Positions 1 through 64,000 of a DNA stretch of 64,000 nucleotides are shown one piece after another. Source of the DNA: Chthoniobacterales bacterium (GTDB lineage Bacteria; Verrucomicrobiota; Verrucomicrobiia; Chthoniobacterales; UBA10450); assembly GCA_035568175.1 (NCBI GenBank), contig DATMON010000004.1, positions 374,864-438,863 on the forward strand. The letters run 5' to 3'. Both the position numbers and the translations under genes were made by a program. A model generated the notes under the pieces. It had not been told where the DNA came from and did not search any database. It worked only from the letters and a program-made list of their open reading frames with translations. Positions within the stretch are counted from its first letter, which is position 1. The number at the start of each line of letters is the position of its first letter.

Positions 1-47
1 CGACCAGCACAAGGGTTACGGCACAGAGCAACACCTCACCAGACTTC

Positions 48-506
48 ATGAATTTGGACCCTGTCCGATCCATCGCCGCTCTTTCGAGCCGGTGGCGCAA
101 CCGCTTCTTGCGCTCGAAGGAATCGCCTGAACATCTCCGACGCGGCGTACGCGGCGAGAAATTGGCTTGTCAGTTTTTGCGAAATCACGGCTACAAAATT
201 CTTTATCGGAATTTTCGCGATCGGACCGGCGGCGAGATCGACGTCGTCTGCCGCGATGGTGACACACTTGTTTTTGTCGAAGTGAAAACGCGTGGGGGCG
301 AAGATTTTGGCCGCCCTGTTGAAGCGGTGGATCGACAAAAGCAATTACGCGTCTCGAAGGGCGGTCTGGCCTGGCTGCGCTTACTCGACAATCCGGACAT
401 CGTTTTTCGCTTCGACGTTGTAGAAGTCTTATTACCGAATGAACAGAATCCGCGGCTCGAGTTAATTCAAAACGCGTTCGAACTGTCTCAGCCTTACATC
501 TATTAA
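48..506 (+). CDS. YraN-family (UPF0102) endonuclease-like protein
   Basis: 152-aa ORF. The core '[43 protein letters not shown]' fits the YraN/UPF0102 PD-(D/E)xK pattern. Confidence 0.8.
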
Positions 507-507
507 A

Positions 508-1305
508 TCACATCAGCTCGTACGATAACACGCTCAGACAATAGATCGCGGCTGTTTCAACACGAAGAATAATCGGTCCGAGCGTAATCGGCAGACAGCC
601 GTTGGTTTTGGCCAGGGCTAATTCTGCCGGAGTGAAATCGCCTTCCGGGCCAACCAGCATCAAAACATTTCTCGGGCGATGTCGATGCTGCTCGGAATAA
701 TCAGCGAGGATCTTCTTCAAATGAATGGCGTCTGGTTGGAGCGAGCCGATTAAACGAAGGTCTAACTGTGGTGGCAGCCGTCCCAGCTGCGATTCTGAAC
801 GCGATGCAGGCGAGACGCCTGCCTCCACAGAAGAAAAGAAATCCTTCAACTTTCGCGGCGCGTGCACTTGCGGCAGCCAGTTTTGTCCACATTGCTTGGC
901 CGCTTCGATTGCGGTCTGCTCCCATTTCGTCCTTTTATGTTCCGCTTCTTTCGGACCAAGATCGACAATTGTGCGCTCGGAAATGAGCGGCGCAATTTCA
1001 GCCGCCCCGATTTCGACCGCCTTCTGCACGATCAAATCCATATTTTTCCCTTTTGGAATCGCTTGTCCGAGCGTGATCCGGCAATGCAATGGTGGCGTTT
1101 CAGTTTCCTGTAACCGGCGAAGACGAATTTCGTCGCCGGAAAGATCGACAATCTCGGCGGTGATCTCGCGTCCCTGTCCGTTGAAGAGAACTGCGCGATC
1201 TCCGCGCTTCAGCCGTAAAACATCGCGGGCATGATGCGCTTCCGCTCCGCCCAAACTCAAAGCGCCTGGATTCCAATTCTCGGGCGCGATATAGAAACGA
1301 TACAT
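508..1305 (-). CDS. rsmE: 16S rRNA (uracil1498-N3)-methyltransferase RsmE
   Basis: 265 aa. N-terminus 'MYRFYI...AHHARDVLRLKRGD' and C-terminus 'GPEGDFTPAE...LGPIILRVETAA' are typical RsmE motifs. It lies downstream of dnaJ, as in many bacteria. Confidence 0.85.
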   Translation of the reverse strand: MYRFYIAPENWNPGALSLGGAEAHHARDVLRLKRGDRAVLFNGQGREITAEIVDLSGDEIRLRRLQETETPPLHCRITLGQAIPKGKNMDLIVQKAVEIGAAEIAPLISERTIVDLGPKEAEHKRTKWEQTAIEAAKQCGQNWLPQVHAPRKLKDFFSSVEAGVSPASRSESQLGRLPPQLDLRLIGSLQPDAIHLKKILADYSEQHRHRPRNVLMLVGPEGDFTPAELALAKTNGCLPITLGPIILRVETAAIYCLSVLSYELM

Positions 1306-1477
1306 GTCGATGTCTGATTACATCAAACATCGAGCCGCAAACATCAAACACTCCTGTCGCTATTCGACTTTGGGCGTGTCGGTGCCAAGAGCGTCGGCCA
1401 GGTCCTTAGGCGCGAGCGCCGCACTCCACAAGTTGGCAAACAACGATCTTCGACCCTGAAGTGTCGATCGGACGCCT

Positions 1478-2242
1478 TTATTTCTCGCCGTGAAAACTGT
1501 TGGTAATGTCGCGCAATTCCTGGTTTTGCTTCGGCCAACGGGACTTTGTCGTCCAAGCAACGATTTGTTGAAAATAATCGCCATCGTCCACGGTGGTATG
1601 AAGAAAAACCAGATTGGTTCTCTGCTGCGTACCGCTGACTTCGTCCTGCAAGGCGGCGTGTCCATCAATGGTAAGCGGGACCGTTTGCGTGGATGATGCG
1701 TTCTGCATGCTCTGTAACTTCCGGTCCCGCGCGGTTTGATGCCGTTGTTCCAGAGTCATTCCTTCGACCGCAGACTTTGCGTCGGTGAATACCATCAGAT
1801 ACATGTCCTTGCTTTTGTTCGCGACTTGCAACCTCGCCTCTTTGTTGAGTTCCAACGTTTTCACCCAAAACCCCGAAGTCGTGACCTCCAATTTGCCGTC
1901 CTCAGAGGCAATCTGCTGGCGTTCGACTGCGAGATCGTGCAGACGCCCGCGCTCTCCCTGAATCATCCCGACTAGAAACCAAACCTGTAGTACCGCCCAT
2001 GGAATCGCGAGATAACCGACAATGAGCCCAGCGATCGCAATTTCTTTTCCGCAAAGCGCGCCGCCCGATTTGCTAATCTTCGACCATGCGACATGGCCAC
2101 AAACAATCGCTGGAATCACGGGGAAAATCGGGATACAGGCAAACGAAAGAATCGCCAAAACCAGACTGACAATGGCAAGCAGGGCAGTACGAGGCGCCGC
2201 TGGAGGAACTGCCGATTGCGGCGATACAACTTGGTCGGCCAT
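1478..2242 (-). CDS. Membrane protein with a DUF4190-like N-terminal TM region and a soluble C-terminal domain
   Basis: 254 aa. Two to three hydrophobic helices ('LLAIVSLVLAILSFACIPIFPVIPAIVCGHVAW', 'IAIAGLIVGYLAIPWAVLQVWFLVG') precede a hydrophilic domain. No family was recognised for the C-terminus. Confidence 0.55.
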   Translation of the reverse strand: MADQVVSPQSAVPPAAPRTALLAIVSLVLAILSFACIPIFPVIPAIVCGHVAWSKISKSGGALCGKEIAIAGLIVGYLAIPWAVLQVWFLVGMIQGERGRLHDLAVERQQIASEDGKLEVTTSGFWVKTLELNKEARLQVANKSKDMYLMVFTDAKSAVEGMTLEQRHQTARDRKLQSMQNASSTQTVPLTIDGHAALQDEVSGTQQRTNLVFLHTTVDDGDYFQQIVAWTTKSRWPKQNQELRDITNSFHGEK

Positions 2243-2308
2243 CGCGCCGTTTTAGCGCATGGCAAAGCAAAAGCAAGACGTCGGGCCGGCGCGAATCCGG
2301 TCGAGACG

Positions 2309-3451
2309 TCAGTGAAAAAAATCCTTCGCCCGTTCGAAAAAGCTTTTACGGAGCGGCGTGTTTTCTTCCCCACACAAATCGGCAAACTCCTGCAGCTTCG
2401 CGCGCTGCTCGGCGTTGAGTCGCGTCGGGACTTCCACCATGACTCGGACAAGAAGATCGCCGCGCTCGCGCCCGTTCACATGAACTACGCCTTTGCCGCG
2501 GAGCTTAAACATCTGCGCGCTCTGCGTGCCGGCTGGAATTTTCAGATTGGCTTTTCCTTCCAACGTCGGCACTGGGACTTCGCCGCCGAGTGTAGCCAGT
2601 GAAAATGGAATTGGGACCTCGCAGTAGAGATTGTCTTCGTCGCGTTGGAAAATCTTGTGCTCTTGAATGTGGACGACGACGTAAAGATCGCCCTGCGGCC
2701 CGCCGCGAATGCCAGCTTCGCCGTTGCGCGATGAGCGAAGCCGCGACCCATCGGCAATCCCGGCGGGAATCTTCAACTTTATTCGGCTCGCTTTTTCGAT
2801 GCGGCCTTCGCCACCACATTCGCGACATGGTTTTTCGACAATCTGACCAACGCCGCGGCAACGCGGACAGGTCTGCGAGACCTGGAAAAATCCGCGGGAG
2901 CTGATGACCTGACCTCGACCGCCACAAACAGGACAATTGATGCTGCGCGACCCGGGCTCGGCTCCACTTCCGCCGCACTTGTCGCAGCCATCGAGTTTTC
3001 GAACTTCGATTTCTTTTTCTGCGCCGAAGGCCGCTTCTTCCAGCGTGATTTGCATGTCGTAACGCAAATCCGCGCCACGTTGTCGATCTTCTGCACGACC
3101 GGCGACGCCGCCGAAGAATGTTTCGAAAATACCTCCACCAATTCCTCCTCCGCCGCTGAAAACTTCACGGAAAATATCAAACGGGTCGTGAAACCCGCCG
3201 CGGAAACTCCCACCCTGTTCAAACGCGGCGTGACCGAAACGATCGTAAGCGGCGCGCTTGTCCGGATCGATCAGGACGTCGTAGGCCTCACCCAGCTCCT
3301 TGAATTTTTCCTCCGCGTGCGGGTCGTCAGGATTTTTGTCCGGATGAAACTTAACCGCCAGCTTGCGATAAGCGCGTTTAATCTCCTCTTCGGACGTACT
3401 ACGGCTAATTCCGAGAACTTCGTAGTAATCTCGTTTTTCTGTTGTCGCCAT
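2309..3451 (-). CDS. dnaJ: Molecular chaperone DnaJ
   Basis: 380 aa. J-domain '[33 protein letters not shown]', a G/F-rich region and four CxxCxGxG zinc-finger repeats. Confidence 0.95.
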
Positions 3452-3524
3452 TAAGAATTAGAAAGAATTAAAATTAAACAGTGAACAGATTCCTCGACTC
3501 CGTTCGGAATGACAACTAGAGCAG

Positions 3525-4058
3525 TTATTTTGCCGGCCCACTCGACACGACGACCGCCGAGGGGCGCAGCAAGCGGTCTTTGAGACGATAGCCACGGCGG
3601 GTTTGGCGAATCACAAGTCCGTCGGGGACTTCGTTGCTCGGCTCGTGCGCGATCGCTTCGTGCAGATTCGGATCGAATTTCTGGCCAACGGCTTCGATCG
3701 GCTGCAATCCGTTTTCAGCCAGAAAATCCTGGAGCTGCTTGAGCACGAGGGTCATTCCGGAATAAATCGGCGACTTTTCGCTCCCCTCACCGCGCGCCGC
3801 TTCCAAACCAAGCTCGAAGTGATCAACAATCGAAACGAGTTTTTCTAGGAGGCTGCTGTTGGCGTATTTTACCGCCGCTTCCTTTTCCCGAGCGCACCGT
3901 TTCTTGTAATTTTCAAAGTCGGCCTGACTGCGCATCGCCAGATCGCGAAACCGGTCCAGATCCGCTTGCAAACCGGCGACCGGATCGTCCCCGTCAGTTT
4001 GTTCCGCGTCGGGCCGCTTCCTCGGCTCGTGGGATTCAGTCACCGGAATTTTTTTCAT
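3525..4058 (-). CDS. grpE: Nucleotide exchange factor GrpE
   Basis: 177 aa. 'RSQADFENYKKR..' and C-terminal 'RGYRLKDRLLRPSAVVVS' are GrpE signatures. Its ATG overlaps the stop of the upstream phosphatase gene (ATGA at 4055-4058). Confidence 0.9.
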   Translation of the reverse strand: MKKIPVTESHEPRKRPDAEQTDGDDPVAGLQADLDRFRDLAMRSQADFENYKKRCAREKEAAVKYANSSLLEKLVSIVDHFELGLEAARGEGSEKSPIYSGMTLVLKQLQDFLAENGLQPIEAVGQKFDPNLHEAIAHEPSNEVPDGLVIRQTRRGYRLKDRLLRPSAVVVSSGPAK

Positions 4059-5491
4059 GTTTTTCGGATCGCAATCATAGTGATGTCGTCGTTTTGCGGG
4101 GTCGAACCGACGAAGTTTCGCAAATCGTCGATCAACCGTGTAACCATCGCCTGCGCTCCCTCTTTTGCGCTGGATTGAACCGAAGCAATCGTTCGTTCCA
4201 GTCCAAATTCATTCCCTTCATTATCGAGGGCCTCGGTGATTCCATCCGTATAAAGAAGGATGCAATCATTGCTCTCGAGCGGCACCGCGACGTCCGTTGT
4301 CAACCTGTCGAACACGTCTCCGCTGTCAATGCCAACCACCATGCCCGGCGTCTTCAAGGGTGCAACGGTCTGCGATTTCTGTTGGTAGAGAAACGGTGCG
4401 TCATGTCCGGCGCGAGCGAGGGTAACGCTGCCGCGGACCAGATCGAGAACCAGGTAGGCCATGCTGATGAACATGTCCTCCTTGATGTCGGGATAAAGTT
4501 GTCGATTCACTTTTTGGAGAACATCTGCCGGCGATGGATTTCCTACCGCCTGACTGCGCAGGACGCTGCGACAAATTGCCATGATCAGCGACGCCGGAAC
4601 GCCTTTGCCGGAAACATCCGCGATGGCAACGCCGAGTCGTTCGTCATCGACTTTGATATAATCAAAATAATCGCCACTGACCTGGCGCGCCGGGATGTTC
4701 ATGCCGCTGATCTCAAATCCGTTCACCTTCGGCGCTTCGGCCGGAAGAAGAATCCGCTGAATGTCACGCGCGATCTCCAGATCGTGGTCGAGCCGTTTCT
4801 TTTCGTTCGCCTCGGAATAAATGATGGCGTTGTAGAGCGCGAAGGCCGATTGCTCGGTGATCGATTTGAAAACGACAAAATCGTTTTGCGAGAATGGCGA
4901 GCCCATGTGGCTGTTCGCGAGCGCAAGCAGGCCCATGTTCTGTTTCGCGTAGAGAAGCGGCGCCACCAGCACAGAAGTCGCGCCCAGCGAACTGTCCCGC
5001 AGTTTCGCGAGCTCCGGCGCCTCGGAAAATTCATTCAAGCAAAGCGGCGTGGCCGTCTGCCACGCGCGCCCAAGCACTCCCTCACCGACTCCGATATTGT
5101 GGATCCGAAGAAAGGTTTCCAACGCTACCGGCGTGGCTGCAGCTTGCTGCAAAATATGTGGCGGAACGTCCACCAGCGGCGGACAACCTTTGGAAACGAA
5201 GGTAGGCACAAGCTTTGTCCCGGTTCGATCAGTCAGATAAAGCGCGCCACCTTGTGCGTCGAGGACGCGGGTTGCTCCTTCGACAATCAATCGATGCAGA
5301 TCTGCCGGCCTGATTGTTTCACTGAAAGCCTCGCCGAGTCCGTGCAGGAAATCGAAAACCAATGTCTCCTCGACTTGAATTTCTTCCTGCGAACGTTCCA
5401 ACCGGCGAATGCTCCGGCGCAGACGCACCAGCGTATAAATCCACGCGACCAGACACGCGATCAGCAGCCAGAAGAGAATGGATGGCCGCAT
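4055..5491 (-). CDS. Membrane-anchored GAF + PP2C/SpoIIE-type serine phosphatase (RsbU-like)
   Basis: 478 aa. N-terminal TM helix, a GAF-like middle region and a PP2C core 'SGDYFDYI...GVAIADVSGKGVPASLIMA...LLYTDGITEA...NDDITMIAIRK'. Confidence 0.85.
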   Translation of the reverse strand: MRPSILFWLLIACLVAWIYTLVRLRRSIRRLERSQEEIQVEETLVFDFLHGLGEAFSETIRPADLHRLIVEGATRVLDAQGGALYLTDRTGTKLVPTFVSKGCPPLVDVPPHILQQAAATPVALETFLRIHNIGVGEGVLGRAWQTATPLCLNEFSEAPELAKLRDSSLGATSVLVAPLLYAKQNMGLLALANSHMGSPFSQNDFVVFKSITEQSAFALYNAIIYSEANEKKRLDHDLEIARDIQRILLPAEAPKVNGFEISGMNIPARQVSGDYFDYIKVDDERLGVAIADVSGKGVPASLIMAICRSVLRSQAVGNPSPADVLQKVNRQLYPDIKEDMFISMAYLVLDLVRGSVTLARAGHDAPFLYQQKSQTVAPLKTPGMVVGIDSGDVFDRLTTDVAVPLESNDCILLYTDGITEALDNEGNEFGLERTIASVQSSAKEGAQAMVTRLIDDLRNFVGSTPQNDDITMIAIRKT

Positions 5492-5506
5492 GAGATAGTG
5501 GCCAGT

Positions 5507-6019
5507 TTACTCCCCCGCGGTCGTTTGATGGAGGTCCTGTTTTAAATAATCGAGAACGTCTTTAAACCGAGAAAGATTTTCTGGCGCCACCTCGCACAGG
5601 GCCTCATGCGCTTCCAGCATTGTTTCAGCCCTCTCCTTCTTTTCAGTTTCGGCGCCGTCGCGCGCGTTCTCCTTCATCTTTCGGCATTCCGGAGCGGCCG
5701 CGCCATTCGAACGGATTTCGAAAATTTGGTCGAGCCCAAGTCCGGAAAGAAGCTGGAGACTGCGATCGCCACAATGAATAACGTGGAGATGGCCCTGTCC
5801 GAGTTCCTTCAATCGTAGGGCCACCGCCGCCATGGTTCCCATGAAGGTAGAATCCATCATCGCGCAATGTTCCAGGTCAAAAACAAACTCGCGATAGCCG
5901 CGGTTGACCATTTCTTGCGCGAATTCTTTCAGGCTCCCGCTATTCAGGAAGTTACCCTTGCCTTCCACTCGTACCCAAACGGCGGGGCCGTTCACGCCCA
6001 CTAGAATCGATGACTGCAC
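5507..6019 (-). CDS. STAS-domain protein (anti-sigma-factor-antagonist-like) with a C-terminal helical extension
   Basis: 170 aa. SpoIIAA-like layout with 'FDLEHCAMMDSTFMGTM' (conserved DS[ST] position). It sits directly upstream of the PP2C gene on the same strand. Confidence 0.7.
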   Translation of the reverse strand: MQSSILVGVNGPAVWVRVEGKGNFLNSGSLKEFAQEMVNRGYREFVFDLEHCAMMDSTFMGTMAAVALRLKELGQGHLHVIHCGDRSLQLLSGLGLDQIFEIRSNGAAAPECRKMKENARDGAETEKKERAETMLEAHEALCEVAPENLSRFKDVLDYLKQDLHQTTAGE

Positions 6020-6099
6020 AACTGAGTAACTAAGAATACAAGATCGAGAGCGACGCTGTCAAATTGCCAACGCCTCACGACGGGAACGCCCTGCATCAC

Positions 6100-6729
6100 C
6101 TACTCCCACATATAGGAGTGCGTTTCCGCCACGATCGTGCCGTTTTCAATCAGCAAACAACGCCATGCCGTTACTCGCCCGTCGTCGAAGTAATCGTCCC
6201 CAACCACTTTGAACGCCGTTTTATGGCTCCCGCGCGCGTTCGAATACGAAATTTCCTGGGCCTGAACATGGGCATGCAGTTTCTCCTGCTTGTACTCCAG
6301 TCGTACGGTTAGATCAGCTGGACGGCGCGCCTTCCAGAAGAAATCGAAATAATTCCCCATCCGCTCGCGCTGATCGAGCTTGGTCACCGCGCCGAAAAGC
6401 CGGTACTGTCTTTCGAAGCGGATCGAAGCGTCCTGGACCGTGGTCGTTTTACTGGAAGGCGCAGTGCCCGACAGTTTTCCTCCCTTGCCCGTGGCCTGAG
6501 AAGTTTGGTCGCCGGTGTTTTTCGCCTGGCCGGGGACCTCCTCGGTTAAAAGAAAGAGTTTCGTCTTTCGAAACTGGAAATCGTCGCTCAAAGCCGCCGG
6601 TAGCGGAACGACCCGATCGAGCAGGCGGGGTTGCTCCGCCGGGCGACCGAATCCATTCGCCAGCGGAATCAGAGCCAACCATGCGATTAACAACCTCACG
6701 CCTGTTAATGAAACCGGTTCCGCTTTCAC
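6100..6729 (-). CDS. Secreted hypothetical protein
   Basis: 209 aa. Signal-peptide-like N-terminus 'VRLLIAWLALIPLANG'. No family recognised. Confidence 0.45.
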   Translation of the reverse strand: MKAEPVSLTGVRLLIAWLALIPLANGFGRPAEQPRLLDRVVPLPAALSDDFQFRKTKLFLLTEEVPGQAKNTGDQTSQATGKGGKLSGTAPSSKTTTVQDASIRFERQYRLFGAVTKLDQRERMGNYFDFFWKARRPADLTVRLEYKQEKLHAHVQAQEISYSNARGSHKTAFKVVGDDYFDDGRVTAWRCLLIENGTIVAETHSYMWE

Positions 6730-6824
6730 CTGTCAATTCGCAGCAGTGGGAACGGTCCGAGCCGGACTGGCAGTTATCAAACCAATCCAACTTTCGCACG
6801 AGAGGTCAGCGCGTAAATTTGCCG

Positions 6825-9560
6825 ATGATCGAAGTCCGCTACGACCAGGGAGTTTATCTGCCCGTGTCCGACCTGTGGCTCGATCCGTGGGAAGCCAAGC
6901 GGTTCGCTTTTGTGTCGCACGCGCACAGCGATCACATCGCGCCGCATGAAGAGATTGTTCTTTCCGAGCGCACTGCGCGTTTGCTCCAGGCGCGGATGCC
7001 CGGAACCCGAACCGAACATGTCCTGCCGTTCGGCGAACCACACCGCGTCCACGATGTCGATCTAACGCTGCTGCCGGCCGGTCATATTTTTGGCTCGGCT
7101 CAGTTGCTTCTCGCGACCGAAGACGAAACCCTGCTTTACACCGGCGATTTCAAATTGTGTCATGGAAAATCAGCCGAAGCAGCAGAATGGCGTCAGGCCG
7201 ACACGTTGATCATGGAAACGACGTTCGGTTTGCCGCATTACCAATTTCCGCCGACCAAACAAGTGATTACGCAAATCGTCGGGTTCTGCCGGAATGCGAT
7301 CGAAGAAGGCGCCGTGCCGGTCCTCCTCGGCTATTCGTTAGGCAAAGCCCAGGAGATCTTGTGTTCGCTCGAGGGCGCGGGACTGACGCCGATGTTGCAT
7401 GGCTCCGTTTATAAAATGACGCGTATTTACGAACAATTCGGGCAGTCGTTCTGCAAATACGTCCGTTACAACAAGAACAACCTTGCCGGCAAAGTGCTGA
7501 TCTGTCCGCCAAGCGCGAGTCATTCGCCGATGATCGAGAAAATTCCGCGCAAACGCGTCGCGATGATCACCGGTTGGGCAGTCGATCCGAATGCGATTTA
7601 TCGCTATCAGGTCGATGCCGCCTTTCCGCTTTCCGATCATGCCGACTACAACGATCTCATCCGCTATGTCGATCTTGTGCAACCGAAGCGCGTGCTTACC
7701 CTTCACGGCTTTGCCGCCGAGTTCGCGCGCGATTTGCGCGAGCGCGGAATCGAAGCTTGGGCGTTGAGCGAAGAAAATCAGATGGAACTGAAATTGCCAA
7801 AGAGCGTTGTAGCTGCCGGTGTCCCCACCGGCAGTTTTGTAAATCTGCCGCCGGAGACGGCGGCAGCTACACCATCCGAGTTTTTGGATTTCGCCAATGT
7901 CGGCGAGTCAATCGCCGCCACGGCGGCGAAATTAGAGAAAGTGCGCCTGCTCAGCGAATATTTGCGCAACCTGAACAGCGAGCAGTTACCGGCCGTAACG
8001 ACTTACCTGACCGGACGCGCATTCGCCCAGAGCGATTTACGAACATTGCAAGTTGGCTGGGCCGCAATTTATCGCGCGCTGCTCGCCGCCACAAAAATCA
8101 GTGAGAGCGAATTTCATCGTATCGCCGCGACTCACGGCGATCTCGGCAAGACTGCATTCGAAGTTCTCGAAGGACGAACGAAGCCGCAGCCATTTTCAAT
8201 TTTGGAATCCTGTGACTTGTTCGAAAAATTGCATCGCGCGCGCGGACCGATCGCAAAAACGAAACTTCTGCAAACGCGCTTTGCCAATTTATCGGCGCGT
8301 GAAGGTCAATACGTGGTCAAGATTTTGACCGGCGATCTTCGGATTGGGTTACGCGAGGGACTGGTGGAAGAAGCGATCTCGCGCGCGTTCGAAGTTCCAC
8401 TCGAGGAGGTCAAGGAAGCGAACATGTTGCTCGGCGATGTCGGCGCCACGGCATCGCTTGCGTCGGAAAAACAACTGGACCGCGCGGAGTTGTCGATCTT
8501 TCGCCCGATCAAATGCATGCTCGCGACCCCGGAGCCGACCGCGGAAGCGATTTGGGAGCGATTTCGCGACGAGGCCGAAGGGGCAGCAGTTGCAACCGTT
8601 TTCGTCGAAGACAAATTCGACGGCATTCGCGCGCAGCTGCATCGGGATTCCAAACGCGCCGAAATTTATTCGCGCGACCTGCGGCTCATCACCGATCAAT
8701 TTCACGAGCTGGCCGAACAGGCGCGCAAGTTCGATGTCGATCTTATCCTTGATGGCGAGATCGTTGCGTTTGAGCAGGGGCGCAGGCTGACGTTTTTCGA
8801 TTTGCAAAAACGGCTCGGCCGAAAAACGGACGGTGCGGATTTATTTGCAACGGCATCGGCCGATGTTCCAGTTGCGTTTATCGCCTTCGACTTGCTCTGG
8901 CTCAACGGCCGGTCGCTGCTGAAGACCGCGCTCCAGGAACGGCGCGAACTGCTGCGCGGTTTAAAATTACCGGCGCAATTTCAAACCGCAGAAGTTTTTC
9001 CCGCGCATTCAGCCACGGAAATCGACGAACGTTTTCAGCAAGCCCGGCGGCGATTAAATGAGGGCCTGATGGTCAAAGATCCGAACAGCTTCTACACGCC
9101 GGGGGCGCGTGGAATGTTTTGGTTCAAACTAAAGAAAGAACTCGCCACGCTCGACGTGGTGGTAGTCGGCGCGGAATTCGGTCACGGCAAACGCAACAAG
9201 GTGTTGAGCGATTATACTTTTGCAGTGCGCGATGAAACGAGCGGCGACCTTCTGCCGATCGGCAAGGCTTACAGCGGCCTGACCGATGTCGAGATCGCGG
9301 AGCTGACCGAGCACTTCAAACAAAACACGATCGTCGATGACGGTCGATATCGTGAAGTGAAGCCAGATACGGTTCTCGAAATCGCGTTTAACTCGATTCA
9401 GCCGAGTACGCGCCATGCGAGCGGACTGGCGCTGCGCTTTCCGCGCATCAAGGCGATTCGGCGGGACAAAAATGTCGATGCGATCGACACCCTGACCTAC
9501 GCACGCGAACTTGCGGCGCAGGCGGCACGAGCAGGCGTAGATGGAGCTACTAAGGCGTAG
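6825..9560 (+). CDS. Fusion protein: MBL/beta-CASP 'ligase-associated' exonuclease + ATP-dependent DNA ligase
   Basis: The ORF track gives 6681-9560. I prefer the ATG at 6825 ('MIEVRYDQG..'), which removes the overlap with the divergent gene. The N-terminal half has HxHxDH ('SHAHSDHI', near 6918) and the beta-CASP end '..LHGFAAEFARDLRERGIEAWAL'. The C-terminal half has ligase motif I 'EDKFDGIRAQL' (Lys codon at 8613) plus the OB-fold region 'WFKLKKE..LDVVVVGAEFGHGKR'. Confidence 0.85.
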   Translation: MIEVRYDQGVYLPVSDLWLDPWEAKRFAFVSHAHSDHIAPHEEIVLSERTARLLQARMPGTRTEHVLPFGEPHRVHDVDLTLLPAGHIFGSAQLLLATEDETLLYTGDFKLCHGKSAEAAEWRQADTLIMETTFGLPHYQFPPTKQVITQIVGFCRNAIEEGAVPVLLGYSLGKAQEILCSLEGAGLTPMLHGSVYKMTRIYEQFGQSFCKYVRYNKNNLAGKVLICPPSASHSPMIEKIPRKRVAMITGWAVDPNAIYRYQVDAAFPLSDHADYNDLIRYVDLVQPKRVLTLHGFAAEFARDLRERGIEAWALSEENQMELKLPKSVVAAGVPTGSFVNLPPETAAATPSEFLDFANVGESIAATAAKLEKVRLLSEYLRNLNSEQLPAVTTYLTGRAFAQSDLRTLQVGWAAIYRALLAATKISESEFHRIAATHGDLGKTAFEVLEGRTKPQPFSILESCDLFEKLHRARGPIAKTKLLQTRFANLSAREGQYVVKILTGDLRIGLREGLVEEAISRAFEVPLEEVKEANMLLGDVGATASLASEKQLDRAELSIFRPIKCMLATPEPTAEAIWERFRDEAEGAAVATVFVEDKFDGIRAQLHRDSKRAEIYSRDLRLITDQFHELAEQARKFDVDLILDGEIVAFEQGRRLTFFDLQKRLGRKTDGADLFATASADVPVAFIAFDLLWLNGRSLLKTALQERRELLRGLKLPAQFQTAEVFPAHSATEIDERFQQARRRLNEGLMVKDPNSFYTPGARGMFWFKLKKELATLDVVVVGAEFGHGKRNKVLSDYTFAVRDETSGDLLPIGKAYSGLTDVEIAELTEHFKQNTIVDDGRYREVKPDTVLEIAFNSIQPSTRHASGLALRFPRIKAIRRDKNVDAIDTLTYARELAAQAARAGVDGATKA
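7808..7871. repeat. REP-like palindromic element (copy e), translated in frame as the exonuclease-ligase linker
   Basis: TGTAGCTGCCGGTGTCCCCACCGGCAGTTTTGTAAATCTGCCGCCGGAGACGGCGGCAGCTACA. It has an 11-bp perfect terminal inverted repeat and two internal 9-bp stem-loops (CTGCCGGTG/CACCGGCAG and CTGCCGCCG/CGGCGGCAG). Confidence 0.75.
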
Positions 9561-11439
9561 CCGAAGGGGACGGTGAAGCGCCTGGTTGATTACCTTGTTT
9601 GAGTTCCCGCTTTGATTCCTTCTTCTCTTCTCGTTTCTGCTCTTTCTTTTCCTTTTTGGTCAGATTTTCGGCTGGTGAAATCGAAGCGGCAGGACTTGTA
9701 CTCGCCCGCGCCGGAGACGTCGGAGCTGGCGTCGCCGAGACTGCTGCTCCCATCGGCACGATCTTGCGATGATGAGCGTCCTGCTCTTGAGATTTGAATT
9801 TGCCGGGGGCTGCTTCCGGTTGCTCCACGCCAGTGGCTGCCGGGCCAGCCGCTCGCGAAGGCACCGGCGTCGTAGTTGCAGCAACAGTGTGTGTTGGAGT
9901 CGGCGAAACCGACGCCACTGGTCTTGGTGTCGCGCTCGGCGTTGCCCGCGGAGTCGGTGTTGCATTCGGAACCAGCAATCGTCCGCGGCGTTGCGACGCA
10001 GTCGGCAAAGCTGATGCTGACGACGTCGGCGTCGCGGTTGCGGCCGATGTCGGTGATCGCTCAGACGGAGTTACCCTCCGCGGCGTCATCTTCGGTTCGC
10101 GAGTCGATGTTGGACCCGCAGATGGCGCTTCTGTCGGTGATTGTTCAACCGAAAGTGCTTTTCGCGGAGTGGCCTTCGGTTCAGGCGACATCGTGGCCGA
10201 CGGCAATGGCGTGGCGGCGACCGATGTCGATGAAGCCGGCGTCTCGGAACCTTCAGAAGCCGCGGTCGTTGCCGCAGCAGCCTTTACAAATTTTTTTGAT
10301 GGCGCATTCGGCGGCGGAGTCGCTTCCGCTTTCATTTTCTCACGCGTTTTCTTGGCAAGTTCGTGATCGGCAATTCCCGCCCAACCGAGATCGACCGTAA
10401 CTTGCGTGATGTTTTGTTTCACAGCCCGCGGCCGTTCGCTCGCCTGCGGCGCCGAAATCACCGGCGCAGCCACGATTACGGTTTCGCCCTGAACAAGCGG
10501 ACGTGGTGCTTCCACATTCACGTCAACACTGAGGTTGCGTTCCAAGCGAAATCGCTGCATTGGCTCGCGGCTTTGCGCGCGCAACTCGTCGTAGTTCGGA
10601 CCTTCGTTAACGACGGTCGTGTTATTATAAGTGATGTTCGTGACGTTGGTGGTTTGATTGACGATGGTCACGTTGCGTTCCGGCGGCACAATGGTGGACT
10701 CGATCCGCTGCGCGCCGAATTCTCTGGTCGGGACAAAAGAATATTGGTCCGGACCGATGTCGTAATAATTATCGGACCAATTGTGGATGCCGGTGCGCTG
10801 ATCGAATCGCGCTTCCGGCGGCAGCGGCGCCCAGCCGACGTAATCGTTGCTCTTGCGCCAGGAAACCCAGGCCGGCGCCCATTGATCACCAGGAACCCAA
10901 ACCCAGCCGATTCCGCCCAGGCGCGTCCAGCGGCCGTAGTGATACGTGGCCCAGCCGAATGGCTCCTCGGAGATCCAAGTCCAGCCGGCGTCGGTGTAAA
11001 CCCAGCGACCGTTCGTGTAAGGACGCCAACTTCGCGAGCTTTCTGCTTCGCGCGGTTGCCAAACATAGCCGTAATCATTTGTCTCCAACCACGCGCCATG
11101 AGGCTCGAGCTGGGTATAAAAAGTTGAATAGCCTCCAGTCGGCGCGCTTTCTCGAGGAGGACGCGCGCGCGACTCGATGGGCTCGGATTCAGATCGCTCG
11201 CGAGGGCCCGGCGTCGCTGCAGCCGCGTTCTCCTTTTCCGCGAGCGCTTTTTCGCGCGCATCGAGATCGGCTTGCCGCTGTTGAAGCTGTTGCTGCTGCT
11301 CGACCTGATGTTCCGCCACCAGTCGTTCCTGGACCTGGCGCTCAACTTCCGCGTTCTTTTCGGCTTCCGTTTGCTGTTTCTGGCAGGAAATAAGAGCTGC
11401 GACCGCTATCACGGCCGGGAATACAAAAAGCTTGTTCAT
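9550..11439 (-). CDS. Lipoprotein with a W/G-rich DUF6600-like domain and a long P/T/S/A-rich, K/E-terminated tail
   Basis: 629 aa. Lipobox 'AALISC', a Q-rich coiled coil, the region 'WRPYTNGRWVYTDAGWTWISEEPFGWATYHYGRWTRLGGIGWVWVPG..WAPAWVSWR', then about 250 aa of low complexity ending 'KKEKKEQKREEKKESKR'. Confidence 0.7.
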   Translation of the reverse strand: MNKLFVFPAVIAVAALISCQKQQTEAEKNAEVERQVQERLVAEHQVEQQQQLQQRQADLDAREKALAEKENAAAATPGPRERSESEPIESRARPPRESAPTGGYSTFYTQLEPHGAWLETNDYGYVWQPREAESSRSWRPYTNGRWVYTDAGWTWISEEPFGWATYHYGRWTRLGGIGWVWVPGDQWAPAWVSWRKSNDYVGWAPLPPEARFDQRTGIHNWSDNYYDIGPDQYSFVPTREFGAQRIESTIVPPERNVTIVNQTTNVTNITYNNTTVVNEGPNYDELRAQSREPMQRFRLERNLSVDVNVEAPRPLVQGETVIVAAPVISAPQASERPRAVKQNITQVTVDLGWAGIADHELAKKTREKMKAEATPPPNAPSKKFVKAAAATTAASEGSETPASSTSVAATPLPSATMSPEPKATPRKALSVEQSPTEAPSAGPTSTREPKMTPRRVTPSERSPTSAATATPTSSASALPTASQRRGRLLVPNATPTPRATPSATPRPVASVSPTPTHTVAATTTPVPSRAAGPAATGVEQPEAAPGKFKSQEQDAHHRKIVPMGAAVSATPAPTSPARASTSPAASISPAENLTKKEKKEQKREEKKESKRELKQGNQPGASPSPSATP

Positions 11440-11472
11440 CGCGATGATTAGACCTCTTTTCTTCCTCGTTAT

Positions 11473-11655
11473 TCAACGGGTTGGCGCCTGCGAGGGCGTC
11501 GCGGTTTGAGCGGAAGCCGGCGTGAAAATGACGCTTTCTATTTTTGCGCGTCGCAGCTTTTGGATATTCGCGTAAAGCGCGACCAGTGCGAACCCGATGG
11601 CGATGGCGAGCATGAGTCGCACAACATTTTTCGACACGCCGGATTCCGAGCTCAC
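11473..11655 (-). CDS. Small single-pass membrane protein (hypothetical)
   Basis: 60 aa with one clear TM helix 'VVRLMLAIAIGFALVALYANI'. It is packed between same-strand genes. No homology recognised. Confidence 0.35.
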   Translation of the reverse strand: MSSESGVSKNVVRLMLAIAIGFALVALYANIQKLRRAKIESVIFTPASAQTATPSQAPTR

Positions 11656-11662
11656 GCCGAAA

Positions 11663-12310
11663 CTATCGATGTCGATCTTGCCGGCGCAAATCTTCTTCGG
11701 TCAACTGCAACGCTGCGATCGAATCCATCACCCGTTGGCTCAACCGCGCGTAAAGATCTTTACCGCCGGTGGTAAGATCTGCATCCGAGAAATAAATCGG
11801 CTCACCAACTACGATCGTGATTTTACGCCACAAATGAATCCTTCCGTGGATCGGCCAGGCATCGAACGCGCCGAAAATACGCATCGGCACAACCGGTGCG
11901 TGCGTTTTCGCGATGAGCAAGCCCAGACCCGCCGCGGCGGGCTGCAGATTCCCGTCTGGCGTGCGCGAGCCTTCTGGAAAAACCAATGCGCACTCGCCCG
12001 CGCTCAGGATTCGAATCAACGCTTTCAGCGCGCTTCGGTCACCGCCTTGCAAATTGACTGGAACGACGTTGAGCTTGGGTAAAAGCCAGCCGAGCACCGG
12101 TATATTCATCAACGATTTTTTCGCCAGAAAATAAATAGGCCGATCGCAAGCGTTACCGGCCAGCGGTGGATCGAAAAAACTTTGGTGATTTATGGCCAGA
12201 ATCACCGGCCCGGTCTGAATGACGCGCTCCCGGTTGATAATTCGGAACCCGAAAAACAACTGCGCGAGTAACCGACTGAGATGGTAACCGAGCCAGTAGT
12301 AAAAATTCAT
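11663..12310 (-). CDS. plsC: 1-acyl-sn-glycerol-3-phosphate acyltransferase
   Basis: 215 aa. HX4D motif 'NHQSFFDP' and 'VFPEGSRTPDG' are typical of the PlsC/LPLAT family. Confidence 0.8.
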   Translation of the reverse strand: MNFYYWLGYHLSRLLAQLFFGFRIINRERVIQTGPVILAINHQSFFDPPLAGNACDRPIYFLAKKSLMNIPVLGWLLPKLNVVPVNLQGGDRSALKALIRILSAGECALVFPEGSRTPDGNLQPAAAGLGLLIAKTHAPVVPMRIFGAFDAWPIHGRIHLWRKITIVVGEPIYFSDADLTTGGKDLYARLSQRVMDSIAALQLTEEDLRRQDRHR

Positions 12311-12334
12311 TACCGGTTTTGTGATCTAATTTCG

Positions 12335-12991
12335 TTAAACCGCTAAATTTCTTCCGCGCAATCGGTTAACGATTTCATCTACGACCTGCTCGACGGTGAG
12401 ATTTGAGGTATCAATCACTTCGGCGTCTTCGGCGACGACGAGCGGAGAAGCGGCGCGCGACGAATCGGCTTGATCGCGGCGCGCGATTTCGTCGCGATGT
12501 CCCTGGGCGGCGCGCCGTTGAGCACGCACTTCGGGCGACGCATCGATGTAAAACTTATAGGGCGTTTCTGAAAAAACTACCGAGCCAATGTCGCGACCTT
12601 CAACGACCAGGTCATGCTTGTTCGCGTAATCGCGCATTCTCCGCACAAGAATCTCGCGAACTTCCGGGACCGTGCTCACGCGCGACACTTCGCTGTTCAC
12701 GCGATCTTCGTGCAGATGTTCCGTTAGATCGACATTGTCGATCAAAAGGTGAAGTTCCCGGTCCTTCAACACGCCACCCACCGACAAAGTCGCGATTAGT
12801 TCCGCGATCCGACGTTCGTCTGACGGATCGATACCAGCTTTAAGCACCGACCAGGTGACAGCGCGATACATCGCACCGGAATTGACGTAAACGAAGCCAA
12901 GACGACGCGCCAGCTGACGGGCTACGCTGCTCTTTCCCGAAGCGGCCGGACCGTCGATGGCGATTACACGATGTCGATCTTGTGCTTGCAT
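12335..12991 (-). CDS. cmk: Cytidylate kinase
   Basis: Start taken at the ATG at 12991 ('MQAQDRHRVIAIDGPAASGKSSVARQLA'; P-loop GPAASGKS). The longer track ORF, extending to 13291, would overlap aroA. Confidence 0.9.
   Translation of the reverse strand: MQAQDRHRVIAIDGPAASGKSSVARQLARRLGFVYVNSGAMYRAVTWSVLKAGIDPSDERRIAELIATLSVGGVLKDRELHLLIDNVDLTEHLHEDRVNSEVSRVSTVPEVREILVRRMRDYANKHDLVVEGRDIGSVVFSETPYKFYIDASPEVRAQRRAAQGHRDEIARRDQADSSRAASPLVVAEDAEVIDTSNLTVEQVVDEIVNRLRGRNLAV
12725..12745. repeat. Back-to-back inverted pair of the hyper-abundant 10-mer (degenerate copies) inside cmk
   Basis: TAGATCGACA-T-TGTCGATCAA, a near-perfect 21-nt palindrome. See the first finding. Confidence 0.6.
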
Positions 12992-13049
12992 CTGTGACTG
13001 CGCGCGACGCGCAGTTTTTCGCGGAACGCGTGGGGAAGCAAGCGCTTGA

Positions 13050-14399
13050 TTATTCTTCCACCGGCGCAGCCGGCACGAGCGTGCCAATGACCGGGGTGCT
13101 GGTGCGAGCCCGTCTTGGACTGATGAACTCGTCCAAAGCTCGTTCGAAGCCCGGATACGATTCACGAATGCACTCGGCATCTTGAATAATTGTTTCGCCG
13201 TCGGCAAAGAGACCTGCCACTGCGAAGGCCATCGCGATTCGGTGATCGCCAAAACTGGACAGTCGCGCACCGCGCAACGGCGCGGGCCCATGGATTTCTA
13301 GGCCGTCATTGAGCTCAATCACTTGCACGCCCATACCCCGTAAATTATGGGCGATGGCAGAGATCCGATCGGTTTCTTTGACGCGCAGCTCATGAGCGTG
13401 GCGAATGATCGTCGTGCCGCTGGCCAACGCGCCCGCGACTGCCAGCACCGGCAATTCGTCGATCAATTGCGGGATTTCTTTCCCGTGAATCACCGTGCCT
13501 TTGAGCGGCGCACCGGTCACTTCAACGACGCCGCGCGGTTCCAATTGATCGACACCTTCGACCGCTTCGCGCACTTGCGCGCCCATTCGAACCAAAACAC
13601 CAAGTAAGGCCGTTCGGGTGTCGTTCAATCCGATGTTACGCACGAGGAGATGGCCGCCCGATTGCGCCGCCGCCGCGACCAACCAGAAGGCCGCTGAAGA
13701 AAGGTCGCCTGGAATCGAAAAATCGCGCGACTCCGGGACCTGGTCGCCGAAAACGCTGATCGTGTCTTCGCCTTTCGCGGTGCGGATTAAAAAATAATTA
13801 AACATCAGCTCGGTGTGATTGCGGCTTGCCGATGGCTCATCCACGGTCGTTTTGCCCTTGGCGAAGAGTCCGGCCAGGAGAATGGCGCTTTTGACCTGAG
13901 CACTGGCGACGGGCGAACGATAACGGATACCGCGCAAAGATCCGCCACGGATGCGCAGCGGCGGCGTTTGTTCCGGACCTTCAGCGACAATGTCCGCGCC
14001 CATTTTTCGCAGCGGCTCGATAATACGGTCCATTGGGCGGCGGGTAAGGGACGGATTCCCGACTAATCGCGTTTCAAAAGTTTGACCGGCAAGCAAACCG
14101 GCGAACAGACGCATGGTTGTACCGGAGCCGCCGCAATCGATCTCGTCTTTTGGCGGGGTCAGGACGCGTTTCTTTCCGTGGACAATGAGAATGTCCGGTT
14201 CGGGTTGTTCAATCTGGATTCCAAGCGCTCGCAATGCGCCAACCGTATGCATGCAGTCGTCGCTCGGAAGGAAGCCGCGCAAATTGCAGACGCCGTTTGA
14301 AAGCGCAGCAATAATAGCGGCGCGGTGTGAGATACTTTTGTCGCCCGGAACAGTGATCTCAGCTTCAATCCGAGGCGCTCGTTTTACGCGCAGCTCCAT
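13050..14399 (-). CDS. aroA: 3-phosphoshikimate 1-carboxyvinyltransferase (EPSP synthase)
   Basis: 449 aa. 'VPGDKSISHRAAIIAAL', 'GGSGTTMRLFAGLLAG' and 'RVKETDRI' are AroA hallmarks. The aroA-cmk order is common. Confidence 0.95.
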   Translation of the reverse strand: MELRVKRAPRIEAEITVPGDKSISHRAAIIAALSNGVCNLRGFLPSDDCMHTVGALRALGIQIEQPEPDILIVHGKKRVLTPPKDEIDCGGSGTTMRLFAGLLAGQTFETRLVGNPSLTRRPMDRIIEPLRKMGADIVAEGPEQTPPLRIRGGSLRGIRYRSPVASAQVKSAILLAGLFAKGKTTVDEPSASRNHTELMFNYFLIRTAKGEDTISVFGDQVPESRDFSIPGDLSSAAFWLVAAAAQSGGHLLVRNIGLNDTRTALLGVLVRMGAQVREAVEGVDQLEPRGVVEVTGAPLKGTVIHGKEIPQLIDELPVLAVAGALASGTTIIRHAHELRVKETDRISAIAHNLRGMGVQVIELNDGLEIHGPAPLRGARLSSFGDHRIAMAFAVAGLFADGETIIQDAECIRESYPGFERALDEFISPRRARTSTPVIGTLVPAAPVEE

Positions 14400-14470
14400 A
14401 AATCAATCAAAAAGCGATGCTCCATTCAGTATCTGGCATATCTGGCATTCAGCATCGACCGCAACTGCCG

Positions 14471-14866
14471 TTACGGAACAAGAAAGATTTTGTTCGTGAA
14501 GGGATCCTTAACTTCTGTCCCCGGCGGAAAACCGCGCACATCGACAAGTCCCTGGTCGGCAGCGTAGGGGCTTTTCACAAAGCCAGGTTTGCCAGGAACA
14601 GGCGTGCCGTAGGGATAATCGCCTTTTGCTGTTTTGGCGGGCGCGGCGGCCGTGGGCGCCGGCGCTGGCGGTTGCGCCGTTGTCTCAACGTTTTCCGGTG
14701 GCGGTGCGTTCGGATTAAACGGTTGCTGTGTCGGCTGATTTTCTACACCGGTTTCGGCAGGATACCGCGCGGACGTTCGCCGCGCGCCGGCAGGCGGTAC
14801 CTCGTTATCGCTGCAAGCCGAAATAAAGAGCCCGGTAAGCAGCGCGAGTGAAAGCCACAATTTCAT
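14471..14866 (-). CDS. Small lipoprotein (hypothetical)
   Basis: 131 aa. Lipobox 'LFISAC', a P/A-rich linker and the C-terminal module '[44 protein letters not shown]'. Confidence 0.5.
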
Positions 14867-14977
14867 AATTTTCTTGGACGGAGTTTACACTGGTTCTATT
14901 TCAATGCCAATGCACTCAGAATCGCAATTCGATTTTGTAAGAGCCAATCCGACGGCGATTTCCGAACCTGTTGCAGC

Positions 14978-16129
14978 ATGGAGGCCGGCCCACAAATCCT
15001 AATTGTCGACGACGACGCGGGCAGTCGAAAGCTGCTGGCGCGGATGCTTTCGTCAGCTGGGTACAGGTGTCGCGAGACGAACAACGCGACCGACGCATTA
15101 GATCTCGTCCATCAAGAACAACCGGCCCTGCTGTTGCTCGATTTCGAAATGCCGGGAATTGATGGCGCTGAAGCGCTAAAACGGTTGCGGGCTGATCCGA
15201 ACCCGGCGATCGCTCGGATGCCGGTAATCATGTTGACCGGACACGGTGAGAGCGAGGTGAAATGTCTCAACGCCGGAGCGGACGATTTTGTCGTCAAACC
15301 GATCAGCGCCGAGGTTTTGCGCGCGCGGATCGAGACGCAATTGCGGTTACATTCGCTGCGCATTCAGTTACAGCAGCAAAATCAGGAATTAGAAGCGTGG
15401 CGCCGAAATCTCGAGCGCGATTTGGCCGCGGCAAGGCTGACGCAGCAGTCCCTGATTCCACAAAAGCCGCCGACCCTGACCGGATGGGAAATCGCCGCTT
15501 GTTACCGTCCGGTGATTGAGGTCGGTGGAGACATTTACGGATGGCTGCCGATTAAAAAAGATCGCTGGCTGTTCTGGATCGCGGATGCAACTGGTCACGG
15601 CGCCTCGGCCGCTTTAATGACAACTCTCGCCAAACTTCTGTTCCACCACGGCCACGAAGAACACGACCGGCCGCCGGCGATCATGGAAGCAGTGAACAAT
15701 GATCTGCGCGGAATTTTTGGTGGTCGGTCTTTCATGAGCGCAATGTGCGTGGCACTGGATCCGAATAACGGAAAGGCGAGCGTGGTCGGCGCGGGTCACC
15801 CGCCATTGCTCGTGACTCGATTCGGTCGCGGCACCGAAGCGATACCATCTTCGGCGCCGCCCCTCGGATTAGTGGAGCAATCGCAGTTTGCTGAAACGAT
15901 TCTCGAATTGAATCCGGGTGACGCGTTCACCCTTTACACCGACGGATTGTTTGGTGCAGCCAAGAGCGGCCGGCCACGATCGACACCGACGCAACTTGCG
16001 GGAATGATCAATCCTTTTGCTGCCAGCGCGGACGCGTTGCTCGAGCTGATGTTGAAAGCGGCAACGCCCGATGCCAGCGAATCGCCGCCAGACGATGTGG
16101 CCGCGGTTGTGGTACGTCGATCCAATTAG
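14978..16129 (+). CDS. Response-regulator receiver + PP2C/SpoIIE phosphatase
   Basis: 383 aa. REC domain ('ILIVDDD..LLLLDFEMPGIDG..VKP') followed by PP2C ('GGDIYGWL..WIADATGHGASAALMTT..LYTDGL..DDVAAVVVRR'). Confidence 0.85.
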   Translation: MEAGPQILIVDDDAGSRKLLARMLSSAGYRCRETNNATDALDLVHQEQPALLLLDFEMPGIDGAEALKRLRADPNPAIARMPVIMLTGHGESEVKCLNAGADDFVVKPISAEVLRARIETQLRLHSLRIQLQQQNQELEAWRRNLERDLAAARLTQQSLIPQKPPTLTGWEIAACYRPVIEVGGDIYGWLPIKKDRWLFWIADATGHGASAALMTTLAKLLFHHGHEEHDRPPAIMEAVNNDLRGIFGGRSFMSAMCVALDPNNGKASVVGAGHPPLLVTRFGRGTEAIPSSAPPLGLVEQSQFAETILELNPGDAFTLYTDGLFGAAKSGRPRSTPTQLAGMINPFAASADALLELMLKAATPDASESPPDDVAAVVVRRSN

Positions 16130-16195
16130 CAAGAAAAAAAAATTACCACGAAAATTAGTGTTGCTCTGCCGCAAACGAAGCATTAATCAGCCTGT

Positions 16196-16474
16196 ATGCC
16201 GAAAACCAAAACTCCTTCAAAACGCAAGCCCAATCCCGCCTTCATGAGACCAGTCCAACCCGACGACAAGCTCTCCGCTATCGTTGGTTCAAAACCGTTG
16301 CCACGGTCCGAGCTCACCAAAAAGCTCTGGGACTACATCAAGAAGAACGGTTTACAGGACAAGACAAAGAGAACTCAAATCAACGCCGACGATGCCCTCC
16401 GAGCGGTTTTCAATGGCAAGAGCCAGGTCAGCATGTTCGAGATGACGAAGCTCGTTTCGGGCCACATTCGTTAG
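16196..16474 (+). CDS. SWIB/MDM2-domain protein
   Basis: 92 aa. 'LSAIVGSKPLPRSELTKKLWDYIKKNGLQDKTKRTQINADDALRAVF' is the canonical SWIB fold signature. Confidence 0.8.
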   Translation: MPKTKTPSKRKPNPAFMRPVQPDDKLSAIVGSKPLPRSELTKKLWDYIKKNGLQDKTKRTQINADDALRAVFNGKSQVSMFEMTKLVSGHIR

Positions 16475-16613
16475 GCGGCGAATTGCAGTTCGACTCCCGC
16501 GTAACGACGCGGGGCTGGAACAAACTGAGCGAGTTAACCCGCGTCAGTAGCGTTTGCGTTGCAGCTGGCTGGGGCACACTTGCGTCACAGAGCCGATTGA
16601 ACCAAATTTCGGC

Positions 16614-17060
16614 GTGAAAAATTTAATCGTACCGATTGCGGTCATATTGGCCCTCTCCGGCGCATCCTGCGCGCGCGCCGATCAGGCATGGACGACCGAT
16701 TACAAAAAGGCCCAGCAGGAAGCGCAAACGAGCCATAAGCTCTTGCTCCTCGATTTCACCGGGTCCGACTGGTGTGGTTTCTGTTTTCAGCTCGACCGGG
16801 CGATCCTGAGCCGCTCAGAATTTAAAGACTACGCGAGCAAGAACCTCGTTCTGCTGGAGGTCGATTTCCCGCGCCGTAAAGCGCAGAGCGTTGAAACAAG
16901 AAAACAAAATCAAGAATTGGCGGCGCGATATCAGGTCGAGGGTTTCCCCACTCTTGTTGTGCTGGACGGCGAAGGCAAAACACTGTGGCGCTACGACGGT
17001 TTGTACATGGGCGGCGTCGCAGCATTCCTGGCAGAATTGGACAAAGTCCGCAAAGGTTGA
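16614..17060 (+). CDS. Secreted thioredoxin-fold protein (WCGFC active site)
   Basis: The track ORF starts at 16554. The GTG at 16614 gives the signal peptide 'VKNLIVPIAVILALSGASCARA'. Motif 'DFTGSDWCGFCFQL'. Confidence 0.7.
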   Translation: MKNLIVPIAVILALSGASCARADQAWTTDYKKAQQEAQTSHKLLLLDFTGSDWCGFCFQLDRAILSRSEFKDYASKNLVLLEVDFPRRKAQSVETRKQNQELAARYQVEGFPTLVVLDGEGKTLWRYDGLYMGGVAAFLAELDKVRKG

Positions 17061-17106
17061 GCGCGTCTTCCAGGGGTTTGTCGATCCTGGGAAAATCGAT
17101 TCGCTG

Positions 17107-19047
17107 CTATATTTTGGTCGCTTCGAACGCGCGTTGAAGGACACTCGCCAGTTCGTGACGAGTGAACGGTTTTGCCAGCGCTGCTCGAAAGCCGTAGGTC
17201 AAGAATTCGGCCAGGGCTGCTTCGTCCGAATAACCGCTGCAGATGATCGCCGTGACATTCGGATCGACATCCCGCAGCCGCTCAATCGTGGCCACGCCCC
17301 CCATTCCACCGCGAATCGTTGCGTCCAGAATGACCGCCTGAAAATTTTCACCGATCCGCATCGCGTCTTCGTAGGTTTTTAACGCTTCCGAACCATCCCG
17401 CACTGCGGTCACTTTGTAGCCGAGCGTCGCAAGTAGATCCGAAGTCAGATCGCGAATGGCGGCTTCATCATCCATCACCAAAACGCGCTGATGGTTGAAA
17501 CTGAAAATTTCATTGGCCAGCGTCGGCTCGGGCAGTTGTGGTTCGGCGTCGGTAGCCGGCAGATAAAACGCAAATGTCGATCCGTCCGGCGAGGTGCTTT
17601 CGAGATGGAGCAGGCCGCCGTGCTTTTTCACGACCGAAAAGCTGATCGATAAACCAAGCCCGGTCGCCAGCGGCTTGGTTGTAAAATAAGGATCGAAAAT
17701 CTTGGTCAGCGATTTTGGATCAATGCCGCCGCCGTTATCTACGACCTGCACTTTGACATAACGGCCGGGCCGCACCGGAAGACCAGAGTTGGCGTCGATT
17801 TCAAGATTGCTTGCCGAAAGACGGACAGTCCCGCCCTGCGGCATCGCCTCGCGTGCGTTGATGATGAGCGCATTGATCACTTGCTCGATCTGCGCCGGAT
17901 CGACCGCGGATCTCCAAAGGTCGTCTGGGATATCCACATCCGCCCGGAGGTTGGATCCATGAAGCGAAAATTCGGCCGCTTGCGTAACGAGCGCGGATAT
18001 CGAAGCGACTCGCTTCAGCGGCGTGCCGCCTTTTGAGAACGTGAGCAATTGGTTTGAAAGTTGAGCGGCGTGTTGCGCAGCCCCGCCCGCTCTTGATAAG
18101 AACGAGTGCAGATTTCCAGAACTGCCTGGAGCTTCGATTTGCGCCAAACCGATGTTTCCCGAAATGACTGTCAGGATGTTGTTGAGATCGTGGGCGATTC
18201 CTCCCGCCAGCGTCCCGAGCGATTCCAGTTTGCTCGTGGTCAACCGCTCTTCTTCAACGCGTTTACGATCCGTCACGTCTCTTAAGAAAACTGAAACACC
18301 GCCTCCGCTGGGATAGGCGAGCAGTTCAAACCACACTTTGCCGCTCGCATCACTTGCTTCGAATTCGACGGCCACTTGTTCCGACATGGCGCGTCGATAA
18401 TTCTTTTCGAAGGTGTCGCGCGTGAACTCTGGAAATTCGATCCAGAAATCCTTGCCGATCAGGTCTTGGCGCCGCCGATCGAGCAGCTTTTCCGCCTGCC
18501 GATTGACGAACGTGAATTTCCAATCTCGATCCACCGCGAAAAATCCGTCGCTCGTCTTTTCCAGGATATCCGTCATTTTTCTGACCGTTTCCTGCAACTC
18601 CGCCCGCGCCTGGCTTCGCTCGGCGAGCGCACGAATCCGTCGTTCGGCTACCGAAAGCCGGACATTCAAGCGCGCCGGGTCGAGCGGCTTAGTCAGATAA
18701 TCGTTCGCGCCGGCTTGAAGCGCCTGTTCCAAGTCCTGCGTGTCATCGCGTGCCGTGACTAGAAGAATGAAAAATTCGTCGCCGTTCGGCGCGGAGCGTA
18801 ATTCCCGGCATAAATCCACCCCACTTTTGCCTGGCAACATCCAATCCAAAATCAAAAACGGGAAAGGTCGCTTCGTCAGCTCAATTTCCGCTTCTTCGGC
18901 GCTACTGACCGCAACAACTTCGTGTCCACGCCGTTCGATCAGCCGCTGCAATGCCCTTCGACTTTCCAGATGATCTTCAACGATCAGTATTCTCATTTCT
19001 GGAGATATGAAAGCTTCCCGAAACCGATTCGACCGAAGCAAGCGCAA
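17107..19047 (-). CDS. Hybrid sensor histidine kinase (REC-PAS-HisKA-HATPase-REC)
   Basis: 646 aa. N-terminal REC ('ILIVEDH..LILDWMLPG'), PAS, H-box 'GGIAHDLNNIL', N/G boxes 'NAREAM..DNGGGI..GLGL' and a C-terminal REC ('VLVMDDE..VILDATIRGG'). Confidence 0.9.
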   Translation of the reverse strand: MRLLRSNRFREAFISPEMRILIVEDHLESRRALQRLIERRGHEVVAVSSAEEAEIELTKRPFPFLILDWMLPGKSGVDLCRELRSAPNGDEFFILLVTARDDTQDLEQALQAGANDYLTKPLDPARLNVRLSVAERRIRALAERSQARAELQETVRKMTDILEKTSDGFFAVDRDWKFTFVNRQAEKLLDRRRQDLIGKDFWIEFPEFTRDTFEKNYRRAMSEQVAVEFEASDASGKVWFELLAYPSGGGVSVFLRDVTDRKRVEEERLTTSKLESLGTLAGGIAHDLNNILTVISGNIGLAQIEAPGSSGNLHSFLSRAGGAAQHAAQLSNQLLTFSKGGTPLKRVASISALVTQAAEFSLHGSNLRADVDIPDDLWRSAVDPAQIEQVINALIINAREAMPQGGTVRLSASNLEIDANSGLPVRPGRYVKVQVVDNGGGIDPKSLTKIFDPYFTTKPLATGLGLSISFSVVKKHGGLLHLESTSPDGSTFAFYLPATDAEPQLPEPTLANEIFSFNHQRVLVMDDEAAIRDLTSDLLATLGYKVTAVRDGSEALKTYEDAMRIGENFQAVILDATIRGGMGGVATIERLRDVDPNVTAIICSGYSDEAALAEFLTYGFRAALAKPFTRHELASVLQRAFEATKI

Positions 19048-19236
19048 GCATGTCCGACCTCCAAATAATGTCGGAGCAGGATGGCTGCCAAGGAATGACG
19101 TTATCCGGGGAAAAGACGCGAATCAGATTTTTCCTTACGCAAAGATCGACATCTTATACGAAGGCAAGTCGCGCACCTTGCGTTACGAGTGGCCTCTGCT
19201 AGATACAGCGAAAGTTTGGCGCAGCCGCAAAAATTC

Positions 19237-20040
19237 ATGCTCATCTTTCGCTTTCTCCTTTATCTCATTGCTTCGATTGGAATTGCCACTGTTCAGGCCG
19301 ACGACGCAGTCGCGCCGCCAACGGACGAAAAAACCAAGGCCGCGGCAACAGCCGAAGCCGGAATCACTTTCGATTGGGTCCACGTCGATGGACCTTATAT
19401 CGCAATGACTTTCGATGACGGCCCAAGTGCGAAATTGACGCCCAAGCTACTCGATCTGCTCGCTGCCCATCACATCAAAGCCACATTTTTCCTGATCGGC
19501 CAAAACGTTGCCGAAAATCCCGAAATCGTAGCGCGAGAAGCGCGAGAGGGACATGAAGTCGCGAACCATAGCTGGTCGCATCCGAACCTCGCCAAGATGT
19601 CGGACGGCGGAGTTCGTGATCAATTACGCAAGACCGACGAGGCAATTCGAAGTGCGGCTGGCCATGGTCCGACTTTGTTGCGTCCGCCTTATGGCTCAAT
19701 CACAGCGCGGCAAAAAAAATGGATCAACCAGGAATTTGGTTACAAGATTGTGCTTTGGGATGTCGATCCGTTGGATTGGAGACGGCCAGGACCAAATGTC
19801 GTTTGCAATCGCATCGTCAAAAACACTCGCGCGGGGTCGATCGTTTTGGCGCACGACATTCATCCCGGCACGATTGAATCGATGCCATGCGTGCTGGATC
19901 AACTCGAGGCCAAAGGATTTAAGTTTGTCACCGTTTCGGAACTGATCGCAAAGGAAACACCGCTTCCGCCGAAACCTTCGCCATCGCCGAAATCGGCCGG
20001 CGCAAGATCGACATCCCCCTCGCCCACACCGCACGACTGA
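19237..20040 (+). CDS. Polysaccharide deacetylase (NodB/CE4 family), secreted
   Basis: The ATG at 19237 gives a signal peptide 'MLIFRFLLYLIASIGIATVQA'. Motifs 'MTFDDGPS', 'HSWSHP', 'LRPPYG' and 'VLAHD'. Confidence 0.85.
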   Translation: MLIFRFLLYLIASIGIATVQADDAVAPPTDEKTKAAATAEAGITFDWVHVDGPYIAMTFDDGPSAKLTPKLLDLLAAHHIKATFFLIGQNVAENPEIVAREAREGHEVANHSWSHPNLAKMSDGGVRDQLRKTDEAIRSAAGHGPTLLRPPYGSITARQKKWINQEFGYKIVLWDVDPLDWRRPGPNVVCNRIVKNTRAGSIVLAHDIHPGTIESMPCVLDQLEAKGFKFVTVSELIAKETPLPPKPSPSPKSAGARSTSPSPTPHD

Positions 20041-20050
20041 TTTTGCCGGC

Positions 20051-21769
20051 ATGATCGCCGACCGATATTTGCAGCTCAAGGTCGAGCTCGAAAGCGGCCT
20101 CGCCGGCTTAATCAAGCTCGGCTCGGAAATGCAGCGATCGGCTGAAGAGCTGGACACGTTGCAGGCGCTGCTGCGCGATATCAGCGAACCATTGCTCTTT
20201 GTCGTCGTCGGCGAAGTGAAATCCGGAAAGTCTTCGCTGCTCAATGCTCTCTTCGGCAATGAATTCGCCAAGGTAGATGTCTTGCCGGCGACCGATCGAG
20301 TTTACATTTTTCGCCACGGCGCGGACGAAAAATCGACGGAGGTTTCACCGAAACTGACCGAGCGCCATCTGCCGATTCCGTTCCTGCGCGACTTCAACGT
20401 CGTCGACACGCCCGGCACGAACACAATGGTGAAAGAGCATCAAATGGTAGCGGAAGATTTCATGCCCCGCGCCGATATCGTTCTTTTCGTGTTCTCGGTC
20501 GCAAATCCGTGGACGCAATCAAACTGGGAATTTCTAGATTTTCTCCAAAAAACCTGGCTCAAGAACGTCATCTTCGTCCTCCAACAAATCGATTTGCGCG
20601 GGCCAACTGAAATCGACGTCATCCATCGGCATCTTCAGGACACCGCGATGCGGCGGCTCGGATTCGTCCCGCCGATCTTCGCCGTATCGGCGCGCAAGGC
20701 TTTGCTCGCCCGAACAATCGGCCTGGACAAGGAGCGGCTTTGGGAAGAGAGCGGGTTCGCGCCATTGGAAGAACAGATCAACTTCATCGTCACCGAATCG
20801 AGTTCGCGAATGCTGAAGCTTCGCTCAACCTTTCAGGCTTCACGGGTCGCCCTGGAAGATTTGAACCGCGAAATTCGCGGATTCCTGGACAGAATTTCAA
20901 CGGATAGCGCGGTGCTCGATAGCCTCGATGCATTGCTCCGGACGCGCCGCGAGCAAATGCTCCGCCAAGTGACGGCCCTCGTGCACGAGGTGGAGAGCGC
21001 TTATGACGAGTCGACGAAGGAAAGAACGACGCTGCTTTGCCAGGAGCTGACTTGGTGGCGCAGCTTTCAGCTGATTTGGCGGCGCAGCGTTGGATACCAA
21101 GAATTGCACGGAAAAATCGAAACGAGACTGCGACAACTTCTGCAGCCGCAAATGCAAAAGGCAGTCGGCAAATTGGAGATAGATTTGCGTGGGCTCTGGC
21201 CGCAGATGCAAGACCTTCTCGAAAACCAATTGTCCAGTGATCTTCAGAAACAGGCCCGGCAAAGCGTCCCGGATTTTGCCGGTCAACGACGGGAGCTCTC
21301 CGAATCAATCCAAGCGGCCTTCATCGACATTATCGCCGGTAAGACTCTCCAGGAACGGCTGGCCCAGTCTTATTCACAAACGGCGCTTTCGCTACGCCTT
21401 GTCGCCGCAATAATCGTGATTGCTGGAGCCGTCGGATTTTTTGTAAAAGCGCGGAGCGAAACGGCGGCTATTGTAGCGTTCATCGTCGCAGGAATTGGCG
21501 CTGTCCTGGCGATTTTTCTGGCCTTCAATCATCGTCGAAAAGTTCTGCGCGATTATGAACGGCAATTGTCTCCAAAACGCACCGAGTTTTCCCAAGACCT
21601 CGAGAAACAATTCGCCAAGGCGATTGATGCTTTCTGCTCGGAAATGGCCAAGAAGTTCCAGGATTTAAAAGAAATCTGCCAAACCCAGCGCCAGCGTTAC
21701 GAACCGTGGTGGCAACGCGCGCAAGAATTGCACACGAAGCTAGCCGAATTGAAACCGCGGCTAGGGTGA
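20051..21769 (+). CDS. Dynamin-family large GTPase with a C-terminal TM hairpin
   Basis: 572 aa. G1 'GEVKSGKSSLLNALFG', G3 'DTPGTN', a long helical stalk and two adjacent TM helices ('LRLVAAIIVIAGAVGFFV', 'AAIVAFIVAGIGAVLAIFLAF'). Confidence 0.7.
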   Translation: MIADRYLQLKVELESGLAGLIKLGSEMQRSAEELDTLQALLRDISEPLLFVVVGEVKSGKSSLLNALFGNEFAKVDVLPATDRVYIFRHGADEKSTEVSPKLTERHLPIPFLRDFNVVDTPGTNTMVKEHQMVAEDFMPRADIVLFVFSVANPWTQSNWEFLDFLQKTWLKNVIFVLQQIDLRGPTEIDVIHRHLQDTAMRRLGFVPPIFAVSARKALLARTIGLDKERLWEESGFAPLEEQINFIVTESSSRMLKLRSTFQASRVALEDLNREIRGFLDRISTDSAVLDSLDALLRTRREQMLRQVTALVHEVESAYDESTKERTTLLCQELTWWRSFQLIWRRSVGYQELHGKIETRLRQLLQPQMQKAVGKLEIDLRGLWPQMQDLLENQLSSDLQKQARQSVPDFAGQRRELSESIQAAFIDIIAGKTLQERLAQSYSQTALSLRLVAAIIVIAGAVGFFVKARSETAAIVAFIVAGIGAVLAIFLAFNHRRKVLRDYERQLSPKRTEFSQDLEKQFAKAIDAFCSEMAKKFQDLKEICQTQRQRYEPWWQRAQELHTKLAELKPRLG

Positions 21770-21791
21770 GAATCCCCGCGCGCCCTACGCC

Positions 21792-22628
21792 TTATTTCTT
21801 GGAGTTGGCGCCGGATCCTTGCTGCGCCAGCTTTTGTTCCATCTGGCGACGGGCAAGCACAAAATTGTTGTTCTCCCCATAACTGCGCCATGGGCCGGGC
21901 GGCACATCCTGGGTATTAACAAACTGCCAGTCGGTCACGTCGGTGGGTTGTAATCCAAGGTAATCGCGCACCGCGGGTGAAACGTCCAAACCGGCGCCAT
22001 GGTTGAGGTTCGGCTTAGGCCGCTCGTTACCAAAGACATATTGAAAGTGATCGGTGCGAAACGGACCGCAATCCTCCCATTGGGCATAACAAGTGCGATT
22101 GCCTCTGCGGATCGCAATCCAGTGATGCCAGCAAACCGATTGCCCCTGCCCCATGTAGGCTTGTTTGAACCACGGAATAACCAACGGCGCTTCCGGCTTA
22201 AATTGGCCGTGGGTCACGTCGTTGTAAGGCAACGCGCAATAAAATGGATTCTGCCGTGGAACGAAAGAAACCGGAATGTAGTTACGCCGTTCGGATTTCT
22301 CGGGATTATCGAATCCGCCGTAATTCGATTGCCAGTTTAAATCCCACGAGCTGCGGAAGTTCGGCACCGGATTATTTCCGCCGGCCTGTTCTCCGACCCA
22401 GAACACCGTGGTCACGATGTTCGTTTTCCACGCATAACGCTGGATCGCCGGCCGCGAACTTGTGGGCACGAATACTTGCGGCTCGACTTTAAGCAGCGCT
22501 TTCTCTCGAAGCTTCATTGCATACTTCGCGAAGTCGGCCGCGGTCGCGTAAGGCGAACTCGATTGCTCCTCAGCTCGCAGCGCACCGAAGGCGCTGGTCA
22601 AGAGTAAGAGGGCAAAGATTCGTCTCAT
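21792..22628 (-). CDS. Secreted hypothetical protein (W/Y/N-rich)
   Basis: Start taken at the ATG at 22628 ('MRRIFALLLLTSAFGALRAEE', signal peptide). The longer track ORF would overlap nadB. No family assigned with confidence. Confidence 0.5.
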   Translation of the reverse strand: MRRIFALLLLTSAFGALRAEEQSSSPYATAADFAKYAMKLREKALLKVEPQVFVPTSSRPAIQRYAWKTNIVTTVFWVGEQAGGNNPVPNFRSSWDLNWQSNYGGFDNPEKSERRNYIPVSFVPRQNPFYCALPYNDVTHGQFKPEAPLVIPWFKQAYMGQGQSVCWHHWIAIRRGNRTCYAQWEDCGPFRTDHFQYVFGNERPKPNLNHGAGLDVSPAVRDYLGLQPTDVTDWQFVNTQDVPPGPWRSYGENNNFVLARRQMEQKLAQQGSGANSKK

Positions 22629-22741
22629 GGCCAAAGGGTGGCCTGTTTGTATCCGATTTTCCCGGCTGGCGCAAGGCCTTTTCATTATGGAAAAACCAGC
22701 GCCGGTGGCGGTTACAAATCGTAAAGCACTATCTGTTCCAG

Positions 22742-24340
22742 CTATACGCGGCTGACGAGAGTACTCCGGCCGTATTCTCGATCGTTTTTCTCCGGATGAT
22801 CCAACGTGTAATGCAAACCGCGGCTTTCCTTGCGACTCAAGGCCGAGTCGACAATCAACGCCGCTACCGTGGCCAGATTGCGCAGCTCCAAAAGGTCCAC
22901 CGACACTTTGAAGTTCCAATAAAATTCCCGGATCTCGCGCTGGAGATTACGCAAGCGCGCACTCGCCCGCTGCAGCCGTTTGTCCGTCCGAACAATTCCC
23001 ACGTAATCCCACATTAACCGCCGGATTTCGTCCCAGTTATGATAAATCACCACCAGTTCATCTACATCCTGAACGTCGCCCGATTGCCATTCAGGTAATG
23101 AAATGGGCGACGTTGCGCGCGATGGGCTTCGTTCCAGCATCATCGCCTCGCACGCCCGATGTGCCACGACCAAACCTTCGAGCAGAGAATTGCTGGCCAA
23201 ACGATTCGCGCCGTGCAATCCGGTGCAACCAACTTCGCCAATCGCGTACAAGCCGGGCAGACTGGTCGCGCCGTTCACATCGGTTTTGATTCCGCCGCAT
23301 TGATAATGCGCTGCCGGCACGACCGGAATCGGCTGCTTCGTCATTTCGATCCCAAAGCGCAAACAGGTCTCGTAAATATTCGGAAACCGCCCGCGCAAAA
23401 ATTCCACCGGCTTTTCAGTGATATCGAGAAATACGCATTGCGCGCCAGAGCGCTTGATCTCTGCGTCGATTGCGCGCGCGACAATGTCTCGCGGCGCAAG
23501 CGACCCGCGCGGATCGTAACGTTTCATAAAATCTTCACCGCGATTGTTCCGGAGGATGCCGCCCTCACCTCGAACGGCTTCCGAAATCAAGAATGATTTC
23601 GCTTTCGGATGAAACAGACAGGTGGGATGAAACTGAACAAACTCCATGTTCGCAATTGTCACGCCGGCGCGCCAGGCCATCGCCACGCCGTCGCCCGTCG
23701 CGATGTCCGGGTTGGTTGTGTAGAGGTAAACTTTTCCGCAACCGCCGGTCGCGAGCACGATCCGATCAGAACGAATCGTCTCCACCTTGCCGCTGTCTTC
23801 GTCGAGGATGTAAATGCCGAGACAACGATCTTCAGCTGCGTAGCCGATCTTGGCCGCCGTAATCAAATCGACCGCCATGTGATTTTCCAAAAGACCGACA
23901 TGTGATTGCCGCTCCAATTCGCGCAGCAATGCGTTCTCAATTTCTTTTCCGGTCACGTCTCGCACGTGCAGAACGCGCCGCTTCGAATGCCCGCCTTCGC
24001 GTCCGAGGTCGAATTCGCGATGCCCGGAAACGTCGCGTTCGTCGAACTGCATGCCAAGCTCGACCAAATCCTGAATTCGCACGGGAGCTTCGGTCACAAT
24101 CGTGCGGACCACGTTCTCGTCACACAAGCCGGCGCCCGCTTCGAGCGTGTCGCGCACGTGCAGCTCGAAAGAATCTTCATCGCTTGTTACACAAGCGATT
24201 CCGCCCTGCGCCCAGGCCGTGTTTGTGTCCGGCCCCTTGCGCTTGGTGATGACCGCCACCGAGCCGCGTTTCGCTGCCTTGAGGGCGAAGCTGAGCCCCG
24301 CGATGCCGCTACCGATCACAACGAAATCGTACTCCTTCAT
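22742..24340 (-). CDS. nadB: L-aspartate oxidase
   Basis: 532 aa. FAD fold 'DFVVIGSGIAGLS', 'ATGGCGKVY' and 'RLASNSLLEGLV' are NadB/succinate-dehydrogenase-flavoprotein-family motifs. Confidence 0.95.
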   Translation of the reverse strand: MKEYDFVVIGSGIAGLSFALKAAKRGSVAVITKRKGPDTNTAWAQGGIACVTSDEDSFELHVRDTLEAGAGLCDENVVRTIVTEAPVRIQDLVELGMQFDERDVSGHREFDLGREGGHSKRRVLHVRDVTGKEIENALLRELERQSHVGLLENHMAVDLITAAKIGYAAEDRCLGIYILDEDSGKVETIRSDRIVLATGGCGKVYLYTTNPDIATGDGVAMAWRAGVTIANMEFVQFHPTCLFHPKAKSFLISEAVRGEGGILRNNRGEDFMKRYDPRGSLAPRDIVARAIDAEIKRSGAQCVFLDITEKPVEFLRGRFPNIYETCLRFGIEMTKQPIPVVPAAHYQCGGIKTDVNGATSLPGLYAIGEVGCTGLHGANRLASNSLLEGLVVAHRACEAMMLERSPSRATSPISLPEWQSGDVQDVDELVVIYHNWDEIRRLMWDYVGIVRTDKRLQRASARLRNLQREIREFYWNFKVSVDLLELRNLATVAALIVDSALSRKESRGLHYTLDHPEKNDREYGRSTLVSRV

Positions 24341-25164
24341 TCGAACACAATGTTGTCGATCAAACGTGTTTTCCCAAAAAAAACCGCAACAGCGAGAAGC
24401 GAACTCGACTTAACGGACTCGGTCGGCTGCAAAGTGGTCGCGTCCACCAGATCGACATAATCGATCCGCGCCAGCAGCGCTTCACTAATTATCTTTCGCG
24501 CAAGATCGACAGTCTCCTTTGCGGATTTCTTTCCAGACTCTTTCGCGGCCAGCAATGCTTTACGCAAAACCGCAGCCTGCTTCCGCTCCTCGGCGTTCAA
24601 ATACGCGTTGCGCGAGCTGCAAGCGAGCCCATCCTCTTCTCGCACTGTCGGCACGGCCACGATGTCGATCTTGTAATTCAGATCGCGCACCATTCGGCGG
24701 ATGACAGCGAGCTGCTGAAAATCTTTCTCACCAAACACGGCCGCGTCAGGTCGCAAAATGTTGAATAGCTTCGCGACGACTGTGCAGACGCCGCGGAAAT
24801 GTCCCGGCCGCGATCTGCCTTCGAGCACGTTCGAGAGCGAATTTTCATCGACAAATGCCGAGCGATTATCCGGATACATCTCGGTCGCGCTCGGCCGAAA
24901 CAAAAGATCGACATTCAATTTCCGGCAGAATTCTTCATCCTGTTGTTCCGGTCGCGGATAACGCTCGTAATCGCTCCCGGGTTCAAACTGCAGCGGATTC
25001 ACAAAAATGCTGACAACCACTTCACTATCGTTGCCCGCCTTCTCGCGCGCGGCTCGAATCAATTCACCATGCGCCCTGTGCAACGCCCCCATCGTCGGCA
25101 CCAGCACACGCGGGCTTTTCTTCGCCTGATTCTGCGCTTCGGCAACTGTTTCCAAAACCTTCAT
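24337..25164 (-). CDS. panC: Pantoate-beta-alanine ligase
   Basis: Start at the ATG at 25164 ('MKVLETV..VLVPTMGALHRAHGELI'). It makes an ATGA overlap with the upstream methyltransferase stop, and its own stop overlaps the nadB start. Confidence 0.9.
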   Translation of the reverse strand: MKVLETVAEAQNQAKKSPRVLVPTMGALHRAHGELIRAAREKAGNDSEVVVSIFVNPLQFEPGSDYERYPRPEQQDEEFCRKLNVDLLFRPSATEMYPDNRSAFVDENSLSNVLEGRSRPGHFRGVCTVVAKLFNILRPDAAVFGEKDFQQLAVIRRMVRDLNYKIDIVAVPTVREEDGLACSSRNAYLNAEERKQAAVLRKALLAAKESGKKSAKETVDLARKIISEALLARIDYVDLVDATTLQPTESVKSSSLLAVAVFFGKTRLIDNIVFE

Positions 25165-25856
25165 TGCGCTTGGAGCCAGATCGCCTGGCGAGCGAACGGA
25201 AAAGCTTTGTGACCGAAATTTGTCCAACCAGCACGTTGCGCCAATTGGTTCATTTCGGAAAAGGAAAAGGCGCGCGCAATCGAAAGCCGGGCATCGTGCT
25301 TCATCATTGGCTCCCGAAACACGGTGGCGGTGAGAAGATGGACGCCAACCGCACCGAACCATCCGCCGCACAGATCAGAGACGAGCACAAATTTTCGGGA
25401 CAGTTTGCGGCAACGTTGGAGTAGGCGCACTGCGTCGTCTTCGCTGAAGTGATGAAGCACCAGCGTGCAGCAGACGATATCGTACGGCTCCATCGGTTCC
25501 CACTCCAGGACGTCTCCTTCAACAAAAGTTATTTCCGAATAACGAGCACTAAGTCTTTTCGCGATCTCGAGGGTCGCAGATTGTTGATCTAATGCGGTGA
25601 TTTGTAATTCCGCGCCAATTTTGCGTCCATACTCGGCGATCAAGCGCGGAATGTCGCCCGAGCCGGTGGCAAGATCGACAATGCGCAGGCGGGCGCCGGG
25701 TTTGATCCAACGGCTGAGAAACATCGAGATGAGCGCGTAACTTCCAAACCAGCGATTGAGCTCCCTGAGATTTTCAAGATCACTTTCCAGTTCGGCTGAA
25801 ACCGGTTGCGGCCGGTCCATCAGCTCGCGCTCAATTGGATTGAATTGCCGCTTCAT
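25161..25856 (-). CDS. Class I SAM-dependent methyltransferase
   Basis: 231 aa. Motif I 'RIVDLATGSGDI' and 'VCCTLVLHHF'. Confidence 0.8.
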   Translation of the reverse strand: MKRQFNPIERELMDRPQPVSAELESDLENLRELNRWFGSYALISMFLSRWIKPGARLRIVDLATGSGDIPRLIAEYGRKIGAELQITALDQQSATLEIAKRLSARYSEITFVEGDVLEWEPMEPYDIVCCTLVLHHFSEDDAVRLLQRCRKLSRKFVLVSDLCGGWFGAVGVHLLTATVFREPMMKHDARLSIARAFSFSEMNQLAQRAGWTNFGHKAFPFARQAIWLQAQ

Positions 25857-25864
25857 TCACGAAC

Positions 25865-25924
25865 TGTAGCGGCGGTCTGCGACCGTCGCATTAATTCGTC
25901 CGACGCTCATAGAGCGCCGCTACA
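25865..25924. repeat. REP-like palindromic element (copy a), intergenic
   Basis: TGTAGCGGCGGTCTGCGACCGTCGC...GAGCGCCGCTACA. It has a 10-bp terminal inverted repeat (TGTAGCGGCG/CGCCGCTACA) and an internal stem GCGGCGGTC-TGC-GACCGTCGC. Its first 15 nt, including the preceding C, are identical to copy d. Confidence 0.7.
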
Positions 25925-26651
25925 AAGAAAGAAATTTTCGCCACGATTCCGGCAGGTCCGCCGTTTCAATCTCGCTGGCGATGCGGCCTTCGAATTCGGG
26001 CTGAAATGTTGTGCTGGTTCCGTAAACCATGAGCACGTCTTCCGAACCTTCGGTCCGAATCGCGTGCGCTACGCCAGGCGGAATCACGACGCCAACATTA
26101 TTGCGGCTGCGATGATTGTCGCCGTCGACAAAAAATCGCATGTTGCGCACGGGTAGACCGGCGCGCACATCCCGTAGAAAAATCTCAGCACGACCCTGGA
26201 GAAAGAACATGATGTCCCACTGCTCGCGATCGTACGGACGCAGCGAATAGTTCTGCGGTTGGCTGACAAATAAACGCCGCAACCATTTTTCCGCTGTCGT
26301 GTCCGCCGGAACGCTGGGGGGATGAATATGAAATCCTTTCGCGCTGTTTGCGAACATCCGTGCAGCCGACCATTGCCGTGGCCAAAGCTTGATCTTACCC
26401 AGAACCCCTTGCGAATCGCGCGCCAACTCGCCAAAACTGCCCCGATGGCGTTGGGGATGAATCTCTCTGGAAAAAATCTCAACGCCCGGGATCCAAACTT
26501 TCTTCAGTTCTGCGCCGCGACCGGCGGCCAGTTCGCCGCCATCGACGCCCGTTCCCGCGATTCGCTGGGCGACAGTACCGTTTTTGTAGTTACGCGGCGA
26601 GAGCCCTTTTCGTGCACGCTCATTAAGACCGAGCCACAAATCTTCTTTCAT
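25920..26651 (-). CDS. RmlC-like cupin (dTDP-4-dehydrorhamnose 3,5-epimerase-like)
   Basis: 243 aa. Cupin strands 'KGFHIHPP' and 'VVIPPGVAHAIR'. The family-level call only. Confidence 0.65.
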   Translation of the reverse strand: MKEDLWLGLNERARKGLSPRNYKNGTVAQRIAGTGVDGGELAAGRGAELKKVWIPGVEIFSREIHPQRHRGSFGELARDSQGVLGKIKLWPRQWSAARMFANSAKGFHIHPPSVPADTTAEKWLRRLFVSQPQNYSLRPYDREQWDIMFFLQGRAEIFLRDVRAGLPVRNMRFFVDGDNHRSRNNVGVVIPPGVAHAIRTEGSEDVLMVYGTSTTFQPEFEGRIASEIETADLPESWRKFLSL

Positions 26652-26776
26652 GTTGTTTGGCAGAGCCGCTTATATGCCTAACGAGACTTCATGCCGACCG
26701 CCACATTATATTCATTGCAGCGGCGCGCAGGCAAATTTACGCTGGACGCCTTCGGCGAGCGCGCTGGCCGAGATCG

Positions 26777-28675
26777 ATGCTCCAGTATTTCGCTTACCTT
26801 ATTTACCGCGCAGGCTTTGCCCTGATTGGTCTTTTGCCATTACGGGCAGCGTTTGCGCTTGGAAACGCGTTGGGCTTCTTCGCCTGGCTCGTTCTTGGGA
26901 AATATCGGCGCCTGGGATTTCATAACATTGACATTGCATTCGGCGCGGAAAAATCGCCGCGAGAAATGCGCCGGCTCGTCCGTCGCCATTTTCAGCGACT
27001 GGGCGCAAACCTTCTTTCCAGTTTGAAGCTGGCGGCTATGCCGCTCGAGAAAGCGCGCATGAAGGTCCGAATCGAAAATGCCGATGCGGCCGAACGCGAA
27101 TTGCGCGGCGGCCGGTCGGTTGTTTTCATTTTGAGCCACATCGGAAACTGGGAACTGCAGGCGCAAATGTTTCCGGCCGCGATCGGCTATGTGCGCAACA
27201 GCACAATCTATCAGCCACTCAAAAACCGTTACATCGACAAACACGTCCGCGCGTTGCGCGGACGCGCCGGCGTCGAGCTTTTCGATCGCAATGAAGGTTT
27301 TCAGAAAGCGATTGAACTCTTGCGTGGCGGCGGTGCGATCGGAATTCTGAGCGACCAACACACGGGCGATCAGGGTCTGTGGGTGCCATTCTTCGGAAAG
27401 CTCGCCTCGACCACATCGTTGCCGGCGCTGTTAGCTAAACGCACAGGCGCGGCCGTCCTCGGCACTGCCATTTACACTGAATCGCCTGGACGCTGGAGGA
27501 TGTCGTTTACTGATCGAATCGACGCTCCCGGCGATTCGGTGGAAGCGCTCACCGCCAAAGCCAACGATCTGATCGCGACCCAGACCCGCCGTGCACCGGA
27601 GGACGGCTTTTGGCTGCACAATCGCTGGAAAACACCGCGCCCAAATTTCCTTCTCGCGCGTTATAAACGCGGCGTTTATTTCCCGAAGGATTTGCCGCCG
27701 GAACAATTGAAAGCATTCCGGATTCTCATTCGCAGCAGCAATTGGCTGGGCGACGCGATCATGAGCGTGCCGGCGGTACGCGCGATCAAAAAAGGTCGTC
27801 CGGACGCGCACGTTACGATCCTCGCGCCAAAAAAAATTGCGCCGATGTGGAAATTGATCTCGGAAGTCGACGAGATCTTGTCTCTGCCAAACAAATCGCT
27901 TTTCAGCGCAGTTCGCCTGATTGGGCGACAAGAGCGCTTCGATGTCGCGATCTTGTTTCCCAATTCATTGCGCGCGGCGATCGAGGTCTGGCGAGTTCCG
28001 AGAAAAGTCGGCTATCGTGGACACGCGCGCGGCTGGTTATTAAATCAAATCGTTCGCCAGCCGCGTCGGCCGGGCCCGCCCGAACATCACGCGACGCGGT
28101 TTCTGCGCATCGCGGACGATTGCGGCGCGGATGTCGATCTTAACCAGCCCGCAAAAACGCTGTTGCCTCTAACTTCGAAGAAGAAAAATAAGAAACTTCT
28201 CGGTCTGTGTCCCGGCGCGGAATACGGTCCGACTAAACGCTGGCTACCGGAGCGCTTCGCGGAAGCGGCGGCCGCGATTTCCGCGCAATCAAGTGCCAAA
28301 TGGATTTTGTTCGGGACCAAAAAAGATGAAGCGATCGGTGAAACAATCGCTACGGCGCTTGGCGACAACTGCTCGAACCGAATCGGCCAAACGACTCTTG
28401 ATCAGTTGATCGAGGACCTGGGCGGCTGTCGTGCACTTTTGACAAACGACACCGGAACGATGCATCTCGCGGCCTTGCTCGGCGTGCCAGTGGTCGCGAT
28501 TTTTGGTTCGACCGAGCCTGCGCTCACGGGGCCTCTCGGCGACGGGCACATCATCATTCGACATCACGTGGAATGCAGTCCGTGTTTTTTGCGCGAATGT
28601 CCGATTGATTTTCGCTGCATGAAAACAGTGACCGTACCGGAAGTCGTAAATGCGGTGATGTCGATCTTACGATGA
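26777..28675 (+). CDS. Fusion: lipid A late acyltransferase (LpxL/HtrB family) + GT9 heptosyltransferase
   Basis: The N-terminal ~300 aa, 'LSHIGNWEL' (HX4E) ... 'FWLHNRWK', is the LpxL family signature. The C-terminal ~330 aa, 'ILIRSSNWLGDAIMSVPAVRAIKKGRPDAHVTIL..LLTNDTGTMHLAAALGVP', is the GT9 (WaaF/WaaC-like) signature. The ATG at 26777 is preferred over the track start at 26657. Confidence 0.85.
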   Translation: MLQYFAYLIYRAGFALIGLLPLRAAFALGNALGFFAWLVLGKYRRLGFHNIDIAFGAEKSPREMRRLVRRHFQRLGANLLSSLKLAAMPLEKARMKVRIENADAAERELRGGRSVVFILSHIGNWELQAQMFPAAIGYVRNSTIYQPLKNRYIDKHVRALRGRAGVELFDRNEGFQKAIELLRGGGAIGILSDQHTGDQGLWVPFFGKLASTTSLPALLAKRTGAAVLGTAIYTESPGRWRMSFTDRIDAPGDSVEALTAKANDLIATQTRRAPEDGFWLHNRWKTPRPNFLLARYKRGVYFPKDLPPEQLKAFRILIRSSNWLGDAIMSVPAVRAIKKGRPDAHVTILAPKKIAPMWKLISEVDEILSLPNKSLFSAVRLIGRQERFDVAILFPNSLRAAIEVWRVPRKVGYRGHARGWLLNQIVRQPRRPGPPEHHATRFLRIADDCGADVDLNQPAKTLLPLTSKKKNKKLLGLCPGAEYGPTKRWLPERFAEAAAAISAQSSAKWILFGTKKDEAIGETIATALGDNCSNRIGQTTLDQLIEDLGGCRALLTNDTGTMHLAALLGVPVVAIFGSTEPALTGPLGDGHIIIRHHVECSPCFLRECPIDFRCMKTVTVPEVVNAVMSILR

Positions 28676-29097
28676 ATTCTGACGCACCGCGCATCCGCAC
28701 CGAAGTGCAGGTAATGTTCTTCGACACAGATTGCGGTGGTGTCGTGTCGAATATCGCCTATCTCCGTTTCATAGAAATTGCGCGGACATTGCTCGCGGAA
28801 AAGCTTGGCCTGCCGCTCGCCGAAATGACGAAAACACAAAAATACCCGGTGGTGGTCCGGACGGAGATCGATTATCGCCGCGCCGCAAAGCTGGGTGACA
28901 ATTTGTTCGTCGATGGTTGGCTTGAGCAATTGCAACGCGCGCGATTCTGGTGCGCCTTCCGAATTACACGACCAGCGGATGACGCATTGATCGCCGAATG
29001 CCGGCAAACATTGGCTTTAATTGAAATGCCAGCTGCGAAATTGCTGCCGTTACCGGCCGATTGGGAAAAATATCGCGCTCGTCCGAGTTCGGACTGA
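28672..29097 (+). CDS. Acyl-CoA/acyl-ACP thioesterase (4HBT hot-dog, YbgC-like)
   Basis: 141 aa. '[25 protein letters not shown]' is typical of the 4HBT family. The start overlaps the stop of the preceding gene (ATGA). Confidence 0.75.
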
Positions 29098-29108
29098 CGA
29101 TTAGCGGA

Positions 29109-30899
29109 ATGACTGCCGGCACCCGCACTTTCAGTATTGAGGATGCTCTGCTTGATCCCCCGGCGTTGCCTCCGCCTCCATTGCGCCACGCGCTATTTGC
29201 TTCGCTGATCGCGCTCGCGGCGCTGCTTCATCTAACCACCATGGGCTGGGGAGATCTCTATAATCACACCGAGGGCCAATATGCCGGCGCGGCGCGCGAA
29301 ATGATCCAAACCCATCAGTGGCTCTGGCCGACGAACGACGGCTTGCCGCGACTGCCGAAACCGCCACTGCTTTACTGGCTCATCATCGGCTCTTTCAAAA
29401 TTTTCGGAATCCATTCCGCCGCCGCGCGTCTGCCAATCGCAATGGCAACGATGGCGAGCGTCGCGCTCACATTTCTAATCGGCGAGAAACTGAAAGATTA
29501 CTGGTGCGGATTTTTTGCAGGTCTGATCTATCTTGGCAGCTGCGGCACAGCGGTGCTCGGGCGAGTCATCATGCCCGAACCTGTGTTCAGCGCCTTCATC
29601 GCCGGCGCGATTTTATGCGGTGTGTGCGGTTACAAGCGGCGACGAGGACGTAATCTGTGGTTCCTCGGTTTCTGGATTTGTTGCCTCTTGGCCTGCCTGA
29701 CGAAAAGCTTGCTGGGATTAATCTACCCGCTGGCGATTTTTCTTTTGCTGTCGGTTTTTTACCGCGAGGCACGCCTGCGTTTCCGTCGCCTTTTTCATTG
29801 GGGGTATATGTCGATCTTCATTGTTCTGTTTGTTCCGTGGTACGTCGCGACGGAACGGCATTTCCCCGAATTTTTGCAGCAACTTTTGCGAGTCGAATGG
29901 CTCGGACATTTGCGTTCTTTTTCCAACGTTCCGGGAAGCGATAACGGAGTCCCGCCGCTTCAATTTGTTTGGATGCACCTGGTTTGGTGGTTCCCGTGGT
30001 CGTTCGCTGTTGTTCCAGGAGCGATCTTTACCTGGCGAAAAATGATCCGTCCTGGCGAATTGGAATTTGCCGAAGCGTTGCCGTTGTGTTGGATGGCAGT
30101 GGTTTTTCTGCCACTCCTGATCATCGGACAACGTCAGGATTATTATTCCATGAGTATGTGGAGCGCGTTCGCGATTTTTGCCGTGACCGCATGGGATCGA
30201 CTGTCGAAGAAATGGCAAATTACCGGCGCCGGACTCATGGGAATAACGGGTATTATCGTGGGGCTAGTTGCAGCGCTCCAGCCACACTTCAATTCGACGA
30301 GTGAAACGCGAGACTTTGCAGAAGACGGAAGTTGGACAACATGGGACGCATTACAAACGCTGCGGCCCTCGGCGTGGGGAATTTTGCGCCCTATGCTTAC
30401 CGTCATCGCCGTTTCGCTAATTGTTTCATCGATCGTTGCTGTTTATCTCGCAATGAAACAGCGCCCGCGACTTTGCCTGAGCCTTGTGGCCGCGGCGATG
30501 GTGCCAATTACTCTTTCGCTCGCGGACGGGGTGGCGCAGATGGCGCCACAATTTTCACTCGCTGATGCGGCTCGCTTTTTGGAAAGCAAGAGCACTGACA
30601 AAGATGCGGTGGTCTACGAAGGCGAACTGGATGACGCCAGCAGTCTCGTGTTTTATTTGCATCGCCACTTTTATCTAGTGAACGAGCCAGCCGACGACGA
30701 GATGCACATTGCCGGCGGCGCAAACGTTTCCATTAGCGAAGAGGCGATCTTGCGCCATTGGGGCGATCCGCAGGAAATTTTTTTGATCATCGAACGAGAG
30801 CGAATTCCGTATTGGCAAGAGCTTTTGACGACGCGCTTTCATATTTACCACCAGATGATGGCGAGCGGTCGGTATGTTGTCCTGAGCAATCAGTTATAA
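29109..30899 (+). CDS. GT39/ArnT-like glycosyltransferase (PMT_2 family, polytopic membrane)
   Basis: About 597 aa from the ATG at 29109. '[28 protein letters not shown]' is the ArnT/PMT loop-1 pattern, followed by at least 10 TM helices. Confidence 0.8.
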
Positions 30900-30979
30900 C
30901 CGAGGATCTTCTGAAGGACAGCGAGAGTGCATTTGAATAATCCTGTCTTCGCGCTAGCTTTGGCGCTCATTTTCGCCCT

Positions 30980-31135
30980 ATGTCACAGCATCGAAGTCTC
31001 AGAGGAGCCAGCACAATTGTCGCGAAGCGCAATGTTCTAAAGCGTTTCGAGCGGGTCGAACTGCTCAAGAAACGCGGCCAATGGAAAGAAGGTCGCAAGG
31101 TTGTCGGTCTTCCCAAAACGAAGCCAGACGCCTGA
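30980..31135 (+). CDS. PVC-type 'small basic protein' (51 aa; below the ORF-track cutoff)
   Basis: Hand translation: MSQHRSLRGASTIVAKRNVLKRFERVELLKKRGQWKEGRKVVGLPKTKPDA. It is strongly basic and resembles my recollection of the conserved ~50-aa 'small basic protein' family of Planctomycetes/Verrucomicrobia/Chlamydiae. The opposite-strand track ORF 30967-31185 looks spurious. Confidence 0.6.
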   Translation: MSQHRSLRGASTIVAKRNVLKRFERVELLKKRGQWKEGRKVVGLPKTKPDA

Positions 31136-31142
31136 TCCGGAC

Positions 31143-31214
31143 GTTGAGCAGTTGAGATGTTGAGCGGTTGAGTGAATCGACTCAACTTTTCAACGACTCA
31201 ACCTCTCAACTTTT
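31143..31214 (+). terminator. Long segmented hairpin + T4 tract ((GTTGAGNN)x4 / (NNCTCAAC)x4)
   Basis: GTTGAG at 31143, 31151, 31159 and 31167. The loop is TGAATCGA. CTCAAC/TTCAAC at 31181, 31189, 31197 and 31205, then TTTT at 31211-31214. This gives four 6-bp helices separated by 2x2 internal loops. It lies 8 nt after the small-protein stop and 4 nt before the next ATG. Confidence 0.45.
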
Positions 31215-31217
31215 GCG

Positions 31218-31964
31218 ATGCGCTTGAATCGGTTCCTTGCCGCAGCCGGCGTCGGCTCGCGGCGGCAATGCGATGAGCTGATCGCGGCCGGGCGCGTCAG
31301 CATCAACGGCCGGGTTTGCACAAATTTCAGCGCGCAACCAAACGAGCGCGATCATGTGAAAATCGATCGCAAGCTGGTTCATCTCGAGAGCGCGATGACG
31401 ATCGCGCTGCACAAACCGGCGGGATTTGTTTCGACCCGAAGCGATCCTCATGCGCGCGACACGATTTTCGATCTGCTGCCGCCGAAGTTTCCCCGTCTTT
31501 TTAATATTGGCCGGCTGGATGCCCAGAGCGAGGGATTGCTCCTGTTAACGAACGACGGCGACTTCGCGCAGCAGCTCACTCACCCACGCTTCAAAATCGA
31601 GAAAGAGTACGAGGTCACGTTAGATCGACGATGGGACAGCGTGCATGCGCAGGAACTTTTACGCGGAATTTTTCTCGAAGGTCAACGCGCGCAAATTGCG
31701 CGACTCCAATCGATCGGCCCGACGAGAGTGCGCGTTGTTTTGCGCCAGGGAATCAATCAGCAAATCCGACGCATGTTTTATGCGGTCGGTTACGAAGTGA
31801 AACGGTTGGTGCGGGTGCGGATCGGAAATCTCCGGCTGGGCGATTTGCCGCGCGGACATTGGCGCGCGCTCAGCAAATCCGAGCTCAACGCTTTAAACCA
31901 GAGCTCTAAAACAAGCCATGTGGGCGCGAGAGCAGGTAAATCCAGTTCGAGAGCAGTAAGATGA
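31218..31964 (+). CDS. RsuA/RluB-family pseudouridine synthase (S4 domain + catalytic domain)
   Basis: 248 aa. S4 domain 'MRLNRFLAAAGVGSRRQCDELIAAGRVSING' and the catalytic motif 'GRLDAQSEGLLLLTNDG'. Confidence 0.85.
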   Translation: MRLNRFLAAAGVGSRRQCDELIAAGRVSINGRVCTNFSAQPNERDHVKIDRKLVHLESAMTIALHKPAGFVSTRSDPHARDTIFDLLPPKFPRLFNIGRLDAQSEGLLLLTNDGDFAQQLTHPRFKIEKEYEVTLDRRWDSVHAQELLRGIFLEGQRAQIARLQSIGPTRVRVVLRQGINQQIRRMFYAVGYEVKRLVRVRIGNLRLGDLPRGHWRALSKSELNALNQSSKTSHVGARAGKSSSRAVR

Positions 31965-32331
31965 CGGCGAGGAGCCGCGTGAACCTTTTCTCCAGCGGAG
32001 TGAACTGGACGATGCGCAATCGAGGGGCGCCAACCACCAAGATGGCGAAAGCGTAAGCGTCGAAGATCGACAATCCGCTCAAGAAAAGAGACACGAGCGG
32101 GTTCCATTTCCATGCACTCCAGAAATCCGCGTGGAAAAAAGCAATGGCTGAGCGAGTCGCGCCGCAAGTGACACACGGGTGCCCGGTGACCGCCAGAAAA
32201 ATGCAATGTGGCCAGGGCAACCCAAGCGCAAACCAGGCGGCCGCACACGCCAGCGAACCAAGCGACACGGTCAGCCAGATTAACTCGTGATCGAGTTCAT
32301 CCGGGGCGAGACGGCGACGCGTCAGTTGCAT
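31906..32331 (-). CDS. DUF2752-family membrane protein
   Basis: 141 aa. 'GHPCVTCGATRS' matches the CxxCG(A/G)TR motif of DUF2752, with 3-4 TM helices. Confidence 0.65.
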   Translation of the reverse strand: MQLTRRRLAPDELDHELIWLTVSLGSLACAAAWFALGLPWPHCIFLAVTGHPCVTCGATRSAIAFFHADFWSAWKWNPLVSLFLSGLSIFDAYAFAILVVGAPRLRIVQFTPLEKRFTRLLAVILLLSNWIYLLSRPHGLF

Positions 32332-32340
32332 CGCCGTCGC

Positions 32341-33237
32341 TCACTGGTTCGCATGCATCAGGGCGCCAAATCCGCCGAGCATCATTACACAGAGGAATCC
32401 ACCGCAGCAGCAGACAATCACCGGGAGCAAGACAGCCAACACAGCTCGGCCGGTATCGGTCTCATGCGCCCGAGCAAGGCCGATGCAGCGAAGGACGAGG
32501 TCCCATATTCCTGCGATCAAACCGCCACAAAGCGGGACAACCATGACTGGAAATACAGACCCGCTGGCAAAACAAACTACTCGGAATGTCGTTTCAAACG
32601 GCTGCTTTGCGCCGCCTACGATCATTAAGCAGACATGCAAAATGGCAGCGTTAATAAAAGCGCCGACCGCAACCAGCACTGGAACAAAAATTATCAGGAT
32701 GACGCCGCCAATCCCCGCACCAATGAGATGGGCAAGAGGATTCGGCCTGTTGGCAAAGACTCCAAGTGATTGAAACGCTAACTGGTAGATGAAATAGAAG
32801 ATCAACCCGAAGCTTCCGCCGATAATCGCGTAAAGGAGCGGTTCGCCGAGGCCGCCTTCGCGTTGCATCGCGGTAAAAGCCTCGCTCGGGCGGGTCAGGA
32901 CCATCTGCAACGTTTCAATAAATCCGGAAAACAATCCCTTGCTATGTCGCTCGTCCCACGGCAAGCCGCTTCGCGGCGCAGATGTCGATCCTGCAGTGGG
33001 AGCGATCATCGCTGGAGCGGTTGGAGTTTGAGGAGGAGGAGGAACACTCGCAGCCGGCGCCGCGGCAATGTCGTCAGCGAAGTCCGCAAATTTCGAAAGC
33101 GGTTGCCAACTCGCCATCCCTTCGCGCCAACCGAGGTCGCTGGGAAGAAAGCGGCCGGCGCGAATTCCTTCGCGAACTTGTTCCTCCGGAAATGCGCCCA
33201 GACTTGTTGCGCCCCGATTAACGTGAATCATCGCCAT
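32341..33237 (-). CDS. GYF_2 (DUF4339) domain + Yip1-like polytopic membrane protein
   Basis: 298 aa. The N-terminus 'IHVNRGATSLGAFPEEQVREGIRAGRFLPSDLGWREGMASWQPL' is the GYF_2 pattern. The C-terminus has five TM helices. Confidence 0.65.
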   Translation of the reverse strand: MAMIHVNRGATSLGAFPEEQVREGIRAGRFLPSDLGWREGMASWQPLSKFADFADDIAAAPAASVPPPPQTPTAPAMIAPTAGSTSAPRSGLPWDERHSKGLFSGFIETLQMVLTRPSEAFTAMQREGGLGEPLLYAIIGGSFGLIFYFIYQLAFQSLGVFANRPNPLAHLIGAGIGGVILIIFVPVLVAVGAFINAAILHVCLMIVGGAKQPFETTFRVVCFASGSVFPVMVVPLCGGLIAGIWDLVLRCIGLARAHETDTGRAVLAVLLPVIVCCCGGFLCVMMLGGFGALMHANQ

Positions 33238-33280
33238 AATCCGGCGTTTTAGTGACCGCTGCCGGCAAAGTCAACTTCAC

Positions 33281-33898
33281 TTAGGCACGGCCGTCATTAT
33301 CGAGCGCGCGCCAGAAATACCAGGCCGCGGCTGAGCGATGAGGCCGCCATTTTTCGCCCAGCTTCATCAGCTGTTTCGGTTTGGGAAGTTTTCTCTTACC
33401 AAACGTTTTCGCGAATCCTTTGCGCACGCCGTAATCGTCCACTGGCCAAACGTCGGGTCGGCCAAGATCGAAAAGGAGCAGCATCTCGACGGTCCAACGC
33501 CCAATTCCACGGACAGTGATCAGACGCGCGATGATTTCTTCGTCACTCATCTTCGCTAATGCCCGCGCGCTCGGCACCGTGCCGTCGATCGTTTTCGCGG
33601 CCAGATCCTTGATGGCGGCGACTTTGTTTCGAGAAAGACCCGCCCCGCGCAACTTTTCGTCAGGCGTTCCCAGAACATGTTGCGGATCGAGATACTTTCG
33701 TCGCGGATAAAGCGCGCGGACGCGTTTCCAAATGGTGGCAGCGGCTTTTCCGCTTAACTGTTGATAAGCGATCGACTCAGCGAGCGCGTCGAATGGTCGA
33801 ACCAATCCGCCCGGCTTCACGTTGTAGCGAAGCGAGCGCTTGATCAGCGCAGCCATCCGCGGATCGGTCGCCGCCAAATATTTTTCAGGCGCAGCCAT
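33281..33898 (-). CDS. DNA-3-methyladenine glycosylase II (HhH-GPD, AlkA-like)
   Basis: 205 aa. HhH 'LITVRGIGRWTVEMLLLF' and the catalytic Asp context 'WPVDDYGVRKG'. Confidence 0.8.
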   Translation of the reverse strand: MAAPEKYLAATDPRMAALIKRSLRYNVKPGGLVRPFDALAESIAYQQLSGKAAATIWKRVRALYPRRKYLDPQHVLGTPDEKLRGAGLSRNKVAAIKDLAAKTIDGTVPSARALAKMSDEEIIARLITVRGIGRWTVEMLLLFDLGRPDVWPVDDYGVRKGFAKTFGKRKLPKPKQLMKLGEKWRPHRSAAAWYFWRALDNDGRA

Positions 33899-33962
33899 GA
33901 ACGAACTTCTCTTCGCTCAGGAAAATGTTTTGCTCAACCGCGCGTTTACGTTTTCGTGAACC

Positions 33963-34709
33963 ATGGCGCAAACGCAACTTACCTGGTATGGGCAATCGGG
34001 CTTCAAAATCGTAACTCCGGGAGAAAAAACGCTTCTGGTCGACCCATGGCTGACCAATCCCGTTTTCAAAAAGGGCAAAGAAACGTTGGCTGCTCTGAAC
34101 GATGTCGATCTAATTTTGCTTTCACACGGCCATTCCGATCACGTCGGAAACGCAGTGGAGATCGGGAAGAAGACGGGAGCAAAATTGGTGGCGAATGCTG
34201 ACTTATCGGCGGTAATGACAAGCGTGTTAGGTTATCCGGGTAAACAAGCGGAGAACGACACGACCGGACACATCGGTGGGCAGCTGACATTACTCAATGG
34301 CGAAACTACGGTTTCCTTTGTTCCGGCATGGCACGGTTCCTCCGTACAGAAGGATAAAAATTCGCCACCGGTCGACGCGGGCACTCCGACGGGACTTGTC
34401 ATTCGCATTCGCAGCGGGCCGACAATTTATCACACCGGCGATACCGGATTTTTTTCCGACATCGCGCGCGTTTCCGATTACAACAAGATCGACGTCATGC
34501 TGGTTTGTATCGGCGATCATTTCACGATGGGGCCGATCCGCGCGGCGGACGCGGTGAAACTGGTCGGACCCAAGATCGCAATTCCGATGCACTACGGCAC
34601 GTTTCCCGTGCTGACCGGAACACCGGATGCGTTTGGGCAGGAATTAAAAAAACGCGGCGTAAAATCTGAGCTACGCGTGATGACCGTGGGAGAGACGATC
34701 ACAGTCTGA
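33963..34709 (+). CDS. UPF0173-type metal-dependent hydrolase (MBL fold)
   Basis: 248 aa. 'LTWYGQSGFKI..LLVDPW..ILLSHGHSDHVGN...IPMHYGTFPVLTG'. Confidence 0.8.
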   Translation: MAQTQLTWYGQSGFKIVTPGEKTLLVDPWLTNPVFKKGKETLAALNDVDLILLSHGHSDHVGNAVEIGKKTGAKLVANADLSAVMTSVLGYPGKQAENDTTGHIGGQLTLLNGETTVSFVPAWHGSSVQKDKNSPPVDAGTPTGLVIRIRSGPTIYHTGDTGFFSDIARVSDYNKIDVMLVCIGDHFTMGPIRAADAVKLVGPKIAIPMHYGTFPVLTGTPDAFGQELKKRGVKSELRVMTVGETITV

Positions 34710-34786
34710 ACAACGAACGCTACAGTCGTGCGAGAAAAGAAGATTTGAAGCAATCGCGATCAAAGCCGTCGAAGAAAGAAGCAAAA

Positions 34787-35818
34787 ATGGGGATTTTGGG
34801 AGATGGAGCTGCGTTGGTTGGGAATCTTGTTCCAACCGGTTTGATCACGGCGGCGAGTAAACTCGCGGAAGCGCCGCTCGAACTGGCTAACGTGGCGACA
34901 AAACTCGTCGAAGCGATCGCGATTAATTCCGTTTGGGAAAAAAGGCGGGACGGCAAGACTTTCGTAGTAAAACGGCGAAATCTTCACAGCGAGCAACTGG
35001 CCGATTTGACCAATCTTTACTTTCGGATGGCGAACATTCCGATTCGGTTTTGGAGCAAAGTGGAACAATGGCGGCGATGGGAAGTTGGCTGTTTCGAAAT
35101 GCTCAACGGCGATCAATTTGACGCCTACAAAGCGGGTAAGCGGTGTGTAGTCGCCGAAAAATTGCCCGGGGTCGGTCTTTGGGACCTGATGAATCGCGGC
35201 GCTCTGACCAAACGAATTCTGCAAGCTGCTGCGAAGGAATTTCGACGGGCCCATCAATTTTGGGCCGACGAATTTGGCGACCGATGGTCTCACGGCGATG
35301 CCACCACCCAAAATGTGCTTTACGAAGCCAAAACCAATCGCGCCCGACTGATTGATTTCGAAATCGTGCATGAAGAGTCGCTCGGCGCGGCCGCCCGCCA
35401 GGCGGACGACCTGTTGGTTTTTCTTCTCGATATGGTCGGAATCGTTCCGACCCGACAATGGTTACCGTTCGCAACCGCCTTTCTTGAAGCTTACGGCGAC
35501 GCGGATGTGATCGCCGAAGTCAGGAAACAACTCGATCTTCCGGGCGGCCTGGCTTGGATTTGGTGGGGCGTGCGCACGAATTTCAGCAATCCGGCGAAAG
35601 TGAAGCAACGCCTGACCAATCTCAGCCGCGCGATTCGCAAACTAAAACTCTATGAAGCAGCGCCTGCGGTTCGGGTCCGCAACAAGCGCCTGCCTTCGAT
35701 CAATTGCCACGCGATTACGCCCGGGATGCCAAGAGTGAGTTCGCGCACTCGCGCGATCAAAGATAGAGCGAAAGCAGTGTCTCCCGGTATTCCAAGAAGA
35801 TTGCCGACCAAGACGTAA
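34787..35818 (+). CDS. Protein-kinase-like fold protein (Kdo/WaaP-type lipid/sugar kinase-like)
   Basis: Catalytic-loop-like 'WSHGDATTQNVLY' and 'ARLIDFE' (DFG equivalent). ATG at 34787; the track uses TTG at 34745. The last ~56 codons are antisense to the 3' end of the next gene. Confidence 0.55.
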   Translation: MGILGDGAALVGNLVPTGLITAASKLAEAPLELANVATKLVEAIAINSVWEKRRDGKTFVVKRRNLHSEQLADLTNLYFRMANIPIRFWSKVEQWRRWEVGCFEMLNGDQFDAYKAGKRCVVAEKLPGVGLWDLMNRGALTKRILQAAAKEFRRAHQFWADEFGDRWSHGDATTQNVLYEAKTNRARLIDFEIVHEESLGAAARQADDLLVFLLDMVGIVPTRQWLPFATAFLEAYGDADVIAEVRKQLDLPGGLAWIWWGVRTNFSNPAKVKQRLTNLSRAIRKLKLYEAAPAVRVRNKRLPSINCHAITPGMPRVSSRTRAIKDRAKAVSPGIPRRLPTKT

Positions 35819-36660
35819 CCGCTTTCCTGCACGCCAATTCCTCCCGGGACTGGAAATGCCACCGACCGAATCGTCAGGGCCATGCTTTGCAGAATGATCG
35901 CGTTCACCACGGTTGCGTGTAGGTTCAACGCGTAGAGCGCGATCCAAATTTCGCCTGAATTTAAAATCAGCGAAAAGATTGTCGAAACGCAACATCCGAT
36001 CACGCCCCGGCGTCGCGCGTAAAGCGTGCGAATCGTCTGGTCTAACGTTTCGCCAGTTTGCACGAGCGATTGCCATTCCGGCGAATTCGCCAACTTCGCG
36101 ATCATCCGGGCGAGGAATCGAAACATTCCGCGCCGTTGCACAAAATAAAATCCGCCGACGGCTGCCACACCGACGAGTGTGCCAATCAATGTCGGGCCGA
36201 CGAAATTCTTTCGCCCGGTCGATTGAACCAGCAGTAACACCCCGAGCAATGTAAATGCCGCTTGCGTGAACACGCCCAACGTTAGATCGACAAGCACCGT
36301 CCCGGCCGCGATCGGCAACGGCGTACCCTTAACGGCAGCCAATCGTGCGCGCACAATGTCTCCGCCAACAGCAGCCGACGGAACGAGTGTGCTGACCGAT
36401 TCGCCGATCCAGCGCATCCAATAAATTCTTCGCAATGGCGGCCGCTCAGCTTTCGGAAACAGAACCCACCACGCCAGCGAATCCAGGAATACCGGGACAA
36501 AAAAATGGTAAGCAACCACTGCAAGAATGGCCCAGCCTGCAGTGGCAATGGCGCCGCCAATCTGCCCAACGCCTTCGCGAACCAGCAGCGCCGTGAAAAG
36601 CGCGGCGCCGGCAAAGGCAAGAAAGTAAAAAGTTAAACGAAGCCTGCTGGGGACTTTCAT
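35650..36660 (-). CDS. Flippase-like / lysyl-PG-synthase-TM-region family (UPF0104) membrane protein
   Basis: 336 aa with about 8 TM helices. Basic loops 'RRIYWMRWIGESV' and 'GGDIVRARL' are typical of UPF0104. Confidence 0.75.
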   Translation of the reverse strand: MKVPSRLRLTFYFLAFAGAALFTALLVREGVGQIGGAIATAGWAILAVVAYHFFVPVFLDSLAWWVLFPKAERPPLRRIYWMRWIGESVSTLVPSAAVGGDIVRARLAAVKGTPLPIAAGTVLVDLTLGVFTQAAFTLLGVLLLVQSTGRKNFVGPTLIGTLVGVAAVGGFYFVQRRGMFRFLARMIAKLANSPEWQSLVQTGETLDQTIRTLYARRRGVIGCCVSTIFSLILNSGEIWIALYALNLHATVVNAIILQSMALTIRSVAFPVPGGIGVQESGYVLVGNLLGIPGDTAFALSLIARVRELTLGIPGVIAWQLIEGRRLLRTRTAGAAS

Positions 36661-36745
36661 GTTTCAAGAGCTCGCGATCGAGCGAACGCGACCGGGATGC
36701 TAACACGAAACGCTGCCGCGAGCGTCCGCGGATGGCTAAGAAACG

Positions 36746-37444
36746 CTAAATCAGCGAATTTGAACCGGTCGCAACCGGAGCTTCAGCCTGGACCGGAATT
36801 GGAATCGGCACCAATTCCGGCGTTGGCTCAGGCAGGACATCCGCGATAACCGGCGGCACAATCGCTCGCCGCAGCGGACGCGAGACCAAAAGGCAAAGCG
36901 TCAGCCAACTCGCGCCGAGAAACATTCCGCCGAGCACGTCGGTGAAATAATGTGCGCCAAGCGCGATCCGGCTAAACCCAACCATGACGATGAGGAAAGT
37001 CGCCGCCGAAAAGACTAGAACACGACCACGGCGGCTCTTGATCAAAGGAATAATGAACAGAGCGAGTTGCCCGTAAAGTAGCGTGGCGCCAATCGTATGA
37101 CCGCTGGCAAAGCTATAACCCGACCAATCGACAAACCAGCCGTCGACAAACGGACGATGTCGGTGCACCAAGATTTTGATCCACTCGTTTAAGAGCATTC
37201 CGCCGGGGATGGCTACAACCGTCATCAGAAGCGATGGCCACCAGCGTTTGAAAACAAAAAACAAGACCGCGATCGAAAGGACGATGGCAATCCACTCGCT
37301 CGAGCCGAATTCGGTGATACCCCGAAGCACGCTGACAAAGGTGGGCGTCAGGTGAGAATGGAACCAGAGGGCCACTCCGTGGTCGATTCCGGCAAACGGA
37401 TTTGCTATCGCGAGAGGGGAATTTGTCACAAAAAAGCCGTGCAT
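36746..37444 (-). CDS. PAP2-family lipid phosphatase
   Basis: 232 aa. All three PAP2 motifs are present: 'KILVHRHRP', 'SFASGHT' and 'SRIALGAHYFTD'. Confidence 0.85.
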   Translation of the reverse strand: MHGFFVTNSPLAIANPFAGIDHGVALWFHSHLTPTFVSVLRGITEFGSSEWIAIVLSIAVLFFVFKRWWPSLLMTVVAIPGGMLLNEWIKILVHRHRPFVDGWFVDWSGYSFASGHTIGATLLYGQLALFIIPLIKSRRGRVLVFSAATFLIVMVGFSRIALGAHYFTDVLGGMFLGASWLTLCLLVSRPLRRAIVPPVIADVLPEPTPELVPIPIPVQAEAPVATGSNSLI

Positions 37445-37577
37445 AGTAAGGCTGATTCAAAGCCAGTCAACCCCGAAAGGATTCGGGGTCAAATGCCAAA
37501 AATCGCGACCGGCCGCCTCTTCTGGATCGGCACTTGCTGAAAAACCGGGAATGGGATAAACGAAGGTTGGTTGGTTC

Positions 37578-38591
37578 ATGCGAATACAAGATCGACAACC
37601 ATCGCTCGCGCCAAAAATTATGAATAGCCTTCGCCTCGCCTTAACCGCCGGTTTCCTTAGCCTCATTTCACCGGTCCTTGCCGGGACTGAACCGGCATTG
37701 CAGCCGGCCCCTTCGCCGACCGAGGACGAAAACAAGAACTCAACCGAGATCTTCAACTACGAGACCACCTACACCGCCAACAGCGACTACAAAGATTACC
37801 GCGGGAAATTTGGGGACGGCGATTCCCTCTACAACGACATCAGTTACGCGCATCGCTTTTTGATCACCGGCAATTGGTACCTGCGTCTCGGCGCCGAGTA
37901 TGAGCGGTTCGATTTCGGCGGCGACAACGGGTCTAATCGTTTGGCGGTCCCGGGGTGTCTTTCCTGCGGAATCGTCGGTAACAACAATGGATTACCCGAT
38001 CATTTGCAAACGATTCACGCGCTCGTCGCTTACGAATACATTTTCAAAGATCACGCGGGCGCGGGAATCGAGCTCGATCCCGGCATTTATTTTGAGGACC
38101 ACGCAAGTGGCGATGCGTTCGACATTCCGTGGAAAGTTTGGGTCACTTTTCCGCTTAAGAAAGACAAGATTTTCGCAGTGATTGGCGCCGGGGGCGCAAT
38201 CAATTCCAATCCCATTGCGGCGCCTGGCGGCGGTTTGATTTGGCTGTTCACCGATCATTTCCGGCTGGAAGGCGTGTTTCCCAAACCGGCGCTCGTTTAC
38301 AATCCGAATGACGATTGGGAATTTCGTCTCGCCGGGAATCTCATGTACGAAAGCTTTCGAACCGACAACGTGTACACGCCTGCCGCTAAGCTCGTTGTTC
38401 ACGACCCAGTCGTGCAGTACAGCGAAGACCGTGTCGGTATTCAGGCGACCTATTCACACTTCAAACCGTTCGACATTACGCTCGATGTTGGCGCTATGAT
38501 CAGACGCGAGTTCGATTTCTTCCGCGCTGAAGCGGTCGTGAAAAGCGATCCCGCGCCCTACGTTCGGCTCGCCGTCGAAGCAAAGTTCTAG
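37578..38591 (+). CDS. Putative outer-membrane beta-barrel protein
   Basis: 337 aa. Signal peptide (ATG 37578 or 37620, '..LSLISPVLAG'), alternating aromatic/Gly beta-strand pattern and a C-terminal 'VRLAVEAKF'. Confidence 0.5.
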   Translation: MRIQDRQPSLAPKIMNSLRLALTAGFLSLISPVLAGTEPALQPAPSPTEDENKNSTEIFNYETTYTANSDYKDYRGKFGDGDSLYNDISYAHRFLITGNWYLRLGAEYERFDFGGDNGSNRLAVPGCLSCGIVGNNNGLPDHLQTIHALVAYEYIFKDHAGAGIELDPGIYFEDHASGDAFDIPWKVWVTFPLKKDKIFAVIGAGGAINSNPIAAPGGGLIWLFTDHFRLEGVFPKPALVYNPNDDWEFRLAGNLMYESFRTDNVYTPAAKLVVHDPVVQYSEDRVGIQATYSHFKPFDITLDVGAMIRREFDFFRAEAVVKSDPAPYVRLAVEAKF

Positions 38592-38989
38592 GGAAAAATT
38601 TCGTCCAGCTTTCGCGCGACCGATTGCGGGCCGTGCACTTTCAGGCGGCCTGTCATAAATGCCCAGGTGCCTTTGAGCTTACCGTTCGACATCGCGACCC
38701 AATCGTTGTCACTCGTGATGAACGTCACGGTTGGATTGTCGATCTTGCCGCGCCCCATTTTAAACGTGCCGTCATTCACGTCGATCCACCATTCGCCGCC
38801 ATTTGGACCGCTCAATTGCCATTGATATTTTGCGTGGACACCTTTGGCCTTGTCCGCTTGGAAACTTTGACGCATTCCGTCGAAAACCTGTTGCGGTGTG
38901 GAATTATCCTCGGCCCGCAGCGCGCTCGAACCGAACATCGCCAGAATCGCGATCGTTAGACCCAACCAAAGGCGGTGCGTTTTCATCAT
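38588..38989 (-). CDS. Secreted SCP2 (sterol/lipid carrier) domain protein
   Basis: The ATG at 38989 gives the signal peptide 'MMKTHRLWLGLTIAILAMFGSSALRA'. The SCP2 pattern is 'KYQWQLSGPNGGEWWIDVNDG...GKLKGTWAFMTGRLKVHG'. Confidence 0.7.
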   Translation of the reverse strand: MMKTHRLWLGLTIAILAMFGSSALRAEDNSTPQQVFDGMRQSFQADKAKGVHAKYQWQLSGPNGGEWWIDVNDGTFKMGRGKIDNPTVTFITSDNDWVAMSNGKLKGTWAFMTGRLKVHGPQSVARKLDEIFP

Positions 38990-39011
38990 TATTAAATCGC
39001 TTCCGGTAACA

Positions 39012-39818
39012 TCATCGGTCGTTTCGACTGATGTGGTACAACTCAGGCCGGCGGTGAGCAAAAACCATGACTCGATTGCGAACATCCGCGATCACTTGCT
39101 CTGAGATTTCTGCCTGTATCAATTCTTCGCGATCGGGCGACGCGGCCGCCAAAATCGCGCCCGAAGGATCGACAATCACCGATGAACCGCAGAACGTCAC
39201 GCCGTCGTCGCTCCCGACGCGATTGGCAACGATGAGATAGCTCTGGTTTTCAACCGCCCGTGCCAGCGCCAAAATCCGTAGATGTTCCGCGCGCACCACC
39301 GGCCACGCGGAAGAATTCACAATCACATTTGCTCGGCGTTCGAGGACAAGGGTGCGCGCCATTTCCGGAAAACGCAGATCGTAACAGATACTCAGCCCGA
39401 CCGTAAATTTGCCGATCTTGCAGCTGACGAATTCGTTTCCGGGGGAAAGACAGACGCGCTCATCCAGCGGCGCGGCCGTGACCAGATGAGTCTTGCGATA
39501 TTTCCCGACGACCTCGCCCCGCGCGTCGACAAAAACTTGCGCGTTAAAAATCGACGCGCTGTCGCGGTCCGAAATTCCAGCGACAATACCAATTGAAATC
39601 TCTTTTGCGATTTTCTGGAGCTCGGGAACTGCGCCCTCGCTCCAATTTTTGGCGTGCTTTTGAATCACCGGCATTGAATACCCAGTATCGACCATCTCAG
39701 GAAAAACGATGAGCCTAGCGTCCGACTTTTTCGCGAGCGCGGCGAAATCTCGAATCTTGCGCAGATTTGCGTTGAAATCGCCGAGCGCGCATGAGATCTG
39801 AGCAACCGCAATTTTCAT
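39012..39818 (-). CDS. Carbon-nitrogen hydrolase (nitrilase superfamily)
   Basis: 268 aa. E-K-C triad context: 'LIVFPEM', 'YRKTHL' and 'GLSICYDLRFPE'. Confidence 0.85.
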   Translation of the reverse strand: MKIAVAQISCALGDFNANLRKIRDFAALAKKSDARLIVFPEMVDTGYSMPVIQKHAKNWSEGAVPELQKIAKEISIGIVAGISDRDSASIFNAQVFVDARGEVVGKYRKTHLVTAAPLDERVCLSPGNEFVSCKIGKFTVGLSICYDLRFPEMARTLVLERRANVIVNSSAWPVVRAEHLRILALARAVENQSYLIVANRVGSDDGVTFCGSSVIVDPSGAILAAASPDREELIQAEISEQVIADVRNRVMVFAHRRPELYHISRNDR

Positions 39819-39833
39819 GAGTCGTTGTCGATC

Positions 39834-41231
39834 TTAACGCAAATTTCTGTCGAGCGCGCCGATCTTGCGAATTTCCGGCCAGCGCCACGCCGCCGCGGCG
39901 ACCACGAGAATGGTGCCAATTCCACCGGCAGCGACAGAAATGACGGGGCCAAACAGCGCTGCGGTCAATCCCGACTCCAACGCGCCGAACTCGTTCGATG
40001 TGCCGATGAAAATATTGTTCACGGCCGAAACACGGCCGCGCATTTCATCTGGTGTAACCAATTGAACAATGGAGCCGCGAATGATTACGCTCACGCTATC
40101 GAGAGCGCCGGCGACGAATAACATCGCCAACGAAAGCCAGAGCGCTTTGGATAATCCGAAGATGATCGTTGCGATTCCAAAACCGGCGACGCACCAAAGA
40201 AGTCTTTTCCCGGCTTCGCGCATCGGCGGGAGATAGGCGACGATCAGCGCCATCGCGAAAGCGCCGATCGCGGGCGAGGCGCGCATCCAACCGAGTCCGA
40301 CCGGGCCGCAGTGCAGAATTTGATCGGCAAAAACTGGAAGCAACGCGGTCGCGCCACCCAGCAGCACGGCGAACAGATCGAGCGTGATCGTCGCCAGGAT
40401 CACTTTCTTACTGAAAACAAACTTCGCACCCGCCACAAGGCTCCGCCACGTGCTTTGCTCCACTCGTTTTAATGCTTGTTTTGCACGAGGAATTGGCAAC
40501 GCGAGCAAGAAAAACGCAAACGACGTGATCGCATCGATGACGTAAACAATCGGGAACCCGCGATGCGCCACCACGAAACCGCTAAGCGCCGGTCCAACCA
40601 CGGATCCGATCTGAAAAATACTGTTGTTCCAAGTGACTGCATTCGAAAACGCATCCCGCGGCACCAGCGTTGGAAAAAAAGAACTGCGCGCCGCCCATGA
40701 AAACGTCCTGGCAATCGCACCGAGAAAAAGCAGAAGATAGATAAGCGGAATTGAAGCGTCGTCGAAATGAAAATCGCTCTGATGTCGCTCGAAGATGCTC
40801 GCGATGGATCCCAGCGCATGATTGCACGAGCGCAAGATTGGCATCTCTGGGATGGCGAGGTGTTGCCAGGAAACAAGCGCGAGCAGGGCCGACGTAATCG
40901 AACTGAAAATTTGCGCGACCAGAATGATGTGTTTGCGGCTAATCCGGTCGGCCAGATGTCCCGCCGGCAACGATAGACCAACGATCGGAATCGCGAAGAC
41001 CAGCCCGACCAGGCCGAGCGCCGTCGCTGAATGCGTCCGGCGATAAATCTCCCACTCCACTGCGACCGCGAGCATCTGCCGGCCGAGGATCGACAACAAA
41101 TTTCCAGTAGTGAAAAAACGAAACCCGCGCGAGCGAAACGCAGCATAGGGATCGTGTCGCGGAGACGGGGGAACAACCGCGCCTGTAATTTCCGGCCGCT
41201 GGCCGATTGGCGATTCGTATTCGTTAGGCAT
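39834..41231 (-). CDS. MFS transporter (EntS/MFS_3-like)
   Basis: About 466 aa with 12 predicted TM helices. 'GHLADRISRK' is an MFS loop 2-3 motif. ATG at 41231; the track uses GTG at 41255. Confidence 0.85.
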   Translation of the reverse strand: MPNEYESPIGQRPEITGAVVPPSPRHDPYAAFRSRGFRFFTTGNLLSILGRQMLAVAVEWEIYRRTHSATALGLVGLVFAIPIVGLSLPAGHLADRISRKHIILVAQIFSSITSALLALVSWQHLAIPEMPILRSCNHALGSIASIFERHQSDFHFDDASIPLIYLLLFLGAIARTFSWAARSSFFPTLVPRDAFSNAVTWNNSIFQIGSVVGPALSGFVVAHRGFPIVYVIDAITSFAFFLLALPIPRAKQALKRVEQSTWRSLVAGAKFVFSKKVILATITLDLFAVLLGGATALLPVFADQILHCGPVGLGWMRASPAIGAFAMALIVAYLPPMREAGKRLLWCVAGFGIATIIFGLSKALWLSLAMLFVAGALDSVSVIIRGSIVQLVTPDEMRGRVSAVNNIFIGTSNEFGALESGLTAALFGPVISVAAGGIGTILVVAAAAWRWPEIRKIGALDRNLR

Positions 41232-41376
41232 GCTCGAGCGCAGGAGTACGCGCACGAGATTGTAAGTTCATGCGCCGCTGCCGCAACTAAGCTCGAACGG
41301 ACGCGACGAAGTCGATCTGACAAGCGCGACGTTAACTGAAATTTGCGACGAACGCAGATCGCCACTAGAAATCGAC

Positions 41377-42570
41377 ATGCCGGAAGTCACAGACAAAGTT
41401 CTGCCGCCAGAGACAGCGGTAGCTACAACGCCAAAAACTGCGTCGCAATGGACGCGCGCCAATCCGTTTCCTGGAAAGCTTATCGTCAATCGCCGGTTAA
41501 GCAGTGACGACTCGGAAAAGGACACACGCCATTTCGAGATCGATCTGACCGGCTGGGGGTTAAATTTTGAACCGGGCGACTCGGTCGCGGTTTATCCGAC
41601 GAACGATCCTAACCTGGTCGAGGAGATTCTTCGCGCTCTCGGGGCGAAAGGTGACGAACCGGTGCTGGCAGCGAAAACGACGAAACCGTTTCGGGATGCG
41701 TTGTTGCGCGATTACTCCATCACTCAGCCAACCCCGAAGTTTCTCAAAGCGGTTGCCCAACGCGCATCGGCCGCGCCGATGCTGACGGAATTGCTGCACC
41801 CAGATCGCAAGCACGATCTCGAAAATTATCTTTGGGGCGCGGAAGTGATCGATTTTCTGCTCGAGCATCCGTCCGTAAAATTCACGCCAGAGGAATTCGT
41901 CGGACTGCTCACGAAATTGCAGCCACGACTGTATTCGGTCGCATCCAGTCTGCGCGTTTTTCCGGACCAGGTGCACCTGATTGTCGATGTTGTGCAGTAT
42001 GAAACCCGCGGGCGCGCCAGGAAAGGGGTCGCGTCGACGTTTCTGGCCGAGCGCGCGGATAAAGTTCCGGTGCCGGTTTATCCAAGCTCGGCAAAACATT
42101 TTCACATGCCGGAAAATCAGAACTTGCCGCTGATCATGATTGGACCCGGTACCGGGGTGGCGCCGTTCCGCGCGTTTTTGCAGGACCGACAAGCTCTCGG
42201 TGCGAAAGGAAAAAACTGGCTGTTTTACGGGGCGCAGCGCGAGAAATGCGATTACGCTTACAGTGAAGATTGGGAACGCTTCTCGCGCGACGGTCTTTTG
42301 ACAAAACTTGATTGCGCATGGTCACGCGATCAAACCCACAAGATCTATGTCCAGCACAAGATGCTGGAAAACGCGGCTGAAATCTGGAAATGGATCGATG
42401 GCGAAGGTGCCCAGTTTTTTGTTTGCGGTGACGCGCGACGCATGGCGAAAGATGTCGATGCTGCCCTGCGTAAGATCATCCAGGAACAAGGTGGCAAGTC
42501 TGTGGATGAAGCAAACGCCTACGTGGAGAAGCTCAAGAACGAGAAGCGCTACAAGCGCGACGTCTATTAG
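41377..42570 (+). CDS. CysJ-like FAD/NADPH oxidoreductase (sulfite-reductase flavoprotein C-terminal module, no flavodoxin domain)
   Basis: 397 aa. 'RLYSVASS' (FAD binding), 'MIGPGTGVAPFRAF' (NADPH binding) and the C-terminal 'YKRDVY'. Confidence 0.8.
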   Translation: MPEVTDKVLPPETAVATTPKTASQWTRANPFPGKLIVNRRLSSDDSEKDTRHFEIDLTGWGLNFEPGDSVAVYPTNDPNLVEEILRALGAKGDEPVLAAKTTKPFRDALLRDYSITQPTPKFLKAVAQRASAAPMLTELLHPDRKHDLENYLWGAEVIDFLLEHPSVKFTPEEFVGLLTKLQPRLYSVASSLRVFPDQVHLIVDVVQYETRGRARKGVASTFLAERADKVPVPVYPSSAKHFHMPENQNLPLIMIGPGTGVAPFRAFLQDRQALGAKGKNWLFYGAQREKCDYAYSEDWERFSRDGLLTKLDCAWSRDQTHKIYVQHKMLENAAEIWKWIDGEGAQFFVCGDARRMAKDVDAALRKIIQEQGGKSVDEANAYVEKLKNEKRYKRDVY

Positions 42571-42715
42571 ATCGCCATCGGCTAGCGATTGAGTTGAATC
42601 GCGAGCGCATGATCAAGCTGAGTCTTTGCGCGCTGATTTTTTCCACACTGATCTGGAAAAATATTCCTCGCTCGTTGCTGCCGGCGCAACCGGTGAAGGC
42701 TGTTGACGGACCGGT

Positions 42716-44896
42716 TCAAGTGTTCACCCTCGCAAGCTGACGGTGTTCCGAGGCCGCGCGAAACAACCCCGTTACGAAGACGAGGCAGCTTCCAGCCGCG
42801 ATTCCACCTCCGAGAATCAACCACCATGGCCGATAAATAAGGGTTAGCGTGCCGTGCGAACCGCTCGGCACTTCAACAATTGGAAATAATCCGCGATAAG
42901 AATCGACGCGAAGTTTTTGTGTCCCAAGCCGCGCTTCATACCCGCGAAAGGAGGGCCGGGAAAAAGTCAGAAGTGCTGGCGAGCCGGCATTCGGTACATC
43001 GACATCTGCCGTCACGTAATTGCGCGAATCGACGATTTGAGAAATTGTCGCATCGACAAATTGCTCGTTTGGACGGGAATCGATCGAAGTGACCGAGCGA
43101 ACACGCGCCAGCGTCGGGCCGATTCGGTGATAAACAGCGCCTTCGCCGGTCGAAGTAACAAATTCCCAATCGGGACCAAGCGCGGGATCAAATCCCGAAT
43201 CCCACGCCACGACGAGTCCGTCGACACCGATTTGTTCGAGCAAGCCGCCCGCTTTCGATTGATCCCAAGCCAAGTATTCGGCTTCGTGTTCATTGATTTC
43301 GCCGTGAATCCGGATATCGAATTCCCGCGCAACGCCGGCGGGAAGGATCGGGCTGTAGCCATTAATGAAATGCAAACCGGCCCACATCGACGTGCTGCCC
43401 GGCCTAACTAGCTGACCGATCGGCTCTGATTTTTTCTCGACGCGATAATTCGATTCCGGCGCAGGATAAATGGTCAAATACAGACGCTGCGGGTCGAGCG
43501 GCTCAGGATTTAGCAATTCCTGGCTCAAATTGTATTTCGGCACGCCGCAATTCAGCGGAATGCAAACGTACGTCGCCAGTAACATCGCGAAAGTAACGAC
43601 TGCTGGACCGCACGTCCGGATCAAATCACCGCCGATAAACCACTCTCCCAGCAACCAAATGACGGCGATCTGAAAATAAATCAGCATCACCTCGGGTCCG
43701 TACTCGCCCTGCGTTTGGAAGATCGACATCAGAATCGTAACAGCGATCAGAAGAAGAACTGAGGCCGCGGCAGTCGGCAAGCCCGGTCGCAGTTGCAGAA
43801 TTTCTGCCGCGCAAAGAACGAGAATGAGATGGAAAAATGGCAGCCAACGAAAGCTCCAGCGAAAAACCCCGGCGGTTGGAATCATACAGAGCAAGAGCAC
43901 GACTAAGAGTAGGAGAAGCTCCCACTTCAGTCGGCGAATGAGCATTCGCGGACGCCAGAGAAATCCCGCGATCAGCGCAGCGGGCGCAACGAGACCGTTC
44001 GCCAATTCAGTTGCGCTGTGCGGAAGATATCGCGTCGAAAAATCAGCCCAGTTCACTGTCCAACAAGGCAAAATGAAACCGAGCAACGCGCGCCACGGAA
44101 CAATCCATTGCCAATGCGCGTCGGCCGGCTGCATTTGTTCGCGAAAAGAGCCGTGCGCATAATCCAAAATCGCCAGCCAAGCCGGCGCCGATAATCCAAA
44201 ACCGAGCGCGGCGCCGACCATCATCGGCAAGATCGACATCCAACTCTTCGTTTCGACTGACGATTTGATCGATAGCCACGCGATCAAAAGCACGAGCATC
44301 AAAACGGTGTAAGGAAAACCGCCGGTAACGACCGAATAGACAAACGGCACCGGCCACAAAAATCGCCAGCGAGTTCGTTGTCGATCAAGCGCGCGTTCCA
44401 AACCCCACCATGCCCACGGCAGCCACGCGAACGCGCCGAGCGCGCCGAACCAATCGGTTGCGCCCCAGCAAATGATCCAGCCGTTCAACGCCGCGACCAG
44501 CGCGACGAAGATCGACAACGGAAAAGAGAGTTTGCGATCGCGGGCGAGCAGAAACGCGCCGGCAGCGAGAACGAAAAGATGCGCGACCGAAAGGGCGGCG
44601 GCTTGCTGTGAAAATGTAAGCGGAAATTTCCAAATGAGAACGACCGCAGCGTTTATGAAAACTGAAAACGTTCCGTACTGAAATTCGCCGGCGAGATTGC
44701 TGCAGACCCACGAATACGGGCTCAGCAACGGCAAATGTCCTTCGCTCCAGCTCCGAGCGACATCGGCGAAAACCGGCAAGATTGACAGTTCATAGTCGTC
44801 GTTCCAGAACACGAGCGGATCGTGCCAAAGCAAGATGAAGCATAATCCGACGACGATTAATCCGGCGATGATTGCGCCGAAGAAATTTTTTCTCAA
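42716..44896 (-). CDS. Large polytopic membrane protein (GT-C-like/YfhO-like candidate) with a C-terminal periplasmic domain
   Basis: 726 aa. About 13 TM helices are followed by a ~230-aa soluble domain and a terminal TM helix. The family assignment is tentative. Confidence 0.55.
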   Translation of the reverse strand: MRKNFFGAIIAGLIVVGLCFILLWHDPLVFWNDDYELSILPVFADVARSWSEGHLPLLSPYSWVCSNLAGEFQYGTFSVFINAAVVLIWKFPLTFSQQAAALSVAHLFVLAAGAFLLARDRKLSFPLSIFVALVAALNGWIICWGATDWFGALGAFAWLPWAWWGLERALDRQRTRWRFLWPVPFVYSVVTGGFPYTVLMLVLLIAWLSIKSSVETKSWMSILPMMVGAALGFGLSAPAWLAILDYAHGSFREQMQPADAHWQWIVPWRALLGFILPCWTVNWADFSTRYLPHSATELANGLVAPAALIAGFLWRPRMLIRRLKWELLLLLVVLLLCMIPTAGVFRWSFRWLPFFHLILVLCAAEILQLRPGLPTAAASVLLLIAVTILMSIFQTQGEYGPEVMLIYFQIAVIWLLGEWFIGGDLIRTCGPAVVTFAMLLATYVCIPLNCGVPKYNLSQELLNPEPLDPQRLYLTIYPAPESNYRVEKKSEPIGQLVRPGSTSMWAGLHFINGYSPILPAGVAREFDIRIHGEINEHEAEYLAWDQSKAGGLLEQIGVDGLVVAWDSGFDPALGPDWEFVTSTGEGAVYHRIGPTLARVRSVTSIDSRPNEQFVDATISQIVDSRNYVTADVDVPNAGSPALLTFSRPSFRGYEARLGTQKLRVDSYRGLFPIVEVPSGSHGTLTLIYRPWWLILGGGIAAGSCLVFVTGLFRAASEHRQLARVNT

Positions 44897-45837
44897 AGGA
44901 CGACAGGTTTTCCTTCGGTCATGACCAGGACCTTGTCTTCAATGCCGTGGACACGGGCGGACTCGCGTAACCGCTCGAGCGGCTCTTCGAGGGGCTCGTA
45001 ACCGAGACGAAAACTGCCGTAATGCATCGGCACGAGAGTCTTCGCTTTGAGTTCATTGAATGCACGCACTGCTTCTTCCGGATTCATGTGCACTTCGCGC
45101 GCGAGCGGCGGATCGTACGCGCCGATCGGCAATAGCGCGATCTCGATGTTGTGACGCTCGCCGATTTCCTTGAATCCTTCGAAGTAAGCGGTATCGCCGC
45201 AGTGAAAAACGGATCGACCGGCGGCTCCAATGACAAAGCCGCCAAAGCCGCGATGTGTATCAGCAAGGAAACGCGCGCCCCAATGATGAGCGGGCGTCAG
45301 CGAAATTCGGAGCGGACCGAGCTCGATCGTCTGCCATTCATCCAGCTCGTGCACGATGTTGAACCCGAGCCGATGGACCAAACGCCCGACGCCGACTGGA
45401 ACGACAATCGGCTGATCGGCCGCGACCAGCTGCAATGTGCGCCGATCGAGATGATCGAAGTGGGCGTGGGTTACCAGCACGAAATCAATCGACGGAAGAT
45501 GATGAATGTGAAATCCGGGTTCCTTTAATCGTTTAATGACACTGAGCCACATCGACCAGATCGGATCGATCAGAACATTGACCTCGTGAGTTTGAACTAA
45601 AAAAGAGGCATGCCCGATCCAGGTGATGCAAATCTGGCCGGCCTGAACTTTTGGAAAGAGCGGGCGCGCGGGAGCTCCGGAGCGCTTTGTGAACAGCGAC
45701 GGGATCCAAACGCTGGTGATAAAATTGCGTTTAGTCCAATCACTGCCGGGGCGCAGCTTAACGCGTTGTGATTTCTTCGGTCCGTCAGCAGAACTCTGGC
45801 GAACGATCTTTCGCTTTCTCGAAAACGGATTCGGCAC
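44893..45837 (-). CDS. MBL-fold metallo-hydrolase (Lactamase_B_3/NAPE-PLD-like)
   Basis: 314 aa. 'VTHAHFDHLD' and 'HCGDTAYF'. The stop overlaps the start of the downstream membrane-protein gene. Confidence 0.75.
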   Translation of the reverse strand: MPNPFSRKRKIVRQSSADGPKKSQRVKLRPGSDWTKRNFITSVWIPSLFTKRSGAPARPLFPKVQAGQICITWIGHASFLVQTHEVNVLIDPIWSMWLSVIKRLKEPGFHIHHLPSIDFVLVTHAHFDHLDRRTLQLVAADQPIVVPVGVGRLVHRLGFNIVHELDEWQTIELGPLRISLTPAHHWGARFLADTHRGFGGFVIGAAGRSVFHCGDTAYFEGFKEIGERHNIEIALLPIGAYDPPLAREVHMNPEEAVRAFNELKAKTLVPMHYGSFRLGYEPLEEPLERLRESARVHGIEDKVLVMTEGKPVVL

Positions 45838-45876
45838 GACCCGGAGACGATATAAGCGCGGCGGTTCGAATCAAAC

Positions 45877-46563
45877 TCAGCAGGTGAGTAATCGAAATCG
45901 TAATTTCCAATACGACATTGGAAGCGGCGTCGGGATGCATGCGAAGACGCCGTAGCGACGCTGCGGATTCGGACGGGGGTCGCGTTCGTTATCCAAACTT
46001 TGAAAGCGTTGGAATAGCGGATCGTCGCCGAAGAATGCGTTGGGAAAATTGCGCTCGACGAATTTTCGTTGAGGCGAAGCCGGCGGGAAATCGTGGACGA
46101 ACATCGCGCACGGTTTTCCGGTGCGGAGAAGATCGACAGCCAACTTGAGCGCGCGGAAATCTTTTGGGCCGTCGATCAGGACCGCGTCGCCCTCTTGCAA
46201 TCGTTGCGGCAAAATCTCACGGGAATCGCCGTAAAGAAGATCGACATTCGATTCAGGCTTCAGTTTTGCTTCCGCCGCGGGAGCATTTTCCGATTGCCGA
46301 TCGTACTCAATGCTAATGATCCGCGCCTCCGGAAAGCAACGCGCGAGAATGAGGGTGCTTTTCCCGCGAGCACGTCCTGATTCCAGAATTTGTTTCGGCT
46401 CGAATGGTTTCACCGCGGCGTAAAACAGAAACATTTCGCTCTCCCAAATTCCGCCAAAACCGGCTTCGGGCGGAATGTTCCCTATTATTTCTCGATATTC
46501 CGGCAACAAAGCATCGGCGCCGTCGGCCACGGCGGATTTAGTTAACGCAATCTGTTCAGGCAT
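45877..46563 (-). CDS. Putative SAM-dependent methyltransferase (Methyltransf_24/CmcI-like)
   Basis: 228 aa. 'ILESGRARGKSTLILA..IISIEY...DAVLIDGPKD' resembles a class I MTase core. Weak call. Confidence 0.45.
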   Translation of the reverse strand: MPEQIALTKSAVADGADALLPEYREIIGNIPPEAGFGGIWESEMFLFYAAVKPFEPKQILESGRARGKSTLILARCFPEARIISIEYDRQSENAPAAEAKLKPESNVDLLYGDSREILPQRLQEGDAVLIDGPKDFRALKLAVDLLRTGKPCAMFVHDFPPASPQRKFVERNFPNAFFGDDPLFQRFQSLDNERDPRPNPQRRYGVFACIPTPLPMSYWKLRFRLLTC

Positions 46564-46568
46564 AGTTT

Positions 46569-46622
46569 TGTAGCCGTCGCCCTGTGAGCGACGCGCGCGC
46601 GTCCCACAGGGACGCGGCTACA
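46569..46622. repeat. REP-like palindromic element (copy b), divergent intergenic region
   Basis: TGTAGCCGTCGCCCTGTGAGCGACGCGCGCGCGTCCCACAGGGACGCGGCTACA. The outer stem is TGTAGCCG/CGGCTACA and the inner stem is CCCTGTG/CACAGGG. Confidence 0.7.
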
Positions 46623-46668
46623 GGAAATCATCGCCGGTTTGTGTGGTTAGGCCACCAGATTTAAGTTG

Positions 46669-47676
46669 ATGTCGATGCAAAATTTGCCGTTCGACGAACG
46701 CGCTTGCTTCATCGCGGGCGCGGCCAAGTCCGGGACGACGTTGCTCGTTTCGCTGCTCGACAGTCATCCCGAGCTGCTGGTCATGCCGCAGGACACTGCC
46801 TATTTTCCGACGGTGCTGACGAAATACGGATCGCGCGGGCGCCGGGCCCAATTCGATTATTTGACCCAAGAATCGTGGACGAACGTGCTATTCGGGTTTC
46901 AAGCGATGCGCGGCCGGCAGGATTACGCCGAGTTTCCAAAACAGAAATTTCTCGAGACGTTTGAACACGTGGCCTTCGATCCGGCGAACACGAACAGAGA
47001 TTTGCTGGTGCTGATGATGGAAGCGTACGCGCAGGTCGTCGGGGCTCCGCTCGAACGAATAAAGCGTTGGGTGGAAAAAACTCCGGCCAATCGCAATTAC
47101 GTCTCGGAGATTTTCAATCGATTTCCGAAAGCGAAGTTGCTGCTGACGATGCGCGATCCCCGCGCGCTGCTGGCGGCGCAGATCGCACTCGAAAATACGA
47201 GAAAGACGCGGCGGTTTTCTGTTTACTATGTAGTGGCGCACTGGCGGGCTGCGGCAAAGCTCGCAAAAAAAATTCGGACGAAGGAAATTCCAGGTCTCAT
47301 TGTCGGTTACGAAGACCTCGCGCTCGATCCCAAGATGTCGATGCAAAAGGTGTGCGACTATCTCGAGATCATTTTCGATCCCGAAATTGTTCTGAATCCG
47401 ACCAAGGTCGGCCGTTCATGGGCGGGCAATTCCGCCGCCGGTGTGCGGTTTGACGAAATCAGTACCGCGCCGGTCACTCGATGGAAAAGCGAATTGGAAG
47501 AAGACGAAATCGGCTGGGTGGAATGGCATTGCCGGGATTTGATGCCGGAATTCGGCTACGAGCCGCGCTTGAACCGGCGATCACTGCGCTATTTCATCAA
47601 ACCGATCCGCGGCGAGCGGCCGAAAGAATTTCTTAAATCACGCGCGTATTCGTTGCGGGATCGTTTGAAGAGCTAA
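46669..47676 (+). CDS. Sulfotransferase-family protein
   Basis: 5'-PSB loop 'IAGAAKSGTTLLVSLLDSHP' and 3'-PB-like 'LLTMRDPRA'. Confidence 0.8.
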   Translation: MSMQNLPFDERACFIAGAAKSGTTLLVSLLDSHPELLVMPQDTAYFPTVLTKYGSRGRRAQFDYLTQESWTNVLFGFQAMRGRQDYAEFPKQKFLETFEHVAFDPANTNRDLLVLMMEAYAQVVGAPLERIKRWVEKTPANRNYVSEIFNRFPKAKLLLTMRDPRALLAAQIALENTRKTRRFSVYYVVAHWRAAAKLAKKIRTKEIPGLIVGYEDLALDPKMSMQKVCDYLEIIFDPEIVLNPTKVGRSWAGNSAAGVRFDEISTAPVTRWKSELEEDEIGWVEWHCRDLMPEFGYEPRLNRRSLRYFIKPIRGERPKEFLKSRAYSLRDRLKS

Positions 47677-47764
47677 TATTTGGGACACGGCAGCGCGTGT
47701 CCCTCCAAACAGATGTCAATCAAGGGTTGATTGCGCCGCGATTTGGCTTTCAGTTCTGTCCGCT

Positions 47765-48649
47765 ATGAGGGCTTGGAGGATTCTCGTTCCTGTTCTTTTG
47801 ATTTGCTCGACGGCTGTCGCCGTCGAGACGCGGCTGCCATTCAAAACAGTTTTCAAAGGACAGGACCAATTCAATCGACTGGTTTCGCTGGCCAAGAGCA
47901 ACGATTGGAAATCGCTGCCGATTGGGGAGCGAACAGCAGTGGTGGGACAAGCGCTCACCGGCACGCGCTACAAATCTTATACGCTCGAGATCGACAATCG
48001 AATCGAATCGCCCTCGGTGAATTTCAATGGGCTCGATTGCTGGACGTTTTTTGAAACGTCGCTGGCGTTTGCACGGATGCTAAATGAGCCGGAGGAAAAT
48101 TGGACGCCGGAAAACTTTTTGCATTACATTGAAGTGGATCGATATCGGGGCGGCGTTTGCACAGGCGAATATCTCTCCCGGCTGCATTATTTGGAGGACT
48201 GGCTTTACGACAACGACAAGCGCGGTTTGGTGCAAGACCTGACAACCAAGCTTGGCGGCCAGAGCGTGCCGCACGCGGCCCATGAAATGACGGTGGCGTG
48301 GCGGCATTATCGCTACCTGGCGGCGAACAAATCGCTTCTCGGACCGCTTGCGCGAATGGAAGCGGACGTTTCGAGGCGACCGCTCTACCAGATTCCAAAA
48401 AATCGGGTCGCGAAAATCGAACCGAAACTTCAAAGCGGCGACATTATCGGGATCGTTTCGCACGACGGCCGATTGTATTCGACGTCGCATGTCGGACTCG
48501 CGCTGCGCGCCCCTGACGGCGTTTTGCATTTCCTGCATGCGTCGGCTCCGCACAATTACGACAAGGTGGTCGTCGACTCGCGGCTTTCAGATTACCTGAG
48601 GAAATATCGGAGTGATTCGGGAATCCTGGTCGCGCGGCCGCTGCGCTAG
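47765..48649 (+). CDS. DUF1460-family secreted protein (amidase/transglutaminase-like fold)
   Basis: 294 aa. Signal peptide and 'NFNGLDCWTFFETSLAFARM', as I recall for DUF1460. Confidence 0.65.
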   Translation: MRAWRILVPVLLICSTAVAVETRLPFKTVFKGQDQFNRLVSLAKSNDWKSLPIGERTAVVGQALTGTRYKSYTLEIDNRIESPSVNFNGLDCWTFFETSLAFARMLNEPEENWTPENFLHYIEVDRYRGGVCTGEYLSRLHYLEDWLYDNDKRGLVQDLTTKLGGQSVPHAAHEMTVAWRHYRYLAANKSLLGPLARMEADVSRRPLYQIPKNRVAKIEPKLQSGDIIGIVSHDGRLYSTSHVGLALRAPDGVLHFLHASAPHNYDKVVVDSRLSDYLRKYRSDSGILVARPLR

Positions 48650-48698
48650 GTCCGAGCCGGACAGGCACTATTGAGTTTCGGCCGTTGTTGTTGTTGAA

Positions 48699-50708
48699 TT
48701 ACGGCACTAGAGGCAAAGTAACCGAGAAGGTCGCGCCTTTGCCTGAACCTTCGCTGTGCGCGCCAATGCTGCCGCCGTGCATTTCGACGATTGCCTTACT
48801 GATGGCGAGACCGAGCCCGAGACCTTCGCGTCGCATTTCGAGTTGCTCGAAGGCGTCGAAAATTTTCTCGAGAAATACCGGTTCGATCCCAATGCCGGTG
48901 TCGCTGATTTCGACTGTGATCGAATTTGGCGAACTGTTGCAAGAACGAACTGAGATCGTTCCAGTATCGGCAGTGAATTTGCAGGCGTTGCGCAAAATGT
49001 TCCAAAAAACCTGCTGCACACGCGGTGGATCCACATTGACCTGATGAGATGCCGCCTCTAGCGCAAGCGATAGTGGAAGTTGGCGACAATCAACATCGGC
49101 CCGCACGATTTCAATGGCGTGTCGAATCAACTCGTGCGCATCGGTCGGCTGAAGCCGCAACTGTAATTTGCCGCGGGCAATGCGAGTGAGATCAAGCAAA
49201 TCATCAATCAATCTCGCTTCCAATTCGACATTGCGGCAAACCATGCGCAACCCTTGTTCCAGCTCCGGATCGAGCCCTGGGTGATTCAATATTCCGTCCG
49301 CCCAGAGCAAAATCGGATTCAGCGGTGTGCGCAGTTCGTGACTAAGAGTAGCGAGAAAACGATCTTTGGCGGCGCTGGCCGCTTCGGCATTTTCCTTCGC
49401 CCGTTCCAGTTCCTGCTCAATCCGTCGACGCTCAATAAAAAGACCGATCTGACTGCCAAGCGCGGTCACCAATTGGAGCAAATCGGGATCAGGCTCGGCG
49501 ACATGTTCGCTGAACATTTCGACTACCCCATTGATCGCGCGACCGGCAAAAAGGGGGAAAGCGAAACCGCCGTGCAATCCTGCTTCCCGCGCCGCCGGGG
49601 CCCGCGGAAAATTTTTGTCCACGACCACATCGTAAATCCAAGCGGCCTCGTTCGATTCCCAAACACGGCCGGGCAAACCTTCGCCCATTCCAAATTGAAT
49701 TGCTTGGGAGAATTGTCCGAACTTCCTCAGCTTGTCCGAGCCTCCTTCCCAAAAAGCGCAACAGCGCAATCTTCCGATCGTCTCATCATAAATCCAAAGC
49801 GCGCTCAGAACCCAATCACCAATCGAAGCGATCGTTTGAAGGATCGCGGAGCTCGCTTCTTCAAGGGTCCATGAGCCTGCGAGCAAACTCGCCACCGTGT
49901 ACTGGGCAAGACGTCTGCGGTCGCTCCGAACGCGCTCAGAAATATCGCGCGCAATTTTTGACGCGCCGATGACGTGCCCATCCACATGTTTGATCGGTGA
50001 GACCGTGAGCGAGACGTTTATAAGATTGCCGTCTTTTCGGCGGCGAACGGTATCGAAATGGTCAACCCGTTCGCCGGTATGAATCCGATCAAGGATCCGC
50101 TGTTCTTCGTGGTAGCGATCCGGCGGAATGATGACCGTGATCGGTTTGTTAATCACGTCGTCGGCGCTAAAACCGAAAAGCTTCTCCGCGCCTCTGTTCC
50201 AACTCGTGATGATTCCATTCAAATCTTTGCTGACGATGGCGTCGTCCGACGATTCGACGATCGCGGCCAAATGCCGGCTGGCCTCCTCGTGGCGAGTGCG
50301 GTCGGTGATGTCGCGCAAATAGGCGGTGAAAATCGGGGCGCTGTTGATCTCGAGCGCGGTGATAGCCAGCTCGACCAAAATTTCGGAGCCGTCCTTGCGA
50401 ACACCCGCGATCTTGATCCGCTTTCCGATCACCGGCCCCTCGCCTGTTTTTAGATAATGCGTCAGGCCGCGGCGATGCTGCTCGCGCATGCGCGACGGAA
50501 TGATCAGCTCGGCGAGTTCTTTGCCGATGGCCTCGGATCGGCTAAAACCAAAAGTTCGCTCGGCCGCCGGATTAAACTCGAGGACGCGCCCGTCTCCGTC
50601 CATGGTAATAATACCATCGAGCGCGGTGTCGAGAATGCCGCGATACAGCATTTCGAGCTTATCGCTCGCGAGAGTTTTGCTGTTTTCGGCGCTTTGTTTG
50701 GATTTCAT
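48699..50708 (-). CDS. Cytoplasmic sensor histidine kinase (PAS-PAS-GAF-HisKA-HATPase)
   Basis: 669 aa. Two PAS domains, a GAF domain, H-box 'LATLSHELRTPLNPIL' and 'DTGIGI..GLGLGLAISK'. Confidence 0.9.
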   Translation of the reverse strand: MKSKQSAENSKTLASDKLEMLYRGILDTALDGIITMDGDGRVLEFNPAAERTFGFSRSEAIGKELAELIIPSRMREQHRRGLTHYLKTGEGPVIGKRIKIAGVRKDGSEILVELAITALEINSAPIFTAYLRDITDRTRHEEASRHLAAIVESSDDAIVSKDLNGIITSWNRGAEKLFGFSADDVINKPITVIIPPDRYHEEQRILDRIHTGERVDHFDTVRRRKDGNLINVSLTVSPIKHVDGHVIGASKIARDISERVRSDRRRLAQYTVASLLAGSWTLEEASSAILQTIASIGDWVLSALWIYDETIGRLRCCAFWEGGSDKLRKFGQFSQAIQFGMGEGLPGRVWESNEAAWIYDVVVDKNFPRAPAAREAGLHGGFAFPLFAGRAINGVVEMFSEHVAEPDPDLLQLVTALGSQIGLFIERRRIEQELERAKENAEAASAAKDRFLATLSHELRTPLNPILLWADGILNHPGLDPELEQGLRMVCRNVELEARLIDDLLDLTRIARGKLQLRLQPTDAHELIRHAIEIVRADVDCRQLPLSLALEAASHQVNVDPPRVQQVFWNILRNACKFTADTGTISVRSCNSSPNSITVEISDTGIGIEPVFLEKIFDAFEQLEMRREGLGLGLAISKAIVEMHGGSIGAHSEGSGKGATFSVTLPLVP

Positions 50709-50859
50709 CAGGAGCGCGCCCGCGGCGACGCCCTTTCGCGCGAGACTAACAAGTTTGGCGCGCAGCGTGCAATAGCGCTTCGCGGGAAGAGAGCGATCTT
50801 AACCGCTGGAATGGCAGCCGAGGAAGTTGTAGGAAAAGAGATTCTTCGCGGCCGATTGC

Positions 50860-52698
50860 ATGAAAATACTTTGTGTAGTGGAACATGGTAACGCTCCGAG
50901 CACGCGGCTGCGTCTGCGGGATTGTCTGAATTACTATTCCGCCCTGGGCGTGGAAGCGACGGTCGTTCCGACCCGGCGTTCCAGCGTGAGCGAGCGGCTG
51001 CGCGTTCTTAAAGAAGCGCGCCGGCATGACGTGGTCGTTCTTTTCAAAACAATCGGCTTCAACGAATTTGAGCTTGGCCTGCTGCAACGCGCCAATCGCC
51101 GCATCGTTTTTGATTTTGACGACGCGGTGATGTTTCGCGACCAAAAACACCGCCGGCCCTTGCGCGGAAAGGATTTCAAGAAATTCCTCCGGACAGTCAG
51201 ACACTGCGCCGCGGTCGTGGCCGGCAATGATTTTCTCGCCTGTTTCGCGGAAGCGTCCGGTCGCCGGGCGATCATCCTTCCGACGTCGATCGACCTTCGG
51301 CGATATCATTTGAAACAAAACTTCGATGGACCGGGATTAACGATCGGCTGGGTTGGATTGAGCGACGGGCTGCCTTATCTCCGGCATATCCAGCCTGCGC
51401 TGCAGCAACTAAGCGAAATGTTTCCCGGGTTAAAACTGAAAGTGATCTCGGACAAACCGCTCCAACTCGACGGCGTGCACGTCGAGAACGATCCATGGCG
51501 ATTGGAAACGGAGCAGACCAATCTTGCCAGTTTCGACATTGGCATCATGCCGCTATGGGATTCGGTTTGGACGCGGGGAAAATGCGGTTACAAAATTTTG
51601 CAATACATGGGTGTCGGCACAGCCGTGGTCGCATCCGACGTCGGGGTAAACAATGAAATCATTTCACACGGCGAAAATGGTTTTCTCGCGCGAACGCAGG
51701 ACGATTGGGTCGAAGCGCTCAGCAGTTTGATCCGAAACGCGGAGCAACGGAGAACATTCGGATTGCGCGGCCGAGAATTGATCGAGAAACGCTATTCATT
51801 GGAAAGCTTCGCTCAGGGTTACGTGAAGCTATTGCGCGAAATCGCGCGTATTCCGGGAGAATCTGCGGATTCCAGAGGGCGCCGCAGTTTTGGACGATGG
51901 AACTTTAGCAGTCGCGCGCGTGAGCTTTCCGGTGGCGATGCCGTTGTCATCTCGGTGCCGAAAAGCGGACGCACCTGGGTGCGGACTTTTCTCTGCGCCT
52001 ATTTTTGCAAACGAACGGGAAAACCGTTCACTCTCCGCCCCGATCGTTATCATGAGCCGGATATTCCGCGCATGATCTTTTCGCATGATTTCGCCGAACA
52101 GCGAATGAAGGCGACGCTTTGGGAGCGGGTCCGCGGCAAATACCTGGTGCCGGCGCGCGAGCTGGCCCGGGCCGATGTCATTCTTTTGGTCCGCGATCCT
52201 CGGGACGCCTTTGTCTCGCTTTACATGCAGCTGGTCCACCGCACGCGCGAAACGCCCCAGGAATTGAAACAGAAAAGTATCGGCGATCTTCTCCGTGATC
52301 GTCGCTATGGAATCCTGTCGATCATCAAAACGATGAATAACTGGTTTGCCGAATTCGGGCACCGCAAAAATTTTACGCTACTTCATTACGAGTCATTGCG
52401 GGCAGCGCCGGAGCAGAATTTTCGGGCCCTGCTGAGCACGCTCGGGGAAACTTCGCCCGACCTGGAAGCCTTCAAGCACGCGCTTGAGTTTTCCGACTTC
52501 GCCAACATGCAAAGGCTGGAAGTGGCCGGTGTGTTTGATTCGAAGATCCTGCGCTCGCGCGATGTTCAGAATCCGGAATCGTTCAAAGTTCGACGCGGCA
52601 AAGTGGGCGGGTATCGCGATTATCTTTCGCCGGAGGACCAGGCATTCGCAGCTGACGCGCTCAAACATTTAGACGCGCGCTTCGGTTATACGGCTTGA
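50860..52698 (+). CDS. Fusion: GT1-family (GT4-like) glycosyltransferase + sulfotransferase
   Basis: The N-terminal ~340 aa ends in the GT1 C-terminal motif 'GYKILQYMGVGTAVVASDVGVNNEIISHGENGFL'. The C-terminal ~260 aa has the sulfotransferase PSB loop 'VISVPKSGRTWVRTFL' and 'LLVRDPRDAFVSLY'. Confidence 0.8.
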   Translation: MKILCVVEHGNAPSTRLRLRDCLNYYSALGVEATVVPTRRSSVSERLRVLKEARRHDVVVLFKTIGFNEFELGLLQRANRRIVFDFDDAVMFRDQKHRRPLRGKDFKKFLRTVRHCAAVVAGNDFLACFAEASGRRAIILPTSIDLRRYHLKQNFDGPGLTIGWVGLSDGLPYLRHIQPALQQLSEMFPGLKLKVISDKPLQLDGVHVENDPWRLETEQTNLASFDIGIMPLWDSVWTRGKCGYKILQYMGVGTAVVASDVGVNNEIISHGENGFLARTQDDWVEALSSLIRNAEQRRTFGLRGRELIEKRYSLESFAQGYVKLLREIARIPGESADSRGRRSFGRWNFSSRARELSGGDAVVISVPKSGRTWVRTFLCAYFCKRTGKPFTLRPDRYHEPDIPRMIFSHDFAEQRMKATLWERVRGKYLVPARELARADVILLVRDPRDAFVSLYMQLVHRTRETPQELKQKSIGDLLRDRRYGILSIIKTMNNWFAEFGHRKNFTLLHYESLRAAPEQNFRALLSTLGETSPDLEAFKHALEFSDFANMQRLEVAGVFDSKILRSRDVQNPESFKVRRGKVGGYRDYLSPEDQAFAADALKHLDARFGYTA

Positions 52699-52708
52699 TC
52701 GCGCGCGG

Positions 52709-53527
52709 ATGAAAGATCGACAACGGAGCCGGCGGGAGCCGGACGACGACGACGGGGAAGCCCGAGAGAGTTGGCGAGTCGGGCCCCGAGCCAATCAACG
52801 TCCACCTGTGCTCATCATTGGGGCGCATCGCTCGGGCACGACCGCGACTGCTCGGGCGCTGGAACTGCTCGGATTACAAATTGGCGAGCATCTCGATAGC
52901 CATCGCGAGCCGCGACCGTTGCAAAAATTGCATGAGGACTATCTGCACCGAACTGGAGCAGCCTGGCATCATCCGCAACCATTTTTAAAATGGATCGAGT
53001 CGGCGGAAGGAAAGCAGGATTGCATCTCCTACCTGCGGTCGAATATCCGCCGCGATTTCGCTCGGATCTTTGGCTATCGCTTCAATCCGAAAGGACTTTG
53101 GCTCCGAGCCCGGCTCAACTTCGGCGCGAAGTGGGGTTGGAAAGAGCCGCGGACGACGTTATTCGCTCCCGCCTGGCTCGAAATTTTTCCGGCGGCGCGA
53201 ATCGTGCATGTCATTCGCGACGCACACGCGACAGCATCAAGCATTCGAGAACGCGAATTGAAATTTCAAGCCGCGGGCGATCCACCCACGCCCAATCTCG
53301 CGGACTTCGATTACTGCAGGCAACTTGTTCAAACCTATCTCACAGCCGGAGAGCGGCTCGCCCATTCTGCGAATTATCAGCGGGTTCAGTTTGAGGACCT
53401 CCAGGCAAATCCGCCAGCGATGCTCGAGCGACTGGCAAATTTCTGCGGCTTGCGCGTTACCACGCGAGAATTGGCCGGCGCGGCGGCCAGCATCCGACCG
53501 GCACGCGTTAGATCGACATCGTCCTAA
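52709..53527 (+). CDS. Sulfotransferase-family protein
   Basis: 272 aa. 'LIIGAHRSGTTATARAL' (PSB loop) and 'IVHVIRDAHATASS'. Confidence 0.75.
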   Translation: MKDRQRSRREPDDDDGEARESWRVGPRANQRPPVLIIGAHRSGTTATARALELLGLQIGEHLDSHREPRPLQKLHEDYLHRTGAAWHHPQPFLKWIESAEGKQDCISYLRSNIRRDFARIFGYRFNPKGLWLRARLNFGAKWGWKEPRTTLFAPAWLEIFPAARIVHVIRDAHATASSIRERELKFQAAGDPPTPNLADFDYCRQLVQTYLTAGERLAHSANYQRVQFEDLQANPPAMLERLANFCGLRVTTRELAGAAASIRPARVRSTSS

Positions 53528-53562
53528 TCGAGCCACCTTCGCCGCGGGACGGCGCGGCAGAT

Positions 53563-54243
53563 CTACTTCACGTGCATCGCGTCTTCCCAGCGAATGGCGG
53601 CCCGCAGCAACTCGGTCAGTGAAGTGACGCCGAACTTTTCTTTTGCCCGCGCGCAATAGGCCTGCACGGTTTTCAGACTGAGACGCAAATCTTCCGCGAT
53701 CTGCGACGGCGTTCGTCCCTGGCCGAGCAATCGGAAAATCTCCAATTCGCGATCGCTCAGTCGTTCCACCGGCGTGGCCGCGGACGCTTTGCGCGAACTC
53801 ATGCGCCGCGCCATCGAATTCACGACCCGGTCGCTGACATAAATATCGCCTTCCACAACTCGCCGAATTGCCGTCAGAACACTTTTCGTGGTCTCGCGTT
53901 TCATCACGTATCCGCGCGCCCCGGCATGCAACGCGCGCTCGGCGTAGAGCGCTTCGTCGTGCATCGAGAGCACAATCAAGGCGACTTGAGGGAATTGGGT
54001 TTGCAATGTCTTGACCAGCTCGAGGCCCGATTCGTTTTTGAGCGAAATGTCGATCAACGCGACGTCGGGCCGGCACGATTCGATCCCGGCAAGCGCTCCA
54101 GCCGAATCCTCCGCCTCACCGCAAACGGCAAGGTCGTTTTGTTGGTTAATGAAATTGGCAAGTCCGTCGCGAACGAGAGGATGATCGTCAACGATGAACA
54201 CTTTGCGCTTGCGCGCCACTCCGTTGGATGATTTTTGATTCAT
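53563..54243 (-). CDS. NarL/LuxR-family response regulator
   Basis: 226 aa. REC ('VFIVDDHPLVR..ALIDISL') plus the LuxR HTH ('LSDRELEIFRLLGQGRTPSQIAEDLRLSLKTVQAY'). Confidence 0.9.
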   Translation of the reverse strand: MNQKSSNGVARKRKVFIVDDHPLVRDGLANFINQQNDLAVCGEAEDSAGALAGIESCRPDVALIDISLKNESGLELVKTLQTQFPQVALIVLSMHDEALYAERALHAGARGYVMKRETTKSVLTAIRRVVEGDIYVSDRVVNSMARRMSSRKASAATPVERLSDRELEIFRLLGQGRTPSQIAEDLRLSLKTVQAYCARAKEKFGVTSLTELLRAAIRWEDAMHVK

Positions 54244-54256
54244 AAGAACTCGGGTT

Positions 54257-55294
54257 TCAATCTGCGGACTGAAGTCTGTTTAAGTTGCATGTCACTAGCG
54301 TGCCGCCGTCTCGGTTGTGTGTGATGGCAAGTTTGCCTCCAATTAAGGAGGCGCCGTGCGCCATCAAGCGCAGACCAAGGCCAGGCGGCTCAGGAAGTTT
54401 TTCCGGGAATCCATTGCCGTCGTCCGAGACCACAAGTGTCAGTTTCTGGCCGTTTCGCGCAAGCTCGATGTCGATCTTACTCGCGCCGGAATGCTTGACT
54501 GCGTTCATCACCGCTTCCTGGGCGATGTGATAAAGTTGGGTGGCCGTTGTCGCGTCGCCTACGTGGACGGCACCATCGCCATTGAAGGTGCACGGAACTC
54601 TAAATCGTTCGCTAATGTTTACGGCCAGACCATTCAGGGCGACGTCCAATCCATCAGCTTCAAGTTCCGGTGAAAAGAAACCGCGCGCGAGGTTCCGAGT
54701 AAGATCAATTCCCTCCTCGATGTAATGCACGACCTTGTCGGCCTCTGCCACTTCCGCGGCCGATCGATTAGCGAGTTTTTCGCGAAGGACTTGCGCAACC
54801 AGTGCCGTCCCGGTCAAATGTTGGCCGAGACTGTCATGTAAATTTTGGCCGAGCCGCCGACGCTCGCGGTCAGCCACTCCCGCGATCTCCTGATCAAGGC
54901 GTTCGCGCTCTGCCATTTCGCGTTTGAGCGCCGCCGTGCGATCGCGCACACGTTGGTCGAGTTCATCCAAGAGGGTGCGCAGCTTTGAAAGCAGGCCGGT
55001 AAAGACAGCGTACGACCCAAGTGCCATCCCGATATTCCACAAGCCCACAGTCGGCACGCCAGCCGCAACATCGGAAGTTACCCAAGCTAAGATGCTTAAC
55101 ACCGAAAAGGTGAAGCCTAACCAAAAACCTCCGAACCATGTCCCAAGCGCAATCGGAACAAGATAAAACAGCAGAAATGTTTGTTCGTAGCCGGTGAGAT
55201 AATCCACATATCCAAGGCCAGCGGTGATGACGACGCAAACAGTTACAAGTGCAAGCCGCGATGAGAGATGATTTCGCCAGCGCAATCGAGTCAT
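54257..55294 (-). CDS. Membrane sensor histidine kinase (HisKA_3, NarX/DegS type)
   Basis: H-box 'LHDSLGQHLTG' and an HATPase domain '..NAVKHSGA..DDGNGF..GLGLRLM', with N-terminal TM helices. The start is ambiguous: ATG at 55294 or 55348. Confidence 0.85.
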   Translation of the reverse strand: MTRLRWRNHLSSRLALVTVCVVITAGLGYVDYLTGYEQTFLLFYLVPIALGTWFGGFWLGFTFSVLSILAWVTSDVAAGVPTVGLWNIGMALGSYAVFTGLLSKLRTLLDELDQRVRDRTAALKREMAERERLDQEIAGVADRERRRLGQNLHDSLGQHLTGTALVAQVLREKLANRSAAEVAEADKVVHYIEEGIDLTRNLARGFFSPELEADGLDVALNGLAVNISERFRVPCTFNGDGAVHVGDATTATQLYHIAQEAVMNAVKHSGASKIDIELARNGQKLTLVVSDDGNGFPEKLPEPPGLGLRLMAHGASLIGGKLAITHNRDGGTLVTCNLNRLQSAD

Positions 55295-55486
55295 GTTCAG
55301 GGACGGTGCAAACAATGCGTTCGGTGCAACATACGCCAGCGTTCGCATTACTCCATTGAACCCGATCTACCGAAAACGTTCACATATTTTTCGCGTAGGG
55401 CTCTGTATCACAAACGATTCGGGCCGCAGATTCGCGAGCGGGGTGATCTTGCCGACGAAGCTCGGGCGGCGTATGTTTGGCGCAAT

Positions 55487-55840
55487 GGGGGCGCACTGGT
55501 TTCGACTCATCGTTGGAAGCACAGGCGGCATGTCGAGGATGGTTCGTTGGCCTCGTAAAAAACCGAGCCAAAACAAATAAACGCAGATCACCAAGATCTC
55601 GCTCTCGCGGCTTAATTGACCGTGACGTTTGGAGCTGGACGCCTGCTACGGCGCCAAACGTGGACAGCAGGCTAATCGCACGGCGGAGTGACCGCGCCGG
55701 ACGGTGAAGGAAATTCGTGGACGCTCGGAAGTCGGCAGTGTGCCGGTGCAACGCCGGCTTCTCAAAAATCTCACCGGATAAACATGTAGATGTTTGCGTG
55801 GATAGCGACGAGGACAGGGGTTCAACTCCCCTCGCCTCCA
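55487..55840 (+). ncRNA. ssrA: tmRNA (SsrA), tag reading frame 55583-55615 encoding ADHQDLALAA
   Basis: The 5' GGGGGCG pairs with the 3' CGCCUCC, including the G3:U pair. Other elements are 'GGUUUCGAC', 'GGCCUCGUAAAAA', the resume codon GCA, 'GCUCUCGCGGCUUAA' and the T-arm 'GGGGUUCAACUCCCC' plus discriminator A. CCA is not encoded (AAAA follows). Confidence 0.9.
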
Positions 55841-55963
55841 AAAATCCGTTCTTTTGAGTTGGTGTGCAATTTTCTTGCAGCGGTGGAAAATAAAGCTTCA
55901 CATGGGGCGGTTCATCGTGCTATAACAACTATAAATCCCATAACAACTATCGCTCCCGTTTCC

Positions 55964-56413
55964 ATGAACTATCGCGTCCTCGGTAAAGTATCTTATCACT
56001 CCGCCATCTTGCTCGCCTGTGTCACCCTCAGTTGCCGCCCGCAGCAAGCAGTCATTCTTTCCCCGAGTGACACTGACCTCGTCGTCTTGAACGGTTGCGT
56101 TATTTCGGCCTGCAATTATCTGGCCGTTGTTAAGACCCAGCACGCGCTCGACAAGAATTTTTGGGCAAAAATTCTCCTCGTCCGCTACAACGATCATCCC
56201 GCCGGCCACGCTTATTGCGTGTGGGAAACTGACGGTACCATTTACGGCTACGACCGGAACGCCGGTTCGTTTCCGATTCCCGTTTACACGCGCGACGCAC
56301 GCGCCATTGCCATCGTTTTGGCTCAGGAACTGGGAAAAGTCATGAACGAGCCGCTTTCCGTCGACCGCGCAGAGTTCGTCGAATCGCAGCGCTCCCAGGT
56401 CTACAAATTCTAG
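55964..56413 (+). CDS. Lipoprotein, possible Cys/His/Asp papain-like fold (hypothetical)
   Basis: The ATG at 55964 gives the lipobox 'ACVTLSC'. Ordered 'NGCVISACNY', 'AGHAYCVWE' and 'YGYD' suggest a thiol-hydrolase triad. This is inference only. The longer track ORF starts inside the tmRNA. Confidence 0.45.
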   Translation: MNYRVLGKVSYHSAILLACVTLSCRPQQAVILSPSDTDLVVLNGCVISACNYLAVVKTQHALDKNFWAKILLVRYNDHPAGHAYCVWETDGTIYGYDRNAGSFPIPVYTRDARAIAIVLAQELGKVMNEPLSVDRAEFVESQRSQVYKF

Positions 56414-56432
56414 GCCGGCAAACTTCGAGATT

Positions 56433-57038
56433 TCACGGTTTGTCGCCCCAGGTTTTCTTGTGGAACGACGCGCGGCCCGACCCTTGTTCGAAGGCTTCGA
56501 AGTGTTCTGGGTTCTGCTGATAATACTTCTGATGAGAATCCTCGGCCGGATAGAACTTCATCGCCGGTAAAATTTCGGTCGCGATCGGTTTCTTGAATTT
56601 GCCGGACTGACCCAGCTTTTCTTTCGACATTTCCGCGATCTTTTTTTCCTCATCGCTTTCATAAAAGATTGCGGCGCGATAACTTGGACCGATATCGGTG
56701 AATTGCCCGTCGGATTGCGTCGGATCAATTTGCTTCCAATAGATATCGAGCAGCTGCTCGTAAGAAATTTTTGCCGGGTCGTAAACGATTTGGATTGATT
56801 CACGGTAGTTTGTTTTCTCGGAGCCAACGAGCTGGTAAGTGGGGTTCGGCTCCGTCCCGCCGCAATAACCGACGGTCGTCTTGATTACGCCTGGGGCTTT
56901 GTCGAATGCGGGCTGAATGCACCAAAAACAACCGCCCGCGAAAACGGCCGTCTTGGTTGTGCTGGGCGAACTTTGAGCCGGCGAAAGATCGACAACGAAG
57001 GCCAGACACGCCCCGACCAAGAGATAAACAAGTTTCAT
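56433..57038 (-). CDS. msrA: Peptide-methionine (S)-S-oxide reductase MsrA, exported form
   Basis: The ATG at 57038 gives a signal peptide 'MKLVYLLVGACLAFVVDLSPAQS'. Active site 'FAGGCFWC' and 'GYCGG'. Confidence 0.9.
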   Translation of the reverse strand: MKLVYLLVGACLAFVVDLSPAQSSPSTTKTAVFAGGCFWCIQPAFDKAPGVIKTTVGYCGGTEPNPTYQLVGSEKTNYRESIQIVYDPAKISYEQLLDIYWKQIDPTQSDGQFTDIGPSYRAAIFYESDEEKKIAEMSKEKLGQSGKFKKPIATEILPAMKFYPAEDSHQKYYQQNPEHFEAFEQGSGRASFHKKTWGDKP

Positions 57039-57157
57039 ATTGTCGATCTTAGACAATGTCTTCCAAGACGCGTTGCGAAATACCCCGTTTTTCTCTTGCC
57101 AGCCACTGGTGCCAACTGCCATAAGCCTACGTCTTCAACCAATAGGAGGTCCTCACT

Positions 57158-57526
57158 ATGGCTAAAACACTCGGAATGCTTTTTGGTCTTGTCTTTTTGG
57201 CGATTGGAATCCTCGGGTTCGTTCCCGGCGTAACCAAAGATGAAATGCTGCTTGGCATCTTCATGGTCAATACCGTGCACAGCATCGTGCATATCGCCTC
57301 GGGCGCAGTCTTCCTGGTCGCTTCAATGTCAGGGGCGGGGGCCGCCCGCTTGTGGTTTCAAATCTTCGGTTTGGTCTACGCCGTCGTCGCCGTCATGGGA
57401 TTCGTCGTCGGTAATGGAATGATCTTCAATCTCATCTCTAACAATACCGCCGATACCTGGCTCCATGTCGGGCTCGCCGCCGTAATGCTATTGATTGGTT
57501 TCGGTACGCCAAAACAGACCGCTTAA
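57158..57526 (+). CDS. DUF4383-family small membrane protein
   Basis: 122 aa with four TM helices. 'LGFVPGVT..VNTVHSIVHIASG' as in DUF4383. Confidence 0.7.
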   Translation: MAKTLGMLFGLVFLAIGILGFVPGVTKDEMLLGIFMVNTVHSIVHIASGAVFLVASMSGAGAARLWFQIFGLVYAVVAVMGFVVGNGMIFNLISNNTADTWLHVGLAAVMLLIGFGTPKQTA

Positions 57527-57593
57527 CTGTTCCGCCAGTCAGGTTGCGCTGTTGCGAGGTTGAATCGGTTCGCAACAGCTCCATTCTTATTCC

Positions 57594-58175
57594 GTGATCG
57601 AACTGATCCCGGAGACATACGTCGCGCCGCTCGACTTGCTCGCGATCTTTGGACGCGTCGCGCCATTACAGGTCGACCTTGGCTGCGGTAATGGCTCGTT
57701 CTTGTCCGAACTGGCGCAACGTCATCCGGATAAGAATTTTCTCGGCATCGAGCGACTGGTTGGACGCGTAGCTAAGGCGTGTCAGAAAGCAGGCGCACTC
57801 GGAAACGTCCGCATATTGAATGTCGAAAACTCTTACGCCGTCGGTTACTTGCTTCCCGAAGGATCGGTCGAAACATTTTATTTATTGTTTCCCGATCCCT
57901 GGCCAAAACGCCGGCATCATCGCCGCCGAATCGTTAAACCAGATTTTCTCGATGCCATTCACCATGCGCTTGAGGACGATGGTTCTCTCCGCATCGCAAC
58001 CGATCAACTGGATTATTTCGATCTAATCCAACGTGTTAGCGAAGATCATTCCGGCTTCGCGATTGCCGATGGCGGAGATGTCGATCTTCCATCGACGAAG
58101 TTCGAGCGAAGATTCATCGCGCTCGGCGCGCCCATTTATCAGTTGGCGCTGCGAAAAATCTCACCGGTCAAGTAA
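57594..58175 (+). CDS. trmB: tRNA (guanine46-N7)-methyltransferase
   Basis: 193 aa with a GTG start. 'VDLGCGNGSFL' and 'LFPDPWPKRRHHRRR' are TrmB hallmarks. Confidence 0.85.
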   Translation: MIELIPETYVAPLDLLAIFGRVAPLQVDLGCGNGSFLSELAQRHPDKNFLGIERLVGRVAKACQKAGALGNVRILNVENSYAVGYLLPEGSVETFYLLFPDPWPKRRHHRRRIVKPDFLDAIHHALEDDGSLRIATDQLDYFDLIQRVSEDHSGFAIADGGDVDLPSTKFERRFIALGAPIYQLALRKISPVK

Positions 58176-60424
58176 GCTCGCGCTTCCCATTTTTGTTGAC
58201 CGAATTCCAATTCCACCGCGCCGGTTTCGTCCTGCCGAAACAGTTTGATCCCACGCGCCCGGACCCGCTCGGCCCATTCATCTGAAATTCGTTCTTGTTC
58301 GGGAAAATCGCGCGAGGTTGCCACGATTAATCGCGGTTGCACGGCGTCGAGAAAATTGTCCGAGCCGGAACCACCCGAATGGTGCTGTCCTTTGACCACA
58401 ATATCGCTGCGCAAATCAACGCCCGACTCGACCAATGATTTTTCCGTCGCGTCACCGCTATCGGACGTAAAAAGAATCTTCGCGTTTTTGATCGAGAGCT
58501 GAACGACCAAAGCTTGATCGTCGGCTGTAGTCCCAGTGAAATCCGTTTGCGGAAACAGAATGCGTCCGGTCACGTTGGACGTGATGTGAAAGTCCTCACC
58601 TGTTTTCGGATTGAGGAGGTTCAATCGATGAGTTGGAAGCATTCCGCGAAGCCGCCGATGAACGGTTGAACGGTCGGCCGCCGGATTGTCGATCAAAACT
58701 GCCGGAACCAAATCGCGCAAAAGATTCTCCGCGCCGCCAATGTGCAGCGAATCCCCGTGTGTCAATAAGAGTCCGCTGATTCGGTTAATTCCCGCCACGT
58801 GTAAATACGGCCGAAGGACGCGCTCGTAATCACGGCCGCTGCCGCAATCGAAAAGCCAATCGACACGTGAAGCACGAAGATGGACGGCCGCGCCGGCTCC
58901 GACGTCCAGCACGGTGATTTTCGCGTGCAATTTTTTCGGCCAACCAGGTTCCGCGACGTAACAATGACTTCCCGGAATTTGCGCAAACCATTGGACGAAT
59001 GCGATCACCGCCGCGGCGAGCAACCAGTTTGCATTATTGAAAATGAGCGAAACTCCCGCAGCAACCGGCGCCGCTGCCAGCGAAAGCAGCGCAATCGCTA
59101 AAATGAAAAATGCCATCGGCACCACGAGCAGATTCGCGAAGAGCGAGCTTGGCGTGATCAGATGAAAATACCAGAAAATCAGTGGCAAAGAACCGAGCCA
59201 GGCCGCCAGAGAAACCGAGCCGCCGCGGCAAATCCATTCGTAGCCGACTCCAATCATGCGTCGGAGGCTGCTGACCAGCCGCCGCGGCAGGAACGGATCA
59301 GGCGCGCCAATTGGTCGAAGCCATCCAGAAAGCGGATCGGCCAATAAAATGATTCCGCCCACGACCGCGAACGAAAGCTGAAATCCCGTGGAGAAGAGTT
59401 CGTTCGTGTTCCAGGAGAGAAGAAAAAATGCGGCCGCGGCCAGACTGTTCAGCGCGAAGACTTTTCGTTCGAAGAAAAAGCCACCGAGCAGAATCGAGCT
59501 CATCACCGCGGCGCGAATGCTGGAAACATGCAGGCCTGTCACCGCTGCATAAAAAAGTAACAACGGAACGATGAGTGCCGTCGCCCATTTCCGGGAAAGC
59601 CTTGCCATCATCGCCAGGATCCACAAAAGGCGCGCGACGATTCCGACGTGCAACCCGGCAACCGCGAACAGATGAAGCGTTCCTGTTTGCTGAAACGGTT
59701 CCTCGATATCTTCCGGCGTTTGATGGCGCAACCCCAGAACCATGCCGCTCAGGAAATTTTGGACCTGCGGTGAATCGTCGAGTCCGCGACAAATCGCGCT
59801 CTGCATCCACGCACGCGATTTTTGCGCGGCTCGCAGAACCGGGTTTCGCGCGCCGCGTTTCAGTAAAGCGCCGTCTTCCGGATAGCGAACAAAGAGACTT
59901 CGCCTCACGTCCTGACGCGCGAGATAGGAACGCATATCGAACTCGCCCGGATTTCGAGGCGGCTCGATCGGCTCCGCTATTCCAAACATTTTCAGTTCGT
60001 CGCCAAATTCCGGATTGCCGTGCCAGCGCGCGAGCAACGTTGCATGAGTCGGCCTCGTTTTACCTTCGAACTCGAGTGATTGAAGCTTGAACAGAAACGT
60101 CGCGAATCCGTTCGGCGCTACTTTTGGCTCCGACGTCACGAATCCGACCGCGCTCACGACGCGCGGCCGATCGCTCAGATCAGCTGCGAGTTGCAGGCCC
60201 GGCGTGTCGCCGGTTCGAAAATTGTGGAGCAAAAAGAAACCGGCGCCGACGAGAAAATATGTCGACGTAAGGTTTGGCCAGCAAAAGGACGCAATTGCCA
60301 GCAGAGTGAGCGCGATCGTACTGAGCCACCATCGAGACGCTCCGATTGGAAGAAAATCCGCAATGATAATTCCAAGCCCCGCCATCAACGCCAGCCCGAC
60401 AAATGGTTGTCGCGGTGTATTCAT
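58139..60424 (-). CDS. comEC: ComEC/Rec2 DNA-internalisation channel protein with a C-terminal MBL domain
   Basis: 761 aa. An N-terminal OB/DUF4131 region, the polytopic 'Competence' domain, and the C-terminal 'VLDVGAGAAVHL...LLLTHGDSLHIGG'. Confidence 0.85.
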   Translation of the reverse strand: MNTPRQPFVGLALMAGLGIIIADFLPIGASRWWLSTIALTLLAIASFCWPNLTSTYFLVGAGFFLLHNFRTGDTPGLQLAADLSDRPRVVSAVGFVTSEPKVAPNGFATFLFKLQSLEFEGKTRPTHATLLARWHGNPEFGDELKMFGIAEPIEPPRNPGEFDMRSYLARQDVRRSLFVRYPEDGALLKRGARNPVLRAAQKSRAWMQSAICRGLDDSPQVQNFLSGMVLGLRHQTPEDIEEPFQQTGTLHLFAVAGLHVGIVARLLWILAMMARLSRKWATALIVPLLLFYAAVTGLHVSSIRAAVMSSILLGGFFFERKVFALNSLAAAAFFLLSWNTNELFSTGFQLSFAVVGGIILLADPLSGWLRPIGAPDPFLPRRLVSSLRRMIGVGYEWICRGGSVSLAAWLGSLPLIFWYFHLITPSSLFANLLVVPMAFFILAIALLSLAAAPVAAGVSLIFNNANWLLAAAVIAFVQWFAQIPGSHCYVAEPGWPKKLHAKITVLDVGAGAAVHLRASRVDWLFDCGSGRDYERVLRPYLHVAGINRISGLLLTHGDSLHIGGAENLLRDLVPAVLIDNPAADRSTVHRRLRGMLPTHRLNLLNPKTGEDFHITSNVTGRILFPQTDFTGTTADDQALVVQLSIKNAKILFTSDSGDATEKSLVESGVDLRSDIVVKGQHHSGGSGSDNFLDAVQPRLIVATSRDFPEQERISDEWAERVRARGIKLFRQDETGAVELEFGQQKWEARAYLTGEIFRSAN

Positions 60425-60486
60425 CGCAAGGGGAGAACTCGTCCGTTACGTAATACGGCGTCTGGCGGGCAAAGTTCCCTAGTCGT

Positions 60487-60543
60487 TGTAGCCACGCGCC
60501 TGTGGCGCGTCGGACTGGATGGCCCATTGGGGGCGTGGCTACA
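60487..60543. repeat. REP-like palindromic element (copy c), comEC/rarA divergent intergenic region
   Basis: TGTAGCCACGCGCCTGTGGCGCGTCGGACTGGATGGCCCATTGGGGGCGTGGCTACA. It has an 11-bp perfect terminal inverted repeat and an inner stem ACGCGCC-TGT-GGCGCGT. It shares 'GCGTCGGAC' with the reverse complement of copy a. Confidence 0.75.
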
Positions 60544-60583
60544 CGCAGATGCACAATTCGTCGGCTCGTCGTATTTTCTATTC

Positions 60584-61822
60584 GTGCAGGATTTGTTTAC
60601 CGAGGAAGACCGCGATTCTGTTAAGGGCAACCCGCCTGAGGCGGGCGCGCCGCTGGCGACGCGAATGCGGCCGCGGTCGCTCGATGAATTTGTCGGCCAG
60701 GAACATATTCTTGCGCCTGGAAAATTGCTGCGCCGCGCGATTGAAGCCGATCGTTTGCCCTCGGTGATTTTATCGGGGCCGCCCGGAACCGGAAAAACCA
60801 CACTCGCTCACATCATCGCCGACATGACGCGCGCCAAGTTTGTGCGTTTAAGCGGCGTAGAAAGCAACGTCGCGGAAATGCGTCGCGTGATCGCGGGCGC
60901 GACCAATCGCACTCGCAGTTCTGGACAAAAGACGATTTTGTTCATCGACGAGATACATCACTTCAACAAAGCGCAGCAGGACATTCTCCTGCCCGATGTC
61001 GAAAGCGGAAACCTGCGACTGATCGGCGCGACCACTTACAATCCGTTTTTCTACGTCAACAGTCCGCTCGTCTCGCGGTCACAAGTTTTCCAACTCGAAC
61101 CGTTGCGTGTCGAGGAACTGGAAGAACTGATTGATCGCGCGCTGGTCGACAAGGAACGCGGACTTGGCAATTACAACGTGAAGATCGACAAAGATGCGAG
61201 AAAGCATCTGGCCAAGCTGAGCGACGGCGACGCGCGCAAATGTTTAAACGCGCTGGAGATTGGCGTCATGACCACGCCGCCTGAAACTGTAGCGGCGGTC
61301 TATGACCGCCAGCAGAAAAAGACCGGCGCTGACACGGCGTCGCTACAGCAGTCAGTGATTCATTTCACGATCGCGGTTGCGGAAGAAAGCATTCAGCAGA
61401 AAGCAATCGTGTACGATCGCGCTGGGGATGCGCATTACGACACGATCAGCGCGTTTATCAAGAGCATGCGCGCGTCCGATGAGAAAGGCGCGATGTACTG
61501 GCTCGCGAAAATGCTACACGCCGGCGAAGACTTTCGTTTCATCGCGCGCCGGATCGTGATTTTTGCGAGCGAAGACGTTGGCCTGGCCGATCCAGAAGCG
61601 CTCCCGCTCGCAATCGCCACCCAGCAAGCGGTCGAATTCGTCGGCTTGCCGGAAGCAAAGATTCCGCTCGGGCATGCGGTCGCGTACATGTGCCGCGCCA
61701 AAAAAAGCCGCGAAGCCTACGACGCGCTGAACGAAGCGACCGAAAAAATCGAAGCCGAACAAACCAAGCGCGTCCCCGAAAATCTCAAAAACAAACACTT
61801 TCCGGTGAATCCGGAGAAGTAA
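60584..61822 (+). CDS. rarA: Replication-associated recombination protein A (RarA/MgsA AAA+ ATPase)
   Basis: 'PLATRMRPRSLDEFVGQEHIL', Walker A 'GPPGTGKTT', Walker B 'ILFIDEIHHFNK' and 'YDRAGDAHYDTISAFIKSMR'. The GTG at 60584 is preferred; the track ORF start at 60080 overlaps comEC. Confidence 0.85.
   Translation: MQDLFTEEDRDSVKGNPPEAGAPLATRMRPRSLDEFVGQEHILAPGKLLRRAIEADRLPSVILSGPPGTGKTTLAHIIADMTRAKFVRLSGVESNVAEMRRVIAGATNRTRSSGQKTILFIDEIHHFNKAQQDILLPDVESGNLRLIGATTYNPFFYVNSPLVSRSQVFQLEPLRVEELEELIDRALVDKERGLGNYNVKIDKDARKHLAKLSDGDARKCLNALEIGVMTTPPETVAAVYDRQQKKTGADTASLQQSVIHFTIAVAEESIQQKAIVYDRAGDAHYDTISAFIKSMRASDEKGAMYWLAKMLHAGEDFRFIARRIVIFASEDVGLADPEALPLAIATQQAVEFVGLPEAKIPLGHAVAYMCRAKKSREAYDALNEATEKIEAEQTKRVPENLKNKHFPVNPEK
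61287..61348. repeat. REP-like palindromic element (copy d), translated in frame inside rarA
   Basis: CTGTAGCGGCGGTCTATGACCGCCAGCAGAAAAAGACCGGCGCTGACACGGCGTCGCTACAG. It has an 8-bp terminal inverted repeat and an inner stem GGCGGTC-TAT-GACCGCC. It encodes '..TVAAVYDRQQKKTGADTASLQQ..'. Confidence 0.7.
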
Positions 61823-61825
61823 CGC

Positions 61826-63073
61826 CTAATCTTTAAACGCCGTTGCCACTAGAGTGGCGTTGTGGCCGCCGAAGCCGAAGGAGTTGTTCATGATTACGCG
61901 CACTTTCTTTTCCTTCGCTTTGTTGGCGGTGTAATCGAGGTCGCACTGCGGGTCGGGATTTTCGAGATTGATCGTCGGTGGAATCACGCCGTCGCGGATC
62001 GCTAGTGCGCAGGCCGCCATTTCCATTCCACCGGCCCCGCCTAACAAATGGCCGGTCATGGACTTGGTCGCGCTAATCGAAACTTTGGTCTGCTCGCCAA
62101 AAACCTTTTTGATCGCTTTTGTTTCGCTGATGTCGCCGAGACCGGTGGAAGTGGCGTGGGCGTTGATGTAATCGACGTCGCCGGGCGAGATCTTTGCGTG
62201 ATCGAGCGCCAGTTGCATGGCGCGCGCGGCGCCGCTGCCGTCTTCCGGCGGCGCCGTCATGTGGTAAGCGTCCGCTGAAAGTCCGTAGCCGGTGAGCTCG
62301 CAATAGATCTTCGCGCCGCGCTTCTTTGCGTGTTCGAGCTCTTCGACAATGGCAATGCCCGCTCCTTCGCTGATGACGAAACCGTCACGGTCGCGATCAA
62401 AAGGGCGCGAGGCGCGCTCCGGTTCGTCGTTGCGCTTGCTCAGCGCTTTCATCGCGGAAAATCCAGCGAGACCGAGTTCAACGATTGCCGCTTCGGAACC
62501 GCCGGCGACAAAAATATCGGCGTCGCCGAACTTAATCATGCGCCACGATTCGCCGATCGAGTTATTGGAAGTCGCGCAAGCGGTGACGATGCACATGTTG
62601 GGGCCGCGCAATCCGAACTCCATCGAGATGAGGCCGCTGGCCATGTTGCTGATTAGCATCGGAATGGTGAATGGTGACACGCGGCCCGGCCCTTTGTTCA
62701 TCAACACGCTGAATTGGTCTTCGAGCGTTTTCAGTCCGCCGATGCCGCTGCTGACGATTACGCCGAAGCGGTCTTGATTGACGCGTTCGAGATCGATGCC
62801 GCTGTCCTGGATCGACATCTTGGAGGCGGCCATGGCCAGTTGAACGAAACGATCGGTGCGCCGGACGTCTTTGACGTTCTTAAAGAAATCCTTTGGATCG
62901 AAGTCGCGTACTTCACCGCCGATTTTGCAATCGTAGTTCGCGGTGTCGAAGGCTTGGATCCGGCCGATACCGCTTTTCCCTTCAACGAGATTTTTCCAAA
63001 ACGTCTCGAGTTCGTTGCCTACGGGCGTGACAACACCGAGACCTGTAATGACGACTCTGCGATCGTTATTCAT
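61826..63073 (-). CDS. fabF: 3-oxoacyl-ACP synthase II
   Basis: 415 aa. The active-site Cys context 'VTACATSN', 'NAHATSTGLGD' and 'NSFGFGGHNATLV'. Confidence 0.95.
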   Translation of the reverse strand: MNNDRRVVITGLGVVTPVGNELETFWKNLVEGKSGIGRIQAFDTANYDCKIGGEVRDFDPKDFFKNVKDVRRTDRFVQLAMAASKMSIQDSGIDLERVNQDRFGVIVSSGIGGLKTLEDQFSVLMNKGPGRVSPFTIPMLISNMASGLISMEFGLRGPNMCIVTACATSNNSIGESWRMIKFGDADIFVAGGSEAAIVELGLAGFSAMKALSKRNDEPERASRPFDRDRDGFVISEGAGIAIVEELEHAKKRGAKIYCELTGYGLSADAYHMTAPPEDGSGAARAMQLALDHAKISPGDVDYINAHATSTGLGDISETKAIKKVFGEQTKVSISATKSMTGHLLGGAGGMEMAACALAIRDGVIPPTINLENPDPQCDLDYTANKAKEKKVRVIMNNSFGFGGHNATLVATAFKD

Positions 63074-63092
63074 GAAGATGAATTGCTAATCG

Positions 63093-64000
63093 TCAGCGCG
63101 TACCCATGCCGACACTTTGCACGGCCTGGAAAAGTTTCCCTTCAGTTTTGATCGATGGTGCGATGATGATCTCAGTCTGCTGAAACTCGGCGATATTTCG
63201 CGCGCCAACGTTGCCCATGCAAGTCGTGATCGCGCCGACGAGATTCTGGCTTCCGTCATCAACTTCGGCGGGGCCGAAAAGAATCTGCTTGAGCGAGCCG
63301 GTGGTGCCGACCTTGATCCGCGTGCCGCGCGGGAGATTCACGTGCGGCGTAGCCATGCCCCAATGATAACCGGCGCCCGGCGCTTCTTGAGAGCGAGCGA
63401 ACGCGCTTCCGACCATGACTGCATCCGCGCCACAAGCGAGCGCTTTGCAAACGTCGCCGCCTTTGCTCATACCACCGTCGGTAATGATCGGAACATAGCG
63501 CGAAGTTTTTTTGAAGTAAGCGTCGCGCGCGGCGGCGCAATCGACGGTGGCGGTCACTTGCGGGACGCCCAGTCCAAGCACGCCGCGCGAAGTGCAAGCT
63601 GCTCCGGGACCGACACCGACTAGAACGCCGGCCGGTCCGCATTCCATGATTTCGAAAGTGACGTCATAACCGACGGTGTTGCCGACAATCACCGGTATGC
63701 GCATGTCACGGCAAAATTTTGTAAGGTCGAGCGATTTGTATTCGGTCGAAATGTGGCGAGCGGTTGAGACCGTGCTTTGCACGACATAGACATCGGCGCC
63801 CGCTTCCTGCGCGATGGGCCCAAACTCGGCGGCCCGTTGTGGAATGGAACTAACGCCGGCGATACCGCCTTCATCTTTGATTTGTTTCACGCGCGCCGCG
63901 ATCAGATCGGGTTGGACCGGCTCCTGATAAATTCGCTGTAACAGCGAAGTGACTTCAGATTTGTCAGTGTCGACAACTTTCTGGAGAACTTCCTGCGGAT
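63093..64000 (-). CDS. IMP-dehydrogenase-family protein (GuaB3-like), 5'-truncated by the window edge
   Basis: 'VGVGPGAACTSRGVLGLGVPQVTA' and 'IITDGGMSKGGDVCKALACGADAVMVGS'. The frame stays open upstream of the track's start at 63890 to position 64000 ('..PQEVLQKVVDTDKSEV..PDLIAARVKQIKDEGG'). Confidence 0.75.
   Translation of the reverse strand, partial: PQEVLQKVVDTDKSEVTSLLQRIYQEPVQPDLIAARVKQIKDEGGIAGVSSIPQRAAEFGPIAQEAGADVYVVQSTVSTARHISTEYKSLDLTKFCRDMRIPVIVGNTVGYDVTFEIMECGPAGVLVGVGPGAACTSRGVLGLGVPQVTATVDCAAARDAYFKKTSRYVPIITDGGMSKGGDVCKALACGADAVMVGSAFARSQEAPGAGYHWGMATPHVNLPRGTRIKVGTTGSLKQILFGPAEVDDGSQNLVGAITTCMGNVGARNIAEFQQTEIIIAPSIKTEGKLFQAVQSVGMGTR

Follow-up and report, generated by a model that had tools for sequence, protein, structure and literature searches.

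Palindromic selfish repeats that sit in frame in protein genes and are translated as tolerated surface segments are known as Rickettsia palindromic elements (RPE). RPE-1 is longer (~100-150 bp), the short RPEs are CGTC-tagged, and the elements reside in an obligate intracellular bacterium that recombines little. To our knowledge, RPE have not been reported to occupy one site as multiple alleles. The RPE were reportedly described by Ogata et al. in Science in 2000.

Di Nocera, De Gregorio & Rocco (2013, BMC Genomics 14:522, PMC3733652), who also refer to RPE, reported intragenic REP dimers tagged with GTAG or CGTC. In these, GTAG-headed hairpins form inverted dimers that encode 20-30 residues in frame, RAYT genes are present, and replication and repair genes are over-represented as hosts, with uvrA and the ATP-dependent ligase in the verrucomicrobium Opitutus terrae, and dnaE/dnaE2 in other species, e.g. 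Rickettsia conorii. The same study found different REPs at about the same recB site in two Xanthomonas species. REPINs, as treated by Bertels & Rainey (bioRxiv 10.1101/2021.07.10.451892), are REP doublets in which the arms are conserved and the spacer varies. They persist for long times under vertical inheritance, with RAYT as a single-copy helper, and lie 'almost exclusively in extragenic space'.

Here, we analysed an element inside rarA in a 64,000-nt stretch of DNA (the window, at its full length). The source organism is a soil Verrucomicrobium of the Udaeobacter-like group. The element is a 60-nt GTAG-tagged doublet, which makes it an RPE-like in-frame palindrome but not an RPE. It has the conserved-arm, variable-spacer signature described by Bertels & Rainey; in contrast to their extragenic REPINs, at least 7 of the 60 strict doublets in this genome are intragenic, within ORFs with recognised domains. 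In-frame REP dimers in replication and repair genes are of a kind already published by Di Nocera et al. (2013); however, RarA/MgsA is absent from the host-gene list in the accessible part of the supplement text of that paper, which reports neither the 6-10 classes per codon over ~50 species found here nor alleles that, like those below, are old and appear shuffled by recombination, with arms kept at synonymous sites.

Results

A GTAG-tagged REPIN lies in frame inside rarA

The features of the window are as follows.

60584..61822, + strand: rarA/mgsA coding sequence, 412 aa, GTG start at 60584 (ORF, Pfam and 3PVS match)
61283..61351, + strand: whole inserted unit with conserved junctions, GAAAC / REPIN / GCAG (orthologue DNA alignments)
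61288-61347, + strand: REPIN doublet TGTAGC...GCTACA, two inverted GTAG-headed REP hairpins, inside the rarA frame
61288..61310, + strand: left REP, head TGTAGC and perfect 7-bp hairpin GGCGGTC-TAT-GACCGCC, equal to the family consensus
61311..61323, + strand: spacer AGCAGAAAAAGAC, 13 nt, encoding QQKKT; spacer and hairpin-loop codons together have 61% nucleotide identity among A alleles (see below)
61324..61347, + strand: right REP, decayed (CGGCGCTGACACGGCGTCGCTACA); intact in relatives (CGGCGCTGACACAGCGCCGCTACA, 8-bp stem)
60487..60543, no strand assigned: intergenic REPIN of another subfamily (TGTAGCCACGCGCC...), fold z-score -3.1
25865..25924, no strand assigned: intergenic REPIN 'copy a', same subfamily as the rarA copy, fold z-score -4.1
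7808..7871, + strand: in-frame REPIN belonging to a third subfamily, within the linker of a ligase fusion ORF

The rarA product matches AAA (PF00004, E-value 2.3e-17, 64.1 bits), AAA_assoc_2 (PF16193, 3.7e-26, 91.6 bits) and MgsA_C (PF12002, 8.5e-42, 143.3 bits), all above the curated thresholds. The order of AAA+ core, AAA_assoc_2 lid and MgsA_C makes it a member of RarA/MgsA/WRNIP1, and E. coli MgsA/RarA (3PVS), which aligns with residues 21-403 (E 3.7e-83), has the same order of AAA+ core, lid and tetramerisation domain. Walker A (GPPGTGKT), Walker B (FIDEIH), sensor-1 (GATTYNP), the arginine finger (SR) and sensor-2 (GDAR) are intact and are invariant columns in a 42-sequence alignment. 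The sequence-only reading had noted an open frame and, on either side of the insert, RarA domains that look intact. The closest database protein, P0001, is also 412 aa long. The AAA_assoc_2 match takes 101 residues to cover 80 profile positions, which indicates ~21 extra residues in RarA.

That reading had placed a REP-like element contributing about 20 residues at 61287-61348. The inverted doublet is real, and its bounds were corrected to 61288-61347. Its GTAG tag is seen as TGTAGC at 61288 and the complement GCTACA at 61342-61347, and the arms found in a repeat search of the window (61287-61310 and 61325-61348) are 71% complementary. The inserted unit encodes E234-Q256; the quoted peptide ETVAAVYDRQQKKTGADTASLQQ was confirmed, with 23 residues listed and a net gain of 20 over the empty allele PPDSKGV. 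The length of the 60-nt core is divisible by three and no stop codon interrupts it in this frame, so that ~20 extra residues would be translated from it. The rarA element is a REPIN of the GTAG-tagged REP family, although it lies within an ORF rather than in the extragenic location usual for REP/REPIN; exceptions of this intragenic sort are documented. The left REP arm is 100% conserved in A alleles from distant backgrounds. The copy in the window is starting to decay, its right hairpin being broken, and its DNA fold z-score is -2.6 compared to -5.2 for the intact allele of a relative.

The element belongs to a dispersed family with RAYT-like genes in the same genome

Matches to TGTAGC-N30-60-GCTACA number 5 in the window, where shuffles lead one to expect 0.01, and the 3.2-Mb genome (G000) holds 59 strict doublets. 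REP arm matches number 37 in G000 and 7-58 in each genome of the genus; the mirror control gave 0. The arms of the rarA copy thus match a dispersed family present in every genus genome, which bears out the view that it is a repeat copy and not ancestral coding sequence. The noted 15-nt identity to copy a is exact: the window holds two occurrences of the 15-mer CTGTAGCGGCGGTCT and no more, one starting at 25864 and one at 61287, so that copy a with its preceding C (25864) shares its first 15 nt with the rarA copy. Two further copies pointed out earlier are also real. One (60487-60543) lies between the divergently oriented comEC and rarA, 41 nt ahead of the start codon of rarA; the other, in a second repair gene, lies in the linker of ORF 6681-9560, a fusion of MBL/beta-CASP and ATP-dependent DNA ligase, and is of a third subfamily. 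At least 7 genes of this genome carry such inserts. The hosts include DnaE, the ligase, a UvrA-like protein and RarA, with replication and repair over-represented. Metabolic enzymes (a DAO oxidoreductase, PurL, DUF255 and, in G011, GcpE) are hosts as well. A master copy with the RarA spacer was searched for elsewhere in G000 and none was found.

At the genome level, three RAYT-like genes are candidates for the cognate RAYT expected for a REP/REPIN. These HUH/Y1 ORFs match NF047646, the model for REP-associated tyrosine transposases, with 89.1, 80.2 and 74.4 bits against a cut-off of 80 bits, and there is a PF01797 match of 31.7 bits among them. At one gene (C6:62852-63359), a REP belonging to another subfamily lies ~60 nt away from the 3' end, and the other two have no REP within 600 nt or more. 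None of the three genes has REPs on both flanks, and the REPtron layout was looked for and not found at two of them.

The extra residues are a lineage-level insertion in a predicted surface loop

Among 28 RarA sequences taken from outside the genus and spread over many phyla, 27 have a short loop, the sole exception (L091) having an unrelated tandem duplication there. The loop is also short (TTPP-DxxG-VIHF) in Chthoniobacterales outgroups, as it is in 27 of the 52 species that make up the same Udaeobacter-like group; the ancestral short loop is TTPPDSKGVIHF, and E. coli MgsA has a short loop (..MADMAEVDDSGKRV..) in contrast to the REPIN-encoded segment of the window's RarA. Short loops in the outgroups and in these 27 species mark the ~20 residues as an insertion at the level of the lineage and not as ancestral. 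The orthologue alignment proposed in the earlier reading therefore agrees with an insertion: the peptide is not conserved in distant orthologues. Presence of the insert is polymorphic, since both states, with and without it, occur among public metagenome proteins.

By alignment to 3PVS, the REPIN-encoded segment follows the sensor-2 helix of the AAA+ lid. In the AlphaFold model, pLDDT is below 50 for residues 235-252 and above 90 for the flanking elements, which agrees with the surface loop anticipated earlier and suggests that the residues form a disordered loop. That the segment is translated and tolerated is indicated by the open frame, the intact motifs and the wide conservation of the allele. 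Taken together, the observation of an in-frame REP-like element in rarA is confirmed and its first interpretation is supported.

Many element classes occupy one codon

At the same RarA codon, other species carry elements of at least 6 superfamilies (~10 classes), or no insert. Elements occupy the loop in 25 of 52 species, and the adjacent intergenic regions in 5 of ~49 (upstream) and 3 of ~51 (downstream). Allele A has the consensus PPETVAAVYDRRQKKTGADTAPLQQPV, allele B is a TGGAGGGACG-type palindrome, and there are several rarer alleles. The A allele was found in dozens of independent assemblies (JGI, ENA, NCBI), on contigs as long as 535 kb. Empty, A and B alleles coexist within the Udaeobacter-like group, are interleaved on a RarA tree made from the rest of the protein (156 rows, 56 state changes), and persist over backgrounds that differ by 15-20% in protein sequence. 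A single origin of each of the A and B alleles followed by vertical descent was rejected, as both are scattered over the trees and their spacers show common descent. Multi-class occupancy of one codon goes beyond the published REP-dimer cases.

Locus L076 is a chimera of one class's left arm with the right arm and flank of B, nested variants are present inside A and B alleles, and a derived right flank, GCCACGATTCAT, is common to classes B, C and F. For the C/D/E family, its carriers (G006, G023 and the L042, L043 and L047 genomes) hold 23-75 matches, against 3 in G004 and 0 in G000. A right-arm 'GAC' was considered as a derived mutation common to L001 and L005; this was rejected, the change being a genuine rare compensated variant, CGGCGCTG-ACA-CAGCGCCG, which DnaE of G013 and GcpE of G011 carry too.

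The DnaE and UvrA-like loops show the same behaviour as the RarA loop, and the loop of the DUF255 family is occupied in several species, mainly by one family. The DnaE insert is flanked by the same junctions as that of RarA, CCNGAAAC / GCAG, and the empty DnaE allele is exactly CCCGAAACGCAG. In G006 (C9), an A REPIN together with 21 nt of RarA flank lies at an unrelated intergenic site between two convergent ORFs; this copy may be an indirect trace of an intragenic donor mobilised by RAYT.

REP arms are conserved and spacers drift

In 8 A-allele genes, synonymous third-position identity was 0.56 for the gene and 0.90 for the REP arms, and the spacer plus hairpin loop had an all-site nucleotide identity of 0.61. 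Similarly, in 7 B-allele genes the synonymous third-position identity was 0.57 for the gene, 0.88 for the REP arms and 0.53 for the spacer. At the amino-acid level, the arms of the A allele (0.83) were less conserved than the gene (0.88), and the spacer and loop codons reached 0.40. A compensatory change of G:C to A:T was seen in the left stem of L151. From these comparisons, the spacers drift neutrally, and the arms of the intragenic REPs are kept intact at the nucleotide level and not at the peptide level. Because its spacer is as diverged as the synonymous sites of the gene, the A allele is old; because the arms are kept intact, the rarA copy still behaves like other members of the REPIN population. 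Arm preservation could come from selection on the hairpin, or from homogenisation or gene conversion against the genomic family.

Over 4 kb, L147 (A) and L013 (B) share 97-98% identity, and their SNPs cluster within ~70 nt on each side of the insert, as they do in L148/L010; the swapped patch between near-identical genomes is ~150-300 bp. On the signature of these two closely related pairs, we infer that alleles move between lineages by short-patch homologous recombination. Among distant species, carriers of the same allele showed no excess similarity in 120-nt windows around the insert. Short-patch recombination fits the adjoining competence gene (comEC), and the swaps at 97-98% identity directly suggest that it operates in an uncultured clade that ranks among the most abundant in soil.

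Discussion

We are fairly confident of the overall account, in which an old in-frame REPIN is tolerated in the RarA lid loop and its alleles are shuffled by recombination. An element of the REPIN class, which is normally mobilised by RAYT tyrosine transposases on single-stranded hairpins, inserted in frame into the loop after the lid sensor-2 helix; the ~20 extra residues would form a disordered surface loop that RarA tolerates; and the A, empty, B and rarer alleles would then have been exchanged among lineages by short-patch homologous recombination. For the many classes at one codon, we put the chances at about even that one rare insertion came first and that later elements replaced, or nested in, the REP already resident there, the support for in-situ replacement being junction sharing and one chimera (L076).

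Alternatively, each class may have entered the empty loop (ACGCCNCC/..GGCGT) independently, with no involvement of residents, through site-specific targeting to a DNA or replication context preferred by RAYT. The occurrence of at least 6 superfamilies at one codon fits such targeting, as do the match between the class at the loop and the families resident in that genome (the C/D/E counts), the excess of loop over intergenic occupancy, and the CCNGAAAC / GCAG junctions shared by the DnaE insert and the inferred RarA-A target, with CCCGAAACGCAG as the empty DnaE site; in addition, the published REPIN duplication rate of ~1e-8 per generation makes chance recurrence unlikely. However, at 96 REPIN ends genome-wide the conserved flank is only (G/A)(T/C)T before GTAGC, and the 15 nt outside them hold nothing like ACGCCNCC. 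Insertion into pre-existing hairpin loops was also rejected, since REPIN flanks are not complementary (flank complementarity at 60 doublets equals the shuffled control). Moreover, the one site takes both GTAG-type and GGAGGGACG-type elements, which presumably depend on different enzymes, and the derived junction nucleotides common to different classes, together with the chimera, fit replacement better. We therefore regard independent targeting as possible but rather unlikely.

It is less probable still, and in our judgement improbable, that balancing or diversifying selection keeps the alleles, with the peptide or the mRNA/DNA hairpin altering RarA function, regulation or interactions. The persistence of empty, A and B alleles across 15-20% protein divergence would be expected from selected variation, and the over-representation of replication and repair hosts here and in the literature and the nucleotide conservation of REP arms within the ORF point the same way. 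In contrast, peptide conservation does not exceed the gene mean in the arms, let alone in the spacer and loop, the segment is predicted to be disordered, the hosts include the metabolic enzymes listed above, and very large recombining soil populations can keep neutral alleles for a long time. The remaining idea, that the segment is an ancestral hypervariable loop resembling a REP by chance or an assembly or binning artefact, is refuted: loop length does vary in one distant lineage (L091), but the 23-nt arm equals the consensus of a dispersed family, the doublet is expected 0.01 times per window, outgroup sites are empty, and the same allele recurs in the dozens of independent JGI, ENA and NCBI assemblies.

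Returning to the tolerated, recombining REPIN, a wider and more tentative extension, which we think has a smaller chance of being right, is that in Udaeobacter-like soil Verrucomicrobia a few surface loops of replication and repair proteins (RarA, DnaE, UvrA-like and others) act as REPIN 'landing pads', where members of many families enter or are exchanged in frame time and again, with long-lived trans-species alleles moved by short-patch recombination, nucleotide-selected arms, intragenic donors and a diversity that may be selected. In-frame REPs are a natural experiment on how proteins tolerate, and perhaps recruit, selfish DNA, and here the experiment is replicated at one codon. The preservation of arms at synonymous sites while the peptide drifts argues for an action on the DNA or RNA hairpin itself, and is relevant to the question of REPINs as parasites or as maintained partners. 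Why replication and repair genes are over-represented as hosts, a pattern noted in 2013, could become testable in a Udaeobacter-like system. With different peptides of 20-30 residues, or none, in one essential-looking ATPase across dozens of lineages, the RarA loop also offers a panel for lid-loop tests. One example of a tryptic peptide that spans the insert junction is ...TTPPETVAAVYDR.

A REPIN occupies a RarA loop that is short in other lineages

The rarA gene of the window carries in frame a REPIN, a pair of inverted REP hairpins with GTAG heads, and adjoins a divergent competence gene.

60584 (GTG start) to 61822 (stop), plus strand: rarA coding sequence (ORF)
61288-61347: REPIN in rarA, TGTAGC-GGCGGTC-TAT-GACCGCC / AGCAGAAAAAGAC / CGGCGCTGACACGGCGTC-GCTACA
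58139-60424, minus strand: ComEC-type competence gene

A 13-nt spacer lies between the two REPIN units, and in each unit a GC-rich hairpin accompanies the GTAG head. Pairing is perfect in the left hairpin, but the right hairpin is broken; the DNA fold z-score is -2.6 compared to -5.2 for an intact orthologous allele. As the sequence-only reading had stated, the first 15 nt are identical to the intergenic copy at 25864, and the flanking RarA domains are intact: the product scores as a full RarA/MgsA ATPase with the AAA, AAA_assoc_2 and MgsA_C domains, matches E. coli MgsA (structure 3PVS) with E 3.7e-83, and retains all the catalytic motifs.

That reading had taken the segment for a REP-like insert rather than ancestral coding sequence. 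RarA proteins of nine other families in the order read TTPP-xxxG-V/I.HF with zero extra residues, and the short loop is found in 27 of 28 sequences from many phyla. In the genus-level (Udaeobacter-like) group, the loop is empty, that is, of the ancestral short form, in 27 of 52 species representatives, mostly as PPDSKGVIHF; the insert is a lineage-level one. The Pfam lid model covers 101 residues of the window RarA for 80 positions, and the extra residues fall in the loop after the sensor-2 helix in the alignment with 3PVS. In the AlphaFold2 model (mean pLDDT 83.6), the only values below 50, apart from those of the termini, are at model residues 235-252 (protein residues 237-254), which lie between a helix and a strand that are both modelled above 90. 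Taken together, the empty loops in outgroups and relatives, the predicted loop placement and the intact motifs indicate that the original reading of the insert holds.

The sole exception among the 28 sequences, from an Alcaligenaceae MAG (L091, 1501-2673), has an unrelated 18-nt tandem duplication at the loop (SGEPGP-SGEPGA), which shows that even in a distant phylum, and with no REP involved, the loop tolerates a change of length. In a RarA homologue of 468 aa (P0020, from an ENA contig of 1963 nt), the segment from the lid to the C domain is duplicated in tandem, so that TTPPDSRGVIHF is found twice; this may be real or an assembly artefact.

GTAG- and CGTC-tagged REPs within ORFs have been described, and recB of two Xanthomonas species is known to carry different REPs at about one and the same position (Di Nocera et al. 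2013, PMC3733652). As far as the supplement text of that paper shows, RarA is not among the hosts. The rarA insert is a real, correctly read feature of an already-described kind in a new host gene.

Several classes of insert follow the same RarA codon

A palindromic insert lies directly after ACG-CCN-CC in the remaining 25 of 52 species, and several classes are found.

Insert classes in the RarA loop (class: head and stem; example loci)
A: GTAGCGGCGGTC; window (L001), L005
B: TGGAGGGACGACC...GGACGCGACGGAGCGCGTCCCTCCA; seven species
B2: GGGACGGGC; L052, L063
C: GTAGCCGGCACC; L008, L009, L011
D: GTAGCCGGGGTC; L042, L043
E: GTAGCCGGCCGC; L047
F: GTAGCATCGGCG; L016
G: GTAGCGCGACCG; L055, L064
H: GTAGCGCAAG; L057, L070
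Chimera and decayed forms: mixed head/stem; L076; L051, L068

Once related classes are pooled, at least six superfamilies remain. The 14 loop states need 22 changes on a codon tree of rarA minus the loop, which, like the rest-of-protein tree, is a single-gene tree from recombining sequences. The RarA loop is occupied in 25/52 species, and REP units are found in the upstream intergenic region at 5/~49 loci and downstream at 3/~51.

The pattern TGTAGC-N30-60-GCTACA was seen 5 times in the window (0.01 expected). The whole 3.2-Mb genome has 59 copies, which fall into three main GTAG subfamilies; a fourth repeat family has the head TGGAGGGACG. Every genus genome has both A and B as dispersed families (mirror control 0). 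The C/D/E family has 23-75 matches in G006, G023 and the genomes of L042, L043 and L047, only 3 in G004, which has a decayed C insert, and 0 in the window's own genome (G000). The dispersal of A and B and the C/D/E counts per genome show that the RarA inserts derive from resident repeat families. Three G000 ORFs with HUH and Y motifs match NF047646, the REP-associated tyrosine transposase (RAYT) model (cut-off 80).

G000:C6:62852-63359: RAYT-like gene, 89.1 bits
G000:C6:~37.9-38.5 kb: RAYT-like gene, 80.2 bits
G000:C4:17623-18109: RAYT-like gene, 74.4 bits

Of the three, the first alone has a REP close to its 3′ end, of the TGTAGCTGCCGCC subfamily. In an intergenic REPIN of the window, the GTAG head (25919-25924) provides the TAG stop of the upstream minus-strand ORF 25920-26651, a role known in other species (Di Nocera et al., PMC3733652).

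REPIN loops in other host genes

In G000, at least seven genes have REPIN doublets inside ORFs of recognised domains. The ligase and RarA had been named earlier as two repair-gene hosts; both are hosts, and two is too low as a genome count.

DnaE (HHH_6 domain): G000:C4:42513-42567 (L032/L121; also loci L122-L136)
UvrA-like protein (1933 residues): G000:C5:68502-68559 (L036/L162)
DUF255 thioredoxin-like protein: C14:1590-1662 (L039/L182)
Further hosts: MBL-ligase fusion, RarA, DAO oxidoreductase, PurL

The DnaE HhH-domain loop (KFTPE|..|AIRYG) holds five different palindromic inserts in 6/16 genus species and is empty in the others; both arms of the G013 allele, ETVAAVYDRRNDEVGADTAPQKN, are the same as those of RarA allele A. 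The table of Di Nocera et al. (PMC3733652) gives DnaE of Rickettsia conorii a REP at residues 853-861, which is a comparable relative position. The UvrA-like loop is occupied in 10/14 in-genus species, with at least five types, and the DUF255 loop in 5/19, where three inserts are clearly members of a single family and the other two have diverged too far for assignment. GcpE/IspG of G011 (L155 704-2554, G011:C25) has an in-frame REPIN (..VTAVCEGRIQADGADTAPLQQ..) with the rare arm variant seen in RarA of L001 and L005 and in DnaE of G013, which shows that hosts are not limited to repair genes. Judged from these sequences, variably occupied REPIN loops are general in the clade.

RarA alleles are probably exchanged by recombination and have conserved arms

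Alleles were counted in a de-duplicated set of 156 sequences, mostly from metagenome assemblies, in which the 120 best database homologues were pooled with the species representatives. Allele A (consensus PPETVAAVYDRRQKKTGADTAPLQQPVIHF) is found in 57 sequences, allele B (consensus PPTGGTTSVSSKSSRTKKDATERVPPTEDGVIHF, in some cases with a nested 8-residue addition) in 35, and the empty allele PPDSKGVIHF in 45. The three are interleaved on the rest-of-protein tree (56 changes), and sister pairs may carry unlike alleles (P0074-A/L013-B; P0110-A/L010-B). Across 4 kb, locus L147 (A) has 97-98% identity to L013 (B), and 8 SNPs fall in the 71 nt on the left of the insert and 6 in the 65 nt on its right; for L148 (A) and L010 (B), the corresponding SNP counts are 13 in 88 nt and 12 in 130 nt. 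Such clustering beside the insert is the signature expected of an imported patch rather than of transposition. The adjoining ComEC-type gene, which at L147 and L148 has DUF4131, Competence and Lactamase_B domains, is consistent with transformation and recombination at rarA. Downstream, the rarA-fabF spacer of L147 and L013 is near-unalignable (alignment columns about 2700-3400, with a small ORF of 73-77 aa) and forms another patch that has been replaced.

The spacer is freely variable among genomic B copies, whereas a single 20-nt spacer is common to the RarA B alleles; the RarA A alleles likewise have a common spacer and junctions. These common features show that each allele traces to a single event. 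Arms were compared over 15 codons in eight A-allele genes with divergent backgrounds and different synteny.

Identities within alleles
A (n=8), synonymous third positions: gene 0.56, arms 0.90
A (n=8), all nucleotides: gene 0.80, arms 0.905, spacer plus hairpin loop 0.61
A (n=8), amino acids: gene 0.88, arms 0.83
B (n=7), synonymous third positions: gene 0.57, arms 0.88, spacer 0.53

These values indicate that the age of the alleles is close to that of the split between their carriers, and that the arms are held constant by hairpin selection or by homogenisation against the family, not via the peptide. In the left stem of L151, a G:C pair has become A:T through compensated changes. With conserved arms and a variable spacer, the intragenic REPINs resemble extragenic REPINs (Bertels & Rainey, bioRxiv 10.1101/2021.07.10.451892). 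The population-level behaviour of RarA REPIN alleles is undescribed and worth follow-up.

Recurrence at the same codon

No flank motif was found at the REPIN ends, and no pre-existing hairpin at the insertion sites. We favour a rare first insertion, which would have been followed by further events at the resident element. Four observations point to this: the L076 chimera, which combines a left arm of class D with the right arm and flank of class B; hairpins nested within A and B alleles; the derived right flank GCCACGATTCAT common to B (L012), C (L011) and F (L016), in place of the GGCGTGATTCAT of empty sisters; and the left junction AC|T common to A, most B alleles and one C allele (L009). 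Independent targeting of the loop by each class is a serious rival, since CCNGAAAC|GCAG is common to the G000 DnaE insert and the inferred RarA-A target (one empty DnaE allele reads CCCGAAACGCAG), and since REPIN duplication is very slow as published (Bertels & Rainey, bioRxiv 10.1101/2021.07.10.451892).

G006, whose own rarA has a C-type insert, carries an A-type REPIN joined to 21 nt of the RarA 3′ flank (GCAGCCAGTGATTCATTTCAC) at L156 1440-1526 (G006:C9:514140-514226), in the intergenic region between two convergent ORFs. Apparently a REPIN resident in RarA was copied to another site along with its host flank, which suggests that REPINs here can take host flanking bases with them.
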